This document shows, one piece after another, positions 1 through 64,000 of a stretch of 64,000 nucleotides of DNA. The notes beneath the pieces are model-generated. The model did not search any database, was not told where the DNA came from, and saw only the letters and a program-made list of their open reading frames with translations. The position numbers were made by a program, and so were the translations under genes. How positions within the stretch are numbered: position 1 is the first letter of the stretch; each line of letters begins with the position of its first letter. Source of the stretch: Escherichia phage phi92; sequence record NC_023693.1. The stretch is one strand, 5' to 3'.

Positions 1-342
1 GTTGCGTCTTCTGGTACGCGAGATGATATCATTGATATGTTCGCTCGTTTTACAGGAACAGAAAAAGAAACGATCAATACATACGTTGGATTAAATAAAA
101 CATTCGACGTATTCTTTTATAATTTGTGTCTACAATCCGATCAGGCAGTAGCACAGTTACTTAACGTTTTCCCGATCCTAAGTAGTTATCGCTTAGGTGC
201 GAAAGCGGGTGCAGCCTTTGGTTTCACTTCCTATTATGCCACAACTCCACCTCATGGTATAGGTGGTTTAGGTTCTCTTTACACAGAGGCTGAAGGAGAT
301 GATACAGGGCGAATGACTATGCTGATAGCTCAAATAGAATAA
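1..342 (+). CDS. C-terminal part of a protein whose start lies upstream of the window (probable virion/tail-module protein)
   Basis: Frame is open from position 1 to the stop at 340-342; lies directly upstream of tail-fibre genes; no motif recognised. Confidence 0.35.
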   Translation, partial: VASSGTRDDIIDMFARFTGTEKETINTYVGLNKTFDVFFYNLCLQSDQAVAQLLNVFPILSSYRLGAKAGAAFGFTSYYATTPPHGIGGLGSLYTEAEGDDTGRMTMLIAQIE

Positions 343-355
343 GGAGTTACTCTTA

Positions 356-1336
356 ATGGCAAAGCCACAATACTACCCTGACTGGGCGACACAAACAGTA
401 ACCCTCCCAGGAACGGGAAACACAAACAAGATTAGACCAAAAGAAACCATCCGTAATGTTGGTATGGACTTTGGTCAGATTATGACTTGTGAAGAAATGA
501 ACTGGATCTTAAACAATATTGGGTCTTGGATTCGCTATATGCAAGATGAATTCTTCCCAACATTGCCTACTACATATCTTCCTATAGTCGGTACTAAAAT
601 TACAATGGCAGGTGATGCTACAGGTGAAGTTACATGGAATGGTAATGCTGCTGTAACATTATCTATTCAAGTAGTAGATAACAGCCATAATCACTTATCA
701 GCTAACATTACAGACGCAACATCAAACCAAGTTGTAGGGAATGTCCTTGTTAAGCGTGATAATGGTGGTGCTATCTATGCAGGTGATATTTACACTTGTG
801 GTACAGGTGCTACAGATCCTGCAACATTATTCTTTAGAAACTACAACGGACAAACAGTAGGTAATATGTCCTCTGAACCAGGTGCAGGTGGTCAACTCTA
901 TATTTATAGAATAAACCCATCAACTGGAGGAACATCTTGTGCAGTCCGTTTATATGATGCAGGTTATGTTTTAATAGACAATCCTCGTTCTAATTCTGGT
1001 CAAGATACTGGTAATGGTAATGCTCTTGTAAGATTAGATTATCTTAACTCAAGACTAAACTCATTGCAAAGTACACTGCAAAATAATATTAACAACGTTA
1101 ATAGCAACTTGCAAGGCCAAATTAATAACATTAACAATAGAGTTTCTTCTGTTGTGTCTTCTATCCGTCTAGGTACACGTATTAAAGCTGGTGTGTCTGA
1201 GTCTCGTTTCTATGCTGGTCACGTGATCACAGGTTGGGGTTTTGGTGACAAGAAAGAACTTCGTGGTGCTTGGTATTGGTCTGCTCCGCTACAATATTAC
1301 ATTAATGGTAGGTGGATAACAGTAACCAACGTTTAG
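356..1336 (+). CDS. tail fibre protein
   Basis: RBS aaggag upstream; N/Q/S-rich heptad segment NSRLNSLQSTLQNNINNVNSNLQGQINNINNR typical of fibre coiled coils; followed by a Tfa-like chaperone gene. Confidence 0.55.
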   Translation: MAKPQYYPDWATQTVTLPGTGNTNKIRPKETIRNVGMDFGQIMTCEEMNWILNNIGSWIRYMQDEFFPTLPTTYLPIVGTKITMAGDATGEVTWNGNAAVTLSIQVVDNSHNHLSANITDATSNQVVGNVLVKRDNGGAIYAGDIYTCGTGATDPATLFFRNYNGQTVGNMSSEPGAGGQLYIYRINPSTGGTSCAVRLYDAGYVLIDNPRSNSGQDTGNGNALVRLDYLNSRLNSLQSTLQNNINNVNSNLQGQINNINNRVSSVVSSIRLGTRIKAGVSESRFYAGHVITGWGFGDKKELRGAWYWSAPLQYYINGRWITVTNV

Positions 1337-1348
1337 TAAGGAGAACAC

Positions 1349-1900
1349 ATGAAAAAAGATGTTATTTACACTGGCTTTGAACTATATCAACCAGAATTGA
1401 CAGAAGAAAATGTCATCTATCTTTCAATAGGTGCTGGTTTTCTTAAAGATAAAGATGGTAATGATTGGTACGAAATTCAGAAATATTTATCCAAAAATTA
1501 CCCTGATGCCTATTTCTTAACTCTAGATCACAACAATGTAGTTGTTGCAGCTACGAAAGATGTTTCTACATATTTTCCCGCTGGTCTTACTGTTCTTGTA
1601 ACATACAATGTTCCAGATAAAATAGAAGAAGAAAGCAACCTAGGGTCGTGGAGATATGACAATGGTAAGTTTATTTCTCATAATGGGTTTGCAATAGAAG
1701 ATGCCAACCTTAAGATGGAAAAAGAATTAACTTGGGCCACAAATCAAATATCTGCAATTCAAGATTTAGAGGAATTACAAGGTTTATCTGAAGAACAAAA
1801 AGATTGGTTAGGAAAAGTTAAACTATATCGTGCAACACTGATTCAAATTAACGTTGAAGATGCACCTAATATAACTTGGCCTACAAGACCTAAGAAATAG
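1349..1900 (+). CDS. tail fibre assembly chaperone (Tfa-like)
   Basis: C-terminus WLGKVKLYRATLIQINVEDAPNITWPTRP resembles the conserved tail-fibre-assembly C-terminal signature; RBS aaggag. Confidence 0.5.
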   Translation: MKKDVIYTGFELYQPELTEENVIYLSIGAGFLKDKDGNDWYEIQKYLSKNYPDAYFLTLDHNNVVVAATKDVSTYFPAGLTVLVTYNVPDKIEEESNLGSWRYDNGKFISHNGFAIEDANLKMEKELTWATNQISAIQDLEELQGLSEEQKDWLGKVKLYRATLIQINVEDAPNITWPTRPKK

Positions 1901-1909
1901 GGGTAATGT

Positions 1910-2251
1910 ATGGAGCTAACAGAAGTATGGGATATCGCTAAAGAGGCGATTATCCCTCTTATTGGTGTAATCTGGGTGGTCTTCAAACAGAAGATAGATG
2001 ATATAGCAAGTGATTTGGATAAAATGGAAGACAAATACCGCGAACTAGAAAAGAAGTTGGTGTTTGTTGAATCCACTTATGCTACCAAAGCAGAACTTGC
2101 TCAAATGCTTAACCAGATCAACTCTACATTAATGGCAAATAATACTGCCTTAGAACAGAAGATTGAAAAAATAATGGATTTAAAAAATGCTCCTGTTCAA
2201 TTAATGCTAGAGGAGATTACGAAGCGCACACAAAGTAAGGACAAAAATTAA
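1910..2251 (+). CDS. small membrane-anchored coiled-coil protein, function unknown
   Basis: 113 aa ORF; hydrophobic segment IIPLIGVIWVVF then charged helical region. Confidence 0.35.
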   Translation: MELTEVWDIAKEAIIPLIGVIWVVFKQKIDDIASDLDKMEDKYRELEKKLVFVESTYATKAELAQMLNQINSTLMANNTALEQKIEKIMDLKNAPVQLMLEEITKRTQSKDKN

Positions 2252-4665
2252 TGGCGAATTTTCCAACATATCCTGCTACGACACTAGAACAAGGTGTTGA
2301 TCTGGTTATATTCTCGTCTAACCAGATGCATGATGTTATTAATGGGGATGCTACAGCAACTGTAGAAACCGAAACAGGTTTAATACCTACACTGCGTAAA
2401 GCACTTGTTGATAACTTCTTCTTTAAGAGTCCTGTTGCTTGGTCAGCAGGATCAACTGAAACTGTATTTAACCAGTTACGTTATTTTGAAAACGGTATCT
2501 TGAGTGGGTACTATTATGCCCCATCTGCCACTACTGCGAACCCTGTACCTATGCAGGGCACACCTGTAGGGGACAGTAACTGGACTCTGTACGCTCTTAA
2601 AACTGAACAGTTAGCTTCAGATGTGTATCCTTGGTATTTTAAAGGTGCTACAGGATATGAAACAGAAATCAGTCCTCCTTATATCTTTGATAATGCTATT
2701 GTCACCATTAACGGTGTAATTCAGATTCAAGGTGAAGCATTTACTATCAAAGATAGTAAAATTATTCTGGCAGAACCATTAGGTTTAGATCCGTCTACTG
2801 GTCTACCTAACAAATTGTTTGCTTTTATTGGTAAAACAACAGCCTCTACTTCTTACGTAGAGAAAAACCTTTTGTCATCTACCACTGGTGCAGCAATGGT
2901 TGGTCTTCCATCTGGAGGCAACCTGTTACAAGCTCAATACTTTGTAACGCCTGAGCAGTTTGGTGCAATTGGTGATGGAGTTACCGATGATACTCAAGCA
3001 ATTTTAAAAACTATTACTTTCGCTAACACGAATAACATTCAAGTACGTGCAGATAAGAATTATAGATTCACAAGCTCAATTGCTATGTCTGGTGTTCGTT
3101 GGTATGGTGGTACATTCACTGGTAACGGTGGAACAATGATTTCTACTGTGTCCTGTTGGATGGAAAACGTTCGCTTTGAAAAATGTTATGTTAAGATGTT
3201 AGGTGGTGATTGCCGATTCTATCGTAATATCTTCTCCAACGCAACATCTACAGCAGCATTCTTAATGCAAGCAATGACAAGTGAAGGTACGTTGGACTTC
3301 AGTTACAACGAAATGTATGGTTGTAAATATGCGATCCTGCAACAAGGTACTGGAGAAGTAATGACCTATGGGCGTTACTCTAACAACTATATTCACGATA
3401 TCAAAGGTGATGCTATTGAACTTAACGTAGTTCAAAAACACTACACTGAAGGTTTGATTATCGAGAATAACCACATTGCTAACGTAGATGCTTCTGGACA
3501 AGGTGCAAACTGGGGTATTGGTATTGGTGTAGCAGGTAGTGGCCCATATGGTGTTGATGTTCCTGATTCACAATATGTACGTAACTTCAGTATCGTTGGG
3601 AATAGGGTTTACAATTGCCGTCAATGTCTACACGTTGAAATGGGTAAAAACTTCACGATACGTGATAATGAAGTTTATCCTAACACAGCAGTTTCAACAG
3701 GTACAGGTTTAACTACTTGTGGTGTTGCATTATACGGATGCCAAGATTTTGAAGTTGATGGTTTAACTGGTTATCTGCTTAATGATCCATCTGTTTCAAC
3801 ACGCATGGTCTTTATTGACTGGGGTGTTAACAATGGTAGATATGCGGGGCCACCAATTAACTTTACAATTAAGAATTTGGATATTCCAGAATCTTCAATT
3901 GAGATTGCAACATCTGGATCAGATGCCTGGGAAAACTCTACAATTGTTAGTAATATCAATTGTAATGTTTTTAAATGGCGTGGGCTACCATCTAGCTCTA
4001 CCTTTAATAATATTCGTTGCCGTAGTATTGACTTTATTGGTCAACACGGAAGCGGAGAAGGAAGTGGTGGCGGTTTCTATACTCGCAGCCAATTCACGTA
4101 TATGAAGTGGGTAGGATGTACAGCACTTAGCGGAGATGAAACAACAGTTTCTTTTGCTAAAATCTACACTGATCGTTGCGATCAGGTTGGAAATAACTTT
4201 GGTGTTCCAACTGCTGTTGATGGTACAGGTCATCGTGGGCCAGTTTTAACTACTATTTCTGAACAATATTTTACAGCTTATGATGAATTCCCAGGTGGGC
4301 GTGAATTCCCTACTGGAACAGTTATTCATTGTGCAAGCGGTAAAAAACATGTTGTTACAGTAGGTGGTGCTTTCTTTAGTGACAACGAGAAAATAAAAGC
4401 AACTGTTACAGGTCAAACCTATCTACAGTCTAATGCTTTAAACTGGGCTAGTAATGGCTACGCTAAAGCAGCAGGTACTAAGATTGTTATTCCAGGTGCA
4501 GGTGCAAATGGCGGCGATCTTGTGACAACTATAGCACGTGCTACATACGTGACAAATAGTTTGTACACAATAGATATTGCAGATCCAATTGTAACACCTA
4601 CAGCAGAGAATACACAAATTAAAGCTCTGAATCCTGTTACTTTTGTTACTGTCAATAATGCTTAA
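2251..4665 (+). CDS. tailspike / depolymerase with pectate-lyase-like beta-helix
   Basis: 804 aa; motif FGAIGDGVTDDTQAI typical of pectate-lyase-fold tailspikes; repetitive G/N/T/V-rich beta-strand segments. Confidence 0.65.
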   Translation: MANFPTYPATTLEQGVDLVIFSSNQMHDVINGDATATVETETGLIPTLRKALVDNFFFKSPVAWSAGSTETVFNQLRYFENGILSGYYYAPSATTANPVPMQGTPVGDSNWTLYALKTEQLASDVYPWYFKGATGYETEISPPYIFDNAIVTINGVIQIQGEAFTIKDSKIILAEPLGLDPSTGLPNKLFAFIGKTTASTSYVEKNLLSSTTGAAMVGLPSGGNLLQAQYFVTPEQFGAIGDGVTDDTQAILKTITFANTNNIQVRADKNYRFTSSIAMSGVRWYGGTFTGNGGTMISTVSCWMENVRFEKCYVKMLGGDCRFYRNIFSNATSTAAFLMQAMTSEGTLDFSYNEMYGCKYAILQQGTGEVMTYGRYSNNYIHDIKGDAIELNVVQKHYTEGLIIENNHIANVDASGQGANWGIGIGVAGSGPYGVDVPDSQYVRNFSIVGNRVYNCRQCLHVEMGKNFTIRDNEVYPNTAVSTGTGLTTCGVALYGCQDFEVDGLTGYLLNDPSVSTRMVFIDWGVNNGRYAGPPINFTIKNLDIPESSIEIATSGSDAWENSTIVSNINCNVFKWRGLPSSSTFNNIRCRSIDFIGQHGSGEGSGGGFYTRSQFTYMKWVGCTALSGDETTVSFAKIYTDRCDQVGNNFGVPTAVDGTGHRGPVLTTISEQYFTAYDEFPGGREFPTGTVIHCASGKKHVVTVGGAFFSDNEKIKATVTGQTYLQSNALNWASNGYAKAAGTKIVIPGAGANGGDLVTTIARATYVTNSLYTIDIADPIVTPTAENTQIKALNPVTFVTVNNA

Positions 4666-4672
4666 TTAAAAA

Positions 4673-4690
4673 GGGGCGAAAGCCCCTTTA
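4673..4690 (+). terminator. rho-independent terminator hairpin
   Basis: GGGGC-GAAA-GCCCC followed by TTTA, immediately after tailspike stop. Confidence 0.5.
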
Positions 4691-4706
4691 TAAAAGGAGT
4701 AGTAAA

Positions 4707-6668
4707 GTGATTTTAACACGTCCAAATAGTGCCATTGCAGACATGGTAGAGTCTCGCTATAGAAAGCGTAGAAGTTTTGCAAGTGGTTTTACCTTAAGAG
4801 ATGCTCGTGAAGCATTGCTCTTTGAAACTGACGGTAACTACTATCAGTGGAAAGGTTCTCTACCTAAAGTTGTACCTGCTAACTCTACTCCTACATCTAC
4901 TGGAGGGATTTCAGATACAGCTTGGAAAAATGTGGGTAATGCAGATGACATTGCTCAAATAGAATCAGAATTAGATGCTATTGAAGCTGAAATTGAAGAT
5001 CTTAGAGAATCCATCCCAGAAGCTGGTAAATCAGCTTACCAAATTGCCGTAGACAATGGTTTCCAAGGTACTGAGACACAGTGGTTGGCTTCTTTAAAAG
5101 GTGATCCAGGTGCTCCATTAAAGCTACTAGGGACGCTATCTAATACCAACCAATTACCTACAACTGGAAACAATGCAGGGGATGCATGGATTGTAGGCGA
5201 GAATATGTATGCTTGGGATGGTACTGCTTGGAGAAAAGTAAACTCACAGGGGCCAGAAGGTAAATCTGCTTATGAAGTATGGCTTGCAGCAGGAAACGAA
5301 GGTACAGAACTAGATTATCTTGCCGCAATTAAAGGTGATAAAGGGGAGCCTGGCCCAGAGGGGCCACAAGGTGTGCCAGGTAATAATGCTAATGGTTTTG
5401 ATTACCAAGGCGCAGCTAATTCCGTTTCAGATCTTCCTTCTGCATCTCCTGGAAACACATCTCAAGCATGGAGTATTGGTACATATCTATACGTGTCAAA
5501 CGGTGTAGAATGGATCAATATGGGCGCTATAGTGGGGCCAAAAGGAGATAAAGGCGACAAAGGAGATAAGGGTAACACTGGTGATTCAGCTTATCAAGTC
5601 TGGTTAAATGCTGGTAACGTTGGTACTATTGACGAATATATTGCCTCTCTGAAAGGAGAAAAAGGTGATAAGGGAGACAAGGGTGATCAAGGTGCACAGG
5701 GTATACAAGGCTTGACGGGGCCAACTGGTGCAGGGTTGACCATTATTGACATTCTGACTAGCACTTCTGAACTACCACAAACTGGAGAAGATGGTGATGG
5801 TTATCTGATCAATAATGAACTTTGGGTCTGGTTGCAAGGAGCCACAGAGTGGACAAATGTTGGTCGTTTAGCTGGTACTCCAATCACTGCAAAAGGATAC
5901 GTTGCGTCTGCAAGTGCACTTCCTCCTACAGCCAATTACGGTGATGCTTATCTGACGGAAGATACAGGTCATCTTTACATTTACACCTATGATGAACAAA
6001 CTCAAACTGCTGAATATGTAGATATGGGTAGTTTGAAAGGTGATAAGGGTGAAAAAGGTGACGCTGGTACTAACGGTACAGACGGTGCAACTTGGATTGT
6101 TAAAACAACAGATCCAATCTCTAGTGATGGTAAACAAGGTGATTATGCCTTTAATATCTCCACTGGCGAGGTGTTCTTAAAAACATCTGCAACTATCTGG
6201 ACTTCTCAAGGTACACTACCTAGTATCACAGATGCACCTAGTGATGGTAAGACTTATGCTCGTAAAGATGGAGCATGGGAAGAACTCACTAATTCTGTAG
6301 ATGGTCAAGATATAGTTCCAACAAAAGTAACAACTAATTTTATAGAGGTTACAGCATATACTAACAATTCTGTTACAGGGGACTGGACACCTCCAGGAAC
6401 ACATAACATGAATGTGTTGAATCTTACTGGTAACTCTACTATAAAAGCATGGCCTGGTGTCGAAGATAGCACAAAACCTAAACCATTCTCTGCAATAGTT
6501 TATCTTATCCAAGATGCCACTGGAGGTCGTACTGTTACTTTAGATCCATCTTACAAAGTAATTGGTTCCAGTGATATTAATACAGATCCTAACGGAGTAA
6601 CAATACTACAACTAACATATTGTGGTGTTGGCGATTACGTGGATGCTATTGTTGCTAAACGCACATAA
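4707..6668 (+). CDS. tail fibre with collagen-like G-X-Y repeats
   Basis: 653 aa; runs GDKGEPGPEGPQGVPG and GPKGDKGDKGDKGNTGD and GEKGDKGDKGDQGAQGIQGLTGPTG; RBS aaggag. Confidence 0.6.
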   Translation: MILTRPNSAIADMVESRYRKRRSFASGFTLRDAREALLFETDGNYYQWKGSLPKVVPANSTPTSTGGISDTAWKNVGNADDIAQIESELDAIEAEIEDLRESIPEAGKSAYQIAVDNGFQGTETQWLASLKGDPGAPLKLLGTLSNTNQLPTTGNNAGDAWIVGENMYAWDGTAWRKVNSQGPEGKSAYEVWLAAGNEGTELDYLAAIKGDKGEPGPEGPQGVPGNNANGFDYQGAANSVSDLPSASPGNTSQAWSIGTYLYVSNGVEWINMGAIVGPKGDKGDKGDKGNTGDSAYQVWLNAGNVGTIDEYIASLKGEKGDKGDKGDQGAQGIQGLTGPTGAGLTIIDILTSTSELPQTGEDGDGYLINNELWVWLQGATEWTNVGRLAGTPITAKGYVASASALPPTANYGDAYLTEDTGHLYIYTYDEQTQTAEYVDMGSLKGDKGEKGDAGTNGTDGATWIVKTTDPISSDGKQGDYAFNISTGEVFLKTSATIWTSQGTLPSITDAPSDGKTYARKDGAWEELTNSVDGQDIVPTKVTTNFIEVTAYTNNSVTGDWTPPGTHNMNVLNLTGNSTIKAWPGVEDSTKPKPFSAIVYLIQDATGGRTVTLDPSYKVIGSSDINTDPNGVTILQLTYCGVGDYVDAIVAKRT

Positions 6669-6672
6669 TCAA

Positions 6673-6697
6673 AGCCCCTTCGGGGGCTTATTATTTA
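6673..6697 (+). terminator. rho-independent terminator hairpin
   Basis: AAGCCCC-TTCG-GGGGCTT followed by a T-rich run after the fibre gene. Confidence 0.5.
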
Positions 6698-6707
6698 AGG
6701 AGATTAA

Positions 6708-7316
6708 ATGTATCCTATTCCTTTATTTATGTCAACAACATCAGCTTCAGTAGTAACAGCTACATCTATAACTACTTCCTCTATTGGTATTGCAATAGTT
6801 GGTGGTAAAAAACAACTGACATACACAGTTACACCGGAAGATGGTGCATTATTTGATATAGCTTTTTCATCTTCAGATAATACCAAAATGGTTATAGATA
6901 ATAGTGGTATGATGGAGTTTGTTGCCGAAGGTGGTTTTGATGCAATAATGACAGCTAAAAATAATTTAGGTGCTGTCTTAACTGATCAATCTGGTGGCTA
7001 TGCTTCAGAATTAAGTGTGTACACTGAAAGTCTATCGGCTATGGATGTAGGCACTACTCAACAGTTGGTTGCTACAATCAGTCCAGAAGGTGCTAAAGAC
7101 CTTCCAGATATGGTAATTACATACACCACAACAGATCCAGAAGTAGCTACTGTAAGCCCTACAGGGTTAATAACTGCTCTTAAAGATGGCGGTTGCCGTA
7201 TAGGTTGTACTGCAACGTATCAAGGAACAGTTGTGGCCTCTGATAGGTCTTATTTAGGTGTTAATGCTATTCCTGTTATTTCTAATGTAACAGCCGTATC
7301 TTTAATAACTCAATAG
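6708..7316 (+). CDS. Ig-like (Big_2-type) domain protein
   Basis: 202 aa; T/S/V-rich beta-sandwich-like sequence with ...VATVSPTGLITALKDGGCRIGCTATYQG resembling bacterial Ig-like group 2 domains. Confidence 0.45.
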   Translation: MYPIPLFMSTTSASVVTATSITTSSIGIAIVGGKKQLTYTVTPEDGALFDIAFSSSDNTKMVIDNSGMMEFVAEGGFDAIMTAKNNLGAVLTDQSGGYASELSVYTESLSAMDVGTTQQLVATISPEGAKDLPDMVITYTTTDPEVATVSPTGLITALKDGGCRIGCTATYQGTVVASDRSYLGVNAIPVISNVTAVSLITQ

Positions 7317-8370
7317 CTACAGATGATTCGTTCATTAAAGAAGTTATTGTCTTTGCTGGACAAGATAACGTAAATGCACACTTTACAGAACTATCTGGTG
7401 CAAATAAAGCAGCAATGAGTAGCACAACAGCCCGTAATGCATATGCTACGCAACGTGGTTTAGCAAATGCTGAAGTTCTTCCGTGTTAAATACAGCTTCT
7501 GGATCATCAGCAGCAGATAAATATGCTGACGATAAAGCTGGAACAGGTACACCAGATAACTACTGGTATGATCTGGATAACACAGCAGATGGGCCATGCT
7601 TAACTAACTTTATCACTAAAGTCACACCTTATGCAAGTAAGGTTAAAGCAATTATTTGGGGACAAGGTGAAAATGATGCTGTATCAGCATCTTCGACTGT
7701 TGCAGGTAGGTACAGTAACACTACACGTTACCATGATGCTACGATAGCTATCTTTGATAAGATGCGTACAATAGTTCCTGCTTCTCAAGCAAAAATTGTT
7801 TGGCAGATCCTAGGACGTTCTTATTTATATGGTGTAGAAGTTAATGGTGTGGATTGGCAGAAGTACAGAAATGTACAAAGAACCATCTCTACAGCACGTG
7901 ATGATGTTATCATTGGTTCTTGGGTAGATGGTGCTGAACGTTACAGTGGTTATGTTTATGAAGAAGGTATTGATGGTCGTATCCATTATATTTCTTCTGT
8001 ATACCAAACAGCAGCTACAAAACTTGCTAAATCAGCAGCAGACGGTACAGATTTAACATCAACGTCACCTGTTTGGGTTGATATGTCTGTTCCAACAGGA
8101 GGAGCCGCTGTAAGACAAGCTAACCAAGATGTAATTATCTCTTGGGAACCAGCAGGATATACTAAACATTACTTCCGAAATGTAAACGTCCTCACAGCAG
8201 CAATTCTTACAGAACAAACCCTGGATACTAACACTTACACATTTACTTATGCAGATCAGGTTGAACAATATGGATTTGCAGCAGGTACAACAGTGTTTGA
8301 TGTTGCACACTATGATGCTGATAATGACGTGTTATCACCTCTTGTCAGATTTACAGTCAATGTTACATAA
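7286..8370 (+). pseudogene. SGNH/SASA-type carbohydrate esterase, reading frame interrupted
   Basis: N-terminal block FIKEVIVFAGQDNVNAHF is in one frame (about 7286-7489, no ATG start); remainder with IIWGQGENDA continues in another frame from GTG 7483 to 8370. Confidence 0.45.
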
Positions 8371-8377
8371 ACAAAAA

Positions 8378-8402
8378 GGAGCCATTAGGCTCCTTTTCTT
8401 TT
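8378..8402. terminator. bidirectional terminator hairpin at convergent strand switch
   Basis: GGAGCC-ATTA-GGCTCC flanked by A-run and T-run; + strand genes end at 8370, - strand genes end at 8406. Confidence 0.5.
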
Positions 8403-8405
8403 ATC

Positions 8406-8837
8406 TTAATCAGTGAAAATTACGCTTACATCTTCTTTAGAGAAGAGTTTATGATCTTCACCTTTTGTCTCAAGAGTTTCATACAGATTAAGAAGTTCTG
8501 AAACGTCTTTCTCTACCAGTTTCTTCAATGTTGCAATTTTCTGTTTGCGACTCTTAATACGTTCAGCTACAACCTTACGCTGGTATCCGGCAGTACGATA
8601 ACCTGAGAAAGTTACACCAGTGAGACTTGCAGTTACAGGATCGTAGTGACGTTCAATCTGAAATTTATTAAAAGGTACAGCGTCATCACGAATAATCTTA
8701 CCGCCATTACTTACTTGACGAAGACCAGTAACTTGCTCCAGTCGTGCCATAGAAATCTTTGGAGACAGACCAGAGTCTAGGTTCATACCATTGTTAATCA
8801 GTGCTTTCAGGGTGATTTTGCTGTTCAGTGTACTCAT
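8406..8837 (-). CDS. hypothetical protein
   Basis: 143 aa ORF; strong RBS ggagga upstream of the start; start overlaps the methyltransferase 3' end by 44 nt. Confidence 0.4.
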   Translation of the reverse strand: MSTLNSKITLKALINNGMNLDSGLSPKISMARLEQVTGLRQVSNGGKIIRDDAVPFNKFQIERHYDPVTASLTGVTFSGYRTAGYQRKVVAERIKSRKQKIATLKKLVEKDVSELLNLYETLETKGEDHKLFSKEDVSVIFTD

Positions 8838-9525
8838 TTAGTCGTTCCTCCGCTTGCTTAAAAATATTTACATCGGCTTCACAGCCAAAGTATTCTCTAC
8901 CTGTTAAAAGTGCCGCAACTTGTGTTGTTGCACTTCCAGAGAAGAAGTCTAAGACTACATCTCCTTCGTTGGTGTGTATATTAATAAGGTCACAAAACAA
9001 AGTCAAGTGTTTTTGTGTTGGATGAAAACGATCTGCTCCTTGATAGATAGGATACTCAAACACACCCTTATGGTAGGAAGCATTGAAGGTTGGCTTCGAA
9101 CCTTTAACACAAACAATAGCCATCTCTTTAGCGTTACTAAGATAGTTAACACCACTGTTGATGGGTACAGGGTTTGTTTTAATCCATTCAATAGTACGGA
9201 ACATACGAAAACCAAGCGGTTCAAGGATTTCACGTAGCTCCTGGATCTTCCAGATATCATACCAAACTATGCAAGTACCACCTTTTCTAAGCACCCTGTA
9301 GGCTTCTTTGAATACTTCTTTAAAGTAAGGAATATCTACAACATCCCAATCACCAAAGTTGTAAGATACACGGAATCTATCCGTATCTTTTCCAGTCGGC
9401 TCTCCAGATTGAAAATTTGTGTCACGAGAAATAGCATATGGTGGGTCAGTAAGAATCAAATCTACACTATTGCTTTCGAGGGTTTGCAGGTAGTTTAATG
9501 CGGTGTTGTTTACAAATTCGCTCAT
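8794..9525 (-). CDS. DNA methyltransferase (N6-adenine or N4-cytosine, DPPY type)
   Basis: Motif IV LILTDPPYA precedes motif I VVLDFFSGSATT; RBS aaggag; no restriction endonuclease gene recognised nearby. Confidence 0.7.
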   Translation of the reverse strand: MSEFVNNTALNYLQTLESNSVDLILTDPPYAISRDTNFQSGEPTGKDTDRFRVSYNFGDWDVVDIPYFKEVFKEAYRVLRKGGTCIVWYDIWKIQELREILEPLGFRMFRTIEWIKTNPVPINSGVNYLSNAKEMAIVCVKGSKPTFNASYHKGVFEYPIYQGADRFHPTQKHLTLFCDLINIHTNEGDVVLDFFSGSATTQVAALLTGREYFGCEADVNIFKQAEERLNEYTEQQNHPESTD

Positions 9526-9545
9526 TATATCTCCTTCAAAGAAAA

Positions 9546-9565
9546 GGAGCCGTTAGGCTCCTTAT
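9546..9565 (-). terminator. terminator hairpin
   Basis: GGAGCC-GTTA-GGCTCC with T-rich tail on the - strand, just downstream of the SSB-like gene. Confidence 0.45.
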
Positions 9566-9585
9566 ATTCACACAATACTTAACTA

Positions 9586-10533
9586 TTAGAAACAGTGCAG
9601 GAAGTTTCGACCATACTGCAAACCAATAGGAGCAAATGGGATATCATCATCGAAATCTTGAACAACAGGTTCTGATTCTTTCGGTGCTGGCTCTTTCTTC
9701 TCTACTTTTTTAGTTTCTTTCTTAACTTCTTGTACTGAGGTAGACATTCCACGGATAGCAGCAGCTACTTTATCAGACAAAGCAAGAACTTCACGAGCAG
9801 CTTCAATAATCTCTTCTGCCGTTACAGTTTTACCTGTATGATCACGACAAGCGTTAAGAATTGCGTGTCCAACTGAAGCACCAAGATCATAGTCAGTCGC
9901 AGCAGCGCCACGATCTTTAGCAATTTCTGCTTTCAGAGTAACAGTTGCAGATTGTACCACACCAGCCAAGTCGAAAGCATCACCTTTCACACCAGCACGT
10001 AGAAGCTCCAGAGCGCCGTTTACAGCGTGTCCTGTTTCAATCCCTACGGTATCACGTTTTTTGTAGTTAGGCTTGCTACCTTCGTTATTAGATGGCTTAT
10101 TTCCACCTTTTGAAGAAGATTGTGCTTGCTGAACACCTTCTGTTGAAAGAACAGTGATTTTACCTTTAGAGGAGTTGTAGTATGTTTTGCCATTCCATTC
10201 GGAAGGTTTAACATCTATAGTTACTTCTACACCTTTTTCGATAGTAATCCACTTATCACCATCTTTAACTTGCAGGTTTTCATGTTCTGGGTGCAGTTTA
10301 ACTTCACCTAGGCTAACCCAAACACCTTTATCATCAGCACCAGCACCTTTCTCTTTAATAAGCAGAGATGCTTTGTGAGTTGATTCAATTTTCTTATCTG
10401 GCTGACCTGCAACCTTAATATAAGAGACTTTCATTTCATCAAACTTATCCAGTTTGACATATTCAACGATACCTTCAGCCCAGAATGCTTCTTTTTTAGT
10501 ACGACGGTCGATTTCAGAATTAATTACTGGCAT
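9586..10533 (-). CDS. ssDNA-binding-like protein with SSB C-terminal-tip motif
   Basis: 315 aa; RBS gaggag; contains DFDDDIPF, identical to the acidic tip of bacterial SSB, near the C-terminus; Gly/Ser-rich linker before it. Confidence 0.45.
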   Translation of the reverse strand: MPVINSEIDRRTKKEAFWAEGIVEYVKLDKFDEMKVSYIKVAGQPDKKIESTHKASLLIKEKGAGADDKGVWVSLGEVKLHPEHENLQVKDGDKWITIEKGVEVTIDVKPSEWNGKTYYNSSKGKITVLSTEGVQQAQSSSKGGNKPSNNEGSKPNYKKRDTVGIETGHAVNGALELLRAGVKGDAFDLAGVVQSATVTLKAEIAKDRGAAATDYDLGASVGHAILNACRDHTGKTVTAEEIIEAAREVLALSDKVAAAIRGMSTSVQEVKKETKKVEKKEPAPKESEPVVQDFDDDIPFAPIGLQYGRNFLHCF

Positions 10534-10549
10534 AAATTCTCCTCTATAA

Positions 10550-10948
10550 TTACATTACTTTAACACAAAACTCTCGTAAAAGAGTAGCGTCAGTTTCTTC
10601 CAACAGGTATTTACCAAGACCAATACCAAATCCTATTTCACCACTTTCGAAATGGAGGATTTGTATCTTTTCTCCACCAAGGTTAATTACTTTTGCTTTT
10701 CCAGGATTATCCAAAACATCTCGTATTGTATCCTGTAGTAGCATTAGTTCACGTTTTGTGATAGTGGTTTCAGATATCTCTTTGTTTTCTACTCTCACTG
10801 TTAAACGGTTGTATCCACCAAAGAGACATAGTATTTGAATAAAAAAGGTATTATCTTGAGGTTCAACATCTTTTTTAGTTAGCTCAAGACGATTAGTTTC
10901 TCTACTGTAGAACGTCTCGACTAAGATTTTAGAACGATTATCTGTCAT
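10550..10948 (-). CDS. hypothetical protein
   Basis: 132 aa ORF with RBS gagga. Confidence 0.4.
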   Translation of the reverse strand: MTDNRSKILVETFYSRETNRLELTKKDVEPQDNTFFIQILCLFGGYNRLTVRVENKEISETTITKRELMLLQDTIRDVLDNPGKAKVINLGGEKIQILHFESGEIGFGIGLGKYLLEETDATLLREFCVKVM

Positions 10949-10991
10949 TCAAGTCCTCATAATAACACATAATTACAATGTTTGTCAACAC

Positions 10992-11585
10992 TTAAATTTT
11001 AAATTCTTCATTGTTAAATGAATCCAGTGTACGTACTTCTGGTTCTTTGGGAATGAAAACGTCTTTTACAAAGCGGAACATAGGGAAACGTTCTGCCATT
11101 TTACGGACGTGTGCTTCTTTACCTGTGTATCGGTGATTAATAGTGCAAATATTAGTTTTCAATGCAAATTCAAAATCTGGATGATATACATAATTTTGAC
11201 CATCCCAGTAACACAAGCAAATAGCTACATCAAAGTTCCATACGATTTCACTGCGTACACCTTCTTCCATGATCATAAAGTTAAACTTAAGATCTTTATA
11301 GTATGCTTCAAATACCCATTTCAAATGTGGTAGTTCGGCATAAGTGTGTTCTGTTTGCTTAGTAAGTTGTTTAACATTACGTGCACCAACACCCAACATC
11401 AAAAATTTCTCTACTAATACGAGTGTATTGTGGTTAGGCATACGCAAGTAAATATCAATATCTTGCGCAGGTTTCTCTAATCGCCAATCACGTACAGCGC
11501 CGCCAGCTACAATTGCAAACGGATCTACCAGTTGGCACATACGTAATACTTCTAAAGCTCGTACTTTTTGATCTTCAATATTCAT
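10992..11585 (-). CDS. nucleotidyltransferase (Pol-beta superfamily, CCA-adding-enzyme-like head)
   Basis: Motif IVAGGAVRDWRL...DIDIY matches the GGxVRD...DxD nucleotidyltransferase signature; RBS aggag. Confidence 0.45.
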   Translation of the reverse strand: MNIEDQKVRALEVLRMCQLVDPFAIVAGGAVRDWRLEKPAQDIDIYLRMPNHNTLVLVEKFLMLGVGARNVKQLTKQTEHTYAELPHLKWVFEAYYKDLKFNFMIMEEGVRSEIVWNFDVAICLCYWDGQNYVYHPDFEFALKTNICTINHRYTGKEAHVRKMAERFPMFRFVKDVFIPKEPEVRTLDSFNNEEFKI

Positions 11586-11722
11586 ATTTTCTCCTATCTC
11601 TTATGGTCTTTGCGTTATTCTAGATGTTCAAACATCTAATTATGAAATGGTTTAAAAGTGCGGAACAACCTTGGCAATAACAGATTGTTCCACATAAAAA
11701 CTCCTTTAAAATCAAAGAGTTG

Positions 11723-14700
11723 TCAGTGACAAGTTGACCATGAACTACCAACATCGTAACCAGCAGTGAGAGGTACATTAAGATTGTAATACTCACCAGC
11801 TTTATTAACAGCGATAGATGCTAATTCTCCAGCACGACTGTAGGCTGTAAACCAACCACCTTTCGGAGATTCATGTACGTTAGCCCAAATCTTGCCAGTA
11901 CGTTTCTCTTCCTCTTCTTTCCAGGCATTAACTTTATCCAAACATTCTTTATCAATTTTCTTTTGTTCCTCTGGATCATCAACTTGAGTCCAACCTAAAG
12001 ATTCTTTAGAGAACCATTTAAAATGCACCAGATCACGAGTTACTTCAAGCTGTGCTTCATCGTGATATGCAATCATTTGTTGAACGAATGACTTATTTTT
12101 CCAGTCATCAACAAAAAAGTCAACAGCTAATCCTTCTTCTTCGATAAGATCGTCGTAGATAACCATTGCTCTTTTTGCACAAATAACACCACCACTCTGG
12201 AACAGAGAGTTAAGTATTGCGTGTGCAGATCGTGTAGGTACTTTCCTACCATCAATACCAAGAATGTATTTCTTACCTGTTTTAACCCAAAAATCATGCA
12301 GACGTTCTTTAAGAAGCGCAAGAGGTTTTGCAGCTTCCCAGAAAGCATCGTATACAAGCTGTCCTGTATACATATCACTACCTATAGTTTTTGCTACTTT
12401 TGCAGCTTGAGCACCATAAGTAATACCATACTTAACAGATTTAGCAGGGCTTCGTTCAAACTTACGACCAATAGTGTCAGAAATACGTCGAGCCATCATT
12501 GTATGAACATCATTAGGTTTTTCCAATAATAGAGCATTACAATATTCGTGTGGTTCCTGCTCGTACCGCCAACAATTCCCTGTAATCGTGATGCAGTCTT
12601 TCTGACGCATAACCCATGTACCGAGTTCTGTTTGTGGACACCAAACATCTTCTACACCCCATTCTTCAATAGTCAGACTTTGAACAGGGATGTGAGAGCG
12701 GTTAGCCAACGTTGCCACTTTTACTTTCTGGTCTTTCGTATTGAAGGCTACAGAAATATTACCCCCATGAACCAGGTATGAGGCAGTTAAGGCTGCTTCA
12801 AAAAGTTCTCCTGGGTTCTGCGCCCAGCGCCAAACAGGTTTTTGTTTATGTTTGTGCCAGTAACCATCCGCAATCAAAAAACCTTCCAAGAAAGCCACAC
12901 GCTCGGCATGAGACATATTAACTACACGTTCTACCCACGGAACATCCCATTTACCTTGTTGAACAGAAGTTAAACTATTTACTTGATCTTGTTCCATGTT
13001 AAATGGAGCATTACAAATAATGTTATCTCCTGTGCAAAGCTCGGCAGTTGTTCTGACTTTAGGCACATAAGTATTCCCTGTACTACGAGTATTAACATAC
13101 CAACGGTGATCTGCTGTTGCACGATAAGTATGGGATTTTCCTTTAATCTCAAACGTCTTACTATTTTTATAGAAGACCTTACCTTTTACTTTAGTCCATT
13201 CTTTAAGTCCTGTTTCTGGGTTATATCCTAAGATTTCATCCCCTTCTTGTAGATCGTGATAACCAACCCAACCTTTACGGGTTAGTGCTTGTGCATCCAT
13301 AGGTACACAGTAGTGTGATTCTATTTTTGCCTCAAGAGAATCAAAGTCATAACCAATTTGGAAGTATTTTGGAACTTCTACACCAAATAAGTTACGCATT
13401 TCATATCCGTACAGAGATGTTACACGTGGGATATTTGCTACTAACCTATGTTTCATACGAGACGTAGCTGCATCACACGTTGCAGCAGGAGTTGGTATAC
13501 GACCATCAGCCCTTACTGCTGCCAGATAACCTTTATCGTAATCCTCTTCATCTTCTTCCCAATCAGCACCACCTCCTAGAATAGAGTTCCTACGGTGTTT
13601 ATACGTAAGATACTGCACAATCTGCGTAGCATAAGGAAACTTTTCACCTAGTGCTTCCAAGTTAGGACAAATATCTTTCTCTTGCCCTTTTGTAAAGGAA
13701 GGGTTAGTAAGCACTTTAACACCACGACCTTTAGCTTTAGCAATACGATCTCTTAGTTTCCATTCCAAAGTTTCTGGTGTGCACTCCAGATGATCACATC
13801 TGTCCTGGCAGAAGTTAGATGCCAATGTTTGATCAACATAGTCACGAATAGCTTTCTCCATTTGTGCTTCATCTTTCTTAATCTTAGTGCCAGATTTAAG
13901 AGTGATATCTTTATCTTTATATTCAGATGGACTCCAACCTAAACCAACTAACCAGTTTTTAATATGTGTCGTGTCGTCTAAAGTAGCAGGTACTGTAGGA
14001 TCACAAATAGGTTCTTCTGCTGGAATAGGTAGTTTAAACTCTTTACCTAAAGCAAATAACCACCAACCATCTTCTTTTTGTACAAGTTCACCAGAATGTT
14101 TCTCTGCAAACTTTATCATGTTACTTGAAGGTTCACCATTCTTTTTAAACTGTAGTTTAGGTGGAATGAATGATTTCAAATAACCTTTAGTAGCAGGTTT
14201 AGGAGGTAGCACAGGTTCTGCCTCTAAACGACATGCTTCCATTCGAGCATCCAGATCACGAATATTATCTTCTGCTTGTTTCATATTGAAAGCAAAGCCA
14301 CGGTGCTCTTGACGTGTAATAATATCCGCTACACGTTGTTCTAAGTTAAATGGTTCAGACCACTTATTATAATCACCCCACTCTTCCATCAAATAACGGA
14401 ACACTGCGGTGTTAGCTTTGTTATCGTAAATACAGTAATACAGCATATCTGCTGCAAATGTTTTAAATCTTTCAGTTTCAGGGATATTTTTTCTAAAATC
14501 AATTTTAACATCCCCTCCAGCTTTCTTAGATAACTCTGCCAGACTATGACCACCGAAGCGATCAGGGTTTAGTGTCTTACTTAAGATCATAGTATCACAA
14601 ATTTCAATGTTACTATTACCCCAAGTATTGTACTTAATACTGTAGTTGAGTTTAAAAAATAATTTAATTGCCAGTAAGTCAAAGTTAATGATGTTATGTC

Positions 14701-15037
14701 CAACTACTTTGGTAATTTTATAGTTTGAATTACCTTTAAATTTACCTGTTCCATTTACAAAATCAGGAAAATCTTTAAGAGGGAAATGGGTATATTCTAA
14801 ATGCTCATATTCCTCCAGTCGGTATTCATACTTTCCGTCAGTCTCAACATACGGACGACCATCGAAAAGATATTTATCACCATCATGGAAAGCAATAATC
14901 TCTCCAGTATCATGACTTTCGCACACAATACAGTGCATTGCAAAACTATCTTTTAAACGATATGGACTTGCCAAGTAATCTACACTTTCGTCATTAAGCA
15001 AGTTGTTACTTTCAATGTCGAAAGTAAAAGCTCCCAT
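11723..15037 (-). CDS. family A DNA polymerase with 3'-5' exonuclease domain, interrupted by an intein
   Basis: Exo I FDIES; motif A DFDSLEAKI; motif B RSPAKSVKYGITYG; motif C YHDEAQLEV; in-frame insertion between motifs A and B. Confidence 0.8.
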   Translation of the reverse strand: MGAFTFDIESNNLLNDESVDYLASPYRLKDSFAMHCIVCESHDTGEIIAFHDGDKYLFDGRPYVETDGKYEYRLEEYEHLEYTHFPLKDFPDFVNGTGKFKGNSNYKITKVVGHNIINFDLLAIKLFFKLNYSIKYNTWGNSNIEICDTMILSKTLNPDRFGGHSLAELSKKAGGDVKIDFRKNIPETERFKTFAADMLYYCIYDNKANTAVFRYLMEEWGDYNKWSEPFNLEQRVADIITRQEHRGFAFNMKQAEDNIRDLDARMEACRLEAEPVLPPKPATKGYLKSFIPPKLQFKKNGEPSSNMIKFAEKHSGELVQKEDGWWLFALGKEFKLPIPAEEPICDPTVPATLDDTTHIKNWLVGLGWSPSEYKDKDITLKSGTKIKKDEAQMEKAIRDYVDQTLASNFCQDRCDHLECTPETLEWKLRDRIAKAKGRGVKVLTNPSFTKGQEKDICPNLEALGEKFPYATQIVQYLTYKHRRNSILGGGADWEEDEEDYDKGYLAAVRADGRIPTPAATCDAATSRMKHRLVANIPRVTSLYGYEMRNLFGVEVPKYFQIGYDFDSLEAKIESHYCVPMDAQALTRKGWVGYHDLQEGDEILGYNPETGLKEWTKVKGKVFYKNSKTFEIKGKSHTYRATADHRWYVNTRSTGNTYVPKVRTTAELCTGDNIICNAPFNMEQDQVNSLTSVQQGKWDVPWVERVVNMSHAERVAFLEGFLIADGYWHKHKQKPVWRWAQNPGELFEAALTASYLVHGGNISVAFNTKDQKVKVATLANRSHIPVQSLTIEEWGVEDVWCPQTELGTWVMRQKDCITITGNCWRYEQEPHEYCNALLLEKPNDVHTMMARRISDTIGRKFERSPAKSVKYGITYGAQAAKVAKTIGSDMYTGQLVYDAFWEAAKPLALLKERLHDFWVKTGKKYILGIDGRKVPTRSAHAILNSLFQSGGVICAKRAMVIYDDLIEEEGLAVDFFVDDWKNKSFVQQMIAYHDEAQLEVTRDLVHFKWFSKESLGWTQVDDPEEQKKIDKECLDKVNAWKEEEEKRTGKIWANVHESPKGGWFTAYSRAGELASIAVNKAGEYYNLNVPLTAGYDVGSSWSTCH
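12575..13309 (-). other. intein inside the DNA polymerase gene (boundaries approximate)
   Basis: Starts CVPMDAQALTRKGW after motif A, contains TADH block and LAGLIDADG-like FLEGFLIADGYW, ends ...ITITGN before CWRY; extein then resumes with NDVHT as in T7 polymerase GDIHT. Confidence 0.5.
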
Positions 15038-15107
15038 TCTCCCTCCTTAAAATATTTCTAAAGTCTTAATTTGTTAATACTGTACCACAAATTAATTGTT
15101 TTGTAAA

Positions 15108-15125
15108 GGGGCTTTCGCCCCTTCT
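15108..15125 (-). terminator. terminator-like hairpin
   Basis: GGGGC-TTTC-GCCCC between the polymerase start and the upstream gene end. Confidence 0.35.
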
Positions 15126-15127
15126 TG

Positions 15128-15522
15128 TTATTTATTGTCAGCACTTAGTTGTACTTTAATAAGGCAATTAGGGACACCATTGGTATTTCTCAAGCCTACA
15201 CGTTCAATTTTAACAGTGCCTGTCAAACCATTAAAAGTGGAAACAATGTTATTAATGTTTTCATCCTTACTAGTGATATCAAGAATAACTTTATCACTGA
15301 CATTTTTCAACATACGATCTACAAGCTCTCCCACAAAACCACTGGTAGTTTGAATGAGAAGGTATAGACAACCATCCTCAAACCACAAATGTTCACCATA
15401 AGCATAACCGTATGGTTCTAATTCTGATCCGTCTTGAAATTTAAACTTAGCAATAGTTTTCGTATAATCATACGCTAAAGCAGAAGGGCATACCCCATAG
15501 AGGATGTTTTCGTTGTCTTTCA
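15128..15522 (-). CDS. hypothetical protein
   Basis: Start moved to the internal ATG (MKDNENILYG) with RBS aaggag, avoiding overlap with the primase-helicase gene. Confidence 0.45.
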
Positions 15523-15533
15523 TATTTTTCTCC

Positions 15534-17306
15534 TTAATAAGAACCAGCAGAAATATTTTCTGGGTTACTTGTGTATTGATCGTAATCGTGAAGTGTAGCT
15601 GTTTTAATCTCATAGAAGAAACTACCTGCTGCACCAGTCTCTGAGAACTCACGGTTCTTTAGAATGTAGCAATATGTGCGGTTACGTTCCATAGGATCTT
15701 CAGCTTGTTTATCACGCTCCAGCGCAATTGTGATACCAGCACCTTTAGCAAGGAAGCTACTACCCATTGCATCATCTTCTACAATATGTTCATTACTATT
15801 GTTAGAAGACTTTTTAACGTGTGAAATTACAACAATGGTTATTGCATACTCTTTCATAATGCGTTTGAGCCACGTCGCAAGTTCCTCTTGTTGTGACACG
15901 TCCATACCAGAAAGCAAATCAGAATAAGGGTCGATAACAAGAATGGTTACTCCGAAATAAATAATCATTTCCAGAACCTTCTCTTTAATCACATCTACGT
16001 TAGCTCCACGATCATCACAAACATAGAAACGTGGTGTTCCATCTTCTCGTTCGTAAAAATCACGAATCTTTTCCTCATTATCTTTTAAAATCTTTTCCTT
16101 CTCTTCTTTCGTTTTACGGTGAAGAGGGATATGCAAGAATGAAGACAGTAAGTTACGAGAATACTTCTTATACGTTGCCTCCAAAGATAAAATACCAAGA
16201 GTATGTTCTGGATGTGCAAGAATAATGTGCTTCGTAATCTCGTTAACCAACAGTGTCTTACCGATACTTGTTTTTGCAAGTATAACAGTAATTTCTTCTT
16301 CTACCAAGCCTCCACCTAACATATTTGAAGCAACACGCATGAATGGAGGAAGGGTGATCATTTTAGCTTCCAGGCATTCCAAGGCTGCTTCATACAGTAC
16401 GTTAGAAGCGTAAACACCAGCAGGTGTGTACAGTTTAGCTTTGAAAAAGCGATCAATAAAATGATCAATTTTTCCTTCTACTAGCGCCTGGTTAGGATCT
16501 TTAACATCCGTTAGTTCCATCACGTAAACTTTATTACGTGGTAAGATTTTAACACATTTCTCAACTGCTGCACGTCCAGCTTCATCATTATCCATACATA
16601 GAACAATCTTTTTAAATTGATCTAAGAATTTATAACGATGTTGAAGCTGCTTATGCAGAGATGTTTCGCCACAAGTACCAGATACTACAGCAGGAACAGG
16701 ATATTTACCACCCTTGTTATAATCTTTTAGCATCTGTGTTGCAGCCAGCATATCGTGTTCACCACCAACGATTAGAATAGTACCGCTGTGGTTACGATAT
16801 TTAAACTCCCCAAAAAGATCACAATCCTTTCCTGTTTCACCGATAGGATGTGAGAAATCTTTTGGATCGATACGTTGTTTATACCCAGCAATATTGTAAT
16901 CTTTAGTTGTAGGGTACAGTGTTGAAATTACTTCGCCAGTAGCTTCATCGTACATATAACGTACACCGAAAGGCTTAGAGATATCTTCACGAATACCTCG
17001 ATAACCTTTTGGATTAGTTCCAGTGCTGGCTTTTAGTTTATCATGTACTTCTGGATTAAACTCACTACCCAAGATATCCTCCTCTTCAATTTCTTCGCCG
17101 TGTGCATTTAACCATTTTTGATCAGGGATAGTAAAGCCACAAGAAAAACAATGTGCGCCTCGATGGTCTTCATCGGCATCTAAGCCATATACCATCAAAT
17201 TGTTTTGTGATCGATCACGCCCTCCTTTCATACAACGAGGACACCCAGTATGTCCTTCTTGACTTAGATCAATGTTATACCCATATTTATTTACAACATA
17301 AGACAC
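15534..17306 (-). CDS. DNA primase-helicase (T7 gp4-like)
   Basis: N-terminal zinc ribbon CPRC...CFSCGF; C-terminal DnaB-type helicase with Walker A AKTSIGKT and Walker B VIDPYSDL. Confidence 0.8.
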   Translation of the reverse strand: MSYVVNKYGYNIDLSQEGHTGCPRCMKGGRDRSQNNLMVYGLDADEDHRGAHCFSCGFTIPDQKWLNAHGEEIEEEDILGSEFNPEVHDKLKASTGTNPKGYRGIREDISKPFGVRYMYDEATGEVISTLYPTTKDYNIAGYKQRIDPKDFSHPIGETGKDCDLFGEFKYRNHSGTILIVGGEHDMLAATQMLKDYNKGGKYPVPAVVSGTCGETSLHKQLQHRYKFLDQFKKIVLCMDNDEAGRAAVEKCVKILPRNKVYVMELTDVKDPNQALVEGKIDHFIDRFFKAKLYTPAGVYASNVLYEAALECLEAKMITLPPFMRVASNMLGGGLVEEEITVILAKTSIGKTLLVNEITKHIILAHPEHTLGILSLEATYKKYSRNLLSSFLHIPLHRKTKEEKEKILKDNEEKIRDFYEREDGTPRFYVCDDRGANVDVIKEKVLEMIIYFGVTILVIDPYSDLLSGMDVSQQEELATWLKRIMKEYAITIVVISHVKKSSNNSNEHIVEDDAMGSSFLAKGAGITIALERDKQAEDPMERNRTYCYILKNREFSETGAAGSFFYEIKTATLHDYDQYTSNPENISAGSY

Positions 17307-17318
17307 ATGATTCTCCTA

Positions 17319-17588
17319 CTAAAATGATTCGTTTGTCTCCATAATATATTGCATTTCCAAATCTTCCATATGTTTCTTAAATTGGTAAACAATTTCCGAT
17401 GGGGAAATATCTATATCAAAAAGTTCTTTTGTACCAGAATAAAATCTAATACCATCAACAATAAGACCACCATAATAATCCCAATCACTTTCTCGTGAGA
17501 AAGGATTAGGTTCTTCATAATAGTAATCTACTTCAACAATAATAGGTTCTTTATTATCTTGTTTATACTCAAAATCAAAAGTGTTCAT
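17319..17588 (-). CDS. hypothetical protein
   Basis: 89 aa ORF in operon context. Confidence 0.35.
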   Translation of the reverse strand: MNTFDFEYKQDNKEPIIVEVDYYYEEPNPFSRESDWDYYGGLIVDGIRFYSGTKELFDIDISPSEIVYQFKKHMEDLEMQYIMETNESF

Positions 17589-18532
17589 TATAAATCCTCG
17601 ATAAGCAGTCTGCGGGTTTCATTTAAATCATCAATATTGTAGTTATCTCTTACATACTTAGCAAGAGCCAATCCTTTCTCAATACAAACATCAGGAGATT
17701 CGATTAAGTATTCTACAATATCTTTCCACTCTTTAACTGAATCAGCAAAGAAGATTAGATCTTTAAATTCTTCAGTATAGTAGTTCTCTCGTGGTGAACA
17801 AACGAGTGGCAAACCTTTAGCACCAGCTTCAAGAATTTTTAAATTACTTTTGGCATTATTAAAATGATTATTTACTAATGGAGCTATGGAGATTTGATGA
17901 CCATCGTATGCTTCCATATAACACTCATAAGGACGAATACCTTCATAAACACAACCTGGTTGAATATCTTCTTTAATTTGCAACCATTGAGCACTACTTA
18001 ACTCTTCGTGATCTCTACGAAATCCACATAAAGTTAAATCTTTACCAAAATCAGGAAGAATTGCTAAATCATGTTTATGTGTTTCACTTCCCGCCCAAAC
18101 TAGTGGACTTTTAGAATAACGGTCTTTAGTAAGAACAAACTGTCCTTCATCAAAAGGTAATCCGTTAGGCACAATATGTACATTATCATTGTATTGGCTT
18201 AATTCAACCTTTAATGCCGGAGTTGTTGTGGTTACAAGATCGCTTCTTTCAAGGAACCATTTTAGGTCATCTCGGATTTGATTTTCAAATAGTCCTTCAA
18301 GCATATGCCCTTCAGGAATAATTAAAGAATCATCCAGATCCATTACCAATTTAAACCCAATTTGTTTAAGAGCCAGGAAACCTGGCTTTCCACGTGTTGG
18401 TACTCCATTGAACACAAAAATATTATGCTTAGGATTAATGGTCAGTTTGCGTTTATATGGCAAAATGATTCTATGAAAATCACATACACTATACTTTTCA
18501 TTTCCGCGTGTGTCAAGAATAATATTAGGCAT
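17588..18532 (-). CDS. glycosyltransferase-like protein (paralog 1)
   Basis: 314 aa; clear paralog of the next gene (shared HRIILPY/HRIVMPF, VWAGSETH/IWAGGASH, ILEAGAKGLP); E-x7-E-like C-terminal motif of GT-B enzymes. Confidence 0.5.
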   Translation of the reverse strand: MPNIILDTRGNEKYSVCDFHRIILPYKRKLTINPKHNIFVFNGVPTRGKPGFLALKQIGFKLVMDLDDSLIIPEGHMLEGLFENQIRDDLKWFLERSDLVTTTTPALKVELSQYNDNVHIVPNGLPFDEGQFVLTKDRYSKSPLVWAGSETHKHDLAILPDFGKDLTLCGFRRDHEELSSAQWLQIKEDIQPGCVYEGIRPYECYMEAYDGHQISIAPLVNNHFNNAKSNLKILEAGAKGLPLVCSPRENYYTEEFKDLIFFADSVKEWKDIVEYLIESPDVCIEKGLALAKYVRDNYNIDDLNETRRLLIEDL

Positions 18533-18543
18533 ATAACTCCTTG

Positions 18544-19557
18544 TTAAAGACTTTCAATAACTTGACGACGCAGTTCATTGGCATCTGCAAGATTATAATT
18601 AAGACGAACGTGTTCTGCAAGCATCATACCACGATCTTCTGTGTATCTAGGATTCCTAATTAGCTTGACAACTTCATAGTGCCAAGATGCTTTAGAGTCT
18701 GCATAGATAACAGCCTTTGCATCTACCGGATTGAAGTACGGCAGCACAGGAGAACAGATAATAGGAAGACCCTTTGCACCTGCTTCCAAAATCTTCAAAT
18801 TGCTTTTACAGTTGTTGAAGTCATTATCTACCAGAGGAGCAATTGCAATACTATGACCGTCATACACAGACATATACTCACCTAAATTTTTAATAGCTGG
18901 TTTATACTGTGCATTTGGAATTTTACGTTTTATTTTAACCCACTCCGCAGTAGTTAGATACTGACTATTATTTCCAACAGGTGCAGAAGGATACACTTCA
19001 TACCCTGCAATTGTCAATAGTGTATCATCAAATGTATTAGCTACAAGAGATAAATCAGGCTCATGGCTTGCTCCTCCAGCCCAGATAATAGGTGTGTCAG
19101 AACTACGGTCTTTTGTCAAAGTAAATTGACCTTCGTCGTAAGGTAGTGCGTTTCTAATTACGACAACATTACGATTTAAATGACGAATTTTGTAAGCTAG
19201 GTATTCTGTTGTTACAGTAACAACATCTGCTAACTTAACCATCTCTACAATAGTCTTTGAATGATTAGTAAATACGCCAGCCATATAATGTTCAGGATTA
19301 AGTGAATAAAAGTCATCTAAATCAACAATAATCTTAACACCTTGTGCCTTCAGGCGTTTAACCTCGTCTGCTCCACGAGAATACACTCTATTAAAAACTA
19401 AAACGTCTTTCTTAGGTTTAAATGTATTTCCAGCAAATGGCATTACAATACGATGGTAATCACAACCACTGCCTAACTTATTATCACACTTAAGTACAGG
19501 AGTATTAGGATTTACCATATTTTTGAGCCTCCTCATAAGAGATAAAAGTTTTACCAT
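18544..19557 (-). CDS. glycosyltransferase-like protein (paralog 2)
   Basis: 337 aa; paralog of 17588-18532. Confidence 0.5.
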   Translation of the reverse strand: MVKLLSLMRRLKNMVNPNTPVLKCDNKLGSGCDYHRIVMPFAGNTFKPKKDVLVFNRVYSRGADEVKRLKAQGVKIIVDLDDFYSLNPEHYMAGVFTNHSKTIVEMVKLADVVTVTTEYLAYKIRHLNRNVVVIRNALPYDEGQFTLTKDRSSDTPIIWAGGASHEPDLSLVANTFDDTLLTIAGYEVYPSAPVGNNSQYLTTAEWVKIKRKIPNAQYKPAIKNLGEYMSVYDGHSIAIAPLVDNDFNNCKSNLKILEAGAKGLPIICSPVLPYFNPVDAKAVIYADSKASWHYEVVKLIRNPRYTEDRGMMLAEHVRLNYNLADANELRRQVIESL

Positions 19558-20191
19558 TGCGAAGATCCTCCAGAGATTGTTTATATTGTTCCCAGTTTAC
19601 ACCAATCCCCTGTTCTTTCTCTTCTTTTGACAGATTCGCAAAAGGTAAAGGATTGTCTCCAAACACATCATCAGGATGGATAAACGCCATAATTCGAATA
19701 GGACATGGCACGCCTTGAATACCTCGGTTCAAACCTGCCAGTGGAACGCGATGAATCCACTCTGCATCTTCATATCCATAACCGTGGGTGTATGAGCGGA
19801 AATAGCCAGCTTTCTCAATAACTGCACGGGAATACATACCAAACTGGCACATACCTAGTTCCCAAATAACCACTTCCCCTTCAATACCTTTTACTTTATC
19901 TTTAAAGTATTCAGGCATACCAAAGAAATCCCAACCATTTTCCTTCGCCTGTTTTACAAAATATGTTTCCCAACCTGGAACAACAGGATAACAATCATCA
20001 TCAAAAATAAACCAGTAGTCATACCCTTCATCATAAAACTTTTTCATCAGTTCATTACGGGCATATGCAACACCTTTTCGTTCACGATCATACTGTACAA
20101 CAAAAGTAGCATTAGGATCAGTTACAAGATAATCTTTAAGAGGACGCTTACCTACAGTAATAACACCAACACCAATTTTTGTATTTTCCAA
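19505..20191 (-). CDS. GT-A-like glycosyltransferase
   Basis: 228 aa; DxD-type acidic motif YWFIFDDDCYP after a Rossmann-like N-terminus. Confidence 0.45.
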   Translation of the reverse strand: MENTKIGVGVITVGKRPLKDYLVTDPNATFVVQYDRERKGVAYARNELMKKFYDEGYDYWFIFDDDCYPVVPGWETYFVKQAKENGWDFFGMPEYFKDKVKGIEGEVVIWELGMCQFGMYSRAVIEKAGYFRSYTHGYGYEDAEWIHRVPLAGLNRGIQGVPCPIRIMAFIHPDDVFGDNPLPFANLSKEEKEQGIGVNWEQYKQSLEDLRNGKTFISYEEAQKYGKS

Positions 20192-20200
20192 AATAACTCC

Positions 20201-20764
20201 TTAAATAATTTTATTCATGTCTTGACAATGTAAAAGGTGTGAAACAGCTTTTCTAGGATCATCATTACCTAAACGGTATGTGTGAAATAAATATAACCCA
20301 CGTAGTAAACCTAGCCTTTTATTGTTAGCGTGCAATGCTTTAGAGAAAATTATATCAAACTGTATTGATCTTTCCTCAAAAGGAATTTCATTCCACAGAC
20401 TCTTACGAAAGAGAAGAAAGAATCCTGCTAAGATAGCATCTGTAGGTACTTCCTCTATTGAGTTTCCCCATTCTAGATGTGCTCTTTTTGCAATCTCAAT
20501 GTGGTGTAATATATTCGGATCTTCACTTCTTTCATTATTAAATAATTGATATGTTGATCCCAATCTGTTACAAGATGCACCAAGAACATCAAAATCAGGA
20601 TTTGAACGGACAATTGATTCCAGCCAAGCAGGTTGTTCTGGAAGAAGAAACATTGTATCAATGTCTCTTAGGCAAATCCAACTATCTTCTGGTAAGACAC
20701 TTATTGTGTCATTGATACCTTTTCCAATATCTCCAGAAAGATAGGGAGTTATGTGAAATATCAT
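20201..20764 (-). CDS. hypothetical protein (possible fourth glycosyltransferase-like gene)
   Basis: 187 aa ORF contiguous with the glycosyltransferase operon; acidic motif ICLRDIDTMF. Confidence 0.35.
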   Translation of the reverse strand: MIFHITPYLSGDIGKGINDTISVLPEDSWICLRDIDTMFLLPEQPAWLESIVRSNPDFDVLGASCNRLGSTYQLFNNERSEDPNILHHIEIAKRAHLEWGNSIEEVPTDAILAGFFLLFRKSLWNEIPFEERSIQFDIIFSKALHANNKRLGLLRGLYLFHTYRLGNDDPRKAVSHLLHCQDMNKII

Positions 20765-20821
20765 ACTCCCTCCGTATTATTACTTTAGCATTTTTAGACT
20801 AAAAAGTCCAAATGGTTTTAC

Positions 20822-21016
20822 CTATTGATTACGTTTTGCGAGTTCCATTTGGATAGCTAAACTGTGATCTCGTGCTTCCATATATTCTTTATATGTTTCA
20901 TTAAGATGATCACGACAAACATCACGCAGTTTAATCAGTTTATCTGTAGGGATACCACTAAGATCATCCCAAGATTTTACAACTTCACCAGTATCATTGA
21001 TCCCAATGGTTTTCAT
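20822..21016 (-). CDS. hypothetical protein
   Basis: 64 aa ORF. Confidence 0.3.
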   Translation of the reverse strand: MKTIGINDTGEVVKSWDDLSGIPTDKLIKLRDVCRDHLNETYKEYMEARDHSLAIQMELAKRNQ

Positions 21017-21272
21017 CTACAACCTCCTTAATTGCTACAGCACAGTTTTTGCAGATACACTGCCCTTTACCTTTAGAAATCTGGATGTAAGGTTCATTTT
21101 CATTTTCGCCCTTACGTGAGTCATATATTACAGAATTGAAGCACACAACGCAAATATTTTTTAAGATTGTATACTTATCAACTTTCTTTTTTGTTTTAAA
21201 GTTAACTTCAATAACATCAGCCATCAGTGTAACACTCCCAGTATGTTGCTTTGTGACATAACCATAGAACAT
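20994..21272 (-). CDS. zinc-ribbon protein
   Basis: 92 aa; paired CVVC...CICKNC cysteine motifs. Confidence 0.4.
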   Translation of the reverse strand: MFYGYVTKQHTGSVTLMADVIEVNFKTKKKVDKYTILKNICVVCFNSVIYDSRKGENENEPYIQISKGKGQCICKNCAVAIKEVVDENHWDQ

Positions 21273-21502
21273 TCAACATTATCGTGACTACGTGAAAAAC
21301 GTTCCCAAACATCTTCATCGACTCGTAAAGCTATACAAGGATAGACGTTATCATTGATCATTTCAATTGAATAAACATCCACATTGTCTTCGTCTTCGAT
21401 GAACATCATTGCAAACTGTTCTAAATGTTTCCTAATGTAATGTACATCCTCTTCTGTAAGACCAATAACAAGATAACTTGCAACGATAACGCCATCTTTC
21501 AT
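21224..21502 (-). CDS. hypothetical protein
   Basis: 92 aa ORF. Confidence 0.35.
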   Translation of the reverse strand: MKDGVIVASYLVIGLTEEDVHYIRKHLEQFAMMFIEDEDNVDVYSIEMINDNVYPCIALRVDEDVWERFSRSHDNVECSMVMSQSNILGVLH

Positions 21503-21512
21503 CTATATCTCC

Positions 21513-22022
21513 TTAGCGATAGAATTGATGTTCTTTGTAGCGGTACACTAGAACCATATCTTTTTCCCAGTGTGCTCTTATTGTAGATTTTTTAAAGTAT
21601 AATGCTCCTTTTGTAATATCTAATGCAATTCGTAATTCTGGAAAATGCGTATCGAGATAAAGTAGACGTTCTGCTATAGCCTTAGCTTCCTTCCACTTAT
21701 CACGTTCCATAACGTTGAATGTCTTTGTGTAAGAGAATTGTCCTTTTTGAAACAAAACTTCTTTTATAGTATCAGGGAAATATGAATCTCTAGCCCTATT
21801 CAATACTACATTACCAACAGCAGACATACCGCGCTTTCCTTGATTACGACTTTCTGCATAGATTGCACAAGCTAATAGATTTTCTTTACTATCACGCTTT
21901 GTACACTTGTGAACTACTTTAGCAGTTTTTACGTTTGCAGCTTCGGCTTGCGCCACAACAGGTGTAAATGTAAAAGCAGTTAAGGATAGTAACGCAATTG
22001 CGACAAAGGTTTTTATTGACAA
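21513..22022 (-). CDS. secreted cell-wall hydrolase (SleB/CwlJ-like)
   Basis: N-terminal signal peptide MSIKTFVAIALLSLTAFTFTPVVAQA; core AIYAESRNQG...VGNVVLNRA resembles the SleB-type hydrolase domain. Confidence 0.5.
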   Translation of the reverse strand: MSIKTFVAIALLSLTAFTFTPVVAQAEAANVKTAKVVHKCTKRDSKENLLACAIYAESRNQGKRGMSAVGNVVLNRARDSYFPDTIKEVLFQKGQFSYTKTFNVMERDKWKEAKAIAERLLYLDTHFPELRIALDITKGALYFKKSTIRAHWEKDMVLVYRYKEHQFYR

Positions 22023-22114
22023 ACTTGCCTCCTATTTTGTTAAACGAACTTTTATTGTAACACAGAAGAGGCTGTTTTGCAAGTGGAGGGGGATTATCCC
22101 CCTCTTACACTCTG

Positions 22115-22717
22115 TTAGATATTGTAAACCTTTGTATGAGTTACTACACCATCTTCTACAAAATCAATACGTTCTTGATCCGTAACTAGTGCAGACAACA
22201 CTTTAAATTTAATTTTTACACGTTCAAAAGCTGGTTGACCATCTTTAAGATAATTATGTTCAGTTGTCACTGTCTTGTTTACAAAATCAATTTTTGCTTT
22301 ACCGTTTTCGCGTAGGTGGAATGTTTTTCCTGCTTTGTACACAATTTCAACATTACCTTCGAGAATAATTCCTTCAAAAAGTTCACCATCTTCTTCATTT
22401 TCTTCACTTTTGAACAGACGACGAAACTCTTCCATATCAAGATAAACAACATCTTCAGGATGACTATCAGTAAGGTATGTCCTACCATCCATTAACCCGA
22501 AATATTGCCAGACTGCAGAATAAACATCACAATTTGATCCTGCGGTTTCCTTTAGTTTAGTTCCACGGATTACTTCATAAACTTCAAAATTAAAACCAGA
22601 CTGCAAAGCATTAAACAGTACATCACTAACTTCTAAAGCATAATCTTCATTGTTGTCAATATCCACAAGAAAATTACCGCTACGAATAAGTTTTTGACCT
22701 ACTAAAGTAATACCCAT
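22115..22717 (-). CDS. hypothetical protein
   Basis: 200 aa ORF. Confidence 0.4.
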   Translation of the reverse strand: MGITLVGQKLIRSGNFLVDIDNNEDYALEVSDVLFNALQSGFNFEVYEVIRGTKLKETAGSNCDVYSAVWQYFGLMDGRTYLTDSHPEDVVYLDMEEFRRLFKSEENEEDGELFEGIILEGNVEIVYKAGKTFHLRENGKAKIDFVNKTVTTEHNYLKDGQPAFERVKIKFKVLSALVTDQERIDFVEDGVVTHTKVYNI

Positions 22718-22742
22718 TGTTTTCTCCTCTTCTATTTAAAAT

Positions 22743-22758
22743 ATGCGCCCCGAAGGGC
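22743..22758 (-). terminator. terminator-like hairpin
   Basis: GCGCCC-CGAA-GGGCGC immediately downstream of the TerD-like gene. Confidence 0.35.
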
Positions 22759-22769
22759 GCTATGATTTA

Positions 22770-23366
22770 TTACTCGAACCAATCGTCGCCAGCGCCAAAC
22801 GCTTTAACTACATCGTAAATATCAAGCCCAGCTTTACCCACACCATACGCTTTCAGTTTCCATTCGCTATCTTCTCGCACCAGGGAGGCAACGTGGCAAA
22901 TGGTGTTACCTGCAAGTTCTGGAGCCAAGAAGTCAAAGTCCAGCAGTTCAACATTACGTTCATCATCGAAGATTTTAAGGAAACCTTCGGTAGCGTGACC
23001 AAGGCGTTTCTTACCCGTTTCGTCATCAATAGTAATTACGAATGCAATTTCCTGTGCTTCAGCAGAGATATTATCCAGTGTAACATCAATCTGCTCCATT
23101 TGTCCTACACCGTCACGAACATCTTCACCTGCAAAAGTAGAACGTTCAGGATCAAATTTCTGTGCGTAGCATACCAGGTGGCGAGGAGACAACAGTTCCG
23201 GCAGACCAGATGCATTGTGTCGGCAAATCAGAGCACTAACATCCAGATCCAGTTTTTCGTTAGATTTCCAAGAGAATTCCAGACGAATGCGTTTCAGTGC
23301 TGGTGCGATCTTTTTCAGGGAAACTTTTTCGCTAGAACCTTTTTTCAGGGAAATTTTCTGAGTCAT
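22770..23366 (-). CDS. TerD-domain stress-response protein
   Basis: 198 aa; N-terminus ISLKKGSSEKVSLKK and overall pattern typical of the TerD family. Confidence 0.65.
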   Translation of the reverse strand: MTQKISLKKGSSEKVSLKKIAPALKRIRLEFSWKSNEKLDLDVSALICRHNASGLPELLSPRHLVCYAQKFDPERSTFAGEDVRDGVGQMEQIDVTLDNISAEAQEIAFVITIDDETGKKRLGHATEGFLKIFDDERNVELLDFDFLAPELAGNTICHVASLVREDSEWKLKAYGVGKAGLDIYDVVKAFGAGDDWFE

Positions 23367-23438
23367 AATTTATTATCTCCTTTGTTGTTAATTTACGTTG
23401 TCTATTTTACTAATCTTTTCTACAAAGTCAAGCGTTTT

Positions 23439-24233
23439 TTACGCTTTTGCTCCGAATTTTTTAACCCACTCACCAAACTCTTCGGATAACAGTTTATCGT
23501 AAAGTTCTTCGTCAGACAAGGACAAATCTGCAATACCGATAAAATCAACATTATCGTATTCTTTTGCCAAGTCTTTCAGGAATTTAAAGTTTGCATTACC
23601 TACACCAACCATAAACCAGTAAACAGGAGTGTTGCGGTGTTTGTTCAGCAAACTACGTACTGCTGAAGTATCCATGTTCTCCCCGTCAGTTTGGAAGAAA
23701 ATCATTGCAGGAGTACGATCAACTTGTGCATCAGTATCTACAACCTGTTCTACAACAGTACGTGTAACTTCTACACGTTCTTTTTTACCAGTTAGTTTAG
23801 CAAGGAAACCCTTAGCCGGAACTTCTTCATACTCAACGACTTCGCGTGTAATATTTTTCATAGGTACACTACCGAAGTATGTATCATAGATCTCTTGCAT
23901 TACTGGGGCATAAGCTGTACCACCATTGATGCAAACATTAGACATACAAGAGCCGACATAATCATCATATACATCAGCCGTTGCGGGAGGCAGTTCAAAA
24001 GAAGAACTATTGAAAGCCCACATGTCAATCTGTGCATTATCATCAAATTTCATACCAAACGGCAGCAGCTTACCTACAAAATCACTAACAGTGCCATCAC
24101 GATACAGCTCACACATACTACCCGAAATATCTAAGGCGCTACCGACACGAAGAACAACATCGTTAATCTTTTTCTTACGCAGAGATACGGTAAGAGTTTC
24201 TTGACGTTTTTTAAGACTGATTTTATTGGACAT
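23439..24233 (-). CDS. vWA-domain protein with TerD-like N-terminus
   Basis: ISLKKRQETLTVSLRKK N-terminus; MIDAS-like DISGSM, GGTAY and FFQTDGENMD blocks of a von Willebrand A domain. Confidence 0.55.
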   Translation of the reverse strand: MSNKISLKKRQETLTVSLRKKKINDVVLRVGSALDISGSMCELYRDGTVSDFVGKLLPFGMKFDDNAQIDMWAFNSSSFELPPATADVYDDYVGSCMSNVCINGGTAYAPVMQEIYDTYFGSVPMKNITREVVEYEEVPAKGFLAKLTGKKERVEVTRTVVEQVVDTDAQVDRTPAMIFFQTDGENMDTSAVRSLLNKHRNTPVYWFMVGVGNANFKFLKDLAKEYDNVDFIGIADLSLSDEELYDKLLSEEFGEWVKKFGAKA

Positions 24234-24234
24234 A

Positions 24235-24504
24235 TTATTTCTCCTTTCTGAGTGTAATGTTAGTAACTTCTAAATCCACTTCTACCATTTCTGTATCATA
24301 TGAAATACAGCTAAGTTGACCTCTTTGTGAACCGTTCAGACACATTGCTTGGTTTGTATTAACCTTAATAAACACTAAGTTTCTGAACGTATCTAAACCA
24401 GCATCTTGATAGGCAACATAATATACAAATGTATCACCTGCGTCAAGTTCTCCAAAACATTTAGGTTCATCTGATTCGTCGTCTTTGATATTAAATTTAA
24501 GCAC
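24235..24504 (-). CDS. hypothetical protein
   Basis: 89 aa ORF. Confidence 0.35.
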   Translation of the reverse strand: MLKFNIKDDESDEPKCFGELDAGDTFVYYVAYQDAGLDTFRNLVFIKVNTNQAMCLNGSQRGQLSCISYDTEMVEVDLEVTNITLRKEK

Positions 24505-25060
24505 TATCTTCTCCTTTACCTACTTTCAAGCCTAAATAGAAAGCCTCTCTAGTGATTTTTTGCAACTCGTTTAAAGAGATAGTTACAACTAAATCATCTT
24601 CAATTTCTAGTTTTGAGTCTTCTTCTGTCTCAATGCAAGTATTATGCACTTTGTGGTAAGGATTGTCAACACGTTTAAATTTATTATTTTCAGTGCTGAA
24701 GAAGCAATCTGGATCTTCTTCCCCATCACCCCAACCCTGGTTAGGATCTTCTTCAGATCTTTCTGTTGGGATCTCACCTGTAAAGTGTTCTTCTAATACC
24801 AGAGCAATCCCATCTCCAAGATCGGAAGAGAACATCAAATTACAAACTTCTTCCCAAGGCATAGACCACTTAAATCTTTTACGATTGCCATGTTTATCTT
24901 CTTCGTTAGAGAAAACACTACCATAGCTATCATAATTCCCATACATCTCTTCGACAACCTTACCACCTTTCAAAAGAAATAGGTAGCAAGGAGAGCCATC
25001 GAAAGAGGTAGAGAGAGCAGCATTACCAGACTCTTTGCACAAGAAACTAAAACACCCCAT
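24497..25060 (-). CDS. hypothetical protein
   Basis: 187 aa ORF. Confidence 0.4.
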   Translation of the reverse strand: MGCFSFLCKESGNAALSTSFDGSPCYLFLLKGGKVVEEMYGNYDSYGSVFSNEEDKHGNRKRFKWSMPWEEVCNLMFSSDLGDGIALVLEEHFTGEIPTERSEEDPNQGWGDGEEDPDCFFSTENNKFKRVDNPYHKVHNTCIETEEDSKLEIEDDLVVTISLNELQKITREAFYLGLKVGKGEDSA

Positions 25061-25260
25061 TATACACCAGCCTTAAGATCAATTAAAGCCAAAGTTGTTT
25101 CAGAGTGTGTTTGCTCGTCTACAGGCGCAGTCATATGATAATACAAAAAATCTTCGGCATCATACCAATCTGATTCTTGACCTTGTTTCCAACCATCAAT
25201 GAAAGCATCTTCCATAATGGTTTGCAATTCTTCACGAGTTAAGTGAATATCTTTACTCAT
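25060..25260 (-). CDS. hypothetical protein
   Basis: 66 aa acidic ORF. Confidence 0.35.
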   Translation of the reverse strand: MSKDIHLTREELQTIMEDAFIDGWKQGQESDWYDAEDFLYYHMTAPVDEQTHSETTLALIDLKAGV

Positions 25261-25493
25261 TACACATTCTCCTCTTTTACCAATTCCATCGTTGAATTGT
25301 CAAAACCATCTTTAGAAGAATAGGTATAGACAGAACGTAGTTCTCGCAGGACAGTGAATACATTAGGATCATCTAACCAAGCATCCTGGAGGAGAACATA
25401 ACGATCTTCATTGTCATACTGAACAGCAATCATAGAACCAGACAGTTTGTAAATTTTAATATTCATAATATATTTCTCCTTAAAGTAGACCAC
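25260..25493 (-). CDS. hypothetical protein
   Basis: 77 aa ORF. Confidence 0.35.
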   Translation of the reverse strand: MVYFKEKYIMNIKIYKLSGSMIAVQYDNEDRYVLLQDAWLDDPNVFTVLRELRSVYTYSSKDGFDNSTMELVKEENV

Positions 25494-26583
25494 GTTTAAC
25501 AGTTTGAATCATACCATCTTCAAGAGATTGCACTTCTTGAATGTAATCAATACGGGCAGCACGGGCTTCAGTGTTGATTCGGTTAGTTTCTTCCAACATT
25601 TTAACTAAGTTTTCTTGATCACGACGTAATGTTTCAATATCCAATACTTGACGATTAGCAAGTTGTGTAGCTTCAATTTGGTTTTGTGCAGCCAGATCAC
25701 TACCCATTGCAATAGCAGCATTAAATTCATTCAGTACATTGTTCTGTGTATCGGCTGCTTTCTTCTGGCGTAGACTTTCAATATACATAGAAAAGTTTGC
25801 AGAGTAAGCAGGGATAACATTATTCACAATATTACGGGCTGATCGCATCAAACTTGCAGATACTTTCTGCATACTTTGTACACGTGGCCCCATCTGAACA
25901 CACAGTAAGCGTAAGGCTTTCAGGTCTGCAATACGAATTTCAAGCAGATCCATAGTATCACGAGTACGCTGACGCTCTTCTACGTCATTTTCAGGCAGTG
26001 TATTAAGGCGAATTTCTTCTTTTTCATAAGTAGCTGTTAGAAGCTCTATATCTCTGTTTAAGCTAAGAGCATATTTTGCAATAGCCTCTTCTAAACGTTG
26101 CAGATATCGTAAAGAATCTTCTTCTTTTTTCAAGTCTGTTTGGAGTGTCTTTACCAAACCTTCAATACGGTTATTAATGGTGTCAAATTCTCCAAACAAA
26201 TCTTCTTTCATACCTAAAACTTTTTTAACTAGTTTACCTAAACCTTTAGATTGTTTAATAGAGTTAGGATCAAGTTGCTTTGCTTGCTTAATAAGTGCAG
26301 TTAAACGTTCACTCATTTCATCTCCCTGAGATGAACGCTGGTGTTTAAGCACTTCAGCATTAAGGTTACGAAGAGTAAGTCCTGCATCAGCACCAACCTG
26401 TTCAATCTCTTCACGCGACATTGGAGGCAGCATTTGTACAGGTCGTGCAACAGCAGGGGCATATACAGGGCTTGCATCCATAGCACTTGGAGCAAACAAA
26501 GACTTACTTTTTTCTGTTGTTGCCGTGAATACACTCATTTCAGACGGTTTGCTTTTTACGGCACTGATAAAAGGACTGGACAT
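25480..26583 (-). CDS. TelA-like (toxic anion resistance family) protein
   Basis: 367 aa, long helical coiled-coil-like sequence resembling the TelA/KlaA family. Confidence 0.55.
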   Translation of the reverse strand: MSSPFISAVKSKPSEMSVFTATTEKSKSLFAPSAMDASPVYAPAVARPVQMLPPMSREEIEQVGADAGLTLRNLNAEVLKHQRSSQGDEMSERLTALIKQAKQLDPNSIKQSKGLGKLVKKVLGMKEDLFGEFDTINNRIEGLVKTLQTDLKKEEDSLRYLQRLEEAIAKYALSLNRDIELLTATYEKEEIRLNTLPENDVEERQRTRDTMDLLEIRIADLKALRLLCVQMGPRVQSMQKVSASLMRSARNIVNNVIPAYSANFSMYIESLRQKKAADTQNNVLNEFNAAIAMGSDLAAQNQIEATQLANRQVLDIETLRRDQENLVKMLEETNRINTEARAARIDYIQEVQSLEDGMIQTVKRGLL

Positions 26584-26651
26584 TCAATTTCCTCCATATT
26601 CTTTAGTAAATGGTGATACCTCTGTACCACCATCATAACACAAATTAAGTA

Positions 26652-27521
26652 TTAAACAAACATATCTAAATAATTTGTAGTAATAAATGCTCCATCTGCT
26701 TCCAGATTAACATAACCAGTAGCATTAGTGGTTAAGAAATCCAGATCGAAGGACTCTTTAACACCCCGTACCTCAACACGAGAGATATCGAATACAGGTA
26801 GTGTAACAGCCTCTTCGTGCAATACCGTACCTTTGTAGGTTGCCTTAATGATAAACTTGATATTACCTGTTCCAGCATCATATAAAACACTTTCAAACCC
26901 TTTGAGAGTATATTTATCACCAGAGGTGAAGTGCAAAGTTGCTTTGTTTACAGTACGGTTCTTACGAGGAGTTCCTTTCACACGTTTATGATCACTACGT
27001 CTTTTGCATTTAGGAATGAATACAAACGATACACTCTCAAGAAAGGTATCAACATCAAGGATTTTAATATCCTCTGTTGCAGCAAATTTTGAAGTAGTTG
27101 CATCAAAATGCTTTTCCCTGCGATCATACATAAAGATATCAAACCGATCTTCTAAATCAAACCGATCTTCTAAATCAAACAAATTATGCAGTTTAATTTC
27201 AGAATGCTTGCACATTGCAGCAACCTTAAACTCTTCAAAACGTGGGTGTTCTACAAGTTCTTCAAGTTTTACACCAAAGACAGTATATTGTTTCGAAGTT
27301 TTTTCTGGTGTTGGCATTACAGAAGCATAATCACCGATTGCGCTCTTAAAGCAAAATTGTTCTTGACCTGTATTTTTACCAACGAATTTACAGTATTCGT
27401 CATCGTGCATACTTTCCTGGGTAGTACCAACAAACTCAAAACCATCTTTATTCTTCTCAAGGATTTCTTGATTAAAGATCCAACCTTCCAGGCGATATAC
27501 TTTACCAACTTCTAGTTTCAT
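26652..27521 (-). CDS. hypothetical protein
   Basis: 289 aa ORF; contains an exact 18-bp in-frame tandem duplication (EDRFDL twice). Confidence 0.4.
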   Translation of the reverse strand: MKLEVGKVYRLEGWIFNQEILEKNKDGFEFVGTTQESMHDDEYCKFVGKNTGQEQFCFKSAIGDYASVMPTPEKTSKQYTVFGVKLEELVEHPRFEEFKVAAMCKHSEIKLHNLFDLEDRFDLEDRFDIFMYDRREKHFDATTSKFAATEDIKILDVDTFLESVSFVFIPKCKRRSDHKRVKGTPRKNRTVNKATLHFTSGDKYTLKGFESVLYDAGTGNIKFIIKATYKGTVLHEEAVTLPVFDISRVEVRGVKESFDLDFLTTNATGYVNLEADGAFITTNYLDMFV

Positions 27522-27556
27522 CTGTTTCTCCTTCTTATTTAATCTGTATTAAATTA

Positions 27557-28162
27557 TTAACGACGACGTGAGCTACTAAAACTACGTTTCGACGAAGAAT
27601 AACTTTTCGAAGACTTACTATAAGAGCTAATAGGGCTTGAGTAAGACTTACGAGCAGAGTAATCACTATTCACTTTCGTTGTTGATGGGCGTGAATACGT
27701 TTGTACACTTTGCTGCTTAATTGTGTTTTGTTTAGTGGTTGTATATGTATTTCCTTGTTTATCATAAAAACTATGCTTTTGTGTTGTATATGCTTTACTG
27801 TTAGTTGTAGGAGCAGCGTTGTTATTAATAATTGTTGTGTTGCTACCACCATCTCTATAACCGCCACCGCCACTATTACCACTCAACATATGACCAAGAA
27901 GCATACCTGTAGCAAACTCACCTACACCAGAAGAACCACTGCCGCCTCCTTGCACAACAACTGTTGAAGGTTGTGCAGGTGCTGCTTGAACAACTTGAGG
28001 TGCAGGCTGATTTACATATTGTTCATCTACCATCTGATTTGGTGTTTGTTGGTAACGTTGATTTTGTACATTTTCAGAATCATCACAACCTACCAGCAAT
28101 GCACTACCTAAAACAACTGCAACAATAAAAGATTTAATGTTTTTCATTTGTAACCCTCTCAT
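27557..28162 (-). CDS. lipoprotein with low-complexity Q/S/T/Y-rich region
   Basis: Signal peptide with lipobox LLVGC; G-rich and S/Y/K-rich low-complexity C-terminus. Confidence 0.45.
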   Translation of the reverse strand: MRGLQMKNIKSFIVAVVLGSALLVGCDDSENVQNQRYQQTPNQMVDEQYVNQPAPQVVQAAPAQPSTVVVQGGGSGSSGVGEFATGMLLGHMLSGNSGGGGYRDGGSNTTIINNNAAPTTNSKAYTTQKHSFYDKQGNTYTTTKQNTIKQQSVQTYSRPSTTKVNSDYSARKSYSSPISSYSKSSKSYSSSKRSFSSSRRR

Positions 28163-28340
28163 TTAAAGTCTCAACACAATTTTTAAAATCCCTAGAGAAA
28201 CAATACATCTGTTCTCCGTTCCTGTTGATAGTAATTGTATGGTTATCAATATATGTTGTCAAGATAAAAATCAAACAAAACAACCCTAGAGCAAAACAAA
28301 TATTTTCAAACAGAATCCAAAGAACACGTAAAACCACCAT
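28134..28340 (-). CDS. small membrane protein
   Basis: 68 aa, hydrophobic segment; overlaps start of downstream gene. Confidence 0.3.
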   Translation of the reverse strand: MVVLRVLWILFENICFALGLFCLIFILTTYIDNHTITINRNGEQMYCFSRDFKNCVETLNERVTNEKH

Positions 28341-28379
28341 CAGATCACCTCAACAAAGCCCCCGAAGGGGCTTAATGAA

Positions 28380-29357
28380 TTAAGCAACAGTCTGGTCTTC
28401 TTTTTCAGGGAAGATTAAACTTGCAACAACACCCAACCCAAGAGTACCTAACACAATATACATACTGATCGTCGGATCAATGTGTGCTGGCAGGAAACTG
28501 GCTTTTGCGTGCAGAGTTTCTGCAAACGGGTGATACATCAGTTTTACACCCACAAACACCAGGACTACGATAACTGCTTTCTCCAGATGAACCAAATATT
28601 TCAGTGCAACACTAAGGACAAAGAACAGAGCACGTAGACCTAAGATTGCACAGAGCATCGAAGAGAACACTAGCAGAGGTTCTTGTGTCACTGCAATCAC
28701 TGCTGGAACAGAGTCTACTGCAAAGATTACGTCAACCATTTCCATTACAAACACACAAACCAGAGCCGGAGTTGCTACACGAACACCATTTTTGATTGTG
28801 AAGAACTTCTCACCATCCATCTGATCAGATACAGGGAACAGCTTACGAACAATGCGAGTAGCCCAGTGTTTAGAGTAATCAACTTCTGCATCATTATCTC
28901 CAGCGAATACCATTTTAGCCGCACAGAAAAGGATGACAGCACCGAAGAAGATATTAACATACCAGCCCAAACTCAACAAGTAAGTACCTACTGCTACAAA
29001 CACACCTCGGAAGACAATCGCACCTGCAATACCCCAAAGTAGAATCTTGTGCTGCAAGTGTGTGCTTTTAATACCAAAACTTGCGAATACTGCTACAAAT
29101 ACTACTAAGTTATCTACAGAAAGAGATTTCTCCAACACATACCCACTCAAGAACAAGCTCGCAAAATCAGCACCGTGTTGGAAGTATACAAAACCATAGT
29201 AGGCTAATGATACCCCAATCCAGAAAATTGACCAGCCAATTGCAGATTTAAATGAAATTTCTTTGTTTTCTCTGTGTCCAAAGAAATCAATACAAATCGA
29301 CAAGACTAAAATACCCACTAAAACAACCACATCAATAATTGGGAAACCCAGTTGCAT
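28380..29357 (-). CDS. TerC-family integral membrane protein
   Basis: 325 aa with multiple hydrophobic helices and conserved acidic residues in helices, as in TerC. Confidence 0.6.
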   Translation of the reverse strand: MQLGFPIIDVVVLVGILVLSICIDFFGHRENKEISFKSAIGWSIFWIGVSLAYYGFVYFQHGADFASLFLSGYVLEKSLSVDNLVVFVAVFASFGIKSTHLQHKILLWGIAGAIVFRGVFVAVGTYLLSLGWYVNIFFGAVILFCAAKMVFAGDNDAEVDYSKHWATRIVRKLFPVSDQMDGEKFFTIKNGVRVATPALVCVFVMEMVDVIFAVDSVPAVIAVTQEPLLVFSSMLCAILGLRALFFVLSVALKYLVHLEKAVIVVLVFVGVKLMYHPFAETLHAKASFLPAHIDPTISMYIVLGTLGLGVVASLIFPEKEDQTVA

Positions 29358-29375
29358 TCTTTTCTCCTCTTTAAT

Positions 29376-29396
29376 GCGGAGGACAATCCTCCGCTC
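29376..29396 (-). promoter_or_regulatory. hairpin in leader of TerC-like gene
   Basis: GCGGAGG-ACAAT-CCTCCGC located between the - strand RBS and the upstream gene. Confidence 0.3.
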
Positions 29397-29434
29397 TATG
29401 TCGTATACTATAAACTGTTTTTAAAGAAAGTCAA

Positions 29435-29683
29435 CTAGTTCAGTTCTGTAATTTTAAGTTTATCTTCTTTGTTAATGATAGGGAAAGCTACAGCATCACC
29501 TACATCATCAATAAAGCAAATAGCAAGACCACCTTCCACTTTGCTAACCTGACCATTAAAGGCGTGATACGGGGCAGGAACAATATCTCCATCTTCAAGG
29601 AGAATAGCCTCATAAACCTTACCAATAGTACAATCACGAGTGTTTTTAAATTTTTCAAGCACTTCAACATTTACTTTACGCAT
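29435..29683 (-). CDS. hypothetical protein
   Basis: 82 aa ORF. Confidence 0.35.
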   Translation of the reverse strand: MRKVNVEVLEKFKNTRDCTIGKVYEAILLEDGDIVPAPYHAFNGQVSKVEGGLAICFIDDVGDAVAFPIINKEDKLKITELN

Positions 29684-29697
29684 ATAAAGATCCTCTC

Positions 29698-29904
29698 TTA
29701 TTTGTTAGATTGAAAGATACCACGAAGTACCGCAAGAATGAACGTCACACAGACTACACTCCAAAACGTTACAGGAACATGATGCCAGTCTAAACCGATA
29801 ATGTCAATCATATAGTTGTATGCTAAAAGCAGTAGCCAACTAGGGATTAACACAATCAAGAACACAACAATAAAACAACCTAATACTGCTAAAACACCTG
29901 CCAT
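29698..29904 (-). CDS. small membrane protein
   Basis: 68 aa with two hydrophobic helices. Confidence 0.35.
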   Translation of the reverse strand: MAGVLAVLGCFIVVFLIVLIPSWLLLLAYNYMIDIIGLDWHHVPVTFWSVVCVTFILAVLRGIFQSNK

Positions 29905-29913
29905 ACTTTCTCC

Positions 29914-30630
29914 TTATTTCAGTTTGTAAACAATTACATTTAAACCTTTGTTCACTAGAGTTTCTTCGATCATAAGTTTTACAATATTCCAAGAACCTCC
30001 AGCCAAACCACAACCAAGCATTGGTAAACCTACAATTTTACCGCCTGAAGATACAACATCGTCTCCCATACTATCTAACGCATTGTAGATAGCTTCATAA
30101 TTCAGGTCACGCTTACCTTCCTCACGACGACTATAACCATATTGTCCATATAAATTATAAATTGTCAAATTGTTTTCTGTATACTTAGTAAACGTACCTA
30201 ATTTTTTATAATCACCACGTTTAGTGGCACAATCTGCTTTAAACGCACCAGGCCACTTGCTTTTAATTTTTGGTGCAATACCACTACCCATAGTGCAAAA
30301 ACAGTTACAGCAGTGTGCTATAGCGTCTATATCGCCTCTCTCGGCTGCTGCTAAAAGATCACCGTATACCTCAATGATACCTGCTGGATAACTTGTTACA
30401 ATTTCATCTTCCCAGTACATTTGCTCTACACCACCGATCAGTGCAAAGTTTTGTGTAATGCGATCATCAATATAATTAAGACCTGAAACATACACAGCAT
30501 ATTCATCCTGTGCTGTAATACCTTGTACACGAATTCTTAAGACACCATCTTTATCTGTTGCTACACGCCCAAAATCTTTTTCTGTAATATTGGTGATAGG
30601 ATCTCCGAAAGTCGTCACTTTATTAGACAT
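29914..30630 (-). CDS. macro-domain (ADP-ribose binding/hydrolase) protein
   Basis: GDIDAIAHCCNCFCTMGSGIAPKI and GLPMLGCGLAGGSW match macro-domain signature blocks; start set to ATG (MSNKV) with RBS aaagggga, 2 nt after the upstream stop. Confidence 0.5.
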   Translation of the reverse strand: MSNKVTTFGDPITNITEKDFGRVATDKDGVLRIRVQGITAQDEYAVYVSGLNYIDDRITQNFALIGGVEQMYWEDEIVTSYPAGIIEVYGDLLAAAERGDIDAIAHCCNCFCTMGSGIAPKIKSKWPGAFKADCATKRGDYKKLGTFTKYTENNLTIYNLYGQYGYSRREEGKRDLNYEAIYNALDSMGDDVVSSGGKIVGLPMLGCGLAGGSWNIVKLMIEETLVNKGLNVIVYKLK

Positions 30631-31480
30631 AATAATCCCCTTTAACATTAGATTTGTTGATAATGTTGCTTTCAAAAAATTGACGCAGGAAATCAAAGTT
30701 CTCTTTGTATTTTTCAATATTATTGTAACCTTCTGCAAGGCAACCAAAGAACAGTTGTTCTACATAATACAAAGGAAGTTGTGAAAGTGCAATTTTAAAA
30801 TCAACTTCGCTTTGACTCATTAGATACTTAATAGGACGAACCAAACATTTAGCATCAGTTTCTTGCTTAATCATTTTAATAAAAGCTGCCAGGTTATTGA
30901 TATAGTTGAAGTTAAGTGCAGCTTCGGTGTTGGCTTCTGTACCTTCATACTTTGCAAAGTACAGGAAAAACGTATCGTTTTCAACACCTTCTTTGTCTAA
31001 AATTTCAATAAGTTTTTCTTCGTGTGTACCTGTAATATTAACATCATCAATGAAAATCAGATTTTTATCGCCCCAAAAATCACGATTGATAGAGAAAGTA
31101 TCACCATCGATCAAAGCCTTACGATCTTCTTTGCTAAGAAATCCATAATCATTGATATAGCTCACTTTACGATGAACGATATCCCACTCTACTGCTTTAC
31201 CTCCTTTGATAGAGATTAGGTAGTTGAGGTGATCTACAAAATGTTCAGATAACACTGTAGCTGCATTTTTAACATAGTTATATGGAGATGGAATAACAAC
31301 AAAACTTTCATTTACCAGTCGTTCTTCATATTTAGAAAAGAAACTTTCAGCCAGAATGCGTCCCATTCTTTTTGCTGCCTGGTTGCTGCCAAACTTTAGT
31401 TTGGAATAATCTGCAATGTTAAATTTTGCTTCCTTCAGGTTAGTAAAAGTATTAGCAAAATGTTGAATTTGATTACGCAT
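30623..31480 (-). CDS. phosphoribosyltransferase-fold protein
   Basis: PRPP-binding-type motif NLIFIDDVNITGTHEE. Confidence 0.5.
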   Translation of the reverse strand: MRNQIQHFANTFTNLKEAKFNIADYSKLKFGSNQAAKRMGRILAESFFSKYEERLVNESFVVIPSPYNYVKNAATVLSEHFVDHLNYLISIKGGKAVEWDIVHRKVSYINDYGFLSKEDRKALIDGDTFSINRDFWGDKNLIFIDDVNITGTHEEKLIEILDKEGVENDTFFLYFAKYEGTEANTEAALNFNYINNLAAFIKMIKQETDAKCLVRPIKYLMSQSEVDFKIALSQLPLYYVEQLFFGCLAEGYNNIEKYKENFDFLRQFFESNIINKSNVKGDYYV

Positions 31481-32129
31481 TAATAAGTTCCTCTTTTTTA
31501 AGTTTAGCCAACAAGTCTTCTGGATTAATAATATGACAGAACTTCATCCCTATGTCAACAGCTTTTCCATCATAAATCAAACTATCTCCAACGTGTAAAA
31601 TCTCCTCTGGTGCGAGATCAAACGTTACCATTTCATCAAAAGAGAGTTTAAAAAACCTAGGATCTGGTTTACACAAGCAAAACTCATCAGAAAAATGCAT
31701 AAAGTCAAATGGTAATTTTGTCAAGCCAGAATATACAGCTAAGAAACTACCAGGTACAAAATTAGTATTGCTCTTAATACTCAAAGAGTAGGTTGAACTT
31801 AGCTCTTCCAACTTCTTGCAAAGTTCAGGATTCAAGGTTGGAGGATGTTTTATAAACATTGCTAAACAGTCTCTTTTTAACCCATCCACTTTATCAAGAT
31901 CAATGTTCAAACGAGTAGAAAGTGTTACCCAAGCATCCTTAGACGTTCCACAAATGCCTTTTTCTGCTTTTAAATCCAAGAGAGTTTTTACCTCTTTATA
32001 TACGGTAGCTGCTTCTACCTCAGAACAAGAGGCATACTCGGCAATAACCTTGTTGCGCTCTTCTGCATACAAAGGGTTAGCAGTAATAAGAGTATTCCAT
32101 ACATCAAAAGAAATATGCTTAACAGTCAT
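31473..32129 (-). CDS. HAD-superfamily hydrolase-like protein
   Basis: Motif I-like FDVWNTL (second Asp replaced), motif II SIKSNT, motif IV GDSLIYDGK; start set to ATG (MTVKHISF) after RBS ggagga. Confidence 0.5.
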   Translation of the reverse strand: MTVKHISFDVWNTLITANPLYAEERNKVIAEYASCSEVEAATVYKEVKTLLDLKAEKGICGTSKDAWVTLSTRLNIDLDKVDGLKRDCLAMFIKHPPTLNPELCKKLEELSSTYSLSIKSNTNFVPGSFLAVYSGLTKLPFDFMHFSDEFCLCKPDPRFFKLSFDEMVTFDLAPEEILHVGDSLIYDGKAVDIGMKFCHIINPEDLLAKLKKEELINA

Positions 32130-32131
32130 TT

Positions 32132-32287
32132 TTAATCCTCCGTCCAAAAGAATATCATCTGCTTAATTTTATTGATTTCTTGATGTAGTAACTTTCCAGC
32201 ATGTGATTGATCTTTAATATTGACAGCAAGAATTTCAAGTTCCGTTAGTTTTTCTTGGATAGCTTTATATTCATCATCTGTAAGCAT
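32132..32287 (-). CDS. small hypothetical protein (51 aa)
   Basis: ATG with RBS aagggga; in-frame stop overlaps RBS of the HAD gene; below track size cut-off. Confidence 0.35.
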   Translation of the reverse strand: MLTDDEYKAIQEKLTELEILAVNIKDQSHAGKLLHQEINKIKQMIFFWTED

Positions 32288-32298
32288 TTTCTTCCCCT

Positions 32299-32502
32299 TT
32301 AGAATGGTAATCTTTGTATGTCACTTATCCCCACACCAAGAAGTCTAGCAATATCCTTATCTAAAAGCAACTCTTTTTGTTCTAAAATGTTAATCAGATC
32401 TCCTAATACTTCTTTAATGTCACGATCATTTTTAGCAACGTGACCACCTGCCGTATCAACTTTATCTTTAAAAACAAAGTAATGATCCATAATACCCTCC
32501 AT
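32299..32502 (-). CDS. hypothetical protein
   Basis: 67 aa ORF. Confidence 0.35.
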   Translation of the reverse strand: MEGIMDHYFVFKDKVDTAGGHVAKNDRDIKEVLGDLINILEQKELLLDKDIARLLGVGISDIQRLPF

Positions 32503-32509
32503 ATAAATA

Positions 32510-32528
32510 AAGGAGGCTTTCGCCTCCT
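32510..32528 (-). terminator. terminator hairpin
   Basis: GGAGGC-TTTC-GCCTCC with flanking A/T runs, downstream of the ATPase gene. Confidence 0.45.
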
Positions 32529-32536
32529 TTTATCAC

Positions 32537-33697
32537 TTAGTAAGAACGAGCACCAAACACATACTCTGTGTAGTTTTTACGTTCTTTGTTTTTAATAACA
32601 ACTTCAATGTTGTTGCCTTTATCATCGGTGAACACAAAGTGATAACCGTCACCACCCATTGTACGGATGTGTTTTTCATCATACGTCAGCAAGATACGGT
32701 CTACACCCCAGTAGTAGTCACCTTCTTCATCTTTGTCTTCTACTGTAACGACCCCTTCCATTTCAGGAAGATGTTCTTCTCCTAGCTTATGGTCTACAGC
32801 TACAACATAACGATTACCGCTAAACAAACCCTGTGCTGTCATACCGTCAATATCGGTATCTGCCGAAACATCTCCTGTACGATCTACACCGTTGACTTTC
32901 AGAAGTTTAACTTCTTTTGCAGCATAGCGGTGTTCAGTAATACTGATACCCATTAATGCAAGTGCATCAGAGAATTTGTCATTAGGGTAACGGTTAAGTT
33001 CTTCTACTAATGACTGAACAATATCAAAGTTCAAGTCCACGGAAAGATTATAAAGCGTTTCAAAATCTGGTAAAAAGGCTTTGTTCTCCAGATTTTTAGC
33101 CAGATAGTCATCCATAGTAGCTTTAGGTAGTTTCTTATAGCTAAAGCTGTAGAAAATACGGCTAGGACGATTACGCAAAAATTCTGATACATAACCATCG
33201 TTTTTAGTCAATACAAACAGCTTGTCGTAGCCACCTACACCATCCAGCAGGGTAAGCAAGCCATCCTGTGCATCTTTTTCAGCATACAGTTTATCAAATT
33301 CATCGATCATAATCATCACAGGTTGTGTGATTTTAGACATAAAATTGATAAAGCCTTCGCCATTAAAAGCACTACCGATAGGAATAGTAGGAATACCCAT
33401 TTCACGAAGAGCAGAAGACAGCATTTTAGCTTGCAAAGTTTTACCGCTACCCTTCGTACCCTCAAGGAGAACACCTGTGTTTTTACCTTTGCGGCTAAGG
33501 AACGTCTTGATAATACGTTCTGATTTATCATCAGTATCACCGTATGTTACTGAAGGGACTTCCATATCGTTTTTAGGATACAGGAAGAACTCACCACTTT
33601 GAGTAACACCTACACCAAAAGTTCCTGCTGGAATTTCTTCAATATCTGTACCAGACTTCTGACGCAGGAAGATTTGATTGCCGAATACTGTAAACAT
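32537..33697 (-). CDS. P-loop ATPase (paralog of 48994-50121)
   Basis: Walker A GTKGSGKT, Walker B IMIDEFDKL; long collinear similarity to the + strand ATPase. Confidence 0.5.
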   Translation of the reverse strand: MFTVFGNQIFLRQKSGTDIEEIPAGTFGVGVTQSGEFFLYPKNDMEVPSVTYGDTDDKSERIIKTFLSRKGKNTGVLLEGTKGSGKTLQAKMLSSALREMGIPTIPIGSAFNGEGFINFMSKITQPVMIMIDEFDKLYAEKDAQDGLLTLLDGVGGYDKLFVLTKNDGYVSEFLRNRPSRIFYSFSYKKLPKATMDDYLAKNLENKAFLPDFETLYNLSVDLNFDIVQSLVEELNRYPNDKFSDALALMGISITEHRYAAKEVKLLKVNGVDRTGDVSADTDIDGMTAQGLFSGNRYVVAVDHKLGEEHLPEMEGVVTVEDKDEEGDYYWGVDRILLTYDEKHIRTMGGDGYHFVFTDDKGNNIEVVIKNKERKNYTEYVFGARSY

Positions 33698-33717
33698 AGT
33701 TTTCTCCTCTATTTAAT

Positions 33718-34188
33718 TTAGTCAGATTCCCAAATGTTGTCTTTCTTAATCCACATTCGTTGATTATCTGAACCTCTATAACGTTTCGTTGTTGGTTGAT
33801 TCATATCATACTTACCATCTATCACTATGTCAACCAGTTTTTTAATTTTTTCTGGAATTTCCTCAAAAAGATATCCTGTATATAAGACAATATCTTTTTT
33901 GTTTCCAAAACAATCTCTTACCTTCTCAAGAACATACTCTACAGTGTCAATGTTCTCTTTGTCAAGAGGTTCACCACCTAAAACTGTTAATCCTTTAATG
34001 AAAGGTCGAGATAAATCTTTCAAGATAAGATCTAATGTTTCAGTAGTGAACTCTTGTCCGTAGTTATACGACCAGGCTTTCTGGTTAAAGCAGCCACGGC
34101 AACCGTGGCTACAACCGCTCACCCACAAAGAGCATCTTACACCGTCACCGTTGAGCATGTCAACAGGTTCATATCCGGCGTAATTCAA
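33718..34188 (-). CDS. nrdG: anaerobic ribonucleotide reductase activating protein (radical SAM)
   Basis: CSHGCRGC radical-SAM cysteine cluster near N-terminus; 156 aa; adjacent to nrdD. Confidence 0.75.
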   Translation of the reverse strand: MNYAGYEPVDMLNGDGVRCSLWVSGCSHGCRGCFNQKAWSYNYGQEFTTETLDLILKDLSRPFIKGLTVLGGEPLDKENIDTVEYVLEKVRDCFGNKKDIVLYTGYLFEEIPEKIKKLVDIVIDGKYDMNQPTTKRYRGSDNQRMWIKKDNIWESD

Positions 34189-35164
34189 AAATGTTTCTCC
34201 CTTTCTAGTACCTCTTGCATTTTACCTTTATTATAAGGGCGAGAGTTAGGGGCAGAAAGGTATCCTGACACTCTTCTGATCACAGATATGGATTCTTCTT
34301 CATGATTACCGCAACTTGGACACTCGAAGCCTTTAGCCGTTGCTTTAAATTCACCATGAAAACCACATTTGAAACACTGATCTACAGGTTGGTTCACGCC
34401 AAAATAAGGAATTTTATTGTAGGCATAATCTACAAGAGTTTCCAGTGCTTGCAAGTTATTTTTAAGGTTTGGTGTTTCTACATAACCTATGTTCCCACCA
34501 TTACTAATTTGTGCAAAACCTTCCTCATAATCCCACTTTTGGAACGGGGTAGTGTGCATCCATACAGGTTGATGGAAAGAGTTTGTCAAGTAGTCACGAT
34601 CAATAGAACCAGGATAGCGATCATTTAACGCTTTGGCAAATTTATAGCACAAGGATTCTGCTGGTGTTCCATACAAACTAAAAGCTAAACCAGAACGTTC
34701 TTTAAATGTGCCACAGATATCCTTCATATATTGAAGGATGTTTTTACCCATTGCTTTTGGATTGGTGTTACCTGGGTATAAAATCTCCATAGCTTCTGCT
34801 AAACCTACATAACCGATACTAATAGAGGCATAACCACCTTCGAATAGTTTACCAATCTCTTCATTAGCTTCTAATCGAGCTAAAGCCCCTTCCATAAACA
34901 ATGTAGGGTTTTGAGATGCTTTGGTATGTCTAATACGGTTAACACGTAGCATATGTGCCTTATACGCCATCTCCATATGTTGTTCCAACAGTTCAGTAAA
35001 TAAGATGCCCTTTTCACGGGACTCTGCTGCAATGATAGGTAAGTTTAAAGAAACTACGCCTAAGTTGAAACGACCATCATATTTTTCACCTTGCTCTGTT
35101 GCATAGTATGACAAGAAACTTCTACACATTATGTTCAAAGTGGCTCGCAAGGCCACTCCCGCAC
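34185..35164 (-). CDS. nrdD: anaerobic ribonucleoside-triphosphate reductase, exon 2
   Basis: Glycyl-radical region RRVSGYL and C-terminal CFKCG...CPSCG zinc site; frame open upstream of the track start into the intron. Confidence 0.7.
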
Positions 35165-35398
35165 CATTACGTGCTGCTGCATGTCACCATGCAGATCAGA
35201 CTATATCTTCATGCTTAAAGCATGTCTACCATTTGGGGTGTCATAGGCTTACACCCTACGCTGCTACATTCATCACAGCTAGTCGTTAGGCATTTCGTAA
35301 CAGTACCCCCTTCTTCTGTGTTGGGAGTTCTGTTACGTTTAGCACGGGATTGTCTCGTTGAGAGTTCCCCCGTTTAGGCAGATTTTACATGAGCAGTT
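35165..35398 (-). ncRNA. group I intron (T4 td/nrdD-like), ORF-less; splice sites approximate
   Basis: About 235 nt interrupt nrdD; - strand reads ...TCTGCCTAAACGGGGGAACTCTCAACGAGACAATCCCGTGCTAAAC... closely resembling the conserved core of the T4 td intron as recalled from memory. Confidence 0.6.
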
Positions 35399-36263
35399 AT
35401 AGTTTACCCATGCTTGTGACGCGACCATCTGAAGATCCTGTAACTTCTTTGTTTAAAGGTACAGAGATAAAATCAGGATAAATGCGTTCAGCACAACACT
35501 CCATTGCCAGTTGCTTCAAATCATAGTTTGGATCGCCAGCTTTCATGTTAACACCATCTTCCAAGAAGAAGATAACTTTAGGAAACACAGGAGTTACCCT
35601 ATCTTTTCCTAATCCTTGTTTGTGCACCATTAGGTAGTTTTTAGTGATCATTCTACCAAAAGCAGAGGTATCCAAACCTAAACTAATTGTTATAAAAGGT
35701 GACTGACCATTTACACTCATTAGAGTGTTCACCTGGTAGATTAAAGTTTGCATTGCATCATAGACCTGTTTATCTACCATACGCATAGCAATATCATAAT
35801 CGCCAACATCGGCATATATTTTATTAAAACTTGCTTTAACGTATTGACTAAGCCCAGTATCAACATGTGCACAAGTTTGTCCACCATATTGGCTAGAAGC
35901 TACTGCTTGAATAATTTGAGTTAGGACAGTAGTCGCTACACCGATAGATTTTGGTTTTTCAATATGTGCATTACCAATACGGAAACCGTTCTCAAGCATA
36001 TCTTGGTAATTTACCAGGCAACAATTAGTTAAAGGTGAGAGTAAATAATCTAAATCGTGAATGTGACCATACCCACTTTTATGCCATTCTGCCAGATCTT
36101 CCGGTAAAATATGGGTCATTGCCATGTGCTTGCTTAGGATACCTGCTAGTAAATCTCGGTGAGTATTAACAATCATTGCAGGTTTGTTTGCATTTTCACG
36201 AGTAAATTCTTCGGATGTTTGTTCGAGGAATCCGATTACATCCTCATATAGTTTTTGGGTCAT
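35399..36263 (-). CDS. nrdD: anaerobic ribonucleoside-triphosphate reductase, exon 1
   Basis: 288 aa N-terminal portion ending a few codons into the intron; contiguous in function with exon 2. Confidence 0.7.
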
Positions 36264-36284
36264 TAATCCTCCGTGGAAAATAAA

Positions 36285-36301
36285 AGCCAGCTTAATGCTG
36301 G
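36285..36301 (-). terminator. terminator hairpin
   Basis: GCCAGC-TTAAT-GCTGGC with T-run on the - strand. Confidence 0.4.
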
Positions 36302-36352
36302 CTTTAGGGTGGATCTTTATTTTAAATCTTTTTCGTAAGATTGTCCTTGATC

Positions 36353-37303
36353 TTAGTCAAGGTTTTTGGTAATACGTGTACAACCGTCAGAAGTCAAACC
36401 GTCAAATTGAGTTTCCCAAGTGCCATGAATATTTCGGAACAATGTTGTTACACCTTTTGGTTCATTAATAATGATTGCCATAACAAGTTTAGGATCGATA
36501 ACAGACATAATCTTTTCCTCAATACCCTCTGTAATAACATTATTGCGCACAATATTAATTGCATCTTCTTGTACAGTAAGAACACTTACGTTCTTAAGAG
36601 TATATACCTGCTGTGTAGTGTAAATGATACGAACATAACTTACAGAACGAGTAGGCACAGGTTTACGCGGTCGGCGAAAACGTGGTTTTGGTGAAGATTC
36701 AGTCTTACTTTCATTTTTTGAATAATACTCCTCAAACAGTTTAGTAAATGTTTTTACATCAACTACAAACCGATCTTTCCGATATGGAGAATTCTTATGT
36801 GCACCATTAATACCACTGTTTTCATCGAAGAAAGTAATGTTTTCTTCAGTTGAATACATTAGATAATGATCTGCATTTTTCCAATGTGGTTGTGGACAAC
36901 GAGGATTACAAACGGAAAGCAGATAACTAATATCTTCTTCCGTGGCATCAGTATCCAGGAAACACGTATTATGCACAGTCAGTTGTACTTTTTCAGCCAT
37001 ATCTTTTTCTTTATCCTCTTTAGCAAGATATTCAGTACGAATAATCTCCAGAAAATTTTCAGGTGTTACTTCCATAAATGTATATTCAGGATGAAGTTCC
37101 ATATATTCAAATCCACAACCATCTAATTGCTGTAGAAAGTTAGGGTAGAAGAACAAATCATTAACACTGTGAATCAGATCATTGATTTCTGCTTCAGTTG
37201 TGTAACCAAAACTCTTGTGAATTGCTTCGTTAAGAATATGCAGGATACCCATCTCTTCTGCTGCTTTTTTAACTTCCAGTTTATTAGCGTAAAATGCAAT
37301 CAT
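36353..37303 (-). CDS. hypothetical protein
   Basis: 316 aa ORF. Confidence 0.4.
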   Translation of the reverse strand: MIAFYANKLEVKKAAEEMGILHILNEAIHKSFGYTTEAEINDLIHSVNDLFFYPNFLQQLDGCGFEYMELHPEYTFMEVTPENFLEIIRTEYLAKEDKEKDMAEKVQLTVHNTCFLDTDATEEDISYLLSVCNPRCPQPHWKNADHYLMYSTEENITFFDENSGINGAHKNSPYRKDRFVVDVKTFTKLFEEYYSKNESKTESSPKPRFRRPRKPVPTRSVSYVRIIYTTQQVYTLKNVSVLTVQEDAINIVRNNVITEGIEEKIMSVIDPKLVMAIIINEPKGVTTLFRNIHGTWETQFDGLTSDGCTRITKNLD

Positions 37304-37320
37304 TATGTTCTCCTTCTAAA

Positions 37321-37755
37321 TTAGTTTAAAATTTCTTTTGCAATGGTAGAAGCAAGTTTTCCATCATATTGGTTCGGATACTCTGCTTTAAGGTGTTTCA
37401 TCATATCTGGCATTTTCTTGCCTGTCAAGGCAAATTCTTCGGCAATAGCTCGAAGATCATCTTCAGATAGCATTTCTGGTAAATATTTTTCCAGGGTGGT
37501 GATATCACGCATAGCTCGCTCACATTTGCTAATGGAGGCATTAACTTTCTTAAGCGAGTCTAGTTCCTCTTTAGCGTGTGCAATACCAATCTTAACAATG
37601 TTAATCATAATATCATCTTCTGATTTATTCAGATTTGCCTTTTGAGTACGAGCAAGGTCAAACTCACCAATAATATTAGTTAACAAAGCAAAAGCACCCT
37701 TATCGGTTGTACGTGCTAAGATACGATCTGCTTTCATTTGTGTCACAATAGACAT
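37321..37755 (-). CDS. GatB/YqeY-domain protein
   Basis: C-terminal ...LKAEYPNQYDGKLASTIAKEIL typical of the GatB/YqeY helical domain. Confidence 0.45.
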   Translation of the reverse strand: MSIVTQMKADRILARTTDKGAFALLTNIIGEFDLARTQKANLNKSEDDIMINIVKIGIAHAKEELDSLKKVNASISKCERAMRDITTLEKYLPEMLSEDDLRAIAEEFALTGKKMPDMMKHLKAEYPNQYDGKLASTIAKEILN

Positions 37756-37767
37756 TCTATTCTCCTC

Positions 37768-38340
37768 TTATTTGCTAATGATTTGAATCTTATTTACAAC
37801 ACGGTTTATTGCCAGTGAAGCCCTAGGCTCCGCAATACCTGTTGCATAGATATAAGGATGACCTTTTGGAGACTCCCTCATACCGAATGAACCTAATTCT
37901 AAACCATATTCATCCTCTACGTCAACCCCAATATTAGTGGGTACTAAATATGTTTTAACTCCATAATAAGTAGAGAAGAAACAGCGCATAGAGTTAGCAT
38001 ACTCTTCAATTGTAGCATCAGGGTAGAACTCAATCAACTCCAATTTCAAGAAAATATTAAAATGGGTATCATCTAAATTTTCTTCTGTGCGGTAACATGG
38101 TGTTAGTGCCATATACGGATTACCTGCTGCAAATTCAAAACCATCCTTCTCCATTTGCAGGAAAGATTGTTCTGCACTAGCTACATAGTATTTACCGTTA
38201 GGATGCCCTAATGGGCGATCCTCTTTATTTTCTGGTAGTGTATACGCCAGTATATCAGCATCCACGAGATATGGAACTTCTAACATTTGTGCAAATCGAC
38301 CATAGTAATCAATAGCTTGAGCTATTACTGCAACATTCAT
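37768..38340 (-). CDS. hypothetical protein
   Basis: 190 aa ORF. Confidence 0.4.
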   Translation of the reverse strand: MNVAVIAQAIDYYGRFAQMLEVPYLVDADILAYTLPENKEDRPLGHPNGKYYVASAEQSFLQMEKDGFEFAAGNPYMALTPCYRTEENLDDTHFNIFLKLELIEFYPDATIEEYANSMRCFFSTYYGVKTYLVPTNIGVDVEDEYGLELGSFGMRESPKGHPYIYATGIAEPRASLAINRVVNKIQIISK

Positions 38341-38588
38341 GATCGACCTCCATTGCGGAATGCACGTTTAGTAATGTTTGACATAGTGATCAAATCTTGA
38401 AGCGTCATACCAGGAAAATGCTGTTCAAGAACACCTTCAACAGCGCCTACAATATCTGATAACTCAATAAGTTGCATCAGCTTGCAATCTTGATCAATAG
38501 CATCTTGAAGTTCATAAAGCTCTTCTTGAATCTTAGCAATAGAACCGTATTTCTCTTTGCTAATCTCCTTCAAATGATACCCTGCCAC
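38337..38588 (-). CDS. MazG-like nucleotide pyrophosphohydrolase (all-alpha NTP-PPase) candidate
   Basis: 83 aa; acidic helical motifs IQEELYELQDA and ELSDIVGAVEGVLE. Confidence 0.35.
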   Translation of the reverse strand: MAGYHLKEISKEKYGSIAKIQEELYELQDAIDQDCKLMQLIELSDIVGAVEGVLEQHFPGMTLQDLITMSNITKRAFRNGGRS

Positions 38589-38598
38589 TTTAACCCCC

Positions 38599-41373
38599 TT
38601 AGTTTACCAGTTTATTTATATCGGGTAAAAGATTTATTTCACCTAAAAAATCACCTTCACCTTCCTCTAACCAACTCTCATATGCTTGTGCATGATTATA
38701 GTTACCATCAAAAGAATCTGCAACAAATTTTTCTACAGTTTTTCGAGATGTGCCAGCGCCAAATACACCAAGTTTAATACCATTGATCGGTAAAGTGGTG
38801 CTTGTTGGTACTTTCTCTGTTGCAACACGGTTGATATCTATAATCTCCTGTACGGTTGTGTTCCATTGTAAGCATTTAACACAACGGGTATGCGCTACAT
38901 ACAGTAGGTTTCGCTCTGCCTCTTCCAGTCCTACCCATTCACCAGTCTTTTTATCATAGTTGGAAGGAAAATCATTAGCAACAATAACCTGATCCCACTC
39001 CAAACCTTTAGACTTGTGTGCTGTAGTCAGTGTGACTTTTGCTGTAGGAGAATTTCTATGCGTTCTAAGTGTATGTGCTATAGTGTTCGCCTTACCAGAA
39101 ACTACGATGTTTAACAAGCGTTTAGCATCTGGATCAGCCTCTGCACACTCAACAAATTCATTCCAATCTGCGTAAGGTAATACAGTTTCATGTTTTACTT
39201 TCTCAATATCTCCTCTCCGAAGAGCATTAACACTATCTACCATAGAGATAAAATCCCTGGTATCTACGTTAATAATAATTTCTTCCCCATTTGCAATACG
39301 ATCCATTGCCTCCATAAGCAAGGTTAAATTCTTGCGAAAGATGATAGTGTAAGGTTTTGTATAGTCTACAACATCTGATTTGTAGCTACCTACTACAGTA
39401 TCAAAGCCTTTACCAACCAAAGGATGACGCAAAGGTTCTTTATCGCTTAAAATCATATTGGCAATGTTTGCCACTTTGGGGCCAAAACGGAAGCAAGCAG
39501 TTAATGGAAGCTCTGCCCCATACTTAGCTGTTTCAATCATCATATTAGAGCTACCTCTAAATTGATAAATGCAGTTGTGGCTAAGAATTTCATTGCCAAA
39601 GAAGTTAGCAGTATCCTCTACTTCAATATCATAATAGATACCCTCACTATCTACAATGTCCACAATCTCTTCTGCCGTTACAGTATCACCATCTTTTACC
39701 AACACAGACATGCCTTTAAACAAACCCGCTGCCGGAATTAAGTTATATTTGGCAGTGTCTACAGAGGACATGCATTCTTTTAAAGATGCAAACGGAACTA
39801 TTTCAAGGATCTTTTGTGCAAAACTCAATGCTTCACGATAAGAATTGAAATACTTACGTACACGGTAACGACCTTCCAATTTAGCAACACTTACGCTTAC
39901 ACCTGCTTTAATGAGTGAAGCATAGATCGGCATTTCACTTTCTGTCCACTCAAAACTGACTTGTGTTCCTTTACAACCTTGTGCTCGCAAAGTCACTGTT
40001 AACATTTTTCTTTCATCTACTGCACAATTGATGCTGTGCCAATGTGGATAAGCAAAATGATAGTCTTTATCCTCTAAAAGTTTAAAACCATTCTGTCCGA
40101 ATTGTTCAAAGATGTTATTGATCCTTTCTTGATTAATGCCGCGTGAACTTGCTTCAAATACACAAGTAGGAATGCCATATTGTAAACTGTATGCCATTTC
40201 TTTTTCCATAGCAGCTTCGCGATTTTCAACAATGTCCAACACCCATAATTTCTGTGCTTTTTCAGAACGTGTACGTTGCCCCAGTTTAGAAAAACCTTCT
40301 TTATCATCGAATTTGTTAGTGATCCCTACTCGGAAACCTAAATCTTTCCTCCACATTAGGTATACCACCATCTGGTCATCTTTCAGAACATAGGATGAAG
40401 CCCAAATACGATGGTTATGTGTCATATCTAAAGTTTTACCTGTAGCAGTAATAATATTCCTACCTTTTGTACGTGTAGATAAAGTTTTATTTGTTACTTT
40501 TCTAAATGTAACTTTACCATTAGAATAAGACTCTACCTTATCACCGATTTGCAGGTCTTTCATTGTAACCTGACCATTCTCGGTGTTAAGTACCGTGTTT
40601 TCCGACACACATTGGAATTCATCGCCCACTACCACAATTTGTTTTGCAGATTTAGCATTTCGCAGAATAGACAAGAATGCAGGGTTAACATCCTGGAATT
40701 CATCACCAAAAATAATATCATAACCAAGATCAGCACCAGACAATTCAAACAATTTTACATAGGTGTCATGCGTCATCAAAGTATCTGTATTAGGATCAAT
40801 GCGCTCTCGCCACAATTGTTTTGCATACTTAACTACTTCTGTAATTAGTTTGTGTTCGTTAATACCTTTTCTTTTAATATCTGCAAGATGTACACTAGGA
40901 AAATGTTTACGGCTGATAAAAGGATCATCCGAAAATTCAAACTTACCTACGGTTTGCTTGATCATTAAACCGATCATAGCACGAGTTAAAAGTGTTTTCC
41001 CTCGTTTATCAATAAGATTATTAATCTTAAATTTCTTTGCTATCTCGCTACCTGTACCTGCAACGTTAACATACTGTCCTTCTGGTCGTGACAGTTTTGC
41101 ACGTAAACGATGATCCAGGAATTGATAGCAAATAGAATGCAATGTACGGCATTCTACATTTAGTGGCATCTTACGTCGTGCTTCTTCTGCCATGCTTTTA
41201 TTGAAAGCTAAGTAAAGAATGCGATCTTCTGTACTGTTAGCCAGCAAATAAAGTGTTGACGTTTTGCCTGATCCAGATTTAGCTTGGATAGTTAAAAAGC
41301 GATGGTCTGGAAAAGCCTCCTTAATAGCTGTTTGCTCTTCTGTTGGAGTGAAGCTCAAATCTTTCTTAGCCAT
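38599..41373 (-). CDS. UvrD/Rep-like SF1 DNA helicase interrupted by an intein
   Basis: Walker A AKSGSGKT, motif II GDEFQDVN, motif III split as VVGDEFQ / CIYQFRGSS; start set to ATG (MAKKDL) with RBS agagagg. Confidence 0.75.
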   Translation of the reverse strand: MAKKDLSFTPTEEQTAIKEAFPDHRFLTIQAKSGSGKTSTLYLLANSTEDRILYLAFNKSMAEEARRKMPLNVECRTLHSICYQFLDHRLRAKLSRPEGQYVNVAGTGSEIAKKFKINNLIDKRGKTLLTRAMIGLMIKQTVGKFEFSDDPFISRKHFPSVHLADIKRKGINEHKLITEVVKYAKQLWRERIDPNTDTLMTHDTYVKLFELSGADLGYDIIFGDEFQDVNPAFLSILRNAKSAKQIVVVGDEFQCVSENTVLNTENGQVTMKDLQIGDKVESYSNGKVTFRKVTNKTLSTRTKGRNIITATGKTLDMTHNHRIWASSYVLKDDQMVVYLMWRKDLGFRVGITNKFDDKEGFSKLGQRTRSEKAQKLWVLDIVENREAAMEKEMAYSLQYGIPTCVFEASSRGINQERINNIFEQFGQNGFKLLEDKDYHFAYPHWHSINCAVDERKMLTVTLRAQGCKGTQVSFEWTESEMPIYASLIKAGVSVSVAKLEGRYRVRKYFNSYREALSFAQKILEIVPFASLKECMSSVDTAKYNLIPAAGLFKGMSVLVKDGDTVTAEEIVDIVDSEGIYYDIEVEDTANFFGNEILSHNCIYQFRGSSNMMIETAKYGAELPLTACFRFGPKVANIANMILSDKEPLRHPLVGKGFDTVVGSYKSDVVDYTKPYTIIFRKNLTLLMEAMDRIANGEEIIINVDTRDFISMVDSVNALRRGDIEKVKHETVLPYADWNEFVECAEADPDAKRLLNIVVSGKANTIAHTLRTHRNSPTAKVTLTTAHKSKGLEWDQVIVANDFPSNYDKKTGEWVGLEEAERNLLYVAHTRCVKCLQWNTTVQEIIDINRVATEKVPTSTTLPINGIKLGVFGAGTSRKTVEKFVADSFDGNYNHAQAYESWLEEGEGDFLGEINLLPDINKLVN
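39574..40611 (-). other. intein (about 346 aa) inside helicase motif III
   Basis: Begins CVSENTVLNTENGQVT right after GDEFQ, ends ...NEILSHN directly before CIYQFRG. Confidence 0.6.
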
Positions 41374-41374
41374 T

Positions 41375-41851
41375 TCAACCTCTCTTAATTTGTTTAACAA
41401 GCATAGGAACAAAATCTCGTTTTAAAATTTGTTCAATAATATGATCAGGTAGCTGTTGGAAATTATAATTAAAAGCTACTGTCTCACCTTTAGGTGTTTC
41501 TACCCGCACATATAACATGTTACGAAGTTTATCCACTTGTGCTGTATATTCTAAACCATGTAATTGATGTATTGCAAACATCAAATCGTCAGTTTCAGTT
41601 TGGAATCTATCACTTCCTTGCATCAAGGACAAGGTAAAAGGTAGATTTTCCCTAAGAGCCACCTTCTTAGGCACTAGTGAAGGGAAATACTCCCCAATAA
41701 CTTCCTGTGTAAGCTGAATACACTCTTTTTCAAGCTGGTTTTGTTCCTTGAGTTCACAAACACTTTTTTGTAAAGTGTTAACCTCTTTTTGCAAAGCTGC
41801 TAGTTGAGCACTTAACTTTCTTTTTTGATTACGACCAAAACGTTTAGACAT
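41375..41851 (-). CDS. hypothetical protein
   Basis: 158 aa ORF, N-terminal coiled coil. Confidence 0.4.
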   Translation of the reverse strand: MSKRFGRNQKRKLSAQLAALQKEVNTLQKSVCELKEQNQLEKECIQLTQEVIGEYFPSLVPKKVALRENLPFTLSLMQGSDRFQTETDDLMFAIHQLHGLEYTAQVDKLRNMLYVRVETPKGETVAFNYNFQQLPDHIIEQILKRDFVPMLVKQIKRG

Positions 41852-41859
41852 ATTTCCCC

Positions 41860-42375
41860 CTAGTAAAACCCCTTAACAATTTGTATTAACTCGGCACAAC
41901 GGTTGACCAACTTTTCCTCATACAATACACGTTGTGGCATATGTTGTATAATATACTCCATTTGCTCATGCCATGTCCACTTTTCTTTTTTGTCTGGGAT
42001 AACATCACTAGCACGAGAATTATCTTTTAATGTTTGTATAATCCAATTGCTTGGAAAGTGCTCTCCACCTTTCTTAAATGGTTTATAGTGGCCTAGAGTA
42101 AATTGAGAATCCCCTGTTAGAGCACCCAATTTATTTAGATGGATAATCAAACTACGAAACACGTAGTATTCATAGATGTTATCCACCGTATAGCAAGCAT
42201 AATATTTCAAGATGCCCTTATCTCGCGGATACTTACCAACATCCAGATTGCACCAGTTGACATTTTCTGGATCATAGTGGTGTTCCTTAAGCCATATTTC
42301 TCTTTCATCAAAGTCTGGATATATTACCGCCCTGCTTACAGAGTCAACAAGTGGAGATTGAGCATCAAAAAACAT
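41860..42375 (-). CDS. hypothetical protein
   Basis: 171 aa ORF. Confidence 0.4.
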   Translation of the reverse strand: MFFDAQSPLVDSVSRAVIYPDFDEREIWLKEHHYDPENVNWCNLDVGKYPRDKGILKYYACYTVDNIYEYYVFRSLIIHLNKLGALTGDSQFTLGHYKPFKKGGEHFPSNWIIQTLKDNSRASDVIPDKKEKWTWHEQMEYIIQHMPQRVLYEEKLVNRCAELIQIVKGFY

Positions 42376-42397
42376 TATATTTTTCCTTATTGGTTTA

Positions 42398-42763
42398 TTA
42401 AACGTTTTCTAAATCTTTTAAGGCATTACCCAACGTTAGAACAATAACATCGTTTGCTGCCTCTTCCCCATTGATATTGGTGAAATTTGGTGTGACAAAA
42501 GTAACCATATAAAACTCGTCCACCTGGAAGACAGCAATAACACCATCCATCTTAACATCTTGACGAAAGGAAAAACCAATCATCTTCTCTTGCAAAGGCA
42601 TATCCCCTTCCTTCATTACTGCCAGGGAGTCTTCAGGAATGTTATATTTATCTGCTCCGATGTAGATGTATGTAATGTTATCTTTATCGTGATGATACAG
42701 GGTTGCTTTTTCCATATCTAAACCTGACAGATCAAATACGTTAATTTCTTGTATAGTCTTCAT
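42398..42763 (-). CDS. hypothetical protein
   Basis: Start set to internal ATG (MKTIQEINVF) preceded by RBS gggagga. Confidence 0.4.
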   Translation of the reverse strand: MKTIQEINVFDLSGLDMEKATLYHHDKDNITYIYIGADKYNIPEDSLAVMKEGDMPLQEKMIGFSFRQDVKMDGVIAVFQVDEFYMVTFVTPNFTNINGEEAANDVIVLTLGNALKDLENV

Positions 42764-43127
42764 AAATATCCTCCCAAATCCAATAATCATCTGTGTAAGT
42801 AGGATGCCTTTTATCCCACTCTGTTCTAGCCCAAGCAACCGCTGCTACCAACACATCACCATGACAAGGTTGAGGTGCGCAGAAGCAAACTAAGTCTTTC
42901 CCTTCTAATTCTAACAAATCCTCAAGAGTGATTTTACCACAACGAATTTGCTCCCACAACCACTCTTTATATCTTTGTATAGTTGATCCTCGTGGTTCAT
43001 CATCCTTTAACTTAAAAGGATTTGCAAACTTTGAGGCTTTTAACCCCATATGAGGCATAGCTCTGCCAATGTACACTGCACCTTCAGGTATTACTTTACC
43101 TAAGTGGTAAAAATTTAATACTTTCAT
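42741..43127 (-). CDS. DUF4326-like protein
   Basis: Start set to MKVLNFYHL; conserved KDLVCFCAPQPCHGDVL block. Confidence 0.4.
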   Translation of the reverse strand: MKVLNFYHLGKVIPEGAVYIGRAMPHMGLKASKFANPFKLKDDEPRGSTIQRYKEWLWEQIRCGKITLEDLLELEGKDLVCFCAPQPCHGDVLVAAVAWARTEWDKRHPTYTDDYWIWEDIYEDYTRN

Positions 43128-43128
43128 A

Positions 43129-43479
43129 TTAACCCAAACACATCTGTGCAATCAAGCCTTGTATAAATTTATTAGCTTCTTTACTGTCGTAGTCAGTCTC
43201 TTCTGGATATCCATCTTCATCGTACACAACTGTACCTTCAATATACCCTGCCTCAATTAAGGCGCGGATCATATCAAATTGCCAGCATGAATTACCAAAT
43301 GGACGTTTACCATTAAAACACTCTTCTTCTCTCCATAACGTAGAGAGTAGTTGTCGGAAATATTCCCGTACAGTGACAGTACCAAGATCTGAATCCTCAA
43401 ACATAACATCCAAGGCATCAGGATTGCTTTTCTCTACATAAGGAATATATTTAACACCATTAATAGTTACATCAAGCAT
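43129..43479 (-). CDS. hypothetical protein
   Basis: 116 aa ORF. Confidence 0.4.
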   Translation of the reverse strand: MLDVTINGVKYIPYVEKSNPDALDVMFEDSDLGTVTVREYFRQLLSTLWREEECFNGKRPFGNSCWQFDMIRALIEAGYIEGTVVYDEDGYPEETDYDSKEANKFIQGLIAQMCLG

Positions 43480-43842
43480 TTATTTCTCCTTATCATCATA
43501 TTCTAGGAACATATCTGCACGATATGCTTTACGCTCTTCAAACTTAGCAGGATCTACAACAATAAGCAATACAAGGTTAACATCTAAATACTTCTTAACA
43601 AATAGAAATAAATCTTTTCCACAGTTAAAACCTACACCAGTATAGGCATCCCCATATTGATCTACTGATTTAATCTTCTTACTAACCGTACATTCTATGC
43701 TATTCTTTTCTTCTTGGTATAAGGCTTTTCCACCCCAATATGTAAAGAATTTAGTACCGTCAGCACCAAGTTTAAAACCTTCTGTTGCATGTCCAGCAAA
43801 TGAAAGTAAACATAACCAAGTGATCATCAGGTACTTTAGCAT
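43480..43842 (-). CDS. secreted protein
   Basis: Start set to MLKYLMITWLCLLSFAGHA (signal peptide) with RBS gggtgg. Confidence 0.4.
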   Translation of the reverse strand: MLKYLMITWLCLLSFAGHATEGFKLGADGTKFFTYWGGKALYQEEKNSIECTVSKKIKSVDQYGDAYTGVGFNCGKDLFLFVKKYLDVNLVLLIVVDPAKFEERKAYRADMFLEYDDKEK

Positions 43843-43843
43843 T

Positions 43844-44326
43844 TTAACCACCCAATTGCAAATGTTTAGAAAGAACAATATCCCACTGATCACCACAACC
43901 GTTATCTATGCGGAACATAATGTACGTATCATCTTCTTCTACGACATACCGTACCTCATAGGAATTACAACAGCCTTCCCAATTTTTAACGGCTTCTGGT
44001 GTATGATGTGTAAGAATTTCATTACCATCATATGACCAAAACAAAGGGGTAAGGTTTTCGAACGTCAGTGAAGTAGGGTTTACTTCATCTTTAACTGCTT
44101 CCTCATATTCTTTGTGTGTTTGTACTGCTTTAGTTAGTGTACTCATGTTTATCTCCTTTTCTCCTTCTTGACTACGGAGGATAGCGAACTCTCTAAACTC
44201 CACCTCACGCCATGTTTTTAGGTAGTGCTTTATAATTTGATCAACATCTGCCTGTTCAACATTACTTTTCAAGCAATAGTAATCATGGTCTTCGCCCATT
44301 CTACCCCATATGCTATACATTGTCAT
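43844..44326 (-). CDS. hypothetical protein
   Basis: 160 aa ORF. Confidence 0.4.
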   Translation of the reverse strand: MTMYSIWGRMGEDHDYYCLKSNVEQADVDQIIKHYLKTWREVEFREFAILRSQEGEKEINMSTLTKAVQTHKEYEEAVKDEVNPTSLTFENLTPLFWSYDGNEILTHHTPEAVKNWEGCCNSYEVRYVVEEDDTYIMFRIDNGCGDQWDIVLSKHLQLGG

Positions 44327-44594
44327 CTGATTGATCCTTTACATTGTTCTTGGCATACACAGGAATAACATCATTGTGATCTTTATTACTTTCATCTGTT
44401 AAAGCCCAAAACAATTTACCTGCTGGATGTTTAAAGATGTAAGCAATAGGTTCCTCTTCCTGTGCTTCTTTACTACGGATGCCATCCCGCCAGGCAAGCC
44501 AAGTGTAGATCATCATCTCTTGACGTTCTTCTTCATTAGGCCACAGATGTGGTAGAAAGTTTTTATCAAACCATTGCTTAAACTCTTCAGTCAT
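44313..44594 (-). CDS. hypothetical protein
   Basis: 93 aa ORF. Confidence 0.35.
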   Translation of the reverse strand: MTEEFKQWFDKNFLPHLWPNEEERQEMMIYTWLAWRDGIRSKEAQEEEPIAYIFKHPAGKLFWALTDESNKDHNDVIPVYAKNNVKDQSDDNV

Positions 44595-44604
44595 AATCTA
44601 CTCC

Positions 44605-44769
44605 TTAGCGTACAAAATTAACTTCTGCTTCTTTCAGCTTTGACACTTCTACATAACCACCATGATCATCTTTAATCCATTCTTTTCCTTTACGGATGAT
44701 AACAGGGTAGGTAGAGTGAGTAAGTTTAGGTACAGATCTTTTTGTTTTAGTGATAGAAATATTTTGCAT
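44605..44769 (-). CDS. small hypothetical protein (54 aa)
   Basis: ATG preceded by RBS aaggag; basic peptide MQNISITKTKRSVPK...; below track size cut-off. Confidence 0.4.
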   Translation of the reverse strand: MQNISITKTKRSVPKLTHSTYPVIIRKGKEWIKDDHGGYVEVSKLKEAEVNFVR

Positions 44770-44888
44770 AGTAATCTCCTTAGTAAATTTTACATAGAGT
44801 CTAGATTATTTAGTAGATAGAGTCAATAACTAATTACTGTTAGATCTGTATTTTGTCTTCCATACACGATGGTAAACTTCAACAGGTT

Positions 44889-45095
44889 CTAACTTCCAAT
44901 GTTCAGGACTAGTTCAGGACAATATCTACAAAAGAGAAATAGATAGATAACTAAGACAGGTATTAAATAGTAAAATGGTATACGCTCATAACCATACTTA
45001 CGAGATAACATGTAGACATATAGATAGGGTATAACAATTAATCCTATAACTATAAGTAAGAAGAGAAGTATAAACTTTAGTGTAGTAATATCCAT
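44889..45095 (-). CDS. small membrane protein
   Basis: 68 aa with two hydrophobic helices. Confidence 0.35.
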   Translation of the reverse strand: MDITTLKFILLFLLIVIGLIVIPYLYVYMLSRKYGYERIPFYYLIPVLVIYLFLFCRYCPELVLNIGS

Positions 45096-45259
45096 AGCAT
45101 TCTCCTATACAGTAATATACTCTGTTCCTGCCCCTCCATGAGTGACAGGAACAATATCTATAGAGAATACTAACTCGCTTCGCTCGTCACCTTTCAGGTT
45201 TAGGGTAGCATGTTTTTCTGAAAAAGTCAATACTCTCCACAAAACTTTACAAAATACTT

Positions 45260-45532
45260 TTACATAGGTACAACAGAGTCTGTTTTGAAGTCGTACATAT
45301 GATTTACACCTGTGATTTTTGACATAGAGATTGCACGTTTAGCACCTGCAATTACCTGGTCTGTCTTCTTAATCTCTTCACGGAACTTACGTACAGTTAA
45401 AGAGAAGAAACGATGATCCATCCATTGACGATTCACACGATCACGCTTGAAGTGACGGAAATCTTCAATCTGTTTATTGCGCAATCGGCGCAGTACATGT
45501 AATAGTTGATAGTAAGGGTGTTTATTTTTCAT
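45260..45532 (-). CDS. hypothetical protein
   Basis: 90 aa basic ORF. Confidence 0.35.
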   Translation of the reverse strand: MKNKHPYYQLLHVLRRLRNKQIEDFRHFKRDRVNRQWMDHRFFSLTVRKFREEIKKTDQVIAGAKRAISMSKITGVNHMYDFKTDSVVPM

Positions 45533-45535
45533 AAT

Positions 45536-45964
45536 TTATTCTCCAAATCGAAAATCGTCAATATCATCAAACCATACACAATGGCGAGTCCTTTCTTTTT
45601 CTGTTGCAGACATTGTTTCAACAGCTTTAGGACTAAGCACAACAGGAATGTAACGAACAGGTCGTTCATAATAGTAGCCATACTTTTCTGTATTAGCTGC
45701 CTCAAAGACTTTACGGCGTTCTTCAAGATCTTCTATGGTGAATCCTACCATATAACCATCATATTTGCTACCCCATCCTTCCTCACTTTCAACAATTGGA
45801 GTATAAAAGCCGTTACGCGTCTCTGGCGCTGGTTTTTCTTGAGTCTGAAGGCAAGCCTCCCATCCTGCTTTAAAGACGTTATAGAGCGATTTACGCACGT
45901 TATGAGTGCCGCTTTCACTTGCTGGATAGAGTTCATTAAATTTGTCTTGAATTTGTTGTGTCAT
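45536..45964 (-). CDS. hypothetical protein
   Basis: 142 aa ORF. Confidence 0.4.
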   Translation of the reverse strand: MTQQIQDKFNELYPASESGTHNVRKSLYNVFKAGWEACLQTQEKPAPETRNGFYTPIVESEEGWGSKYDGYMVGFTIEDLEERRKVFEAANTEKYGYYYERPVRYIPVVLSPKAVETMSATEKERTRHCVWFDDIDDFRFGE

Positions 45965-46107
45965 ACTCGCCCCTTAGTGATTATTTGACCAGCTAAACAA
46001 ATAGCTTGTAGTACAGTAAAGAAGTAGCCTAATTTTACACTACCTAGTACCCAGAATGCAATGTTTGCAAACAAACAAAAAGTAATATTAAGTTTAAAGA
46101 ATAACAT

Positions 46108-46308
46108 TTAATCCCCTTCATATTTAGGTAAAGGCATATATGCCACAATAGGAGGGTAATCAAAGTGAAAATGATGGTTCACCACAATAATCTTACCAGA
46201 CATACTTTTATGCACTTCACAATACCCTTTTTCACCATCTTCCATTACCACCACATACTCACCTAGTGGAATATCGTATGGATCTTCTACTTTTACCCAT
46301 CCTGTCAT
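46108..46308 (-). CDS. hypothetical protein
   Basis: 66 aa ORF. Confidence 0.35.
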   Translation of the reverse strand: MTGWVKVEDPYDIPLGEYVVVMEDGEKGYCEVHKSMSGKIIVVNHHFHFDYPPIVAYMPLPKYEGD

Positions 46309-46472
46309 TTTGTAAACTCCTCATAGTAAGGTAAAGCCTTGATCAGTTGTTCTGAAGTGCCATTTTGCACCCACGTAACACCATTGTCAACAGAAACATA
46401 CCCTTTTTTGTCAATAAATTTACGCAGACAGCCAGTGAACTTATTTTTGTAGATAACCATGTTTACTCCTTG

Positions 46473-46829
46473 TTACATCCACAGATTATGGAAATACTTA
46501 GCAAACAAAATGCGACCTTCTAAACGATCTTGCCGCTGTTTTTCATTAACTTCTTCTGGTGGAGTTGAATCCTTAAAAGAGGACTCCATTTTTTCAAGAA
46601 TTTCTAGCCAGTGTTCTGCTGCTCGTTCTTCCATATAAGGTAGATAGTCACCTTTAGCGTGTGGGTACATCCGACGAAGTAACCCACTAGGAATTTTAAC
46701 ATTGTTTGTGGCTATCACTTTTGCACGATATGCAGAAAGTGCATTGTAAATCAGTTTACTTAGTGTCACATCTAGATCAAGAAGATCACTCTCTTCAAAT
46801 TGAATTTCATCGTGTACAATTTTCATCAT
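46473..46829 (-). CDS. hypothetical protein
   Basis: 118 aa ORF. Confidence 0.4.
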   Translation of the reverse strand: MMKIVHDEIQFEESDLLDLDVTLSKLIYNALSAYRAKVIATNNVKIPSGLLRRMYPHAKGDYLPYMEERAAEHWLEILEKMESSFKDSTPPEEVNEKQRQDRLEGRILFAKYFHNLWM

Positions 46830-47110
46830 GCCTTCTCCCGATCTGCGTCTAATTTCAACAAGAAAGCTGTATACTCTTCCGAGCCTTGGTGTAAAAACAT
46901 GCGATAAGAGCTTACCAGTTTCTTCGTTGTTGTATAACGTTCCATTTCCCCAACAACACCCCCACCCAGTGTGTAGAGCACAACACCCTCAAACCCAACA
47001 TGAGTTACTACTTCAACCAAATCTGTGTTATCTCAATGGTAGTTAGGTGACACAATAAGATCGCCAACTGCCAGTTTAATGTTTGCTGCTTCGTCTTGTG
47101 AATAGTACAT
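46826..47110 (-). CDS. hypothetical protein interrupted by an in-frame TGA (readthrough, recoding or pseudogene)
   Basis: ATG at 47110 with strong RBS gaggag; 25 codons, TGA at 47033-47035, then 94 further in-frame codons with no RBS of their own. Confidence 0.4.
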
Positions 47111-47122
47111 TTTGTTCTCCTC

Positions 47123-47413
47123 TCACATTAAGACACGTTTTGTATCAATGGGGGCATTGTCGAACATGTTTATCACTTTGTCAAGTTTGTGTATTAACTC
47201 GTTCGTAATGTTCCACTCTTTGTATGATCTCCATTGTTTCTTATTCTCACCTACCTGGTGTAAAACTTTGATTGGTGCATTCAAACGTACATTGCGTTCT
47301 TTGTCCTCTTCAAAAGAGGCTAACCATTTTTCGTTATGCCCATGAACAGCAATAATAATGCCAAAACCATCAAAAGTTTCTGTAATATTCTTAGTTGCTA
47401 GTGTGATGTTCAT
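47123..47413 (-). CDS. hypothetical protein
   Basis: 96 aa ORF with RBS agagg; first gene of the - strand block. Confidence 0.4.
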   Translation of the reverse strand: MNITLATKNITETFDGFGIIIAVHGHNEKWLASFEEDKERNVRLNAPIKVLHQVGENKKQWRSYKEWNITNELIHKLDKVINMFDNAPIDTKRVLM

Positions 47414-47473
47414 ATCTAACCTCTTTTGTTACGATGCACACAGAGTACCAGAAATTAATTTCAGATCAAGTAT

Positions 47474-47502
47474 TGACATACTGTTTTATTGTGCTAATCT
47501 TA
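47474..47502 (+). promoter_or_regulatory. sigma70-like promoter in divergent intergenic region
   Basis: TTGACA at 47474-47479 followed by AT-rich -10 candidates; region 47414-47522 separates divergent gene blocks. Confidence 0.35.
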
Positions 47503-47522
47503 ATGCATACACAAATGAGAGG

Positions 47523-48084
47523 AGATAAACGAATGCAAAACATCGATCTTACTTGGATAGAAGCCAAAGAAGCAATGTTAAAAGGCAAACGCGTTAAACA
47601 TAAATACTTTTGCGAAGGAGAATGGTTTGAAATGCGTAACCGATCCCTTGTAGATGAAAAAGGGAATGACATGGGACAATGGTTCAAAAATGAAATTTGG
47701 CAGGGGACAGGTTGGTCTATAGTTGAAGAGCAGCCTAGCCCAAGCGCACTGTTTAGCCCTATTATGTATCGCGTTATCGGTGCTTTAGTTGTTGATCACG
47801 GGATTGCAGTGGAAAAAGAATGCTGGGAAGAGGTATCTTTTTTCAACCTGGCTTCTTATGCAAAAAGCCATATGCACTTGTTTGAAGAAGGGGATGAATT
47901 TGTTCTTCGTATGCGATATGGCAAAGAATTCAGATTACCACTTGATAACGATGTAGACACTGTTGTAAAATGGTTAGCAGAGCATTACGCTTACGATGCA
48001 ATTTGTGGTCGCAGCTTCGGCAACGAACGCTGGGACATGATTTGTGAAAAATATGATTTTGAGCCGGAGTACGGAGTTTTATAA
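47523..48084 (+). CDS. hypothetical protein (DUF2829-like N-terminus)
   Basis: Start set to ATG (MQNIDLTWIEAKEAMLKGKRV) with RBS gaggag. Confidence 0.4.
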
Positions 48085-48335
48085 TGTTAAGTATCAAACC
48101 TAAAATGATAACAGAAGACGAAGCAGACTTTATTTTCAAATGTGGACGTGTATGGAGAGAATTCACAAAAGGAAATGAAGTGGTTGTTGTTGTCGAACAC
48201 AAGATATCTATCCAGGATCTGTTTGGACAATATGTTGATGTTATTAAATTAGGTATTGACAAGGGTTTAGTTGAGGTGTTAACATTAGATCAAGTTGAAG
48301 CAGAGCACCTCGATAAAGTAGTGGTTGAATTTTAA
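48084..48335 (+). CDS. hypothetical protein
   Basis: 83 aa ORF; start overlaps previous stop (taATG). Confidence 0.4.
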   Translation: MLSIKPKMITEDEADFIFKCGRVWREFTKGNEVVVVVEHKISIQDLFGQYVDVIKLGIDKGLVEVLTLDQVEAEHLDKVVVEF

Positions 48336-48355
48336 AATACAGACGGGAGAAAGGT

Positions 48356-48529
48356 ATGAGTTTCTTTGTTACAGTATTTATGGCTATCTGGATTGTAGTC
48401 TCACTCGTTCTTTTCCTGGTGGGTTGTCTGGAAGAGATTAAGAAAGCGGTTATTTGCGGTTTCTTTGGCTTTATTATCTCTCCTGCCTGGATGTGGTTCT
48501 TCATTATGATTGGTTTCCTTAAAAGGTAA
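48356..48529 (+). CDS. small membrane protein (57 aa)
   Basis: RBS gggaga; two hydrophobic helices MSFFVTVFMAIWIVVSLVLFLVG...; below track size cut-off. Confidence 0.4.
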   Translation: MSFFVTVFMAIWIVVSLVLFLVGCLEEIKKAVICGFFGFIISPAWMWFFIMIGFLKR

Positions 48530-48543
48530 GTGAGGAATAAAGA

Positions 48544-48981
48544 ATGAGTAAAACAAACGCAATCGCAGATAAAGCAACTGATGTACTTCTGAACATGGTT
48601 AACGTCACTATTCAAACAATGAGTGATGTTGTAGAGTTTGGAAAACAACAAATTCCAGAAGTAATCCATCAATTATTAGTGTGGAAAGCAGTATCCGCAG
48701 GTTTATGGCAACTTTTTAGTATTTGCTTTATGTTTATTACTTTTATTGCTGTGCGGAACATCGTAAAAGCAATTAAAGATAAAGAATGCCTGTGGTCACG
48801 AGATCGCTATGGTGAAGTATCTGCTTTACCTATTGTTGGTCTTGTTGTCTGTGCTTTCTTTTTCTTTTTAGGATTTGTTATTTTCTTTTCGAATTTTGAT
48901 TGGCTAAAAATCATTATTGCACCAAAAGTGTATCTGATTGAATTTGCTGCTGATTTAATTCGTTCATCTCAACAAAGATAA
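48544..48981 (+). CDS. membrane protein
   Basis: 145 aa with three hydrophobic segments; RBS gaggaa. Confidence 0.4.
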   Translation: MSKTNAIADKATDVLLNMVNVTIQTMSDVVEFGKQQIPEVIHQLLVWKAVSAGLWQLFSICFMFITFIAVRNIVKAIKDKECLWSRDRYGEVSALPIVGLVVCAFFFFLGFVIFFSNFDWLKIIIAPKVYLIEFAADLIRSSQQR

Positions 48982-48993
48982 AAAGGGGTTAAA

Positions 48994-50121
48994 ATGAAAT
49001 ACACGATTTATGGTGATATTGTAAGTGTAAATAAAGATATGGGCGTGGAATCTAACTATCTTCCACCTGGATTCTATACTGTTAGTCGTGATCCCCTTGG
49101 CAATTATTTTTTAAGCCGTGGTAATCTAACAGGTGTACCGGATGTTCTGTATGGTGAAACAGAAAAACGAGCAAATCACGTTATTCGTACATTCCATCGC
49201 CGGAGTGCACAAGGTAAAAATACAGGCTTGCTTCTGACAGGAACTAAGGGCAGTGGTAAAACTATGTTAGCCAAGCTCATTAGTCGTGACCTTGTAGAAG
49301 AAGGTATTCCAACTATTATGGTTACTCAAGCCTACAGTGATGCTAATTTCATTGAACTTATTAGCAAGATCACCGACAAAGCAGTAATTATTTTTGACGA
49401 ATTTGATAAAGTATACGAGAAGAAACAAGATCAAGAAGCACTTCTCACTTTGTTAGACGGTACTGGTAGTGGTAATAAACTGTTTATTTTGACTAAAAAC
49501 AGTGGTTTTATCTCGGAATTCTTTTTAAATCGTCCTAGTCGTGTGTTTTATAATTTTAATTATGATAAAATCTCACTAGAAACCATGATTGACTATTTAG
49601 ATAAAAACCTGGATAACAAAGCACACTTTGATAATTTCCAAAGACTTTGGGATGTAAGTTTAGAGTTGTCCTTTGATGTGATCCAAGGTATAGTAGAAGA
49701 ACTTAATTTCTACCCTGATTTATCCTTTAAAGAATGCATCTCTATGATGGGTGTTTCTTTAGGTGGTGGTAATAAATGGGATATCAGCAGCGTTGTTATT
49801 AATGGAAAACTTCAGAAAGTTAGCTGGGTATCTAGTTGGCATAACTTTACACCTGCAATCTTTTTAGGTGGCTCGTGCACACTAGACGTGTACTTGTCAT
49901 CTCCAAGTGATGCAGATTCTAAAGAAGCCCTTGCTAATAGCTCTTACGTGGTTTTTGATGATGAAGGCGATGCTCGAATTCCATTGAACGCAACAAAAAT
50001 GAAAGCAGATCTTATTACAGGCGGTAAAATCGTTGTGTTTAGTGATGATCCAGAAGATTCTTTCCGTATTGTTCTGGAACCAACTATCACCAATGGTGCA
50101 ACTTTGGCAAGCGTGTTTTAA
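48994..50121 (+). CDS. P-loop ATPase (paralog of 32537-33697)
   Basis: Walker A GTKGSGKT, Walker B IIFDEFDKV; collinear similarity to the - strand ATPase over most of its length. Confidence 0.5.
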   Translation: MKYTIYGDIVSVNKDMGVESNYLPPGFYTVSRDPLGNYFLSRGNLTGVPDVLYGETEKRANHVIRTFHRRSAQGKNTGLLLTGTKGSGKTMLAKLISRDLVEEGIPTIMVTQAYSDANFIELISKITDKAVIIFDEFDKVYEKKQDQEALLTLLDGTGSGNKLFILTKNSGFISEFFLNRPSRVFYNFNYDKISLETMIDYLDKNLDNKAHFDNFQRLWDVSLELSFDVIQGIVEELNFYPDLSFKECISMMGVSLGGGNKWDISSVVINGKLQKVSWVSSWHNFTPAIFLGGSCTLDVYLSSPSDADSKEALANSSYVVFDDEGDARIPLNATKMKADLITGGKIVVFSDDPEDSFRIVLEPTITNGATLASVF

Positions 50122-50135
50122 GTAAGCCAGCAAAT

Positions 50136-50160
50136 AAAAACCCGCTTCGGCGGGTTTTCT
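50136..50160 (+). terminator. rho-independent terminator
   Basis: AAAAACCCGC-TTCG-GCGGGTTTTCT. Confidence 0.55.
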
Positions 50161-50195
50161 TGCATTAATGCCAGATTTAATAAGAGGAGTAGTAG

Positions 50196-51386
50196 ATGGC
50201 AGCACCAAAATCATGGGAACAATATAAAGAAGAGTGTCAACCAATAGCAGAGAGTAAGCAAATCCAAATCTTAGGATGGACGGGAGAATGGAAAGGGAAC
50301 AAGACTAAACTTAAGCTATCTTGCTCTGATCATGGAGAGTGGAACACCACGAACATTAATGATTTTAAGAATGGACGTGGTTGTCCGGCATGTACAAGTA
50401 ATAAGTCGTTAACATGGGAAACAGAATTGCCGATCTTAGAAGAGATAGCACAGAAGAAGGGGTATCAAGTGTTAGGGTACGTTGGAGAATGGAAAGGGGT
50501 TAATACAAAACTTGATTTGTTGTGTCATTGTGGGAATAGATGGCAAAGTACAATTATTAAGACATTTAAACGTGTAAATGGTTGTCCACAGTGTAGAATA
50601 GAGAAGGTAAAGCAAGCCAGTACGAAGTCAGATGATGAAAGGATCGCCTCTTTCCTTGCTAAGCGGGATTATCCAGAAGGAACTATCTTTAAACGATCTG
50701 ATCGGACTACCTTGCAAGGTCGTGCAGTTTATTGGTTTGTGTATTGCCCTATCTGTGCACAAGATGAAATAACGAAAGCTGGGTTATGTAGTGGATGGTT
50801 TGAAAGTACAGCAGGGGATTTGCAAAAAGGGACTGCCGCTTGTCGTTGTAGTAAGTCCCCTAAATACACAGACGATCAGAATACATTCCGTGCAATGAAG
50901 GTATGCGAGGATAACGGTTATCAGTTTGTTGGTTGGGTTGATAAGGTAGGAACACAGTCTAAGTTTAAATATCTGTGTCCAGAACACGGGGTACAAATTA
51001 TAACATTGGGTAGTATGGTTAGGGGTCATGGATGCCCTGAATGTGCTGGTAATAGTCAACAGCAATTATATATTAACATTGTTAAAGATAATGATATTAC
51101 CGTTGCTCTTAAGTTTGGCATAGCTAAAGATAGCGACAGGCGATTAAACAGTCAAAATAGCCGTAATCTGTTTTTTATGGAGCGTATTTGTTTATATGAT
51201 TTTAGTACAGTGAAACAATGTAAGGCTACTGAAAGAGCTATAAAGAAAAAATTAAAAACTGGTATTTTAACGGCAAGAGAGTTGAAAGACGGTTATACAG
51301 AAACAGTAAGTGTTTCTGATTTGGAAAATCTTCAAAAAATTATTACACAATATGGTGGCAAATTGGTATATAGTAAGGAGGTGTAA
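50196..51386 (+). CDS. zinc-ribbon repeat protein with C-terminal T5orf172 (GIY-YIG-like) domain
   Basis: Repeated units GW.GEWKG..TKL.L.C..HG.W...GCP.C; C-terminal LYINIVK...ALKFGIAKDSDRRLNSQN. Confidence 0.5.
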   Translation: MAAPKSWEQYKEECQPIAESKQIQILGWTGEWKGNKTKLKLSCSDHGEWNTTNINDFKNGRGCPACTSNKSLTWETELPILEEIAQKKGYQVLGYVGEWKGVNTKLDLLCHCGNRWQSTIIKTFKRVNGCPQCRIEKVKQASTKSDDERIASFLAKRDYPEGTIFKRSDRTTLQGRAVYWFVYCPICAQDEITKAGLCSGWFESTAGDLQKGTAACRCSKSPKYTDDQNTFRAMKVCEDNGYQFVGWVDKVGTQSKFKYLCPEHGVQIITLGSMVRGHGCPECAGNSQQQLYINIVKDNDITVALKFGIAKDSDRRLNSQNSRNLFFMERICLYDFSTVKQCKATERAIKKKLKTGILTARELKDGYTETVSVSDLENLQKIITQYGGKLVYSKEV

Positions 51387-51938
51387 ATGCGGATTACTGA
51401 TAAGTATGTGTTCTTCTTCTCGGCAAAAGATGAATTTAGCAACTGGTATCTATCATCTTTTATTGAACCTTTAGCACCCAAGTATAATAACTCTATTACA
51501 AGTTCTGTTGAATTTACTTGTGTGGAACAATATATGATGTGGAGAAAAGCATGTTTGTTTTATGATTACAATATTGCATCTTCTATTTTAATCGGAGATC
51601 TCAGATATACAGGAGAAAAAGAACAAGCATATTATAAGCGACTAGGTAGATTAGTTAAAGATTATGATGAAGACACCTGGACTTCTTTACGGGAGAAGAT
51701 TGTCAAACGTGGTTTGTATCTTAAATACACACAAAATGAAGATCTCAAAAATAAACTTATCGCTTACGCAGATAAGGAGTTCGTAGAGGCAAGCCCCTAT
51801 GATTCTATTTATGGTATCAAAATGGGGATGTGGGATCGGGACGTGGAAAATAAGGATTGTTGGAAAGGACAAAATCTTTTAGGAAAATGGCATACAGACC
51901 TTGCTGTTTATCTAAAAACACAATCTGATATTTCCTGA
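51387..51938 (+). CDS. NADAR (YbiA-like) domain protein
   Basis: FFFSAKDEFSNWYLSSF, EQYMMWRKA and EASPYDSIYGIKMG blocks match NADAR signature positions; RBS aaggagg. Confidence 0.5.
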   Translation: MRITDKYVFFFSAKDEFSNWYLSSFIEPLAPKYNNSITSSVEFTCVEQYMMWRKACLFYDYNIASSILIGDLRYTGEKEQAYYKRLGRLVKDYDEDTWTSLREKIVKRGLYLKYTQNEDLKNKLIAYADKEFVEASPYDSIYGIKMGMWDRDVENKDCWKGQNLLGKWHTDLAVYLKTQSDIS

Positions 51939-52154
51939 TATTTTGAAAATTTTTATTTTTATAAAAAGGGGTGTGGGTTTCATGTACGGAAATTCACCCT
52001 CTGCACAGTATACCCAGAGTAAGTATTATTCTATACTCTGTTAATAAAGTATTTAATTTGTTTGTTGGACTATGGTATCTGGTTTTTAAAAGACACATTA
52101 TCTCTTAACTACTATTTATAACAGAACAGTAAAATCATTTTTATAAAAAGGACA

Positions 52155-52355
52155 AAATTATTTAAAGTTTTTACTAGATTTTTGGCTACAAATTTTGAAA
52201 ATGAAAAGTTCAAGTTTGGTCAAAATTATTTAAAGTTTTTGTACGTATTTCTATCCAGATTTTGAAAATGAAAACTTCAATTTTTTAAAAATTCCCCAGT
52301 TTATTTAAAGTTTTTTTGCCTTTTTCCGTAGAAAAATCAAAAATGAAAAGTTCAA
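52155..52355. repeat. three tandem imperfect direct repeats (iterons, about 70-75 bp)
   Basis: Each unit contains TTATTTAAAGTTTTT ... TTTGAAAATGAAAA(G/C)TTCAA. Confidence 0.6.
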
Positions 52356-52378
52356 TTTCGTGTTTTTATGGGTGTGCG

Positions 52379-52500
52379 GATGATAATCATTCTCATTTGT
52401 AAATGAGAATCATTATCATTTAATTATGTAAGTGATAATCATTCTCACTAAGAGAATGAGAATCATTAGCAAATGAGAATTTTTCTCATTTAGAGAATAA
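52379..52500. promoter_or_regulatory. cluster of palindromic operator-like sites (Fur-box-like)
   Basis: GATAATCATTCTCATTTGTAAATGAGAATCATTATC near-perfect 36-bp palindrome, plus GATAATCATTCTCA...GAATGAGAATCATTAGC and AAATGAGAATTTTTCTCATTT. Confidence 0.45.
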
Positions 52501-52753
52501 CGCGCAGGGGTGGTGTTTGTCTCGCGCTCCCGTGTCCCCTCGCCATACAATAAGAATAGCATAACCAACAACAAAAGCAAGCGATTATTTTTATCTTTAC
52601 ATTTCTTTACAAATTTATTTTAGACGAGCTACCGGCGATCAACCTTCCAACCAGTAGTGCCCTGGTATGTTAGCCCCGCCTTTACGCCGTGGGGGTGGCG
52701 CTTCCTCTTCTGTATGTAAAACAGTATAAGCCCGATCCCTGGGCTTGTCAAGA

Positions 52754-53020
52754 TTATTTTTTGTTTTCTTGCCAGGATAGGACACCTAACCAAAAATACA
52801 TGTCGCCCCGCGCCCCTGGTGGGATCTTGCTTTCCCCGCCGCCACTGCAAGCCCATAGATAACCATTTGCGAACGTATCAAAATGATCTATCTCTTCCAC
52901 CTTATGATCGCCCAGGTTGAGAACGGTTTCAACCTTTAAGCCCGTTGCGCTTGCTACCTGGTGCACCGTGCCGCCTTGCCAGCCCAATGAGTGCATGAGG
53001 TGTGAAGTAGTATTTGTCAT
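52754..53020 (-). CDS. hypothetical ORF in GC-rich island (uncertain)
   Basis: 88 aa ORF with weak RBS; local GC content visibly higher than the surrounding phage DNA. Confidence 0.25.
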   Translation of the reverse strand: MTNTTSHLMHSLGWQGGTVHQVASATGLKVETVLNLGDHKVEEIDHFDTFANGYLWACSGGGESKIPPGARGDMYFWLGVLSWQENKK

Positions 53021-53131
53021 GGTATCGCCCTTTCTTTGATGTGCGCCCTGGTTGGCGCGGTAGAAAGATAATAGCCCTTTCCTTTATAGATAGCAAGCAA
53101 AAAAGAAATGAAAAAAGATTAAAAAAAGGGG

Positions 53132-53160
53132 TTGACGTTCCTCACCTGGTAGCGTATTAT
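53132..53160 (+). promoter_or_regulatory. sigma70-like promoter
   Basis: TTGACG, 17-bp spacer, TATTAT. Confidence 0.4.
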
Positions 53161-53287
53161 TCATCTTGTCGAGGGGGGCGAGGCACAACGACAATAAACA
53201 AAAGGAGGGCGCAATGCAGGACGGGCAAAGGTGAGGATCTCCACAATCCACCGTCACAATAACATTACTTATAAAAGGTTGATAACG

Positions 53288-53392
53288 ATGATCAAGAAAG
53301 AAAACAGCTTGACGGTTGGAACGATTAACGCTATTTTGTTAGCCGTTCCAGTGTGGATCACTGTAGCAATTGTTGTTTCAATCATTCTATAA
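53288..53392 (+). CDS. small membrane peptide (34 aa)
   Basis: MIKKENSLTVGTINAILLAVPVWITVAIVVSIIL; below track size cut-off. Confidence 0.35.
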   Translation: MIKKENSLTVGTINAILLAVPVWITVAIVVSIIL

Positions 53393-53402
53393 GGCGTACA
53401 CT

Positions 53403-53684
53403 ATGAGCAAGGTAATTAATCATAAAGAGTTAAGCCCTACCCTTTCAATGAGTGAATGTACCGATGGTTTTTGGCTGTATGATGATACGCGCGGCATGAA
53501 TTTAGCCATGCGTGAAAAAACAGAAGAGGCGGCGTATATTAAAGCCCTGGAATACTACCAACGACGACTACAGGAAGTAGAAAGTAATTATAAAAGCCTG
53601 AAATCAAAGGTTGATCATTTTGTCGGTCAAGTAGTGGAAGAGGAAGAAGATCACTATTGCGAACGGTGCGGATCATATAGCTGA
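53403..53684 (+). CDS. hypothetical early protein
   Basis: Start set to ATG (MSKVINHK); track ORF starts upstream in the same frame. Confidence 0.4.
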   Translation: MSKVINHKELSPTLSMSECTDGFWLYDDTRGMNLAMREKTEEAAYIKALEYYQRRLQEVESNYKSLKSKVDHFVGQVVEEEEDHYCERCGSYS

Positions 53685-53693
53685 AAAAGATTG

Positions 53694-53750
53694 TTGACAA
53701 CGTTTGAAAAAGTAGTAATATGTATCACATAGGGCGGCAATAGTGCCGCT
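53694..53750 (+). promoter_or_regulatory. early promoter + conserved leader hairpin (cassette 1)
   Basis: TTGACA, 16 bp, TAATAT, then GGCGGCA-ATAG-TGCCGCT hairpin. Confidence 0.55.
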
Positions 53751-53773
53751 CATAACAGAAGAGAGAAATAATC

Positions 53774-54046
53774 ATGGCATCATATAGCGCATCAATGATC
53801 GTAATGGGTATCACTGGTAAACCTATGTGCGGTGGCGGATCTTTCGCTAATATTAATATTGATGGGCGTTTATCCCTGGATGCAGCGATCACCGTGGCAC
53901 GGGAAACATTTAAAAAAGAATGTAATTTCAATAAGCAAGATTATTTAGGTTTCGCTATTGAAAAAACCGCGCGCTTTGTGGATTATAAAAGCCCGAAAAT
54001 GATCGACACTACACTAAAAGCGCAAGATGTAGCGTTTTTGCTTTAA
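53774..54046 (+). CDS. hypothetical early protein
   Basis: 90 aa ORF downstream of cassette 1. Confidence 0.45.
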   Translation: MASYSASMIVMGITGKPMCGGGSFANINIDGRLSLDAAITVARETFKKECNFNKQDYLGFAIEKTARFVDYKSPKMIDTTLKAQDVAFLL

Positions 54047-54049
54047 GGT

Positions 54050-54109
54050 TTGACACTGAAAAATAATTGGGTAATATATACCACATAAGGCGGGAAATGG
54101 TTTCCCGCC
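54050..54109 (+). promoter_or_regulatory. early promoter + leader hairpin (cassette 2)
   Basis: TTGACA, 16 bp, TAATAT, then GGCGGGAAA-TGG-TTTCCCGCC. Confidence 0.55.
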
Positions 54110-54134
54110 AGGCCATCAAAGAAAGGGTAACACA

Positions 54135-54497
54135 ATGAGCAAGCAAATCAATACTATCATGTTAAACCTGGTATCTTTCCGCGACGACGTGAAAAATCTT
54201 TCGCGTGAAGCAGTGGATGCACGGATCGAAAGCTATCGCACGCAGATCGCAACATTGCCGCTAAAATGTGATCAACATGCCGCTAATATGATGCTTAATG
54301 CTATGCTTAAAAAGATGATTCAGTGTGATCTTACCCTGGCTTATGAATATGCTGGCGATCTCTTTGTAACGTATAATAAGCCCGTTCCAGGTATGAGCAC
54401 CACGGAAGAATTGCATGCCTTAAATCTGCGACAAGATGCATGGGATAACATGCGCCGTGTTATGGTATGGGTAGAAAGCGGTAAAATTTACGAATAA
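54135..54497 (+). CDS. hypothetical early protein
   Basis: 120 aa ORF, RBS aagaaaggg. Confidence 0.45.
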   Translation: MSKQINTIMLNLVSFRDDVKNLSREAVDARIESYRTQIATLPLKCDQHAANMMLNAMLKKMIQCDLTLAYEYAGDLFVTYNKPVPGMSTTEELHALNLRQDAWDNMRRVMVWVESGKIYE

Positions 54498-54503
54498 AAA
54501 CGG

Positions 54504-54557
54504 TTGACATTGCACTAAAACCTGATAAGCTATCTTAAAGCGGGAATTGTTCCCGCT
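54504..54557 (+). promoter_or_regulatory. early promoter + leader hairpin (cassette 3)
   Basis: TTGACA, 16 bp, TAAGCT, then AGCGGGAA-TTG-TTCCCGCT. Confidence 0.5.
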
Positions 54558-54575
54558 TACATAGGATAAAACTTT

Positions 54576-54722
54576 ATGAAACAATATGTAATGAGTATTC
54601 ACACCAAAAACGGCGCTACTGTTACGACTCCGGCACGGTTTGCACTTGTAAACCGTTGCAAGAGACTAAAACGAGAGTTAAAAAATAACCGTGCAACGGG
54701 CTTTAAACGCTGGGGAGGATAA
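54576..54722 (+). CDS. small basic protein (48 aa)
   Basis: MKQYVMSIHTKNGATVTTPARFALVNRCKRLKRELKNNRATGFKRWGG; its end provides RBS ggagga for the next gene. Confidence 0.4.
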   Translation: MKQYVMSIHTKNGATVTTPARFALVNRCKRLKRELKNNRATGFKRWGG

Positions 54723-54724
54723 TC

Positions 54725-54985
54725 TTGTTTTTTCTAAAAGTTTTTGATAATGTGATCGCTTTTGAACATGCTACAACGTTCAACCTGGCGAGATACGCTA
54801 TCAGGTTTAAAGATAATGTTTATCCCCGTGCTGGCGGCGGTTACACTATTTTTAATCATCGTAATGCGCAACTAACAGATATAACGAATCCAGATCCTGG
54901 AGTGTATCGCATAGGCTGGCTACCGTCAAAAGACGCTGCAAGCATGTTTAAGGTGTGTAAACTACTAACAGAAGAGGCGAACTAG
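54725..54985 (+). CDS. hypothetical early protein (TTG start)
   Basis: 86 aa; TTG start 5 nt after RBS GGAGGA; translationally coupled to the preceding small ORF. Confidence 0.4.
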   Translation: MFFLKVFDNVIAFEHATTFNLARYAIRFKDNVYPRAGGGYTIFNHRNAQLTDITNPDPGVYRIGWLPSKDAASMFKVCKLLTEEAN

Positions 54986-54986
54986 C

Positions 54987-55541
54987 ATGGGGCGTGAATA
55001 TGTGATCCAGTCCTGGGTAAAGCATGATGCTAATGATCCGCGCATAATACCAGACGACATGATCGATCACATGGTAGGGTATAGCGGGGAGCAGATAGGA
55101 AATCGAGCGGCAAAGAGCAACGGCAACACCAGGACGCGATCCGTTCGCCCTGGATGGCTGGCGAATGGTAACGCTGACATTGCAAGCGCCGCAGATCCAA
55201 GCGATGATGCTAAAAATAATCCCTTATACAGCATTGATCCGGCTTTTAAGGTGTTAGAAGAGTATCCCGCTAAATTAGCCGCACTAGATAAGGCATACGA
55301 AGAAAAGCGCATGGCATGGACTGTATACAACACCGCTAAAATGGTGCTAGATGCAAAATTGATTAAAGCCCAGGAGAAGATCAATAAACTTGTTACCATA
55401 GCGCAAGAGGAAGACCAGGACGACCAGGAGGAAGAGGAAGAAATCATGCCTAACCTGGAAGAGGAAGAGATCCAGCCATACATGCCGACGGAAGAGGAAA
55501 AAAGACAAGCCTTAAAAAATTACGAAAATTGTATTGTGTAA
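54987..55541 (+). CDS. hypothetical protein with strongly acidic C-terminus
   Basis: 184 aa ending QEEDQDDQEEEEEIMPNLEEEEIQPYMPTEEE. Confidence 0.45.
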   Translation: MGREYVIQSWVKHDANDPRIIPDDMIDHMVGYSGEQIGNRAAKSNGNTRTRSVRPGWLANGNADIASAADPSDDAKNNPLYSIDPAFKVLEEYPAKLAALDKAYEEKRMAWTVYNTAKMVLDAKLIKAQEKINKLVTIAQEEDQDDQEEEEEIMPNLEEEEIQPYMPTEEEKRQALKNYENCIV

Positions 55542-55544
55542 GGC

Positions 55545-55600
55545 TTGACATATGCAAACAAGCCCCGTAATATATACCACATAGAGCGGGGCAACGCCTC
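55545..55600 (+). promoter_or_regulatory. early promoter + weaker leader hairpin (cassette 4)
   Basis: TTGACA, 17 bp, TAATAT, then GGGGC-AAC-GCCTC. Confidence 0.45.
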
Positions 55601-55621
55601 AAAGGTGAAATAAAAAATCAC

Positions 55622-55649
55622 TTGACACCTGAAATCAGTAAGCTATAAT
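55622..55649 (+). promoter_or_regulatory. consensus sigma70 promoter (no hairpin)
   Basis: TTGACA, 16-bp spacer, TATAAT (perfect consensus), tandem to cassette 4. Confidence 0.55.
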
Positions 55650-55686
55650 GCTTATATAAATTAAAGCGTTACTAAGGAATAAAATC

Positions 55687-56052
55687 ATGGCTAAAAATAT
55701 CAATGTTTCTGCTTATGCTACCCTGGCTAACACTGCTAAAATTGAACTATCCAGCATTGAAGCGGTACATATTAGCGCCCGTCGCTGGTTTCAAAAGTCT
55801 TATGGTAATACTTATTTCTCTTTGATGGTTGACGTTGAGATCGGCGGTAAACTGATTGAAGTCGTTAACGTTCCGTTTCAATATGGTTATGGTGATCATT
55901 TTGATACCGTCGCCCTGGAAGAGTTTAGCAAGGTTATCAACCTGGAAGGTAAAGACTTTTCAAATTATGCTTACCTTTCCCGTTTTTGCCGTGACAATGG
56001 GATCGCTGTATACAGTCATGCAAGCGATGTTAAACGTAAAAAAGATTTATAA
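55687..56052 (+). CDS. hypothetical early protein
   Basis: 121 aa ORF, RBS aaggaa. Confidence 0.45.
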   Translation: MAKNINVSAYATLANTAKIELSSIEAVHISARRWFQKSYGNTYFSLMVDVEIGGKLIEVVNVPFQYGYGDHFDTVALEEFSKVINLEGKDFSNYAYLSRFCRDNGIAVYSHASDVKRKKDL

Positions 56053-56058
56053 AAAGCA

Positions 56059-56116
56059 TTGACAGCACGAATAAAAAGCATATAATACTTATATCGAGAG
56101 CGGGAATAGTTCCCGC
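56059..56116 (+). promoter_or_regulatory. early promoter + leader hairpin (cassette 5)
   Basis: TTGACA, 16 bp, TATAAT, then GCGGGAA-TAG-TTCCCGC. Confidence 0.55.
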
Positions 56117-56140
56117 CTCACTGAAAAAGAGATTAACATC

Positions 56141-56380
56141 ATGGCTAAATCTAAAATGTACAACGGTCACAAAAATAAAACTCATTGGAATGTAAGCCTT
56201 TGGATCAACAACGATGAAGGTTTTTATAATCTTGCGCGTGAATTTATCGCAGCTAACACCAATAAGAATGACGCAGCGCGGGATATGATGTTATTTCTTG
56301 AAAGTATGGATCAAGATAAAACGCCAGACGGTTACAAGTTCAGTAAAACTGCAATCCGTGCCGCTATGGTAGGAATGTAA
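56141..56380 (+). CDS. hypothetical early protein
   Basis: 79 aa ORF. Confidence 0.45.
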   Translation: MAKSKMYNGHKNKTHWNVSLWINNDEGFYNLAREFIAANTNKNDAARDMMLFLESMDQDKTPDGYKFSKTAIRAAMVGM

Positions 56381-56389
56381 TAAAATAGC

Positions 56390-56449
56390 TTGACACTGTT
56401 TTTTATTCTGGTATAGTTTATCACATAGGGCGGGAAATGGTTTCCCGCC
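56390..56449 (+). promoter_or_regulatory. early promoter + leader hairpin (cassette 6)
   Basis: TTGACA, 16 bp, TATAGT, then GGCGGGAAA-TGG-TTTCCCGCC. Confidence 0.55.
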
Positions 56450-56471
56450 AAATCAAAGAAAGGTTATAATT

Positions 56472-56699
56472 ATGGCTATCGTTATTGTTCGCGTATCCGG
56501 TACGGTTGGAAGCTCCCAGGTAGTAGCAGTTATCACAGAGAAGAAAGGGGATGATCTTCACTCTTCCTTGAATAGCTGGGCGGTCGCTAATTTTGGTCAG
56601 TGGTCGAGCGTCGAGTATATCGAATCCTACCAGGTGCCGACGATTAGCCTAACCGATCTAAATGTTGATCGCTTGTTGTGCCTGGATGCATTAAACTAA
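56472..56699 (+). CDS. hypothetical early protein
   Basis: 75 aa ORF. Confidence 0.45.
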   Translation: MAIVIVRVSGTVGSSQVVAVITEKKGDDLHSSLNSWAVANFGQWSSVEYIESYQVPTISLTDLNVDRLLCLDALN

Positions 56700-56707
56700 A
56701 AATAATC

Positions 56708-56764
56708 TTGACAAGATAACTAAAATTAGTAAAATGTAATTCATAGGGCGGCAATAGTGCCGCT
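56708..56764 (+). promoter_or_regulatory. early promoter + leader hairpin (cassette 7)
   Basis: TTGACA, 16 bp, TAAAAT, then GGCGGCA-ATAG-TGCCGCT. Confidence 0.55.
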
Positions 56765-56785
56765 CATAGTGAGAGAGATTATCAA

Positions 56786-57001
56786 ATGGCTAATATCCGC
56801 ACACTGTTAAAAAATGCAAAGCAGGTTTTATTTTCTGATCACGATCATTTCAATAAAGACATTACAGGCGTGAAAAATCTTAAAGATGTAAAGGATGTAA
56901 TAGGTATTCGCGGATCTTTACGTAAAGGTGACATATACGGTAACAAGGTGCAATATAAACTGTCAAAAGATTATGATTTTACTTTGACATTTATTTCATA
57001 A
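56786..57001 (+). CDS. hypothetical early protein
   Basis: 71 aa ORF. Confidence 0.45.
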   Translation: MANIRTLLKNAKQVLFSDHDHFNKDITGVKNLKDVKDVIGIRGSLRKGDIYGNKVQYKLSKDYDFTLTFIS

Positions 57002-57007
57002 AACCGC

Positions 57008-57068
57008 TTGCAATACTGCAAAAATAAAGTAAACTGTATTCATCAAGGCGGTGGAATAGCCCACCGCC
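57008..57068 (+). promoter_or_regulatory. early promoter + leader hairpin (cassette 8)
   Basis: TTGCAA, 16 bp, TAAACT, then GGCGGTGG-AATAGC-CCACCGCC. Confidence 0.5.
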
Positions 57069-57092
57069 TAACAAAGAGAAGAGGAAAACATC

Positions 57093-57263
57093 ATGATCAC
57101 TTTCGCTACCCGTGAAGCCGCTCGCAACGTTGCACGTAAAGTTAATGCCGCCAACCTGGGCGCTACGCTTAAAGCCCCGGTAAAAGATGAATCAGGTAAA
57201 TGGATCTTTCCTGGTCTGCGTCACGCTGATAAGCTGGGAACATTAACGTTAAAAAACAAATAA
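57093..57263 (+). CDS. small hypothetical protein (56 aa)
   Basis: MITFATREAARNVARKVNAANLGATLKAPVKDESGKWIFPGLRHADKLGTLTLKNK; RBS gaggaa; below track size cut-off. Confidence 0.4.
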   Translation: MITFATREAARNVARKVNAANLGATLKAPVKDESGKWIFPGLRHADKLGTLTLKNK

Positions 57264-57270
57264 TATCCGT

Positions 57271-57329
57271 TTGACAGTAGCATCATTTAGAAGTAAAGTA
57301 ACAACAACGGCGGGGAATGGTTTCCCGCC
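57271..57329 (+). promoter_or_regulatory. early promoter + leader hairpin (cassette 9)
   Basis: TTGACA, 17 bp, TAAAGT, then GGCGGGGAA-TGG-TTTCCCGCC (one G-T position). Confidence 0.55.
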
Positions 57330-57349
57330 AACAATAAAGAGATAAGATT

Positions 57350-57709
57350 ATGAAATCAGTAAAAGCAATTAAAACTTACATTGTGTCGGCTATTTCTTTT
57401 GAAGGTACTACAACAGAAAAAGAAAAGATCACCGAACTGATGCGCCGTTTTAAGTCTGAATACTGGTATCAATCTAATCGTGATCGTTATAATAACAACA
57501 TGGTACAAGCTGTTAAAAGCTGGTTACAAGGTTTACCGTCAGAAATAAATATTGCTTTTAATTATAACGAGATCGATCACTTATTAATCGAATGGAAGTG
57601 TATAAAAGAAACAAGCAAAGAAACAACCGTTACCCGTGAGCGGGAAAATTATTGGTTATATATTGCAAGCATGATCGTAACTTTGGCAAAATATCATAAA
57701 GTAGCGTAA
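57350..57709 (+). CDS. hypothetical early protein
   Basis: 119 aa ORF. Confidence 0.45.
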   Translation: MKSVKAIKTYIVSAISFEGTTTEKEKITELMRRFKSEYWYQSNRDRYNNNMVQAVKSWLQGLPSEINIAFNYNEIDHLLIEWKCIKETSKETTVTRERENYWLYIASMIVTLAKYHKVA

Positions 57710-57723
57710 TCGAGAGGAAAAAC

Positions 57724-57861
57724 ATGAACGCATCACAGCAGATCGAAAAATTCAACCGCAGCAAGGCGCGTAAAGATTGGAACGAAGAGATCACCAAAAA
57801 AGGCGACAAGCGGAACAAAACAAAAAGAGATCGCAGCACAAAAAGATACTGGAACGAATAA
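57724..57861 (+). CDS. small basic protein (45 aa)
   Basis: RBS gagagga; MNASQQIEKFNRSKARKDWNEEITKKGDKRNKTKRDRSTKRYWNE. Confidence 0.35.
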   Translation: MNASQQIEKFNRSKARKDWNEEITKKGDKRNKTKRDRSTKRYWNE

Positions 57862-57867
57862 CAAAAA

Positions 57868-57890
57868 GGGCGCAATAAGCGCCCTTTTAG
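57868..57890 (+). terminator. rho-independent terminator
   Basis: GGGCGC-AATAA-GCGCCC followed by TTTT. Confidence 0.55.
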
Positions 57891-57978
57891 CTTATATAGG
57901 GGCTTGTTACCCATAGGCAATGGTAACGCCAGGGCAAGCCTATAAATCAACGTTAGACGGCTTTACAGGAGCTTTAAA

Positions 57979-58161
57979 ATGAGATTAGAAGAAATAAGCA
58001 AGGCACTAGCCCAGGGGCAAAGGTTATGCGCCAGATATCGTGATCAATATGGCTTCATAACTAGCGGCGTGATCCTGGGGATTGAAGGCAATAAGATTTT
58101 TATTGACACGTTGAAAAACGTTGTATATAGTGACAATATAATCTCAATAAAACATATATGA
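57979..58161 (+). CDS. hypothetical protein
   Basis: 60 aa ORF, RBS aggag. Confidence 0.4.
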   Translation: MRLEEISKALAQGQRLCARYRDQYGFITSGVILGIEGNKIFIDTLKNVVYSDNIISIKHI

Positions 58162-58169
58162 GGCAAGAA

Positions 58170-58571
58170 ATGAAAAAATTATTGATCGCTGGTTTAATCT
58201 CTTTTGGTATGGTTGGAACATCTAGCGCGGCGATATCCTCCACAGTAGCAGAATTAAGCGCCGTTGATGCAATGGAAAACGTCATGCTTATTAATAATGC
58301 GATCCCCGATGAAATCATGGAGGATTCACACATGATCGCTTATGGTGCTGTTACACAACTAACGGCAAAAATAGATAAATCTATTGTTAATGGCTTAAAT
58401 GAAGATGTACCATGTGAAATTATTACCAGTGTGCTGACTACTCAAAATTTTACACCGTGGTTAAAAAGTATTCAAAAAGTACACAGTACAGCCGCAGATC
58501 GTAGCAATGAAAAACTAGTGTCAGCACTTGCAACGTATACCCTAGCAAAATGCACTGAAATAAAAGATTGA
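58170..58571 (+). CDS. secreted/periplasmic protein
   Basis: Start set to MKKLLIAGLISFGMVGTSSAA (signal peptide) with RBS gagg. Confidence 0.45.
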   Translation: MKKLLIAGLISFGMVGTSSAAISSTVAELSAVDAMENVMLINNAIPDEIMEDSHMIAYGAVTQLTAKIDKSIVNGLNEDVPCEIITSVLTTQNFTPWLKSIQKVHSTAADRSNEKLVSALATYTLAKCTEIKD

Positions 58572-58596
58572 CAGCATAGAAAGCACGTTATAAGAT
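58568..58596 (+). promoter_or_regulatory. sigma70-like promoter (no hairpin)
   Basis: TTGACA, 17 bp, TAAGAT. Confidence 0.4.
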
Positions 58597-58618
58597 ACAC
58601 ACAACAAAGGAGAACTAC

Positions 58619-58921
58619 ATGAACGGCATAGCTAAAACGTTTTTTCTTTTTTCTGGTGTAAATGATCCATCAATAAAAGTCGATAGTGTAAAAGAAAACA
58701 ATACTATCACCGCTAAATTGTTTCAAGATGAAACAAATAACGTGCTAATCATTAATCTTAAAGAAATAACGAAAGGTTATTATACTATTGCTTACCATGC
58801 AATCTATCATGCTGGTACTAGTGAGGAAGTGCAAACAAGCAACAACGAAAGCGCGGCGCTACCTGGTGATCTGGTGCTGGGCGTTATCAGTTTAATTGTC
58901 AATGATTTTTTTAAGGAGTAA
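58619..58921 (+). CDS. hypothetical protein
   Basis: 100 aa ORF, RBS aaggag. Confidence 0.45.
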   Translation: MNGIAKTFFLFSGVNDPSIKVDSVKENNTITAKLFQDETNNVLIINLKEITKGYYTIAYHAIYHAGTSEEVQTSNNESAALPGDLVLGVISLIVNDFFKE

Positions 58922-58925
58922 AACC

Positions 58926-59021
58926 ATGCCCTATTTACATTTATTTTTCGGGATCTTATTGTCAGGATCTTTTTTCTTCTGTATACTTGTTTCTATTGTA
59001 AACCACGTTTTAAGACATTAA
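58926..59021 (+). CDS. small membrane peptide (31 aa)
   Basis: MPYLHLFFGILLSGSFFFCILVSIVNHVLRH; RBS aaggag. Confidence 0.35.
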   Translation: MPYLHLFFGILLSGSFFFCILVSIVNHVLRH

Positions 59022-59030
59022 GGAAACAGC

Positions 59031-59150
59031 ATGAAAATTATTCCCGTACAATATAGCGTAATAAATCCAGCATACGAGGAAGGAAGGAAAACAAGCATGG
59101 TTTTATGTTATATTGCTACTATAACCATGTTGTTATATATTGTGTTTTAA
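59031..59150 (+). CDS. small membrane peptide (39 aa)
   Basis: MKIIPVQYSVINPAYEEGRKTSMVLCYIATITMLLYIVF; RBS taaggaa. Confidence 0.35.
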   Translation: MKIIPVQYSVINPAYEEGRKTSMVLCYIATITMLLYIVF

Positions 59151-59179
59151 TAGGTTTTATAGTTGTACGCTTTAAAGGC

Positions 59180-59207
59180 TTGACAATTTTTTGTTATGCT
59201 TTAAAAT
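59180..59207 (+). promoter_or_regulatory. sigma70-like promoter (no hairpin)
   Basis: TTGACA, 16 bp, TAAAAT. Confidence 0.45.
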
Positions 59208-59250
59208 ATATCTTGAAAACGGCAAAGGCCGCAAACAAAAGGGTAAAATT

Positions 59251-59574
59251 ATGAAATCTGTGATCGGTGTTTATTTGGATAACTCTGATTTTTTCTATCA
59301 TCGCGCGCGTTTACTTGATGCTATTGAAATGATAGAATCAGGCTTTAAAGAGTATCGCCTTGCACATGATGACCTGGAAGCATTACAGGGCAATAGTGTT
59401 TTTACATTGCAAGCGAAAGCACTATGCAAAAGCCGGATCGACATTGCGAGCAAAAAGATAGAACGCGGCATGTCCTGGTTGCGCACCGCAGAAATCAACA
59501 TGGGGCAATGGTACGGCGAAAACTTAGAAAATAAACATGCTTTTGTCAATGTAGAAAATATTGAAGATTATTGA
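59251..59574 (+). CDS. hypothetical early protein
   Basis: Start set to ATG (MKSVIGVY) with RBS aaaaggg. Confidence 0.45.
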   Translation: MKSVIGVYLDNSDFFYHRARLLDAIEMIESGFKEYRLAHDDLEALQGNSVFTLQAKALCKSRIDIASKKIERGMSWLRTAEINMGQWYGENLENKHAFVNVENIEDY

Positions 59575-59636
59575 TTGACAGCACACTGAACTGGTAGTAT
59601 ATTGTATCTCATAGAGCGGGGAAATGGTTTCCCCGC
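59575..59636 (+). promoter_or_regulatory. early promoter + leader hairpin (cassette 10)
   Basis: TTGACA, 17 bp, TATATT, then GCGGGGAAA-TGG-TTTCCCCGC. Confidence 0.55.
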
Positions 59637-59656
59637 CTTAAAAGAAGAGATAAGCT

Positions 59657-59941
59657 ATGAAGATCACAAAAGCACTTTCCAACTATGCAGCACGTCGCGG
59701 CTTATGTTTAACCGTTGAAAACCTGGGGAAAGAAGATTTTTTGTGCTTTTGGGAGCTTGAGAATGATAATGAGTGGATCTTCTCTTATTCTATCTGCGAA
59801 GATCAAAACGGTTGTTTATTAACCTGGCGCGGTAATATCTATCTACCGGAAGAAATCAAAGAAGAATTGCCAGGCACGATCATGACTGAGAAACAGCTTA
59901 AGGAAGTGATTAATTTTGTAGGGCAAAACATTAAAAAATAA
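59657..59941 (+). CDS. hypothetical early protein
   Basis: 94 aa ORF. Confidence 0.45.
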   Translation: MKITKALSNYAARRGLCLTVENLGKEDFLCFWELENDNEWIFSYSICEDQNGCLLTWRGNIYLPEEIKEELPGTIMTEKQLKEVINFVGQNIKK

Positions 59942-59942
59942 T

Positions 59943-60000
59943 TTGACACTAGGCAAACAACGTAGTAAAGTTTATCACATAGGGCGGCAATAGTGCCGCT
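59943..60000 (+). promoter_or_regulatory. early promoter + leader hairpin (cassette 11)
   Basis: TTGACA, 17 bp, TAAAGT, then GGCGGCA-ATAG-TGCCGCT. Confidence 0.55.
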
Positions 60001-60022
60001 CACAACTAAAAGAGAAATCAGC

Positions 60023-60217
60023 ATGGCGCTTAAAAAACTAACAAGCAATACTCGTTGGGATGAAATCGACGGGGAAGTATACATTTTCGCCCGTAAACCA
60101 GGTGATCAAAAATGGTCAAAGGCTTTTACTTGCCACCCTGCAACAATAGACCTGATAAAAAGGGAAGGTCTACGTGAAGCAGTAGCGAGAAGTTTACTGA
60201 TCCCTTATAAAAAATAG
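60023..60217 (+). CDS. hypothetical early protein
   Basis: Start set to ATG (MALKKLTSN). Confidence 0.45.
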   Translation: MALKKLTSNTRWDEIDGEVYIFARKPGDQKWSKAFTCHPATIDLIKREGLREAVARSLLIPYKK

Positions 60218-60218
60218 T

Positions 60219-60279
60219 TTGACAATATGCTGTTATCTGGTAAAGTGTACGACATAGGGCGGGGCAATAAGGCAACGCC
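60219..60279 (+). promoter_or_regulatory. early promoter + degenerate leader hairpin (cassette 12)
   Basis: TTGACA, 16 bp, TAAAGT, then GGCGGGGCAATAAGGCAACGCC with only a short GGCG/CGCC stem. Confidence 0.4.
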
Positions 60280-60301
60280 ACACATCAGAAAGGGAAAGAT
60301 T

Positions 60302-60538
60302 ATGACTATAGCAACAGTATTAACCGCCGTTAAAACCGCAGAATCATCCGGCTTGCATGTTGAGATTATAGATCAACCAGGTGGCGATCTCCTTGTCCAG
60401 GTTTACCCGCCGAAAGTAGGGGATGATTATTATTGGTGCTATTCTGATACGTTCGAACAAGTAGACACGAAAGCGATCACGGCTTTTATTTTAAAAGCTA
60501 TTGAAGAAAATAACTTTCATTATAACATCAATCAATAA
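60302..60538 (+). CDS. hypothetical early protein
   Basis: Start set to ATG (MTIATVLTAV) with RBS aagggaaag. Confidence 0.45.
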   Translation: MTIATVLTAVKTAESSGLHVEIIDQPGGDLLVQVYPPKVGDDYYWCYSDTFEQVDTKAITAFILKAIEENNFHYNINQ

Positions 60539-60558
60539 ACCATAAGCGGGGTAGCATC

Positions 60559-60663
60559 ATGTTAGAGAAAATTTTCACGGTTGTAATAGTGGGCCTGGCG
60601 TTATCGGTTGGATTGGTTGCAACTATGGCTAACATGATCCTATCTTCCCACGGTATCGGCTAA
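60559..60663 (+). CDS. small membrane peptide (34 aa)
   Basis: MLEKIFTVVIVGLALSVGLVATMANMILSSHGIG. Confidence 0.3.
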   Translation: MLEKIFTVVIVGLALSVGLVATMANMILSSHGIG

Positions 60664-60677
60664 AAGAGAAACACAAC

Positions 60678-61064
60678 ATGAAAACAGAAATCATTATTGA
60701 AATCATCAACGGTTATAAAGAAGCCTTTATTTTTGCCGAACCAGCGACGGATCACAATGGGGAATATATTGAGAATCTAGACGATTATGATTTTTCTCCT
60801 AGCGCCCTGAAACGTATTACCAGCGATGTGACCGCCTTTTGTAGTGCCAATGTTGCCGCTATCTCTGAGGCAATGAGCGACGGCGCTACAGCAAACCAGA
60901 TCGGGAATGATTTACATTTCACCCGTAACGGTCACGGCGTAGGCTTTTGGGATCGCCCTGAAATATACACTACTAACACCGCCAACCGCCTAACAAATGC
61001 AGCTAAATTAATGCCATCGGTGCATGCTTACATTGGTGAAGATAATTTGATTTATATTGAATAA
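60678..61064 (+). CDS. hypothetical early protein
   Basis: 128 aa ORF. Confidence 0.45.
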   Translation: MKTEIIIEIINGYKEAFIFAEPATDHNGEYIENLDDYDFSPSALKRITSDVTAFCSANVAAISEAMSDGATANQIGNDLHFTRNGHGVGFWDRPEIYTTNTANRLTNAAKLMPSVHAYIGEDNLIYIE

Positions 61065-61070
61065 AAAGTA

Positions 61071-61129
61071 TTGACACCGATCCCCAATATGGTACTATTT
61101 ACCACGTAGGCGGGAAGTGGTTTCCCGCT
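61071..61129 (+). promoter_or_regulatory. early promoter + leader hairpin (cassette 13)
   Basis: TTGACA, 16 bp, TACTAT, then GGCGGGAAG-TGG-TTTCCCGCT (two G-T positions). Confidence 0.55.
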
Positions 61130-61186
61130 AAATGAGAGATTATCATTATGTTCGATATCAGCCTGGACAAATAAGAGATTCCCATA

Positions 61187-61732
61187 ATGAACGCCTTGAT
61201 CGACAAAAAAACCTTTCTTAATAACGCCTACGTTAATGAACTACTTTCATCCGGTCGCTGGGTTAGCCACGGATCTGACCTTCAAACATGGCTAGATGAG
61301 TGCGACGAGGTTCCCGCCGCCTTTTCAGGTAAAAATTTGCAGCAGGTTATAAATGATACTGAATTTTTAAACTTCTTCCGTGAGTGGTTAAGCTGCCGCT
61401 TTGATTTTGCTATGAAATATCTGATCCAAGACATTAACCAACACACGGTTATTCGGCGGGCGGTATACCTAACCCCGGCACAAAAGGCCGAAATATTGCC
61501 CGGTTCTTTTGTTAATGTTGGTAAATATTGGACAGTATCCAGGACTGTGGAGCCATACGGGGCCACCTACACAAAGGATCGGGAGATAGTAACAATCACC
61601 ACAGAGTTAGACCTTAATTCAATCGACCTTATTCAGACGATGATCTCTCGCATGGACTATATTAATGGAGATTATGAAATGGAGATACAAACAAAGGAAA
61701 ACTTACCTGTAAAAATTCTCGCTATAGAATAG
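61187..61732 (+). CDS. hypothetical early protein
   Basis: 181 aa ORF. Confidence 0.45.
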   Translation: MNALIDKKTFLNNAYVNELLSSGRWVSHGSDLQTWLDECDEVPAAFSGKNLQQVINDTEFLNFFREWLSCRFDFAMKYLIQDINQHTVIRRAVYLTPAQKAEILPGSFVNVGKYWTVSRTVEPYGATYTKDREIVTITTELDLNSIDLIQTMISRMDYINGDYEMEIQTKENLPVKILAIE

Positions 61733-61755
61733 CCCGCTGCCCGGCGGGTTTTCTT
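61732..61755 (+). terminator. rho-independent terminator
   Basis: GCCCGC...GCGGG stem followed by TTTTCTT. Confidence 0.5.
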
Positions 61756-61788
61756 ACAGTTTTTTACAATTCTACCTATTGACACCGG

Positions 61789-61839
61789 ATCGCCCTTATA
61801 CTAAGATGTATCACGTAAGGCGGGAAGTGGTTTCCCGCC
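61789..61839 (+). promoter_or_regulatory. early promoter + leader hairpin (cassette 14)
   Basis: TTGACA, 17 bp, TAAGAT, then GGCGGGAAG-TGG-TTTCCCGCC. Confidence 0.55.
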
Positions 61840-61857
61840 AGATATAGGAGTCATATC

Positions 61858-62088
61858 ATGATCGAACAAATTAAACGCGCTGAGGCTATTAACGGTAATG
61901 TGATCTATTTTGTCAACAATAACGAAAAAGGCGTACCATATGCGGCGGTAATAGTACAGCCTGACGGCGATTATTGGTTTACTGTATACGGATCTTATTC
62001 TTTTGGGCGTCCAGTACATGATAAAATTTTGGAAGTAGCTAATCCCACTGGGAAGAATATCACAGTAGAAAAATTCTATGAAAAATAA
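61858..62088 (+). CDS. hypothetical early protein
   Basis: 76 aa ORF, RBS aggag. Confidence 0.45.
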   Translation: MIEQIKRAEAINGNVIYFVNNNEKGVPYAAVIVQPDGDYWFTVYGSYSFGRPVHDKILEVANPTGKNITVEKFYEK

Positions 62089-62163
62089 CTTGCTTTATAG
62101 CCTCTGTTAATTTATAGTTATCGTGTAGGGCAAACAATTTTAAACGGTAAACGAGGAATCTCC

Positions 62164-62547
62164 ATGAGCAATATCATCAACCTGGCGGCGACTGTAAACG
62201 GTAAAGATTTTAACGGCGCTGTAGATCGTGATCCTATGTGGTGCTTATCAGTGTTTAAAGGCGATCTGGTTGAAGTTAGAACAACCGAAGGGTATAGCGA
62301 TGATTATAAATGTGAGATTCATTTGCACAACTGGTACACGGGTAAAACTTATGCGCTGAATCATGCGTTTATCGGGAAAATTGAATATCGCGAGATGATC
62401 GACGAGGAAACCGGGCAAGATTTTAGCGACTATGTTTATATTCGTTCAGAAACATTAGCCGAACGTTTGATCGAGAAAATGAAAGCAAAAAATAAAATTA
62501 ATTTAACTCATTGGATTGATATAACAAACGATCCAGCTTATCAGTAA
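62164..62547 (+). CDS. hypothetical early protein
   Basis: 127 aa ORF, RBS gagga. Confidence 0.45.
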   Translation: MSNIINLAATVNGKDFNGAVDRDPMWCLSVFKGDLVEVRTTEGYSDDYKCEIHLHNWYTGKTYALNHAFIGKIEYREMIDEETGQDFSDYVYIRSETLAERLIEKMKAKNKINLTHWIDITNDPAYQ

Positions 62548-62563
62548 ATAACATTTCATACCA

Positions 62564-62589
62564 GGGCGCTTATTGCGCCCTTTCTTTTT
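62564..62589 (+). terminator. rho-independent terminator closing the early array
   Basis: GGGCGC-TTATT-GCGCCC followed by TTTCTTTTT. Confidence 0.6.
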
Positions 62590-62803
62590 ACCTAAATAAA
62601 GATGATAGCTTTTACCTATCAAAAACGTTCACCGAAAAAAGTGAATAGATCGCGGTATCGAGCTAATCAAGGAGCAGATGAACAACCATACCATGAAGAT
62701 CATAAGGCGCTTACAACGTGTTTTAGACCGCTTATTTTTAATTTCTCAATGTAACTATCGGGCAAAAACAGCCTTTTTCTTGTCTTTCCTCTTAAATGAT
62801 AAT

Positions 62804-63948
62804 CATTCTTATTTATAGCTGATTATTTATGCAATAAACTGCATAATGCAATAATGATAATCATTCTTAACTTAAGACCATCTAACCTATAAAATAATAA
62901 GCTATCTAACTAAATTAAACCTAATTATCTCACTTTTATTTATAACTTACTGTTATTATCTCATTGATAACATTGTATTAAACAACAATAACTAATATAA
63001 ATCATTACTAAGCTAACTATAATCTATCTAACCCTTAAAACTACAATTATAATCTATCAAATTGTTGCACAAAGTAACTATTAAATTGTTAGTAACATTA
63101 CTAAATAATTTACATCCTACTTATTTATGATCTAATCTTTACCTCCCTATCTATTACCTAAATAACCATTTCATGTAGTAATCATTTCATACAATAACTA
63201 TAACAAGAAATATAATTCGCAAGCGTATCATTAGCAGCCTATGCCGGACACATAGGCGGCTAATAATAACGCAACTACACACCCCACATAATAACCATCA
63301 CCGATAGTTATTATTTGTGCTTATGTAGCTTGCAACAATTGCAAGCGCAACAATATACGAGAGTATATTGTATTCCCTTACATTGTTGCGGTGCGTTATT
63401 ATTAGCTAATGTTTAGAACATTGGCTATAATATAAGCTAAATAATAAGCTATGCAATAATAAACATGGTGAATAATGACATTGATGATCATAATGCGCCA
63501 CCCTCCAGGGGGCGCTATGTGTACACAAAGAAATCTTTCTTGTCAAGAAAAATATCATCACTATTGCGCAAAATTATTTACATCTGAATAGATGATTTTT
63601 CATACTATTGCCCCCATAATTATCTTTATTTGTTACCCCTAAATATCCTATTTGTTGAGCCTACTTTCTTAAAAGCGCAATAAATCAGAATTATCTTGAT
63701 TTTTAGTCGGTTTTATAGTATAGAAAATATGTAAATGATAATCATTATCAGCTATCTTCCACGGGTGGCACTATTTCACGCCAGATCATTTCATTTGACA
63801 AGGTGTATATAGATGTTTAGACTTGCCAAGCCATTGATTTACTTAGAATTTATCTGTTTTGTTGTGAGTAGTACCTTTCTTGCTCAGAAAATAATCAAAA
63901 GTCTTATAAGTCATTGAATGATAATGCAAATGATAATTATTCTCATTG
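62804..63948. promoter_or_regulatory. non-coding AT-rich region with four Fur-box-like sites and short repeats
   Basis: AAATGATAATCATTCTTA at 62804 and 62852, AAATGATAATCATTATC at 63733, AATGATAATGCAAATGATAATTATTCTCATTG at 63916; recurring (A)TCTATCTAAC motifs; no ORF of 60 aa or more. Confidence 0.4.
63259..63406. repeat. nested inverted-repeat structure
   Basis: Exact 14-bp inverted repeat GCTAATAATAACGC / GCGTTATTATTAGC enclosing palindrome GCTTGCAA-CAA-TTGCAAGC and inverted repeat CGCAACAAT...ATTGTTGCG. Confidence 0.5.
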
Positions 63949-64000
63949 ATATTTGAGGGGGACGGTCGGCAGAAATCGGGGGGCGCTGAAAATCGCGTTA

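Follow-up and report, generated by a model that had tools for sequence, protein, structure and literature searches.

Fur-operator-like box clusters in the terminal and early non-coding DNA of a phi92-like phage

The window analysed here, the whole stretch of 64,000 nucleotides, covers the final 64 kb of a Justusliebigvirus (phi92-like) genome and stops exactly at the right end of its direct terminal repeat (DTR). The non-coding terminal region begins after the right-hand early array, whose last gene encodes a product that in tblastn is 42% identical to T4 30.8 and matches phage AMO3598 at 100%. From this gene to the end of the window the following features were located:

62164-62547, plus strand: gene that closes the right-hand early array; product of 127 aa, T4 gp30.8 homologue (ORF list; tblastn)
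62563-62581, plus strand: intrinsic terminator closing the early array, AGGGCGC-loop-GCGCCCT then a T run (terminator scan)
62792-62811, unstranded: Fur box A, TGATAATCATTCTTA, with the core AATGATAATCATT exact at 62795-62807 (14/19; two 7-1-7 mismatches)
62828-62845, unstranded: conserved palindrome TATGCA-N6-TGCATA between boxes A and B (cross-genus alignment and sequence reading)
62850-62869, unstranded: Fur box B, AATAATGATAATCATTCTT (16/19; two 7-1-7 mismatches)
62870-63187, unstranded: strongly AT-rich and variable spacer containing short direct repeats, e.g. AAYTATAATCTATCWAA (repeats, alignment gaps, composition)
63188-63216, plus strand: putative promoter CATACA-17-TATAAT, directly upstream of the structured element (sequence reading)
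63237-63406, plus strand: structured element, about 170 nt long, made up of a hairpin and a long closing stem around a three-way junction (RNAalifold, covariation)
63654-63661, unstranded: left boundary motif of the DTR, GTTG^AGCC, with the cut between 63657 and 63658, equal to the DTR start of Salmonella phage UAB_1
63658-64000, unstranded: DTR of 343 bp, annotated at both ends of UAB_1; its final base is the last base of the window
63731-63750, unstranded: Fur box C, 19-mer GTAAATGATAATCATTATC at 63731-63749 (17/19)
63795-63823, plus strand: early-type sigma-70 promoter TTGACA-17-TAGACT between boxes C and D (promoter scan, 10/12)
63920-63950, unstranded: Fur box D, three boxes that overlap in steps of 6 bp, with the best match TGATAATTATTCTCA at 63931-63945 (15/19; one 7-1-7 mismatch)
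63993-64000, unstranded: right boundary motif of the DTR, TCGCGTTA^(AGCAC), at UAB_1 position 343/344

The segment 63658-64000 aligns to the 343-bp repeat present at both ends of UAB_1, and the DTR of BME3 is 342 bp long (PhageTerm). The second copy would lie outside the window, and from these alignments we infer the duplication in the present phage. The left boundary motif is kept in four other lineages and resembles the right one, which is itself conserved in five of five lineages, and the records PD06, PHB05 and W22 terminate near the left boundary. The spacing from GTTG^AGC to GTTA^AGC is 329-344 bp in five lineages, with the cut-site consensus GTTR^AGC. A preliminary description of this DNA had proposed the border of a terminal region here, and the UAB_1 annotation, the PhageTerm result for BME3 and the coincidence of the window end with the conserved right cut site all bear this out. 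It had also reported no open reading frame of 60 aa or more, correctly for 62548-64000, where the longest has 51 aa, and had suggested a regulatory hub, which is plausible given the early-type promoter, conserved palindromes and structured element of the region. Its further suggestion of an origin found no support: the DnaA box TTWTNCACA is absent from 62500-64000, as it is from 51900-53400, and iterons, sought beside boxes A-D as a sign of an origin or of a T5-like injection stop signal (iss), were not found there.

Several of the smaller elements are shared with relatives. The terminator stem and T run are kept in five lineages. The palindrome at 62828-62845 overlaps a -10-like CATAAT (TATAAT in Phapecoctavirus) and, to judge from its letters, is possibly a promoter or the site of another factor; this conserved -10-like element is flanked by boxes A and B, an arrangement in keeping with Fur operators. 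Phapecoctavirus lacks about 135 bp of the adjoining spacer. The -10-like element of the putative promoter at 63188-63216 keeps its position in other genera, and the promoter itself is not called by a consensus scan, its -35 matching at three of six positions. The promoter between boxes C and D is weaker in UAB_1 and is not strictly conserved. A sigma-70 scan around the boxes found no strong promoter overlapping any of them; the promoter-like matches that do overlap are weak (8-9/12), no commoner than in shuffled sequence, and inconsistently conserved across genera. Specific Fur-repressed promoters at boxes C and D were considered and dropped, the -35/-10 spacings being inconsistent in a cross-genus hand alignment. 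The approximately 17 strong early promoters are all without Fur boxes, so Fur is not a general control of the early genes. A tRNA search of both non-coding regions found none.

For the structured element, RNAalifold predicts 49 pairs, 12 of them with compensatory double changes, and 98.2% of cells are paired; none of 500 shuffles attained the observed values, and in slid controls the structure drops to 20-48%. The single-sequence z-score is -7.4. Rfam gave no match to this element or to anything else in either non-coding region, at the gathering threshold or at E <=1. The element, which is new and adjoins the terminus, may function as a non-coding RNA or as a signal in single-stranded DNA, the predicted fold being equally compatible with both.

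A second non-coding region lies upstream of the right-hand early array, and contains a cluster that is denser than boxes A-D and was absent from the preliminary description:

52376-52490, unstranded: Fur-box cluster 1, five boxes at 52381, 52404, 52433, 52457 and 52474 (non-coding, upstream of the right-hand early array)
52596-52751, minus strand: candidate non-coding RNA (about 52596-52716) with promoter TTGACA-17-TATACT (52751-52723), directed towards cluster 1

The five boxes of cluster 1 fall within 115 bp, with 1, 1, 1, 2 and 3 mismatches to the 7-1-7 repeat, at 11.6 kb from the genome end or 7.85% of the genome. The cluster is conserved in Justusliebigvirus, Phapecoctavirus and the Vequintavirinae. 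In the Vequintavirinae its conserved last box occupies the spacer of a promoter-like element, TTGAAT-18-CAGAAT, the geometry classically seen in repression by Fur; the arrangement is degenerate in the present window. The neighbouring RNA candidate region retains 72-88% BLAST conservation across subfamilies. Its promoter scores 11/12 in the promoter scan, and the alignment and consensus fold of 52596-52716 on the minus strand include many G-U pairs.

Boxes were scored by their match to a 19-bp consensus, GATAATGATAATCATTATC, or to an inverted repeat of the 7-1-7 type, TGATAATnATTATCA. Box C embeds a 7-1-7 repeat, TGATAATCATTATCA at 63736-63750, without a single mismatch (14/14). The 17/19 match first described for this box stands, although the sequence given, AAATGATAATCATTATC, actually spans 63733-63749 and not 63733-63750. 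The further copies described at 62804, 62852 and 63916-63948 were also recovered with small coordinate shifts, at 62792-62811 (box A, within which 62804 falls), 62850-62869 and 63920-63950. Overlapping matches displaced by 6 bp occur at 63920/63926/63932, 52376/52382, 52399/52405 and 52428/52434. The distance inward from the DTR boundary is 78 bp for box C, on the left, and 55 bp for box D, on the right; the conserved blocks TAAGTCATTGAAT and TTGATATTTGAGG lie on either side of box D. Since boxes C and D are inside the terminal repeat, they are present at both ends of the virion DNA.

These sites are strongly enriched, and only in two places. Nine sites with at most two mismatches to the 7-1-7 repeat were found against about 0.8 expected in the window, all of them in the two non-coding regions, which make up about 4% of it; the remaining 60 kb or so contain none. 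For the 19-mer with at most three mismatches the window contains five matches against 0.03 expected, and for the 13-mer core 30 against 5.6. When the AT-rich terminal non-coding region (32% G+C) was considered alone, four sites with at most two mismatches were present against 0.08 expected from Markov shuffles. The enrichment holds in five lineages under shuffling of the AT-rich region only (P <=0.001), with 0.04-0.08 sites in shuffles that keep local dinucleotide content against 2-4 observed. The complete UAB_1 genome has 12 sites against 1.85 expected, made up of the same two clusters and three singletons, the latter being at chance level.

Comparison with relatives, drawn from annotated GenBank phage records (IMG/VR scans gave few), shows that box positions hold across four related genera while the flanking DNA diverges to about 51% column identity. 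The position of box A is kept in ZCKP1, ukendt, phiWec179 and KP13-26, and the box lies at the 91st percentile of conservation among 15-bp windows; box B is well preserved in KP13-26 and degenerate in Phapecoctavirus. In several genera the GTTR^AGC cut sites are separated by about 77 bp from box C and by 55-59 bp from box D, both boxes lying inward of them; the ZCKP1 counterpart of box C is 76 bp inside its boundary. Dense arrays of Fur boxes occur also in rV5-like phages, in the injection-stop region of T5 and in the terminal repeat of a jumbo phage. In T5 there are Fur-box-like clusters at 9555-9725, within the iss region, and a perfect box 233 bp from the left end; Gostya9 shares the Fur-like palindromes; and the jumbo phage Muenster has a cluster 0.8-1.1 kb from its left end.

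The phage motif is that of the host Fur operator. A matrix built from the phage sites, when run on a 50-kb segment of E. coli K-12 around ent/fep, returned the fepB-entC, fepD-entS and fepA-fes operators as its top six hits, and on a second 50-kb K-12 segment it ranked the fhuA promoter second. The likeness to Fur boxes noted at the outset thus extends to a motif that behaves as a Fur operator motif in scans of E. coli DNA and is conserved across genera. No Fur homologue was found in the records of Stephanstirmvirinae, Vequintavirinae, Demerecviridae or Alcyoneusvirus. The phage sites take an extended 10-1-10 form, AAATGAnAAT-C-ATTnTCATTT, longer than the minimal Fur core. On the E. coli chromosome, Fur boxes cluster as overlapping or adjacent sites in a 3- or 6-bp register, the clusters spanning 19-142 bp and 83% of them overlapping a strong promoter (PMC2189734). 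The phage sites share with these operators the 19-bp/7-1-7 motif and the overlaps at 6-bp offsets, and their clusters span 20-115 bp, inside the chromosomal range. They differ in occurring in a virulent phage, in terminal and early non-coding DNA, without clear overlap with a strong promoter as in most chromosomal clusters. Nor is there an iron-related gene directly downstream of the boxes, a feature at odds with Fur operators. We think it quite probable that Fur would occupy the phage boxes in vivo.

On balance, we favour the explanation that these are true operators of the host Fur protein, under selection in a virulent phi92-like phage, through which local transcription would respond to iron. 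The boxes are confined to the two non-coding control regions around the right-hand early array, with cluster 1 upstream of the array and boxes A and B after its terminator. In this model, DNA entering an iron-replete cell would be bound cooperatively by Fe-Fur dimers at the 7-1-7 inverted repeats, and the bound Fur would act in the terminal control regions as a local repressor of, or roadblock to, host RNA polymerase. It would cover weak embedded promoters, and polymerases running on past the strongly transcribed early array would be stopped short of the structured element and the repeat. Conversely, under iron starvation apo-Fur would dissociate, and transcription of the terminal regions would be released. 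A point against the model is that these phages form plaques on laboratory media replete in iron, so that Fur bound to the sites cannot be a bar to infection. That local transcriptional control is the effect for which the sites were selected we infer more tentatively, as something that may, or somewhat more readily may not, prove to be so.

It is also conceivable, although unlikely, that the boxes bind Fur without any local regulation and act as a sponge. The approximately 11 strong sites per genome copy, or more if overlaps are counted, would then titrate host Fur during replication, so that iron uptake and RyhB-mediated iron sparing are derepressed and iron becomes available to the iron-dependent ribonucleotide reductases of the phage. 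Such titration would account for many strong sites that have no clear promoter partner and for the packing of five boxes into 115 bp in cluster 1, and the phage family does encode class Ia and class III ribonucleotide reductases. E. coli contains only a few thousand Fur dimers, and multicopy Fur boxes derepress the Fur regulon, as exploited in the FURTA assay. However, decoys need no fixed positions, whereas these boxes are held within a few base pairs relative to the DTR cuts and to neighbouring conserved elements. Furthermore, T5 has boxes yet destroys the host DNA within minutes, making host derepression useless, and titration would take effect late in the cycle.

We regard as improbable an architectural role in which Fur, bound near the genome ends, serves DNA transactions instead of transcription. 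Here Fur would assist the terminase in recognising or cutting the DTR, arrest or organise the DNA during entry, or mark a start of replication. The conserved distances of boxes C and D from the cut sites in several genera are in line with such a role, as are the clusters of the T5 iss, the perfect box close to the T5 left end and the Muenster cluster. There is also a parallel in the host protein site of lambda cosB, where IHF binds at a fixed distance from the terminase cut, much as the DTR cut sites have boxes C and D at set distances; IHF, however, is a constitutive DNA bender and Fur a metal-dependent repressor. Moreover, the position of cluster 1 at 7.85% of the genome approaches the 7.9% of T5 DNA that enters in the first step of transfer, but this agreement may be coincidence. 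We know of no packaging role for Fur, nor is there a known precedent for it in injection or replication, and essential steps would become iron-dependent. DnaA boxes and iterons are absent beside boxes A-D, and two-step injection is not known in the phi92-like family.

The T5 iss offers a further comparison. The injection stop signal region of T5, Repeat Region 3 of its left terminal repeat, contains palindromes and direct repeats for which binding of host proteins has been proposed (10.1101/866236). In the present phage, the terminal early array stands between two 1.4-kb non-coding regions that contain repeats and palindromes and, as in T5, a large conserved non-coding region borders the terminal repeat, following the first-entering early genes and their terminator; Fur-box-like palindromes are common to it, the T5 iss and Gostya9. 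The two differ in that the T5 iss carries paired DnaA boxes, which the phi92-like non-coding regions lack, in the length of the terminal repeat (10 kb in T5 as opposed to 343 bp), and in the two-step transfer known for T5. Fur is not mentioned in the T5 literature that we consulted.

Less probable again is that the sites are operators for a DNA-binding protein of the phage itself, for instance an early repressor or terminase accessory, with the likeness to Fur boxes being incidental or a by-product of AT-rich palindromes. Many small early proteins without known function are encoded beside the sites, and the shared 10-1-10 form does exceed the minimal Fur core. Yet the motif is found in T5-like, jumbo, phi92-like and rV5-like phages, which have unrelated proteomes and only the enterobacterial host in common; it specifically retrieves host Fur operators; and a perfect 14/14 match to the 7-1-7 repeat is unlikely to arise by accident. 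Finally, although the 32% G+C of the region might generate such motifs by composition, and BLAST-level similarity of the arrays between phages could reflect exchanged DNA and hence a functionless selfish short repeat spread by recombination, the dinucleotide-preserving shuffles, the sites persisting at homologous positions despite diverging flanks and the lack of sites in the rest of the window make chance very unlikely, and we give this explanation next to no credence.

The preferred reading, a host Fur operator working on phage DNA, has partial parallels in other phages. In Stx1-converting lambdoid temperate phages, a Fur box at the stx1 promoter makes a phage-borne function iron-responsive and, to our knowledge, Fur boxes on phage DNA are known essentially only at this toxin promoter of temperate phages. 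The Fur-binding site at stx1 is mentioned in PMC10042803. The present sites resemble the stx1 case in placing a host Fur operator motif on phage DNA, but that is a single operator at the promoter of a cargo gene in a prophage, whereas the phage studied here is strictly lytic and has about 10 sites, which are clustered, associated with the genome ends and the early control regions, and conserved across subfamilies. A different parallel is found in virulent cyanophages, which carry PhoB boxes upstream of pstS and phoA as well as NtcA sites, and whose expression follows host nutrient status. These too are lytic phages with putative operators for a nutrient-sensing regulator of the host; the cyanophage boxes, however, belong to promoters of auxiliary metabolic genes, whereas the present sites have no evident target gene and lie at termini and candidate non-coding RNAs. 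We found no description of Fur boxes in phi92-like, T5-like or lytic phages in the open-access literature, although an older account in a subscription journal is possible.

A broader proposal, which we offer as speculation that is rather less likely to hold than to fail, is that Fur clusters are a convergent, hitherto unrecognised feature of terminal and early control across unrelated groups of large, virulent enterobacterial phages, namely phi92-like and rV5-like myoviruses, T5-like siphoviruses (in the iss of T5) and Alcyoneusvirus jumbo phages, with Fur and iron gating the first steps of infection. The gated steps might be the arrest and resumption of DNA entry, early transcription or the processing of genome ends. 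Independently of this, the region provides DTR cut-site motifs, defined here, and a new covarying element beside the terminus. If the sites are indeed Fur operators, lytic phages would read or exploit the iron sensor of their host from DNA entry onward. This would bear on the biology of terminal repeats and on phage therapy in iron-limited tissues, for which phi92-like, rV5-like and T5-like phages are common candidates, and the decades-old question of what the palindromes of the T5 iss bind would become directly testable.

The preliminary description had placed a near-consensus Fur box at 63733-63750, matching 17 of 19 consensus positions, with further copies nearby. The Fur-like sequence is present at 63733-63749, the 17/19 match holds for the 19-mer at 63731-63749, and the inverted-repeat (7-1-7) form of this site (box C), TGATAATCATTATCA at 63736-63750, carries no mismatch. 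The further copies lie at 62792-62811, 62850-62869 and 63920-63950 (boxes A, B and D) and, as had also been described, no open reading frame of at least 60 aa is found between 62548 and 64000. Within the window, the 19-mer is matched five times with three or fewer mismatches, against 0.03 expected, and the 13-mer core 30 times against 5.6; shuffles of the non-coding region alone (32% G+C) yield 0.08 sites, against four observed. Weaker matches overlap the boxes at 6-bp offsets, an arrangement like that of Fur clusters on the chromosome (PMC2189734).

A symmetric weight matrix built from the nine phage sites was scanned against two 50-kb segments of E. coli K-12. All of the top six matches in the ent/fep segment fall within the fepB-entC, fepD-entS and fepA-fes intergenic regions, the classical Fur-controlled promoters, and the fhuA promoter ranks second in the other segment. 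Rank 1 there is ATTGAGAATCATTCTGAAT (K-12 189581-189599, map-rpsB intergenic region), a candidate Fur site.

Downstream of 62550, the remaining 1.45 kb shares 93-96% identity with some 50 genomes of Justusliebigvirus, phi92-like E. coli myophages of the subfamily Stephanstirmvirinae. In Salmonella phage UAB_1 the match reaches the final base of the linear record; the annotation gives its last 343 bp as the right direct terminal repeat (DTR), and the record begins with an identical 343 bp. Because the UAB_1 repeat starts with AGCCTACTTTC, at window position 63658, and ends with GAAAATCGCGTTA, the window's final bases, the window represents the right-hand 64 kb of a phi92-like genome, with 64000 as its physical end. 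The preliminary description had proposed a comparison with sequenced genome termini; an independent PhageTerm determination in the close relative BME3 gives a DTR of 342 bp (PMC12210895), against 343 bp in UAB_1, and several further records start or stop near 63635-63658. Its suggestion of a terminal-region border was right in substance, with near-consensus Fur boxes standing at the genome-terminus border.

For phi92 and four other lineages (Phapecoctavirus ZCKP1 and ukendt, phiWec179, and Klebsiella phage KP13-26), we aligned all of the non-coding DNA that separates the last early gene from the first gene past the terminus. Despite a mean identity of just 0.51 between the reference and the other lineages, boxes A, C and D are kept at homologous positions, and box B in part, with significant enrichment in each lineage (2-4 sites against 0.04-0.07 expected). 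The DTR boundaries carry a common motif, which reads GTTG^AGC at the left boundary and GTTA^AGC at the right one; in each of the five lineages the two copies are separated by 329-344 bp. GTTR^AGC is probably the recognition or cut site generating the repeat. In the same alignment, the distance from the left cut inward to box C is 76-78 bp, and that from the right cut inward to box D is 55-59 bp.

Other features of the right-end region (window coordinates)
62563-62581: early-array terminator (terminator scan)
62828-62845: palindrome TATGCA-N6-TGCATA between boxes A and B, accompanied by a -10-like element, kept across genera
63188-63216: TATAAT with a weak -35, just upstream of the structured element
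63237-63406: conserved structured element of ~170 nt, 250 bp before the DTR
63654-63661: left DTR boundary motif GTTG^AGCC (cross-lineage alignment)
63795-63823: early-type promoter within the DTR, between boxes C and D (promoter scan)
63993-64000: right DTR boundary motif GCGTTA^AGCAC (cross-lineage alignment)

The palindrome, which is followed by a variable AT-rich spacer, could bind a further dimeric factor or belong to a promoter. For the structured element, RNAalifold gives six helices with 49 pairs in total, and compensatory double changes occur at 12 of these pairs; 98.2% of cells are paired, falling to 20-48% when partners are slid by 1-3 columns, and the observed covariation was reached in none of 500 shuffles. 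Its single-sequence fold has z = -7.4 and no Rfam family matched, making it a candidate for a new non-coding RNA or single-strand DNA signal. A search of the right-end region for DnaA boxes and iterons found none.

Scanning the whole window for the 7-1-7 motif with at most two mismatches gave nine sites, none of them outside 51940-53370 and 62548-64000. The former, another gene-poor region of 1.4 kb, holds a second group of boxes (cluster 1), absent from the sites listed for this finding in the preliminary description.

Features in and beside the second region (window coordinates)
52376-52490: Fur cluster 1, five boxes, denser than the right-end group
52596-52751, minus strand: candidate non-coding RNA including its promoter (conservation, consensus fold)
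52751-52723, minus strand: conserved promoter TTGACA-17-TATACT (promoter scan)

Cluster 1 is 11.6 kb away from the right end, a distance equal to 7.85% of the genome, and occupies non-coding DNA upstream of the early array. This right-hand array of small plus-strand genes (53.4-62.5 kb) has a Fur-box region on either side. Between 53400 and 62200 it carries about 17 strong promoters (TTGACA-16/17-TAnnnT), every one of them on the plus strand; there is approximately one for each small gene, and they are near-consensus for sigma-70 with a perfect TTGACA; such promoters are typical of early genes read by host polymerase. On the concatemer map, a second early-type array comes after the DTR. The complete UAB_1 genome contains both clusters, with DTR boxes counted twice, and three lone weak matches that are at chance level (12 sites in total against 1.85 expected). 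Directly upstream of cluster 1, at 52153-52370, a 67-bp AT-rich unit stands in two to three tandem copies, with other repeats (TCTCGATCG...) at this position in Vequintavirinae; these repeats could be origin iterons or protein-binding repeats.

The segment ~52596-52760, which lies some 100 bp rightward of cluster 1, keeps 72-88% identity across Stephanstirmvirinae and several Vequintavirinae genera (4MG, CB7, Mydo, PBES02 and Klebsiella relatives). Its consensus fold is rich in G-U pairs on the minus strand; therefore 52596-52751 is probably a non-coding RNA, transcribed toward the boxes of cluster 1. Every lineage having the conserved segment has Fur boxes at the corresponding place, ~100 bp downstream of the candidate, and in Vequintavirinae the last box occupies the spacer of a promoter-like TTGAAT-18-CAGAAT directed toward it. 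An 88-aa open reading frame at 52754-53020 on the minus strand (UAB_1 gp231), with a plausible protein sequence, is the sole leftward gene within the otherwise non-coding cluster 1 region and ends at a hairpin overlapping the candidate's promoter. Elsewhere in the window, a group I intron (35177-35451, minus strand; Rfam RF00028, 70.6 bits) probably splits, judging by position, the gene for the large subunit of the anaerobic ribonucleotide reductase, a gene given as two pieces in the UAB_1 annotation.

When the 122-bp cluster 1 was used as a BLAST query, hundreds of records proved to contain arrays of this motif, among them those of T5-like phages at ~9-10 kb (where the label is DTR or LTR) and of jumbo Alcyoneusvirus phages. 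Direct inspection revealed a dense array in the non-coding gap of the terminal-repeat region of Gostya9 (2980-3250). It also showed that in Klebsiella phage Muenster, whose terminal repeat spans 20 kb, the first 3.9 kb of the repeat contain seven sites (positions include 785-1100, 1078 and 2427). T5 itself (NC_005859.1) has a perfect box 233 bp from its left end (233-247) and a cluster at 9555-9725, within the annotated injection stop signal (iss); over the 112 kb scanned, 9500-10000 is the densest 500-bp bin. A comparative study of the T5 iss lists palindromes and proposes DnaA binding, without mention of Fur (10.1101/866236). At the level of sequence, these comparisons demonstrate that the motif recurs in unrelated phages whose only common factor is an enterobacterial host. 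By sequence, the phage motif is that of the host Fur operator; it is enriched, clustered, limited to two control regions and position-fixed across genera.

It seems likely that host Fe-Fur occupies the phage sites. We tentatively propose that bound Fur would act locally in the terminal control regions, repressing or roadblocking host RNA polymerase in an iron-responsive manner, a role favoured because of the placement after the early-array terminator, the promoter geometry in Vequintavirinae and the candidate non-coding RNAs nearby. Titration of host Fur by the phage DNA would suit the number of sites and is at odds with both their fixed positions and the rapid destruction of host DNA by T5, so we consider it unlikely. 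Fur could instead play an architectural part in processing the genome ends, in DNA entry or in replication. Such a role would fit the fixed distances to the DTR cut sites and the link to the T5 iss; it has no known precedent and appears somewhat less likely still. As tblastn of E. coli Fur against Stephanstirmvirinae, Vequintavirinae, T5-like and Alcyoneusvirus records found no homologue, the obvious reader of the motif is host Fur. A phage-encoded protein in this role is highly improbable. A chance origin of the sites is scarcely credible.

We found no description of Fur boxes in phi92-like, T5-like or other lytic phages in the open-access literature, where the sole phage case to surface was the stx1 promoter of temperate Stx1 phages. 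An operator for a host regulator on phage DNA is a known kind of element. What appears new here, together with the recurrence of predicted Fur-box clusters in T5-like and jumbo phages, for which we likewise found no prior description, is the presence in a strictly lytic phage of conserved clusters of putative Fur sites tied to the terminal repeat and to candidate non-coding RNAs.

What the first reader, a model, noticed from the sequence alone, without database searches (positions are those of the whole stretch)
63259..63406. Nested inverted repeats forming a possible large cruciform or structured RNA
An exact 14-bp inverted repeat (GCTAATAATAACGC at 63259-63272 and GCGTTATTATTAGC at 63393-63406) encloses further palindromes: ATAATAAC/GTTATTAT, GCTTGCAA-CAA-TTGCAAGC at 63328-63346, CGCAACAAT...ATTGTTGCG and ATATAC-GAGA-GTATAT. 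Such hierarchical symmetry is unlikely by chance in 150 bp. It suggests an origin, a packaging or recombination site, or a structured ncRNA.
Basis: seen in the sequence. Interest (0 to 1): 0.5.

Follow-up and report, generated by a model that had tools for sequence, protein, structure and literature searches.

The report
Conserved cloverleaf beside phage terminal repeat
A 170-base stretch near the right end of a phi92-like E. coli phage genome folds into a hairpin plus a four-armed junction. Evolution has preserved this fold by paired compensating mutations across the whole phage subfamily, so it is a real and so far undescribed structured element, probably involved in replicating or packaging the genome, though its exact job is unknown.

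Summary
Window 63237-63406 holds a hairpin (P0) followed by a four-way junction. A perfect 15-bp stem (P1, 63259-73/63392-406) closes three hairpins (P2, P3, P4). It is the strongest fold in the 64 kb and is single-copy.

It is conserved in 32 distinct phi92-/phAPEC8-like phages (Stephanstirmvirinae). 13 of 45 pairs show compensatory double changes (0/500 shuffles reach this), so intrastrand pairing is under selection. Every one-sided change is G.U on the bottom (-) strand and A.C on the top strand. The - strand folds 10-23 kcal/mol better in all 19 homologs compared, so the - strand is the one that folds.

The window ends at the physical right genome end. The element lies 252 bp left of the 343-bp right terminal repeat. 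A 400-bp AT-rich, G-poor stretch lies on its other side, and short same-orientation repeats flank it. There is no Rfam, tRNA, terminator or plasmid match.

RNA versus folded DNA cannot be settled computationally. I favour a cis-acting origin-type/priming element of the terminal control region (~0.35). Rivals are a - strand ncRNA (~0.3) and a packaging/junction-processing signal (~0.2). I found no description of it; it is moderately interesting.

The parts
63237..63257 (-). P0 hairpin: stem GCCTATG / CATAGGC (63237-43 / 63251-57), 7-nt loop CCGGACA (top-strand notation)
   Evidence: Three of its 8 model pairs show double compensatory changes (GC<->CG twice, UA<->CG) and all cells are paired (helix 5). 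The loop is nearly invariant.
63259..63273 (-). P1 left arm (GCTAATAATAACGCA) of the 15-bp closing stem
   Evidence: Perfect 15-bp complement of 63392-63406 (I10). Four inner pairs covary (AU<->UA, AU<->CG, CG<->GC, GC<->CG/AU). 100% paired in 32 sequences (helix 1). The outer 10 bp never vary.
63275..63328 (-). P2 arm: base helix CTACA/TGTAG (63275-79 / 63324-28), middle helix CACA/TGTG, and distal 9-bp hairpin with a 3-nt loop (about 63288-63314)
   Evidence: The distal hairpin has 6 of 9 pairs with double changes (helix 4). The base helix shows wobble-mediated exchange (A-U,U.G <-> G.U,C-G) that pairs only on the - strand (helix 3).
63328..63346 (-). P3 hairpin GCTTGCAA-CAA-TTGCAAGC
   Evidence: The arms are essentially invariant in 32 sequences (7 of 8 pairs never vary; the loop-closing pair is G.U in 4), while the 3-nt loop varies freely (helix 2). 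This hints at sequence-specific recognition of the stem.
63346..63390 (-). P4 arm: CGCAACAAT / ATTGTTGCG (63346-54 / 63382-90) with inner hairpin ATATAC-GAGA-GTATAT (63353-68) and conserved loop CCCTTACA (63375-82)
   Evidence: Long in Justusliebigvirus. In other lineages it is shortened to CGTAAT(G)/(C)ATTACG with loop ..CGCTTACA... The stem changes C:G <-> T:A between genera. The phAPEC8 clade has T.G on the top strand, the only counter-example to the strand rule.
63392..63406 (-). P1 right arm (TGCGTTATTATTAGC)
   Evidence: See the P1 left arm.
63227..63235 (+). Upstream ATCATTAGC. It is a direct-repeat copy of the P1 right-arm motif and could pair with the P1 left arm instead, extending P0
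   Evidence: I8: 18-nt arms, 89% complementary. It is part of the same-orientation ATTAGC(A) array seen in relatives, with 2-9 copies around the element.
62800..63200 (.). AT-rich stretch, almost G-free on the top strand, directly left of the element; contains TAAGCTA repeats (62898, 63009)
   Evidence: GC 20-25% and GC skew -0.36 to -0.76. The sequence is not conserved, but the G-poor composition is kept in other lineages (G 0.11-0.12 vs C 0.16-0.23). TAAGCTA: 4 of the window's 12 copies lie in this 1.4 kb, all in + orientation.
63164..63197 (+). Tandem ~16-nt repeats (TAAYCATTTCATRYAR), 2 copies here and 3 in phage inny
   Evidence: Annotated as repeat_region in phages arall and inny. Visible in alignment A1.
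63407..63657 (.). Poorly conserved spacer between the element and the terminal repeat. It holds promoter-like hexamers on both strands (- strand TTGCAT-16-TATATT at 63456-63429; + strand TATAAT at 63426-31) and two TAAGCTA repeats (63433, 63445)
   Evidence: The promoter-like matches are weak (8 of 12) in AT-rich DNA and are not evidence of transcription.
63658..64000 (.). Right direct terminal repeat (343 bp); the window ends at the physical right end of the genome
   Evidence: It aligns end to end with the annotated 343-bp repeat of Salmonella phage UAB_1 and the 342-bp PhageTerm repeat of BME3, with identical terminal bases (PMC12210895, PMC11350853). The boundary sequences ..TGTTG|AGC.. 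and ..CGCGTTA are conserved across genera.

Best explanation
The element is a conserved, single-copy, cis-acting structured element of the genome's terminal control region. It works as a folded single strand of the bottom (-) strand: a hairpin (P0) next to a four-way junction (P1-P4).

Most likely mechanism (inferred, not shown): it is part of an origin-type module. That module would consist of the adjacent 400-bp AT-rich, G-poor stretch as the easily unwound region, the flanking same-orientation short repeats (ATTAGC/TAAGCTA) plus the sequence-invariant stems as binding sites for a phage protein, and the fold itself. When the region is opened, or transcribed leftward from the spacer next to the terminal repeat, the bottom strand folds into the junction. 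This gives a strand-specific landmark at which DNA synthesis is primed or the replisome is loaded.

Shown: the structure, its conservation by compensatory change, the strand that folds, its uniqueness, its position relative to the terminal repeat, and the flanking composition and repeats.

Inferred: that it acts in replication initiation, and whether the folded molecule is displaced DNA or a primer/activator transcript.
For: Structure under selection:
- 100% of 1,440 cells are paired on the - strand in 32 distinct sequences.
- 13 pairs (95 cells) changed on both sides. None of 500 shuffles reach this, and slid controls give <=3 such pairs.

Strand:
- 9 of 45 pair positions (84 cells) carry G.U on the - strand, which is A.C on the + strand. 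None show the reverse.
- The - strand MFE is 10-23 kcal/mol lower than the + strand in 19 of 19 homologs.

Uniqueness: one copy in the 64 kb and none at the left genome end.

Origin-like context:
- An AT-rich, G-poor stretch lies directly adjacent, and its composition (not its sequence) is conserved.
- Same-orientation ATTAGC(A) arrays of 2-9 copies surround the element in relatives, and TAAGCTA is enriched about 15-fold in this window.
- The outer P1, P2a and P3 stems are invariant in sequence while their loops vary. This fits recognition of duplex stems by a protein and is more usual for DNA than for RNA.
- P2 and P3 always have 3-nt loops, which are comfortable in DNA hairpins.
- There is no canonical terminator on either strand that would define a discrete RNA gene.
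- The fold is as far from chance with DNA parameters (z = -9.6 and -9.0) as with RNA parameters.
Against: - No replication data exist for this phage group. The rV5 authors found no origin by skew analysis (PMC3606486), and GC skew here simply follows gene orientation.
- There are no DnaA boxes and no GATC cluster.
- The flanking repeats are few in the window itself (2 ATTAGC, 4 TAAGCTA) and irregularly spaced in relatives.
- A four-way junction is not a usual part of theta-type origins.
- G.U tolerance and possible alternative pairings fit an RNA at least as well.
- Closeness to the terminal repeat fits a packaging role equally well.
Confidence: 0.35

Rival explanations
1. It is a stand-alone non-coding RNA gene on the - strand of about 170-200 nt. 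It would be transcribed leftward, away from the genome end, from a promoter in the spacer at about 63429-63456. It would act as a structured RNA, either in trans (regulatory, or a packaging or anti-defence RNA) or as the structured 5' domain of a longer transcript.
For: - Covariation plus exclusive G.U tolerance on one strand is the classic signature of a structured RNA.
- The - strand RNA MFE is much lower than the + strand in all 19 homologs compared.
- It is a multi-helix junction with conserved unpaired nucleotides.
- -10-like hexamers lie 0-25 nt upstream of the 5' arm on the - strand in most lineages.
- Two sets of mutually exclusive pairings suggest a conformational switch (I8; note).
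Against: - There is no intrinsic terminator after the element on the - strand.
- The promoter-like matches are weak (3 of 6 at -35) in AT-rich DNA, and equally good ones exist on the + strand.
- No Rfam family matches.
- Stems that are invariant in sequence, and the flanking DNA repeats, are not explained.
- No transcript data were found in the literature.
Confidence: 0.3
2. It is a packaging or concatemer-junction processing signal. In this reading it is a recognition structure for terminase or accessory proteins, or a snap-back hairpin used to duplicate the terminal repeat. The analogy is to pacB and the hairpin end described left of the right terminal repeat of T7 concatemers (recalled from Chung, Nardone and Hinkle 1990; not checked here).
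For: - The order AT-rich stretch, element, spacer, terminal repeat is conserved across genera, and the element lies in unique DNA 190-250 bp left of the right repeat in most lineages.
- It is single-copy, so it marks only one side of each concatemer junction.
- The flanking direct repeats could be small-terminase binding sites.
- Early-type small genes follow the left repeat. This suggests that the left end enters the cell first and the right end is packaged first (inference).
Against: - The distance to the repeat is not fixed; it reaches about 330-465 bp in lineages such as KP13-26 and Tr1.
- The terminal-repeat boundaries have their own conserved motifs and, in many lineages, their own small hairpin.
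- A simple inverted repeat would suffice for snap-back priming. An elaborate four-way junction with conserved loops is not needed.
Confidence: 0.2
3. It is a top-strand RNA element: a leader, insulator or unusual terminator for transcripts that enter from the upstream promoter-like sites (62867-62895, or CATACA-17-TATAAT at 63188-63216).
For: - All neighbouring genes are on the + strand.
- + strand promoter-like sites lie 42-57 nt upstream of P1 in many lineages.
Against: - 84 cells at 9 pair positions would be A.C mismatches on the + strand, with no compensating G.U pairs.
- The + strand fold is 10-23 kcal/mol weaker.
- No U tract follows the structure.
Confidence: 0.05
4. It has no function of its own. 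It would be chance palindromes in AT-rich DNA, or a remnant of a small mobile element with terminal inverted repeats.
For: The 15-bp repeat alone is only modestly improbable: about 0.18 perfect 14-mer inverted repeats are expected per 64 kb.
Against: - Compensatory changes occur in four helices across genera.
- It is one of only four conserved islands in a non-coding region that has otherwise diverged.
- It is single-copy and always at the same position.
- It has no copies in plasmids or bacterial genomes.
Confidence: 0.02

Closest known systems
T7-type concatemer-junction elements: pacB and the hairpin end formed left of the right terminal repeat (recalled from Chung and Hinkle / Chung, Nardone and Hinkle, J Mol Biol 1990; these papers were not in the searchable library)
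   Same: Both are phages with short direct terminal repeats and a T7-like primase-helicase/Pol A replisome (rV5 relatives; PMC3606486). Both have an inverted-repeat element in the unique DNA a few hundred bp left of the right repeat, present once per concatemer junction.
   Different: The T7 element is, as far as I recall, a simple short palindrome. This one is a 170-nt four-way junction plus a hairpin, with conserved loops and strand-specific selection. No hairpin-ended DNA has been shown for this phage group.
Phage T5 injection-stop (iss) / repeat region 3 (bioRxiv 10.1101/866236)
   Same: [quoted passage not shown] Both carry arrays of boxes resembling host DNA-binding-protein sites, and in both the function is unresolved.
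   Different: T5's region lies inside a 10-kb repeat and carries paired DnaA boxes. Here the element lies outside a 343-bp repeat, no DnaA boxes are present, and the boxes resemble Fur sites. No two-step injection is known for this group.
Transcription-primed origins and their structured primer RNAs: ColE1 RNA II, T7 phi1.1A/B and phiOR origins, T4 oriF/oriG (from memory)
   Same: Both show the layout promoter-like sites, then a structured segment, then an AT-rich region whose non-template strand is G-richer than its template. This arrangement favours persistent RNA-DNA hybrids for a leftward transcript.
   Different: There is no evidence of transcription, R-loops or RNase H processing here, and no sequence or Rfam similarity.
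Folded single-strand DNA signals: G4-type ssi sites, single-strand origins of rolling-circle plasmids, integron attC bottom strand, AAV ITR (from memory)
   Same: Both are multi-hairpin folds of about 100-200 nt that work in one strand only. Structure is conserved more than sequence, short loops are common, and recognition is by proteins. The AAV ITR is likewise an outer palindrome enclosing smaller palindromes.
   Different: Those systems have an obligatory single-stranded phase or sit at the extreme terminus. This is a double-stranded DNA myovirus and the element is 594 bp from the end. None of their signature motifs was found.
phi29 pRNA (packaging RNA; from memory)
   Same: Both are structured elements of 120-174 nt encoded within a few hundred bp of a genome end, with structure conserved by covariation among relatives.
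   Different: pRNA is a three-way junction with interlocking loops, is transcribed toward the end, and occurs in protein-primed podoviruses. Here there is a four-way junction with 3-nt loops that cannot interlock, and no Rfam match to any family at E <= 1, pRNA included.

Membership tests
Any Rfam 15 RNA family | Covariance-model match on either strand | tested here: not met
   No match at E <= 1 in window 60000-64000. In four diverged homologs there were only two sub-threshold chance hits, both outside the element.
tRNA / tmRNA | Cloverleaf recognised by ARAGORN | tested here: not met
   0 genes in 62500-64000. The arms are far longer than tRNA arms.
Intrinsic (rho-independent) terminator | G+C-rich hairpin directly followed by a U tract | tested here: not met
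   The only terminator-like site in 62400-64000 is at 62563-62590, after the last gene. Nothing lies at or after the element on either strand.
Structured non-coding RNA (generic) | Base pairs maintained by compensatory substitutions | tested here: met
   13 of 45 pairs changed on both sides, 0/500 shuffles reach this, and slid controls give <=3.
Structured non-coding RNA (generic) | The element is transcribed as a discrete RNA with a defined promoter and 3' end | not testable with these tools
   There are only weak promoter-like hexamers on both strands and no terminator. No transcriptome literature was found.
Iteron-type replication origin | Array of direct repeats for an initiator protein | tested here: inconclusive
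   ATTAGC(A) occurs in the same orientation at 2-9 copies around the element, depending on lineage. TAAGCTA has 4 copies in the window's terminal 1.4 kb. The spacing is irregular and the binding protein is unknown.
Iteron-type replication origin | Adjacent AT-rich unwinding region | tested here: met
   62800-63200 has GC 20-25%. Similar G-poor, low-GC DNA lies left of the element in other lineages.
Iteron-type replication origin | Host DnaA boxes or a GATC cluster | tested here: not met
   0 DnaA boxes. GATC is at 3.6/kb against 5.1/kb in the whole window.
Iteron-type replication origin | Replication starts here | not testable with these tools
   GC skew follows gene orientation only. No experimental mapping is known.
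T7-type pac / junction hairpin | Lies in unique DNA just left of the right terminal repeat, once per junction | tested here: met
   252 bp left of the repeat in the window and 190-250 bp in most lineages. Single copy.
T7-type pac / junction hairpin | Required for packaging; hairpin-ended DNA intermediates | not testable with these tools
   Needs transduction assays or end mapping on replicating DNA.
T5 iss region | Located within the terminal repeat and carrying paired DnaA boxes | tested here: not met
   The element lies outside the 343-bp repeat, and there are no DnaA boxes.
phi29-type pRNA | Three-way junction with complementary interlocking loops; Rfam pRNA model | tested here: not met
   Four-way junction, 3-nt loops in P2 and P3, and no Rfam hit.
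Miniature inverted-repeat mobile element | Multiple dispersed copies bounded by terminal inverted repeats | tested here: not met
   One copy per genome, always at the same position. None in plasmids. The bacterial-genome pattern hits are noise.

The most novel reading that the evidence does not exclude
The element is the core of a so-far unknown class of genome-end machinery in large terminal-repeat myoviruses. It would be a bottom-strand structured molecule (RNA or folded DNA) that a phage protein reads by shape and stem sequence, either to start replication or to initiate processing and packaging at the concatemer junction. Functionally it would be a counterpart of ColE1 RNA II, phi29 pRNA or the parvovirus ITR, but with an unrelated four-way-junction architecture.
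Probability: 0.25. Interest if true: 0.8.

Novelty: new variant of a known kind. Interest (0 to 1): 0.55.

Why it matters
phi92-, phAPEC8- and rV5-like phages are widely isolated and used in therapy cocktails. Yet nothing is known about where they start replication, how their short terminal repeats are regenerated, or what their 1-2 kb gene-free terminal region does.

This element is the most conserved and most structured part of that region, and it now has a defined secondary structure, a defined strand and a covariance model. That makes the open question directly testable with compensatory and strand-discriminating mutants, strand-specific RNA detection and origin or end mapping.

It also flags tiny ORFs annotated across the element in several GenBank records as probable over-annotation.

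Tried and rejected
- Rfam scans of the window and of four homologs found nothing relevant.
- ARAGORN found no tRNA or tmRNA.
- The terminator scan found nothing at the element.
- The sigma-70 promoter scans (the tool, then my own across 15 lineages) found hexamers on both strands at semi-conserved distances. They are too weak and too frequent in AT-rich DNA to decide the transcribed strand.
- Large-scale GC skew follows gene orientation and gives no origin signal.
- DnaA, IHF and GATC motifs are not enriched.
- The plasmid collection gave no match.
- The pattern scan of bacterial genomes, and 6 of the 19 loci from the viral and metagenome pattern scans, matched only the P3 palindrome by chance.
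- Mobile-element and chance explanations were rejected on single-copy synteny and covariation.
- A fixed spacing to the terminal repeat was rejected, because the distance varies where the boundary unit is duplicated. My earlier reading that the ECO340P2 record ends exactly at the repeat boundary was wrong by about 26 bp.
- The inner part of the alternative upstream pairing (P0 extension) shows no consistent covariation when checked by eye across lineages.
- Literature searches for transcription or ncRNA in this subfamily and for the T7 hairpin papers found nothing usable.
- The rV5 genome was only one-third fetched and not scanned, so presence in Vequintavirinae is untested.
- A first attempt at the chance simulation timed out and was redone at smaller scale.
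Full report
**Observation.** The outer inverted repeat is a perfect 15-mer, 63259-63273 / 63392-63406 (I10). It encloses three hairpins:
- P2: base helix CTACA/TGTAG at 63275-79 / 63324-28, and a distal hairpin around 63288-63314.
- P3: GCTTGCAA-CAA-TTGCAAGC at 63328-46.
- P4: CGCAACAAT/ATTGTTGCG at 63346-54 / 63382-90, with the inner ATATAC-GAGA-GTATAT at 63353-68.

The helices abut one another with almost no unpaired bases, so the fold is a four-way junction. A further hairpin, P0 (63237-43 / 63251-57), lies one base upstream.

Is it more than chance?
- The 15-mer is the only perfect inverted repeat of >=14 nt with arms <=200 nt apart in the 64 kb. On its own it is only mildly improbable, with about 0.18 such 14-mers expected.
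- The fold as a whole is far from chance. The z-scores are -7.6 and -7.95 as RNA and -9.0 and -9.6 as DNA, with none of 200 shuffles folding as well.
- It ranks first among 1,278 windows of 175 nt on both strands, with a GC-corrected z of -6.6 on the - strand.

**Genome context.** The window is 94-96% identical to phi92-like myoviruses of the genus Justusliebigvirus, subfamily Stephanstirmvirinae. The element lies in a gene-free stretch of about 1.8 kb between the homolog of phi92 gp248 (62164-62547, followed by a terminator at 62563-90) and the first genes of the genome.

Window 63658-64000 aligns end to end with the annotated 343-bp direct terminal repeat of Salmonella phage UAB_1 and the 342-bp repeat of BME3. 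The last bases are identical, so the window ends at the physical right end of the genome. BME3's ends were determined with PhageTerm (PMC12210895), and PMC11350853 reports short direct terminal repeats for UAB_1. The element therefore lies in unique DNA, 252 bp left of the right repeat and 594 bp from the end.

In Phapecoctavirus and unclassified relatives the repeat boundaries carry the same sequences (..TGTTG|AGC.. and ..CGCGTTA). The repeat starts 190-250 bp right of the element in most lineages. It starts further away where the boundary unit is duplicated.

Only four islands of the non-coding region are conserved across lineages:
- the end of the last gene with its terminator and two palindromic boxes;
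- the element;
- the start of the terminal repeat;
- the end of the terminal repeat.

**Conservation and covariation.** BLAST finds the element once per genome in 131 phage records. Pattern scans added metagenomic copies. Unrelated pattern hits were recognised by eye and later by the covariance model.

On a MAFFT alignment of 19 distinct sequences, RNAalifold recovered P0, P1, P2 and P3, with 13 of 39 pairs changed on both sides. The reverse-strand alignment of 24 sequences gave 45 pairs, 13 of them compensatory. Formal counting gave 99.4% of cells paired, none of 500 shuffles reaching the observed values, and slid controls with <=4 compensatory pairs.

After ten more variants were added and all 34 copies (32 distinct) were aligned to a covariance model, the result was stronger still:
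- 100.0% of 1,440 cells are standard pairs.
- 95 cells at 13 pairs changed on both sides, and none of 500 shuffles reach this.

This last alignment is fitted to the model and so leans towards the structure, but the independent MAFFT alignments give the same picture. Examples from the outer stem: AACGC/GCGTT in the window becomes AAGCC/GGCTT in phAPEC8, ACCGC/GCGGT in Tr1 and KP13-26, and AACAC/GTGTT in L015. Phage arall has an A-T to T-A swap. Intrastrand base pairing is therefore under selection. A long-range stem with arms 118 nt apart cannot be explained by a dimeric protein site on duplex DNA.

**Which strand folds.** In the top-strand alignment, all 14 non-Watson-Crick cells out of 817 are A.C or C.A. 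None is G.T or any other mismatch. Read on the bottom strand, these are G.U wobbles.

In the 32-sequence alignment, 9 of 45 pair positions (84 cells) carry G.U on the - strand, and no position carries A.C there. Under strand-symmetric mutation the two outcomes are equally likely, so 9 to 0 gives a two-sided p of about 0.004. It is 9 to 1 if the one contrary case in P4 is counted: the phAPEC8 clade has CGTAAT/ATTGCG, which is T.G on the top strand.

At the base of P2, two adjacent pairs exchange as (A-U, U.G) <-> (G.U, C-G). This keeps pairing only on the - strand (helix 3). The - strand also folds 10-23 kcal/mol more stably than the + strand in all 19 homologs compared.

So the functional fold is that of the bottom strand, not a symmetric cruciform. 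G.T is also the least harmful mismatch in DNA, so this result does not separate RNA from single-stranded DNA.

**What it is not.**
- No Rfam family matches on either strand.
- It is not a tRNA or tmRNA.
- It is not an intrinsic terminator.
- It is not on plasmids or in bacterial genomes.
- It is not repeated in the genome, and there is no copy at the left end.

I found no description of it. The rV5 genome paper only marks a 'non-coding' box and reports that skew analysis did not reveal an origin (PMC3606486). Searches for transcription or ncRNA work on this subfamily found nothing.

**Surroundings that bear on function.**
- Immediately left of the element lies a 400-bp stretch of 20-25% G+C that is almost free of G on the top strand, with GC skew down to -0.76. 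Its sequence is not conserved but its composition is.
- Short motifs flank the element in one orientation. ATTAGC(A) has 2 copies in the window, 5 in phAPEC8 and 9 in KP13-26; the left arm of P1 is the single inverted copy. In the window, TAAGCTA has 4 of its 12 copies in these 1.4 kb, all in the + orientation.
- The outer 10 bp of P1, the base of P2 and both arms of P3 essentially do not vary in 32 sequences at about 78% overall identity, whereas the 3-nt loops of P2 and P3 vary freely. This suggests that stems are read by sequence as well as by shape.
- Promoter-like hexamers occur on both sides of the element. On the - strand there is TTGCAT-16-TATATT at 63456-63429, and -10-like hexamers lie 0-25 nt from the 5' arm in most lineages. 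On the + strand there is CATACA-17-TATAAT at 63188-63216, and sites lie 42-57 nt upstream of P1 elsewhere. All are weak matches in AT-rich DNA.

**Interpretation.** Shown: a single-copy, strand-specific, covarying structure in the terminal non-coding region, with an AT-rich stretch on one side and the terminal repeat on the other. Everything about mechanism is inferred.

I rank the hypotheses as follows.
1. An origin-type cis element, about 0.35. It accounts for the most observations together: an unwinding region next door, direct repeats and invariant stems as protein sites, a strand-specific fold as a priming or loading landmark, 3-nt loops, and no terminator. It has no direct support and lacks host DnaA signatures. 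The folded molecule could be displaced DNA or a leftward primer transcript. A leftward transcript into the G-poor template would be the arrangement that favours R-loops, as at ColE1, T4 and T7 origins (from memory).
2. A - strand ncRNA gene, about 0.3. It fits the wobble pattern and the possible alternative pairings, but it leaves the DNA repeats, the invariant stems and the missing terminator unexplained.
3. A packaging or junction-processing signal, about 0.2. It fits the position next to the repeat and recalls T7 pacB and the T7 hairpin end (from memory; those papers were not retrievable). However, the spacing is variable and the repeat boundaries have their own conserved signals.
4. A top-strand RNA, about 0.05, which the mismatch pattern argues against.
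5. Chance or a mobile-element remnant, about 0.02, which the covariation and synteny exclude.

**Comparison with known systems.** The nearest analogues in role are T7's right-end elements, the T5 injection-stop repeat region (bioRxiv 10.1101/866236), structured primer RNAs of transcription-primed origins, folded single-strand DNA signals (G4-type ssi, plasmid single-strand origins, attC, AAV ITR) and phi29 pRNA. The element meets the positional feature of the T7 case and the AT-rich-flank feature of origins. It fails every testable sequence or architecture criterion of the named families (see the membership table). It should be treated as an undescribed element of a familiar general kind, not as a member of any of them.

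**Verdict.** Novelty: a new variant of a known kind (cis-acting or structured elements at phage genome ends). Interest is moderate (0.55). A specialist would not be astonished, but the element is the best handle yet on how this widely used phage group initiates replication or processes its ends. It comes with a defined structure, a defined strand and a model for further searches.

Noticed in passing
window 62795-62807, 62853-62865, 63734-63746, 63929-63941: There are perfect or near-perfect copies of the palindrome AATGATAATCATT, the core of the E. coli Fur-box consensus GATAATGATAATCATTATC (recalled from memory). Two lie at the left edge of the AT-rich stretch and two lie inside the terminal repeat. 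The motif has 30 matches with <=2 mismatches in the window against 5.6 expected. The copy AATGATAATTATTCTCATT is also present in the phAPEC8 terminal repeat. These could be host Fur sites or operators of a phage protein on early promoters.
   Followed up: partly
window 52379-52500: There is a dense array of at least four adjacent Fur-box-like palindromes (GATGATAATCATTCTCATT.., AATGAGAATCATTATCATT.., AGTGATAATCATT.., AATGAGAATCATTAGCAAATGAGAA) in an intergenic region. It is the second-strongest fold in the window on the + strand. One copy runs into ATCATTAGCA, the same motif that flanks the element.
   Followed up: no
L007:1840-1870 (phAPEC8), and the corresponding sites in L008, L010, L011, L015, L021, L024, L028, L029: A small G+C-rich hairpin sits directly 5' of the left boundary of the terminal repeat (..hairpin-WTGTTG|AGC..). 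Its sequence differs between lineages but its pairing is kept: for example CGCGTAGCG, CCGCCACAGGCGG, ACCCTGATAAGGGT. The whole unit is duplicated 2-3 times, with copies about 46-116 bp apart, in Tr1, KP13-26, L015, L028, L029 and WPEC1. It is unclear or absent in the window (63630-63657). It may be the terminase cutting signal.
   Followed up: partly
window 63164-63197: About 16-nt tandem repeats (TAAYCATTTCATRYAR) lie roughly 40 nt upstream of P0. There are two copies here and three in phage inny. They are annotated as repeat_region in arall and inny.
   Followed up: no
window 63508-63516 and 63979-63987: The motif GGGGGCGCT occurs in the spacer before the terminal repeat and again about 14 bp from the physical right end (D5). 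A similar GGGGGCGAA lies before the repeat boundary in phAPEC8.
   Followed up: no
window 64000 (the end of the window): The window stops exactly at the physical right terminus of the phage genome (..GAAAATCGCGTTA), identical to the end of the UAB_1 record. The window is therefore the rightmost 64 kb of a record deposited with both terminal repeats.
   Followed up: yes
GenBank records MG065639, MG065645, MG065656, MG065689 (hits H18-H21): Four records named 'Campylobacter phage' with host Campylobacter jejuni are 94% identical over this region to E. coli phi92-like phages and have the same genome size. The host assignment looks doubtful; contamination or mislabelling is possible.
   Followed up: no
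L041 (Antha), L042 (J-01), L044 (AMO3598), L049 (phi1_175008); also the VivaForever, cardinal and KMB37 rows: Several recent records annotate 2-9 tiny 'hypothetical protein' CDSs (30-40 aa, both strands) across the element and the surrounding gene-free region. Older curated records annotate none. Given the RNA/DNA-type covariation, these are probably over-predictions.
   Followed up: partly

What the first reader, a model, noticed from the sequence alone, without database searches (positions are those of the whole stretch)
62876..63158. AT-rich tract with recurring (A)TCTATCTAAC-like motif
CATCTAACC, GCTATCTAACT, AATCTATCTAACCC, AATCTATCAAA and CCCTATCTATTACC recur within about 280 bp devoid of ORFs. 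These may be iterons for an initiator or terminase small subunit.
Basis: seen in the sequence. Interest (0 to 1): 0.35.

Follow-up and report, generated by a model that had tools for sequence, protein, structure and literature searches.

The report
G-poor AT-rich spacer near phage terminus
The flagged stretch is a non-coding, A+T-rich, almost guanine-free spacer about 500 bases before the terminal repeat of a phi92-like E. coli phage genome; its repeated "iteron" words are weak, and what stands out is that it is the easiest place in the last 64 kb to pull the two DNA strands apart.

Summary
The listed words are all present and the tract has no real ORF. As 7-10-mers they are not beyond chance: some 7-mer occurs three times in 66% of dinucleotide shuffles. 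The copies are irregularly spaced, no better conserved than the rest of the tract, and absent from the sister genus. Only the short core TAAC/CTAAC is reproducibly enriched, about 2.6-3.3-fold, on one strand, in several lineages.

The robust feature is composition. The tract has the fewest G (4%), the lowest G+C (21-23%) and the least stable duplex of the 64 kb. Its + strand RNA would be almost structure-free. Homologous tracts of Phapecoctavirus and two other lineages share these properties although the sequence has diverged.

The window is the right end of a Justusliebigvirus genome, and 63658-64000 is the right copy of the direct terminal repeat. The tract lies in a conserved terminal non-coding region. 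On its left are Fur-box-like palindromes; on its right is a roughly 170-nt hairpin element supported by compensatory changes.

Best guess (about 0.3): a helically unstable spacer serving end-associated replication or concatemer processing by a T7-like replisome. Iteron, Rho-entry and neutral-spacer readings remain open. The closest look-alike is the T7 short-repeat array next to its terminal repeat.

The parts
62563..62590 (+). Intrinsic terminator closing the rightward gene array; the last gene is 62164-62547, Phi92 gp248-like
   Evidence: 7-bp G+C-rich stem followed by TTCTTTTT. The stem is invariant and the loop varies among relatives. Annotated as a terminator in phages Paula and Schickermooser.
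62797..62869 (.). Conserved block of three palindromes: Fur-box-like TGATAATCATTCTTA at 62797-62811 and 62855-62869, and TTATGCA-N6-TGCATAA at 62827-62846
   Evidence: Matches to the 7-1-7 pattern. The block is kept in Justusliebigvirus, Phapecoctavirus and KP13-26 while its surroundings diverge.
62876..63158 (+). The finding: an A+T-rich, G-depleted, ORF-free tract. The G-poor zone actually runs from about 62830 to 63200. TAAC/CTAAC words are all on the + strand
   Evidence: G 12, C 53, A 112, T 106. Lowest G, lowest G+C and least stable duplex of the 64 kb. Predicted + strand RNA energy is -0.076 kcal/mol/nt against -0.204 +/- 0.038 elsewhere. Diversity pi is 0.048.
63084..63199 (.). Justusliebigvirus-specific insertion within the tract. 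It includes a 16-nt tandem repeat, TAAYCATTTCATRYAG, at 63161-63195 present in 1-3 copies
   Evidence: No counterpart in Phapecoctavirus or KP13-26. Copy number varies among 12 relatives. Annotated as repeat_region in phage inny.
63237..63406 (.). Conserved multi-helix hairpin element. A 15-bp long-range stem (63259-63273 with 63392-63406) closes a junction of hairpins. Whether it forms in RNA or DNA, and on which strand, is undecided
   Evidence: 46 pairs, 99.5% of cells paired, 10 pairs with compensatory changes, 0 of 500 shuffles as good, slid controls 20-47% paired. Single-sequence z-scores -6.8 (+) and -8.45 (-). No Rfam match. pi 0.017. One copy in the window.
63613..63656 (+). 23-nt tandem repeat (two copies) abutting the left boundary of the terminal repeat; the most variable part of the region
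   Evidence: Tandem Repeats Finder. pi 0.21-0.25.
63658..64000 (.). Right copy of the direct terminal repeat (343 bp). The window ends at the physical right terminus. It carries a perfect Fur 7-1-7 box at 63736-63750 and a one-mismatch box at 63931-63945
   Evidence: The Schickermooser record has an identical 329-bp repeat at both ends. It starts AGCAAGTTC and ends GAAAATTCGCGTTA, matching window 63658 (AGCCTACTTTC) and the window end (GAAAATCGCGTTA). The VEcB record starts at window 63658. BME3 is reported to have a 342-bp repeat (PMC12210895).

Best explanation
The tract is not an iteron array. It is the helically least stable, G-depleted spacer of a conserved non-coding terminal control region of about 1.1 kb. 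That region lies between the last rightward gene and the right direct terminal repeat of phi92-like and phAPEC8-like phages (Stephanstirmvirinae).

Its most likely job is physical. It offers a stretch of about 300 bp that melts easily and carries no competing signals on its A/C-rich strand: no start codons, no Shine-Dalgarno sites and almost no secondary structure. Neighbouring elements could then act on single-stranded nucleic acid. These neighbours are the palindromic protein-binding block on its left and the covarying hairpin element on its right.

The phage has a T7-type replisome (family A polymerase plus a gp4-like primase-helicase) and no recognisable initiator. The inferred use is therefore entry of that replisome, or strand opening needed to process and duplicate the terminal repeat in concatemers.

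Shown: composition, duplex instability, conservation of those properties across lineages, position relative to the terminal repeat, and the flanking conserved elements. Inferred: that melting is the selected property, and which end-associated process uses it.
For: The tract has the lowest G+C (21-23%) and the least stable nearest-neighbour duplex of the 64 kb.

The homologous tract is also the local minimum of G (5-11% against about 21%). It is at or near the minimum of G+C and duplex stability in Phapecoctavirus tuntematon, phiWec186, WPEC1, TSP7_1 and KP13-26, although sequence identity is only about 65%.

Diversity among 12 close relatives is about half that of third codon positions in the neighbouring gene (0.048 against 0.096), so there is some constraint.

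The order of elements is conserved across the subfamily: terminator, palindrome block, tract, hairpin element, variable repeats, terminal repeat.

The replisome is T7-like: DNA_pol_A at 11723-15037 and Toprim plus DnaB_C at 15534-17306. From established knowledge of T7, its origins consist of a promoter followed by an A+T-rich region. One such origin promoter, phiOR, lies near the right end; the T7 record lists it at 39229.

T7 also has a G-poor (10.8%), A/C-rich (65%) array of CTAA-containing words directly next to its terminal repeat.
Against: No origin or packaging data exist for this phage group in the literature searched.

No sigma-70-like promoter conserved between genera points into the tract.

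A duplex-unwinding role does not by itself explain why only G is removed while C stays at the genome average (18.7% against 19.9%).

A second A+T-rich non-coding region at 52.0-52.5 kb has three direct repeats of 63-75 nt and looks more like a classical origin.

The tract tolerates a 117-bp insertion and variable tandem repeats.

There is no A-tract phasing that would indicate a designed bend.
Confidence: 0.3

Rival explanations
1. RNA-level element. The tract is transcribed rightward as an untranslated RNA that is G-less and structure-free. It would serve as an entry zone for Rho or other single-strand RNA binders, stopping read-through from the rightward gene array before it reaches the hairpin element and the terminal repeat. 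In the mirror version it is transcribed leftward as a C-poor, Rho-immune RNA with G>C skew, possibly prone to R-loop formation.
For: The C/G ratio reaches 13, the maximum of the window. The predicted + strand RNA is the least structured stretch sampled (-0.076 against -0.204 +/- 0.038 kcal/mol/nt). G-depletion with C retained is a strand-specific property, conserved across lineages. The tract follows the end of a long co-directional gene array. The skew has the sign typical of minus-strand genes in this phage and changes sign near the hairpin element in all lineages.
Against: C and YC dinucleotides are not enriched (C 18.7% against 19.9%; YC 0.092 against 0.099). No run of six regularly spaced C is present, although 45% of shuffles have one. 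A good intrinsic terminator already lies upstream at 62563-62590. No conserved promoter was found on either strand. The only ORF that would prove rightward mRNA here (62678-62818) shows no codon-position signature and is missing in the sister genus. There is no Rfam match.
Confidence: 0.2
2. Protein-binding repeat array. Copies of (A)TCTAAC, or of the shorter (C)TAAC, would be bound by the small terminase subunit, a replication initiator or another phage DNA-binding protein. This would mark the packaging or replication start near the genome end.
For: The chosen motifs exceed shuffles when tested one at a time. TAAC/CTAAC is enriched on one strand in several lineages. The three exact ATCTAAC cores are invariant in 12 close relatives. 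The tract is close to the terminal repeat. In T7 the small terminase recognises a pac element (PacB) in concatemeric DNA (PMC9860248). T7 also has same-orientation CTAA-containing repeats next to its repeat.
Against: The unbiased k-mer test is not significant. Spacing is irregular. Motif spans are no better conserved than their surroundings. The 7-mers are absent from Phapecoctavirus. A 4-5-nt core is too short for a specific duplex-DNA site. There is no helical phasing.
Confidence: 0.12
3. No specific function. The tract would be a tolerated spacer between functional elements (the palindrome block and the hairpin element). Its odd composition and weak internal repeats would come from old local duplications, slippage and strand-biased mutation.
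For: The repeated k-mer excess is only marginal. There is a 117-bp lineage-specific insertion, and tandem repeats vary in copy number. Sequence identity between genera is only about 65%. Diversity is three times that of the neighbouring hairpin element.
Against: The compositional extreme (G 4-11%) is kept at the same place in lineages whose sequence has diverged. Diversity is half the third-codon-position level. A skew of -0.63 is three to four times what the transcribed genes of this phage show.
Confidence: 0.2

Closest known systems
T7 short-repeat arrays flanking the terminal repetition (SRL/SRR of Dunn and Studier 1983; names from memory, sequence checked here)
   Same: Both are non-coding and lie next to a short exact terminal repeat of a phage with a T7-type replisome. 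In both, one strand is G-poor and A/C-rich and carries same-orientation short words with a CTAA core. T7 positions 161-400 have G 10.8%, A+C 65% and 8 copies of CCTAAAG.
   Different: The T7 array directly abuts the left repeat, with 8 exact heptamers mostly 13 nt apart. Here the tract lies 500 bp before the right repeat, with at most 3 exact 7-mers at irregular spacing, and is far richer in A+T. The function of the T7 arrays is, to my knowledge, also unsettled.
Transcription-activated origins of T7 (promoter followed by an A+T-rich region; phiOL and phiOR near the ends) and of T4 (promoter plus unwinding element)
   Same: An easily melted A+T-rich stretch lies beside a conserved protein-binding or promoter-like block. 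The replisome is of the T7 type, with no initiator gene recognised. The position is near a genome end, like phiOR.
   Different: No conserved promoter was found pointing into the tract. Origin activity is untested. The tract, at about 300 bp, is much longer than the T7 A+T-rich region, which I recall as about 60 bp.
Iteron-type origins (lambda ori, theta plasmids)
   Same: Direct repeats in an A+T-rich non-coding region.
   Different: Iterons are 17-22 bp, highly similar and helically phased, and lie next to the gene of their initiator. Here the longest family is 3 copies of 17 nt at 82-88% identity, spaced 122 and 30 nt apart. It is not above chance.
Rho-dependent terminator entry (rut) sites
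   Same: G-poor, unstructured, untranslated, and located after the end of an operon.
   Different: Not C-rich. YC dinucleotides are not enriched and the regular C spacing is absent.
Small-terminase recognition sites (T7 PacB; SPP1 pacL/pacR, from memory)
   Same: Near the site where packaging ends are made. Short repeats in A+T-rich DNA.
   Different: No bend signature. The motif is not conserved between genera whose terminal repeats are clearly homologous. Binding is untested.

Membership tests
Iteron array of a replication origin | Three or more direct repeats of about 17-22 bp with high mutual identity | tested here: not met
   The best family has 3 copies of 17 nt at 82-88% identity. The exact repeats are 7-mers in 3 copies, which 66% of shuffles also give.
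Iteron array of a replication origin | Regular spacing in helical register | tested here: not met
   ATCTA copies are spaced 24, 118, 4, 26, 78 and 19 nt apart. The 17-mers are spaced 122 and 30 nt apart.
Iteron array of a replication origin | Repeats conserved as units in relatives, with a cognate initiator gene nearby | tested here: not met
   Motif spans are no better conserved than the rest of the tract. The 7-mers are absent in Phapecoctavirus. Neighbouring genes are small hypothetical proteins. Initiator function itself was not tested.
Terminase small-subunit recognition (pac) site | Lies close to the DNA end that packaging creates | tested here: met
   The tract ends 500 bp before the right terminal repeat, 63658-64000.
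Terminase small-subunit recognition (pac) site | Specific binding by the small terminase, and a requirement for packaging | not testable with these tools
   Needs a band-shift or footprint with purified protein, and a plasmid-transduction or deletion assay.
DNA unwinding element | Local minimum of duplex stability | tested here: met
   -1.09 kcal/mol per bp against a mean of -1.28. Only 0.4% of windows are less stable. The same holds in five other lineages, where 0.3-3.4% of windows are less stable.
DNA unwinding element | Opens under superhelical stress and is required for initiation at an adjacent origin | not testable with these tools
   Needs chemical or nuclease probing and origin mapping.
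Rho-dependent terminator (rut site) | G-poor and unstructured RNA | tested here: met
   G is 4%. The + strand energy is -0.076 kcal/mol/nt against -0.204 +/- 0.038 elsewhere.
Rho-dependent terminator (rut site) | C-rich, with regularly spaced C or YC dinucleotides | tested here: not met
   C is 18.7% against 19.9% in the window. YC density is 0.092 against 0.099. There is no run of six C at 11-13-nt intervals.
T7-type short-repeat array beside a terminal repeat | Many near-identical same-orientation heptamers directly abutting the repeat | tested here: not met
   T7 has 8 exact CCTAAAG within 240 bp starting 15 bp after the repeat. Here there are 3 exact 7-mers, 500 bp or more from the repeat.
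T7-type short-repeat array beside a terminal repeat | Strand-asymmetric, G-poor, A/C-rich composition with a CTAA core | tested here: met
   In the 371-nt zone 62866-63236, G is 5% and A+C is 59%, with CTAA[CT] in 7 copies. Sister-genus tracts have G 10% and A+C 72%. T7 has G 10.8% and A+C 65%.
Fur-binding array | Matches to the Fur box GATAATGATAATCATTATC or its hexamers inside the tract | tested here: not met
   The best match in the tract is 12 of 19. NAT(A/T)AT hexamers are not enriched (P=0.2). Good boxes lie only in the flanks.
Known RNA families (Rfam 15) and tRNA/tmRNA | Covariance-model or ARAGORN match | tested here: not met
   No match at E<=1 in 61000-64000. No tRNA in the window.

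The most novel reading that the evidence does not exclude
The whole terminal non-coding region could be one host-iron-gated control module of a virulent phage. On this reading E. coli Fur binds the near-consensus boxes that bracket the tract (62797, 62855) and sit in the terminal repeat (a perfect 7-1-7 box at 63736, and 63931). Fur occupancy would then decide whether the G-less, easily melted tract and the adjacent covarying hairpin element are opened or transcribed. That would couple early transcription, replication start or end processing to iron status. Alternatively, the amplified phage DNA could titrate Fur and de-repress host iron uptake.
Probability: 0.08. Interest if true: 0.7.

Novelty: new member of a known kind. 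Interest (0 to 1): 0.3.

Why it matters
Nothing is known about where phi92-like and phAPEC8-like phages start replication or how they make their exact terminal repeats. These phages are widely used in therapy and host-range work. This analysis fixes the position of the repeat in this window. It also lays out the conserved order of elements in the terminal non-coding region: terminator, palindromic boxes, G-less low-melting tract, covarying hairpin element, variable repeats, terminal repeat. That gives defined targets for deletion and mapping experiments. By itself the tract is an ordinary kind of thing, an A+T-rich spacer, and the iteron reading should not be carried into annotation.

Tried and rejected
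1. Iterons. The unbiased k-mer test, the spacing, and the within-genus and between-genus conservation all argue against them.

2. Intrinsic bend. There is no 10-11-bp periodicity of AA/TT or A-tracts in any of four lineages.

3. Fur spreading into the tract. Fur hexamers are not enriched and the best 19-mer match is 12 of 19.

4. Classical rut site. The tract is G-poor and unstructured, but it is not C-rich and lacks regular C spacing.

5. Known RNA or tRNA. None was found.

6. Host-derived sequence. There is no match in 5,426 complete E. coli genomes.

7. Small ORF 62678-62818 as proof of rightward mRNA. Six sequences suggested synonymous-only changes. With 12 sequences there is no third-position excess (pi 0.037, 0.041, 0.049). 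The ORF is absent from most Phapecoctavirus genomes and has no Pfam match.

8. A promoter driving the tract. The only candidate is TTAACT-17-TAAAAT at 62867-62895, with 9 of 12 matches. The region has no more promoter-like sites than shuffles, and this site is not kept in the sister genus.

9. Mirror-image C-poor tract on the far side of the terminal repeat. The skew there is only +0.16 to +0.37, which is ordinary for this phage.

10. Deciding the strand of the hairpin element from wobble pairs. Five cells favour the + strand and nine the - strand, which is not decisive.

11. The rV5 genome, looked at for an equivalent region. The stretch fetched did not contain it and I did not pursue it.

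12. Literature searches for termini, origins, promoters or Fur boxes in this phage group. They gave only the terminal-repeat statements. The phi92 genome paper is not held.

Full report
**Where the window comes from**

The last 2 kb of the window match more than 60 Escherichia phages at 90-95% identity. Most are Justusliebigvirus, the phi92-like myoviruses of the subfamily Stephanstirmvirinae, with genomes of about 146 kb. More distant matches reach Phapecoctavirus (phAPEC8-like) and unclassified Klebsiella phages.

The finding lies in a non-coding region that begins after gene 62164-62547 (Phi92 gp248-like) and its intrinsic terminator at 62563-62590. A gap of 1.5-2.0 kb occupies the same place in every relative fetched.

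**The genome end**

The Schickermooser record carries an identical 329-bp repeat at both ends. It starts AGCAAGTTC and ends GAAAATTCGCGTTA. The window ends ...GAAAATCGCGTTA, and the VEcB record starts at window 63658, AGCCTACTTTC. So 63658-64000 is the right copy of the direct terminal repeat (343 bp), and base 64000 is the physical right terminus.

The literature agrees. BME3 has a 342-bp repeat by read-start analysis (PMC12210895), and members of the subfamily are said to end in direct terminal repeats (PMC12695924). The repeat annotated in the BME3 record is shifted by about 72 bp relative to this boundary, and that record carries extra copies. I therefore rely on the other two sources. The finding thus lies 500-780 bp before the right repeat.

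**The observation**

The tract holds no ORF of 30 aa or more, and only one 22-aa TTG ORF.

Tested one at a time against dinucleotide shuffles, the words look enriched. ATCTAAC occurs 3 times against 0.15 expected, and ATCTA[AT]C 5 times against 0.23. But those motifs were picked after looking at the sequence. In an unbiased test, some 7-mer reaches three copies in 66% of shuffles, and the total excess of repeated k-mers is marginal at P=0.03-0.06.

Other checks point the same way:
- Spacing is irregular.
- Among 12 Justusliebigvirus genomes the motif spans have pi 0.052 against 0.047 for the rest of the tract (P=0.67).
- In the homologous Phapecoctavirus tract the 7-mers are gone.

What survives is a shorter core. 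TAAC is the top over-represented 4-mer in the window's tract (13 against 5.0 expected). It ranks first to third in four other lineages. CTAAC occurs 3-4 times in the window's tract and in the three Phapecoctavirus-type lineages against 0.4-1.25 expected, and once in KP13-26. These lineages are homologous, so they are not independent trials.

**The stronger feature**

The tract has 12 G, 53 C, 112 A and 106 T. It ranks as follows:
- It is the most G-depleted 283-nt window of the 64 kb.
- It has the lowest G+C, at 21-23%; the next lowest is at 52041.
- It has the least stable duplex, at -1.09 against a mean of -1.28 kcal/mol per bp.
- Its + strand RNA would be the least structured stretch sampled, at -0.076 against -0.204 +/- 0.038 kcal/mol/nt.

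C is not enriched (18.7% against 19.9% in the window). The A+T-richness therefore comes from the loss of G alone.

The homologous tract is again the local minimum of G (5-11%) in tuntematon, phiWec186, WPEC1, TSP7_1 and KP13-26. It is near the minimum of G+C and of duplex stability there, and A rises to 49-52%. Sequence identity to the window is only about 65%. Positions 63084-63199 are an insertion specific to Justusliebigvirus. It includes a 16-nt tandem repeat present in one to three copies. Diversity in the tract (0.048) is half that of third codon positions in the neighbouring gene (0.096) and three times that of the next element to the right (0.017).

**Neighbours of the tract**

On the left is a block of three palindromes, kept in three lineages while the surrounding sequence diverges:
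- TGATAATCATTCTTA at 62797
- TTATGCA-N6-TGCATAA at 62827
- TGATAATCATTCTTA at 62855

The two outer ones resemble the Fur box GATAATGATAATCATTATC (consensus from PMC3788343).

On the right, 63237-63406 folds into a multi-helix element. It has 46 pairs, with 99.5% of cells paired. Ten pairs show compensatory changes, and 0 of 500 shuffles score as well. Slid controls pair at 20-47%. It has no Rfam match and occurs once in the window. Wobble pairs do not decide the strand, so it could form in RNA or in single-stranded or cruciform DNA.

Then come a hypervariable stretch with a 23-nt tandem repeat and the terminal repeat.

**Mechanism**

The phage encodes a family A DNA polymerase and a Toprim plus DnaB-type primase-helicase, which is a T7-type replisome. 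No initiator was recognised. From established knowledge of T7, its origins are promoters followed by A+T-rich DNA, and one origin promoter (phiOR) lies near the right end. The T7 record lists phiOR at 39229 and phiOL at 405.

T7 also has a G-poor (10.8%), A/C-rich (65%) array of eight CCTAAAG words directly after its terminal repeat. This is the closest known look-alike of the tract.

I therefore favour a DNA-level reading. The tract would be a helically unstable spacer that lets the flanking elements work on single strands. The purpose would be replisome entry, or the strand opening needed to duplicate the terminal repeat during concatemer processing. Confidence is about 0.3. The composition, the position and the conservation are shown. 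The use is inferred.

**Rival readings**

- *RNA reading (about 0.2).* A Rho entry zone or another G-less unstructured RNA fits the strand-specific loss of G and the lack of structure. Against it, C and YC are not enriched, regular C spacing is absent, a good intrinsic terminator lies upstream, and no conserved promoter was found. The small ORF 62678-62818, annotated in some records, shows no codon-position signature and is absent from the sister genus. It therefore does not prove rightward mRNA.
- *Protein-binding repeats (about 0.12).* This is weakened by the statistics above and by the lack of helical phasing.
- *Neutral spacer (about 0.2).* This fits the insertion and the variable repeats, but not the conserved compositional extreme.
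- *Fur spreading into the tract.* Rejected.

**Novelty and verdict**

The searchable literature says nothing about this region. As an object it is a new example of a familiar kind, an A+T-rich strand-asymmetric spacer next to phage genome ends. It is not a new kind of system, and the iteron label is not supported. Interest is 0.3.

The more notable things are beside it:
- the covarying hairpin element;
- the near-consensus Fur boxes, with 9 matches to TGATAATNATTATCA at up to 2 mismatches against 0.95 expected, eight of them in the two large non-coding regions and one perfect match inside the terminal repeat;
- a second non-coding region at 51.9-53.0 kb, with three direct repeats of 63-75 nt and a cluster of the same boxes.

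Noticed in passing
window 63237-63406 (model match 63222-63412): A hairpin element of about 170 nt, conserved across Justusliebigvirus, Phapecoctavirus and KP13-26. It has 46 pairs, 10 of them with compensatory changes, and a 15-bp long-range stem closing a junction of hairpins. It has no Rfam match and occurs once in the window. Whether it forms in RNA or DNA, and on which strand, is undecided. The 3' arm of the first hairpin can pair with either of two partners.
   Followed up: yes
window 62797-62811, 62855-62869, 63736-63750, 63931-63945, 52381-52471: Near-consensus Fur boxes (TGATAATnATTATCA) in a virulent phage. There are 9 matches at up to 2 mismatches against 0.95 expected. Eight lie in the two large non-coding regions, and one perfect box lies inside the terminal repeat. 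The boxes next to the tract and in the repeat are kept in Phapecoctavirus. I found no report of this in the searchable literature.
   Followed up: partly
window 51939-53013: A second large non-coding region. It has three direct repeats of 63-75 nt (52155, 52222, 52297) in 22% G+C DNA. These are followed by a 40-bp near-perfect palindrome and further Fur-like boxes (52380-52492), then a G+C-rich stretch. It looks more like an origin than the finding does.
   Followed up: partly
window 63658-64000: The window ends exactly at the right end of the direct terminal repeat, so it is the last 64 kb of the genome record. The left boundary, GTTG|AGC, is shared with Schickermooser and with the start of the VEcB record.
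   Followed up: yes
window 62827-62846: The palindrome TTATGCA-N6-TGCATAA lies between the two Fur-like boxes and is conserved in three lineages. Its binding protein is unknown.
   Followed up: partly
window 63161-63195: A 16-nt tandem repeat, TAAYCATTTCATRYAG, is present in one to three copies among close relatives. It is annotated as repeat_region in phages inny and muut. CATTTCAT also recurs at 62552 and 63787.
   Followed up: partly
window 63588-63657: The stretch just left of the terminal repeat, with a 23-nt tandem repeat, is the most variable part of the region (pi 0.21-0.25). The last 90 bp of the repeat are nearly invariant (pi about 0.013).
   Followed up: partly
window 62628-62707: An almost invariant non-coding block (pi 0.000-0.008) lies upstream of, and overlaps the start of, the doubtful ORF 62678-62818. 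That ORF is annotated in several records, but it lacks a codon-position signature and is absent from the sister genus.
   Followed up: partly
L008/L009 (PP239276, phage BME3): The BME3 record holds three full or partial copies of the terminal-repeat sequence. Its annotated repeat is shifted by about 72 bp relative to the boundary seen in Schickermooser and VEcB. This is probably an assembly or annotation artefact.
   Followed up: partly
search hits MG065639, MG065645, MG065656, MG065689: Four unverified records named Campylobacter phage are 94.5% identical to this E. coli phage region. They are probably mislabelled or contaminant genomes.
   Followed up: no
window 38599-41412 (- strand): A UvrD-like helicase gene interrupted by an intein (Intein_splicing and Hint matches at residues 267-613).
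   Followed up: no
L001 6060-6200 (just beyond the window end, left-end unique region): Two copies of AAAGGGGTGTGT(C/T)(G/A)AAAATAA..GGTATA lie between the terminal repeat and the first gene, and are also present in Schickermooser. They may be early promoters or operators.
   Followed up: no
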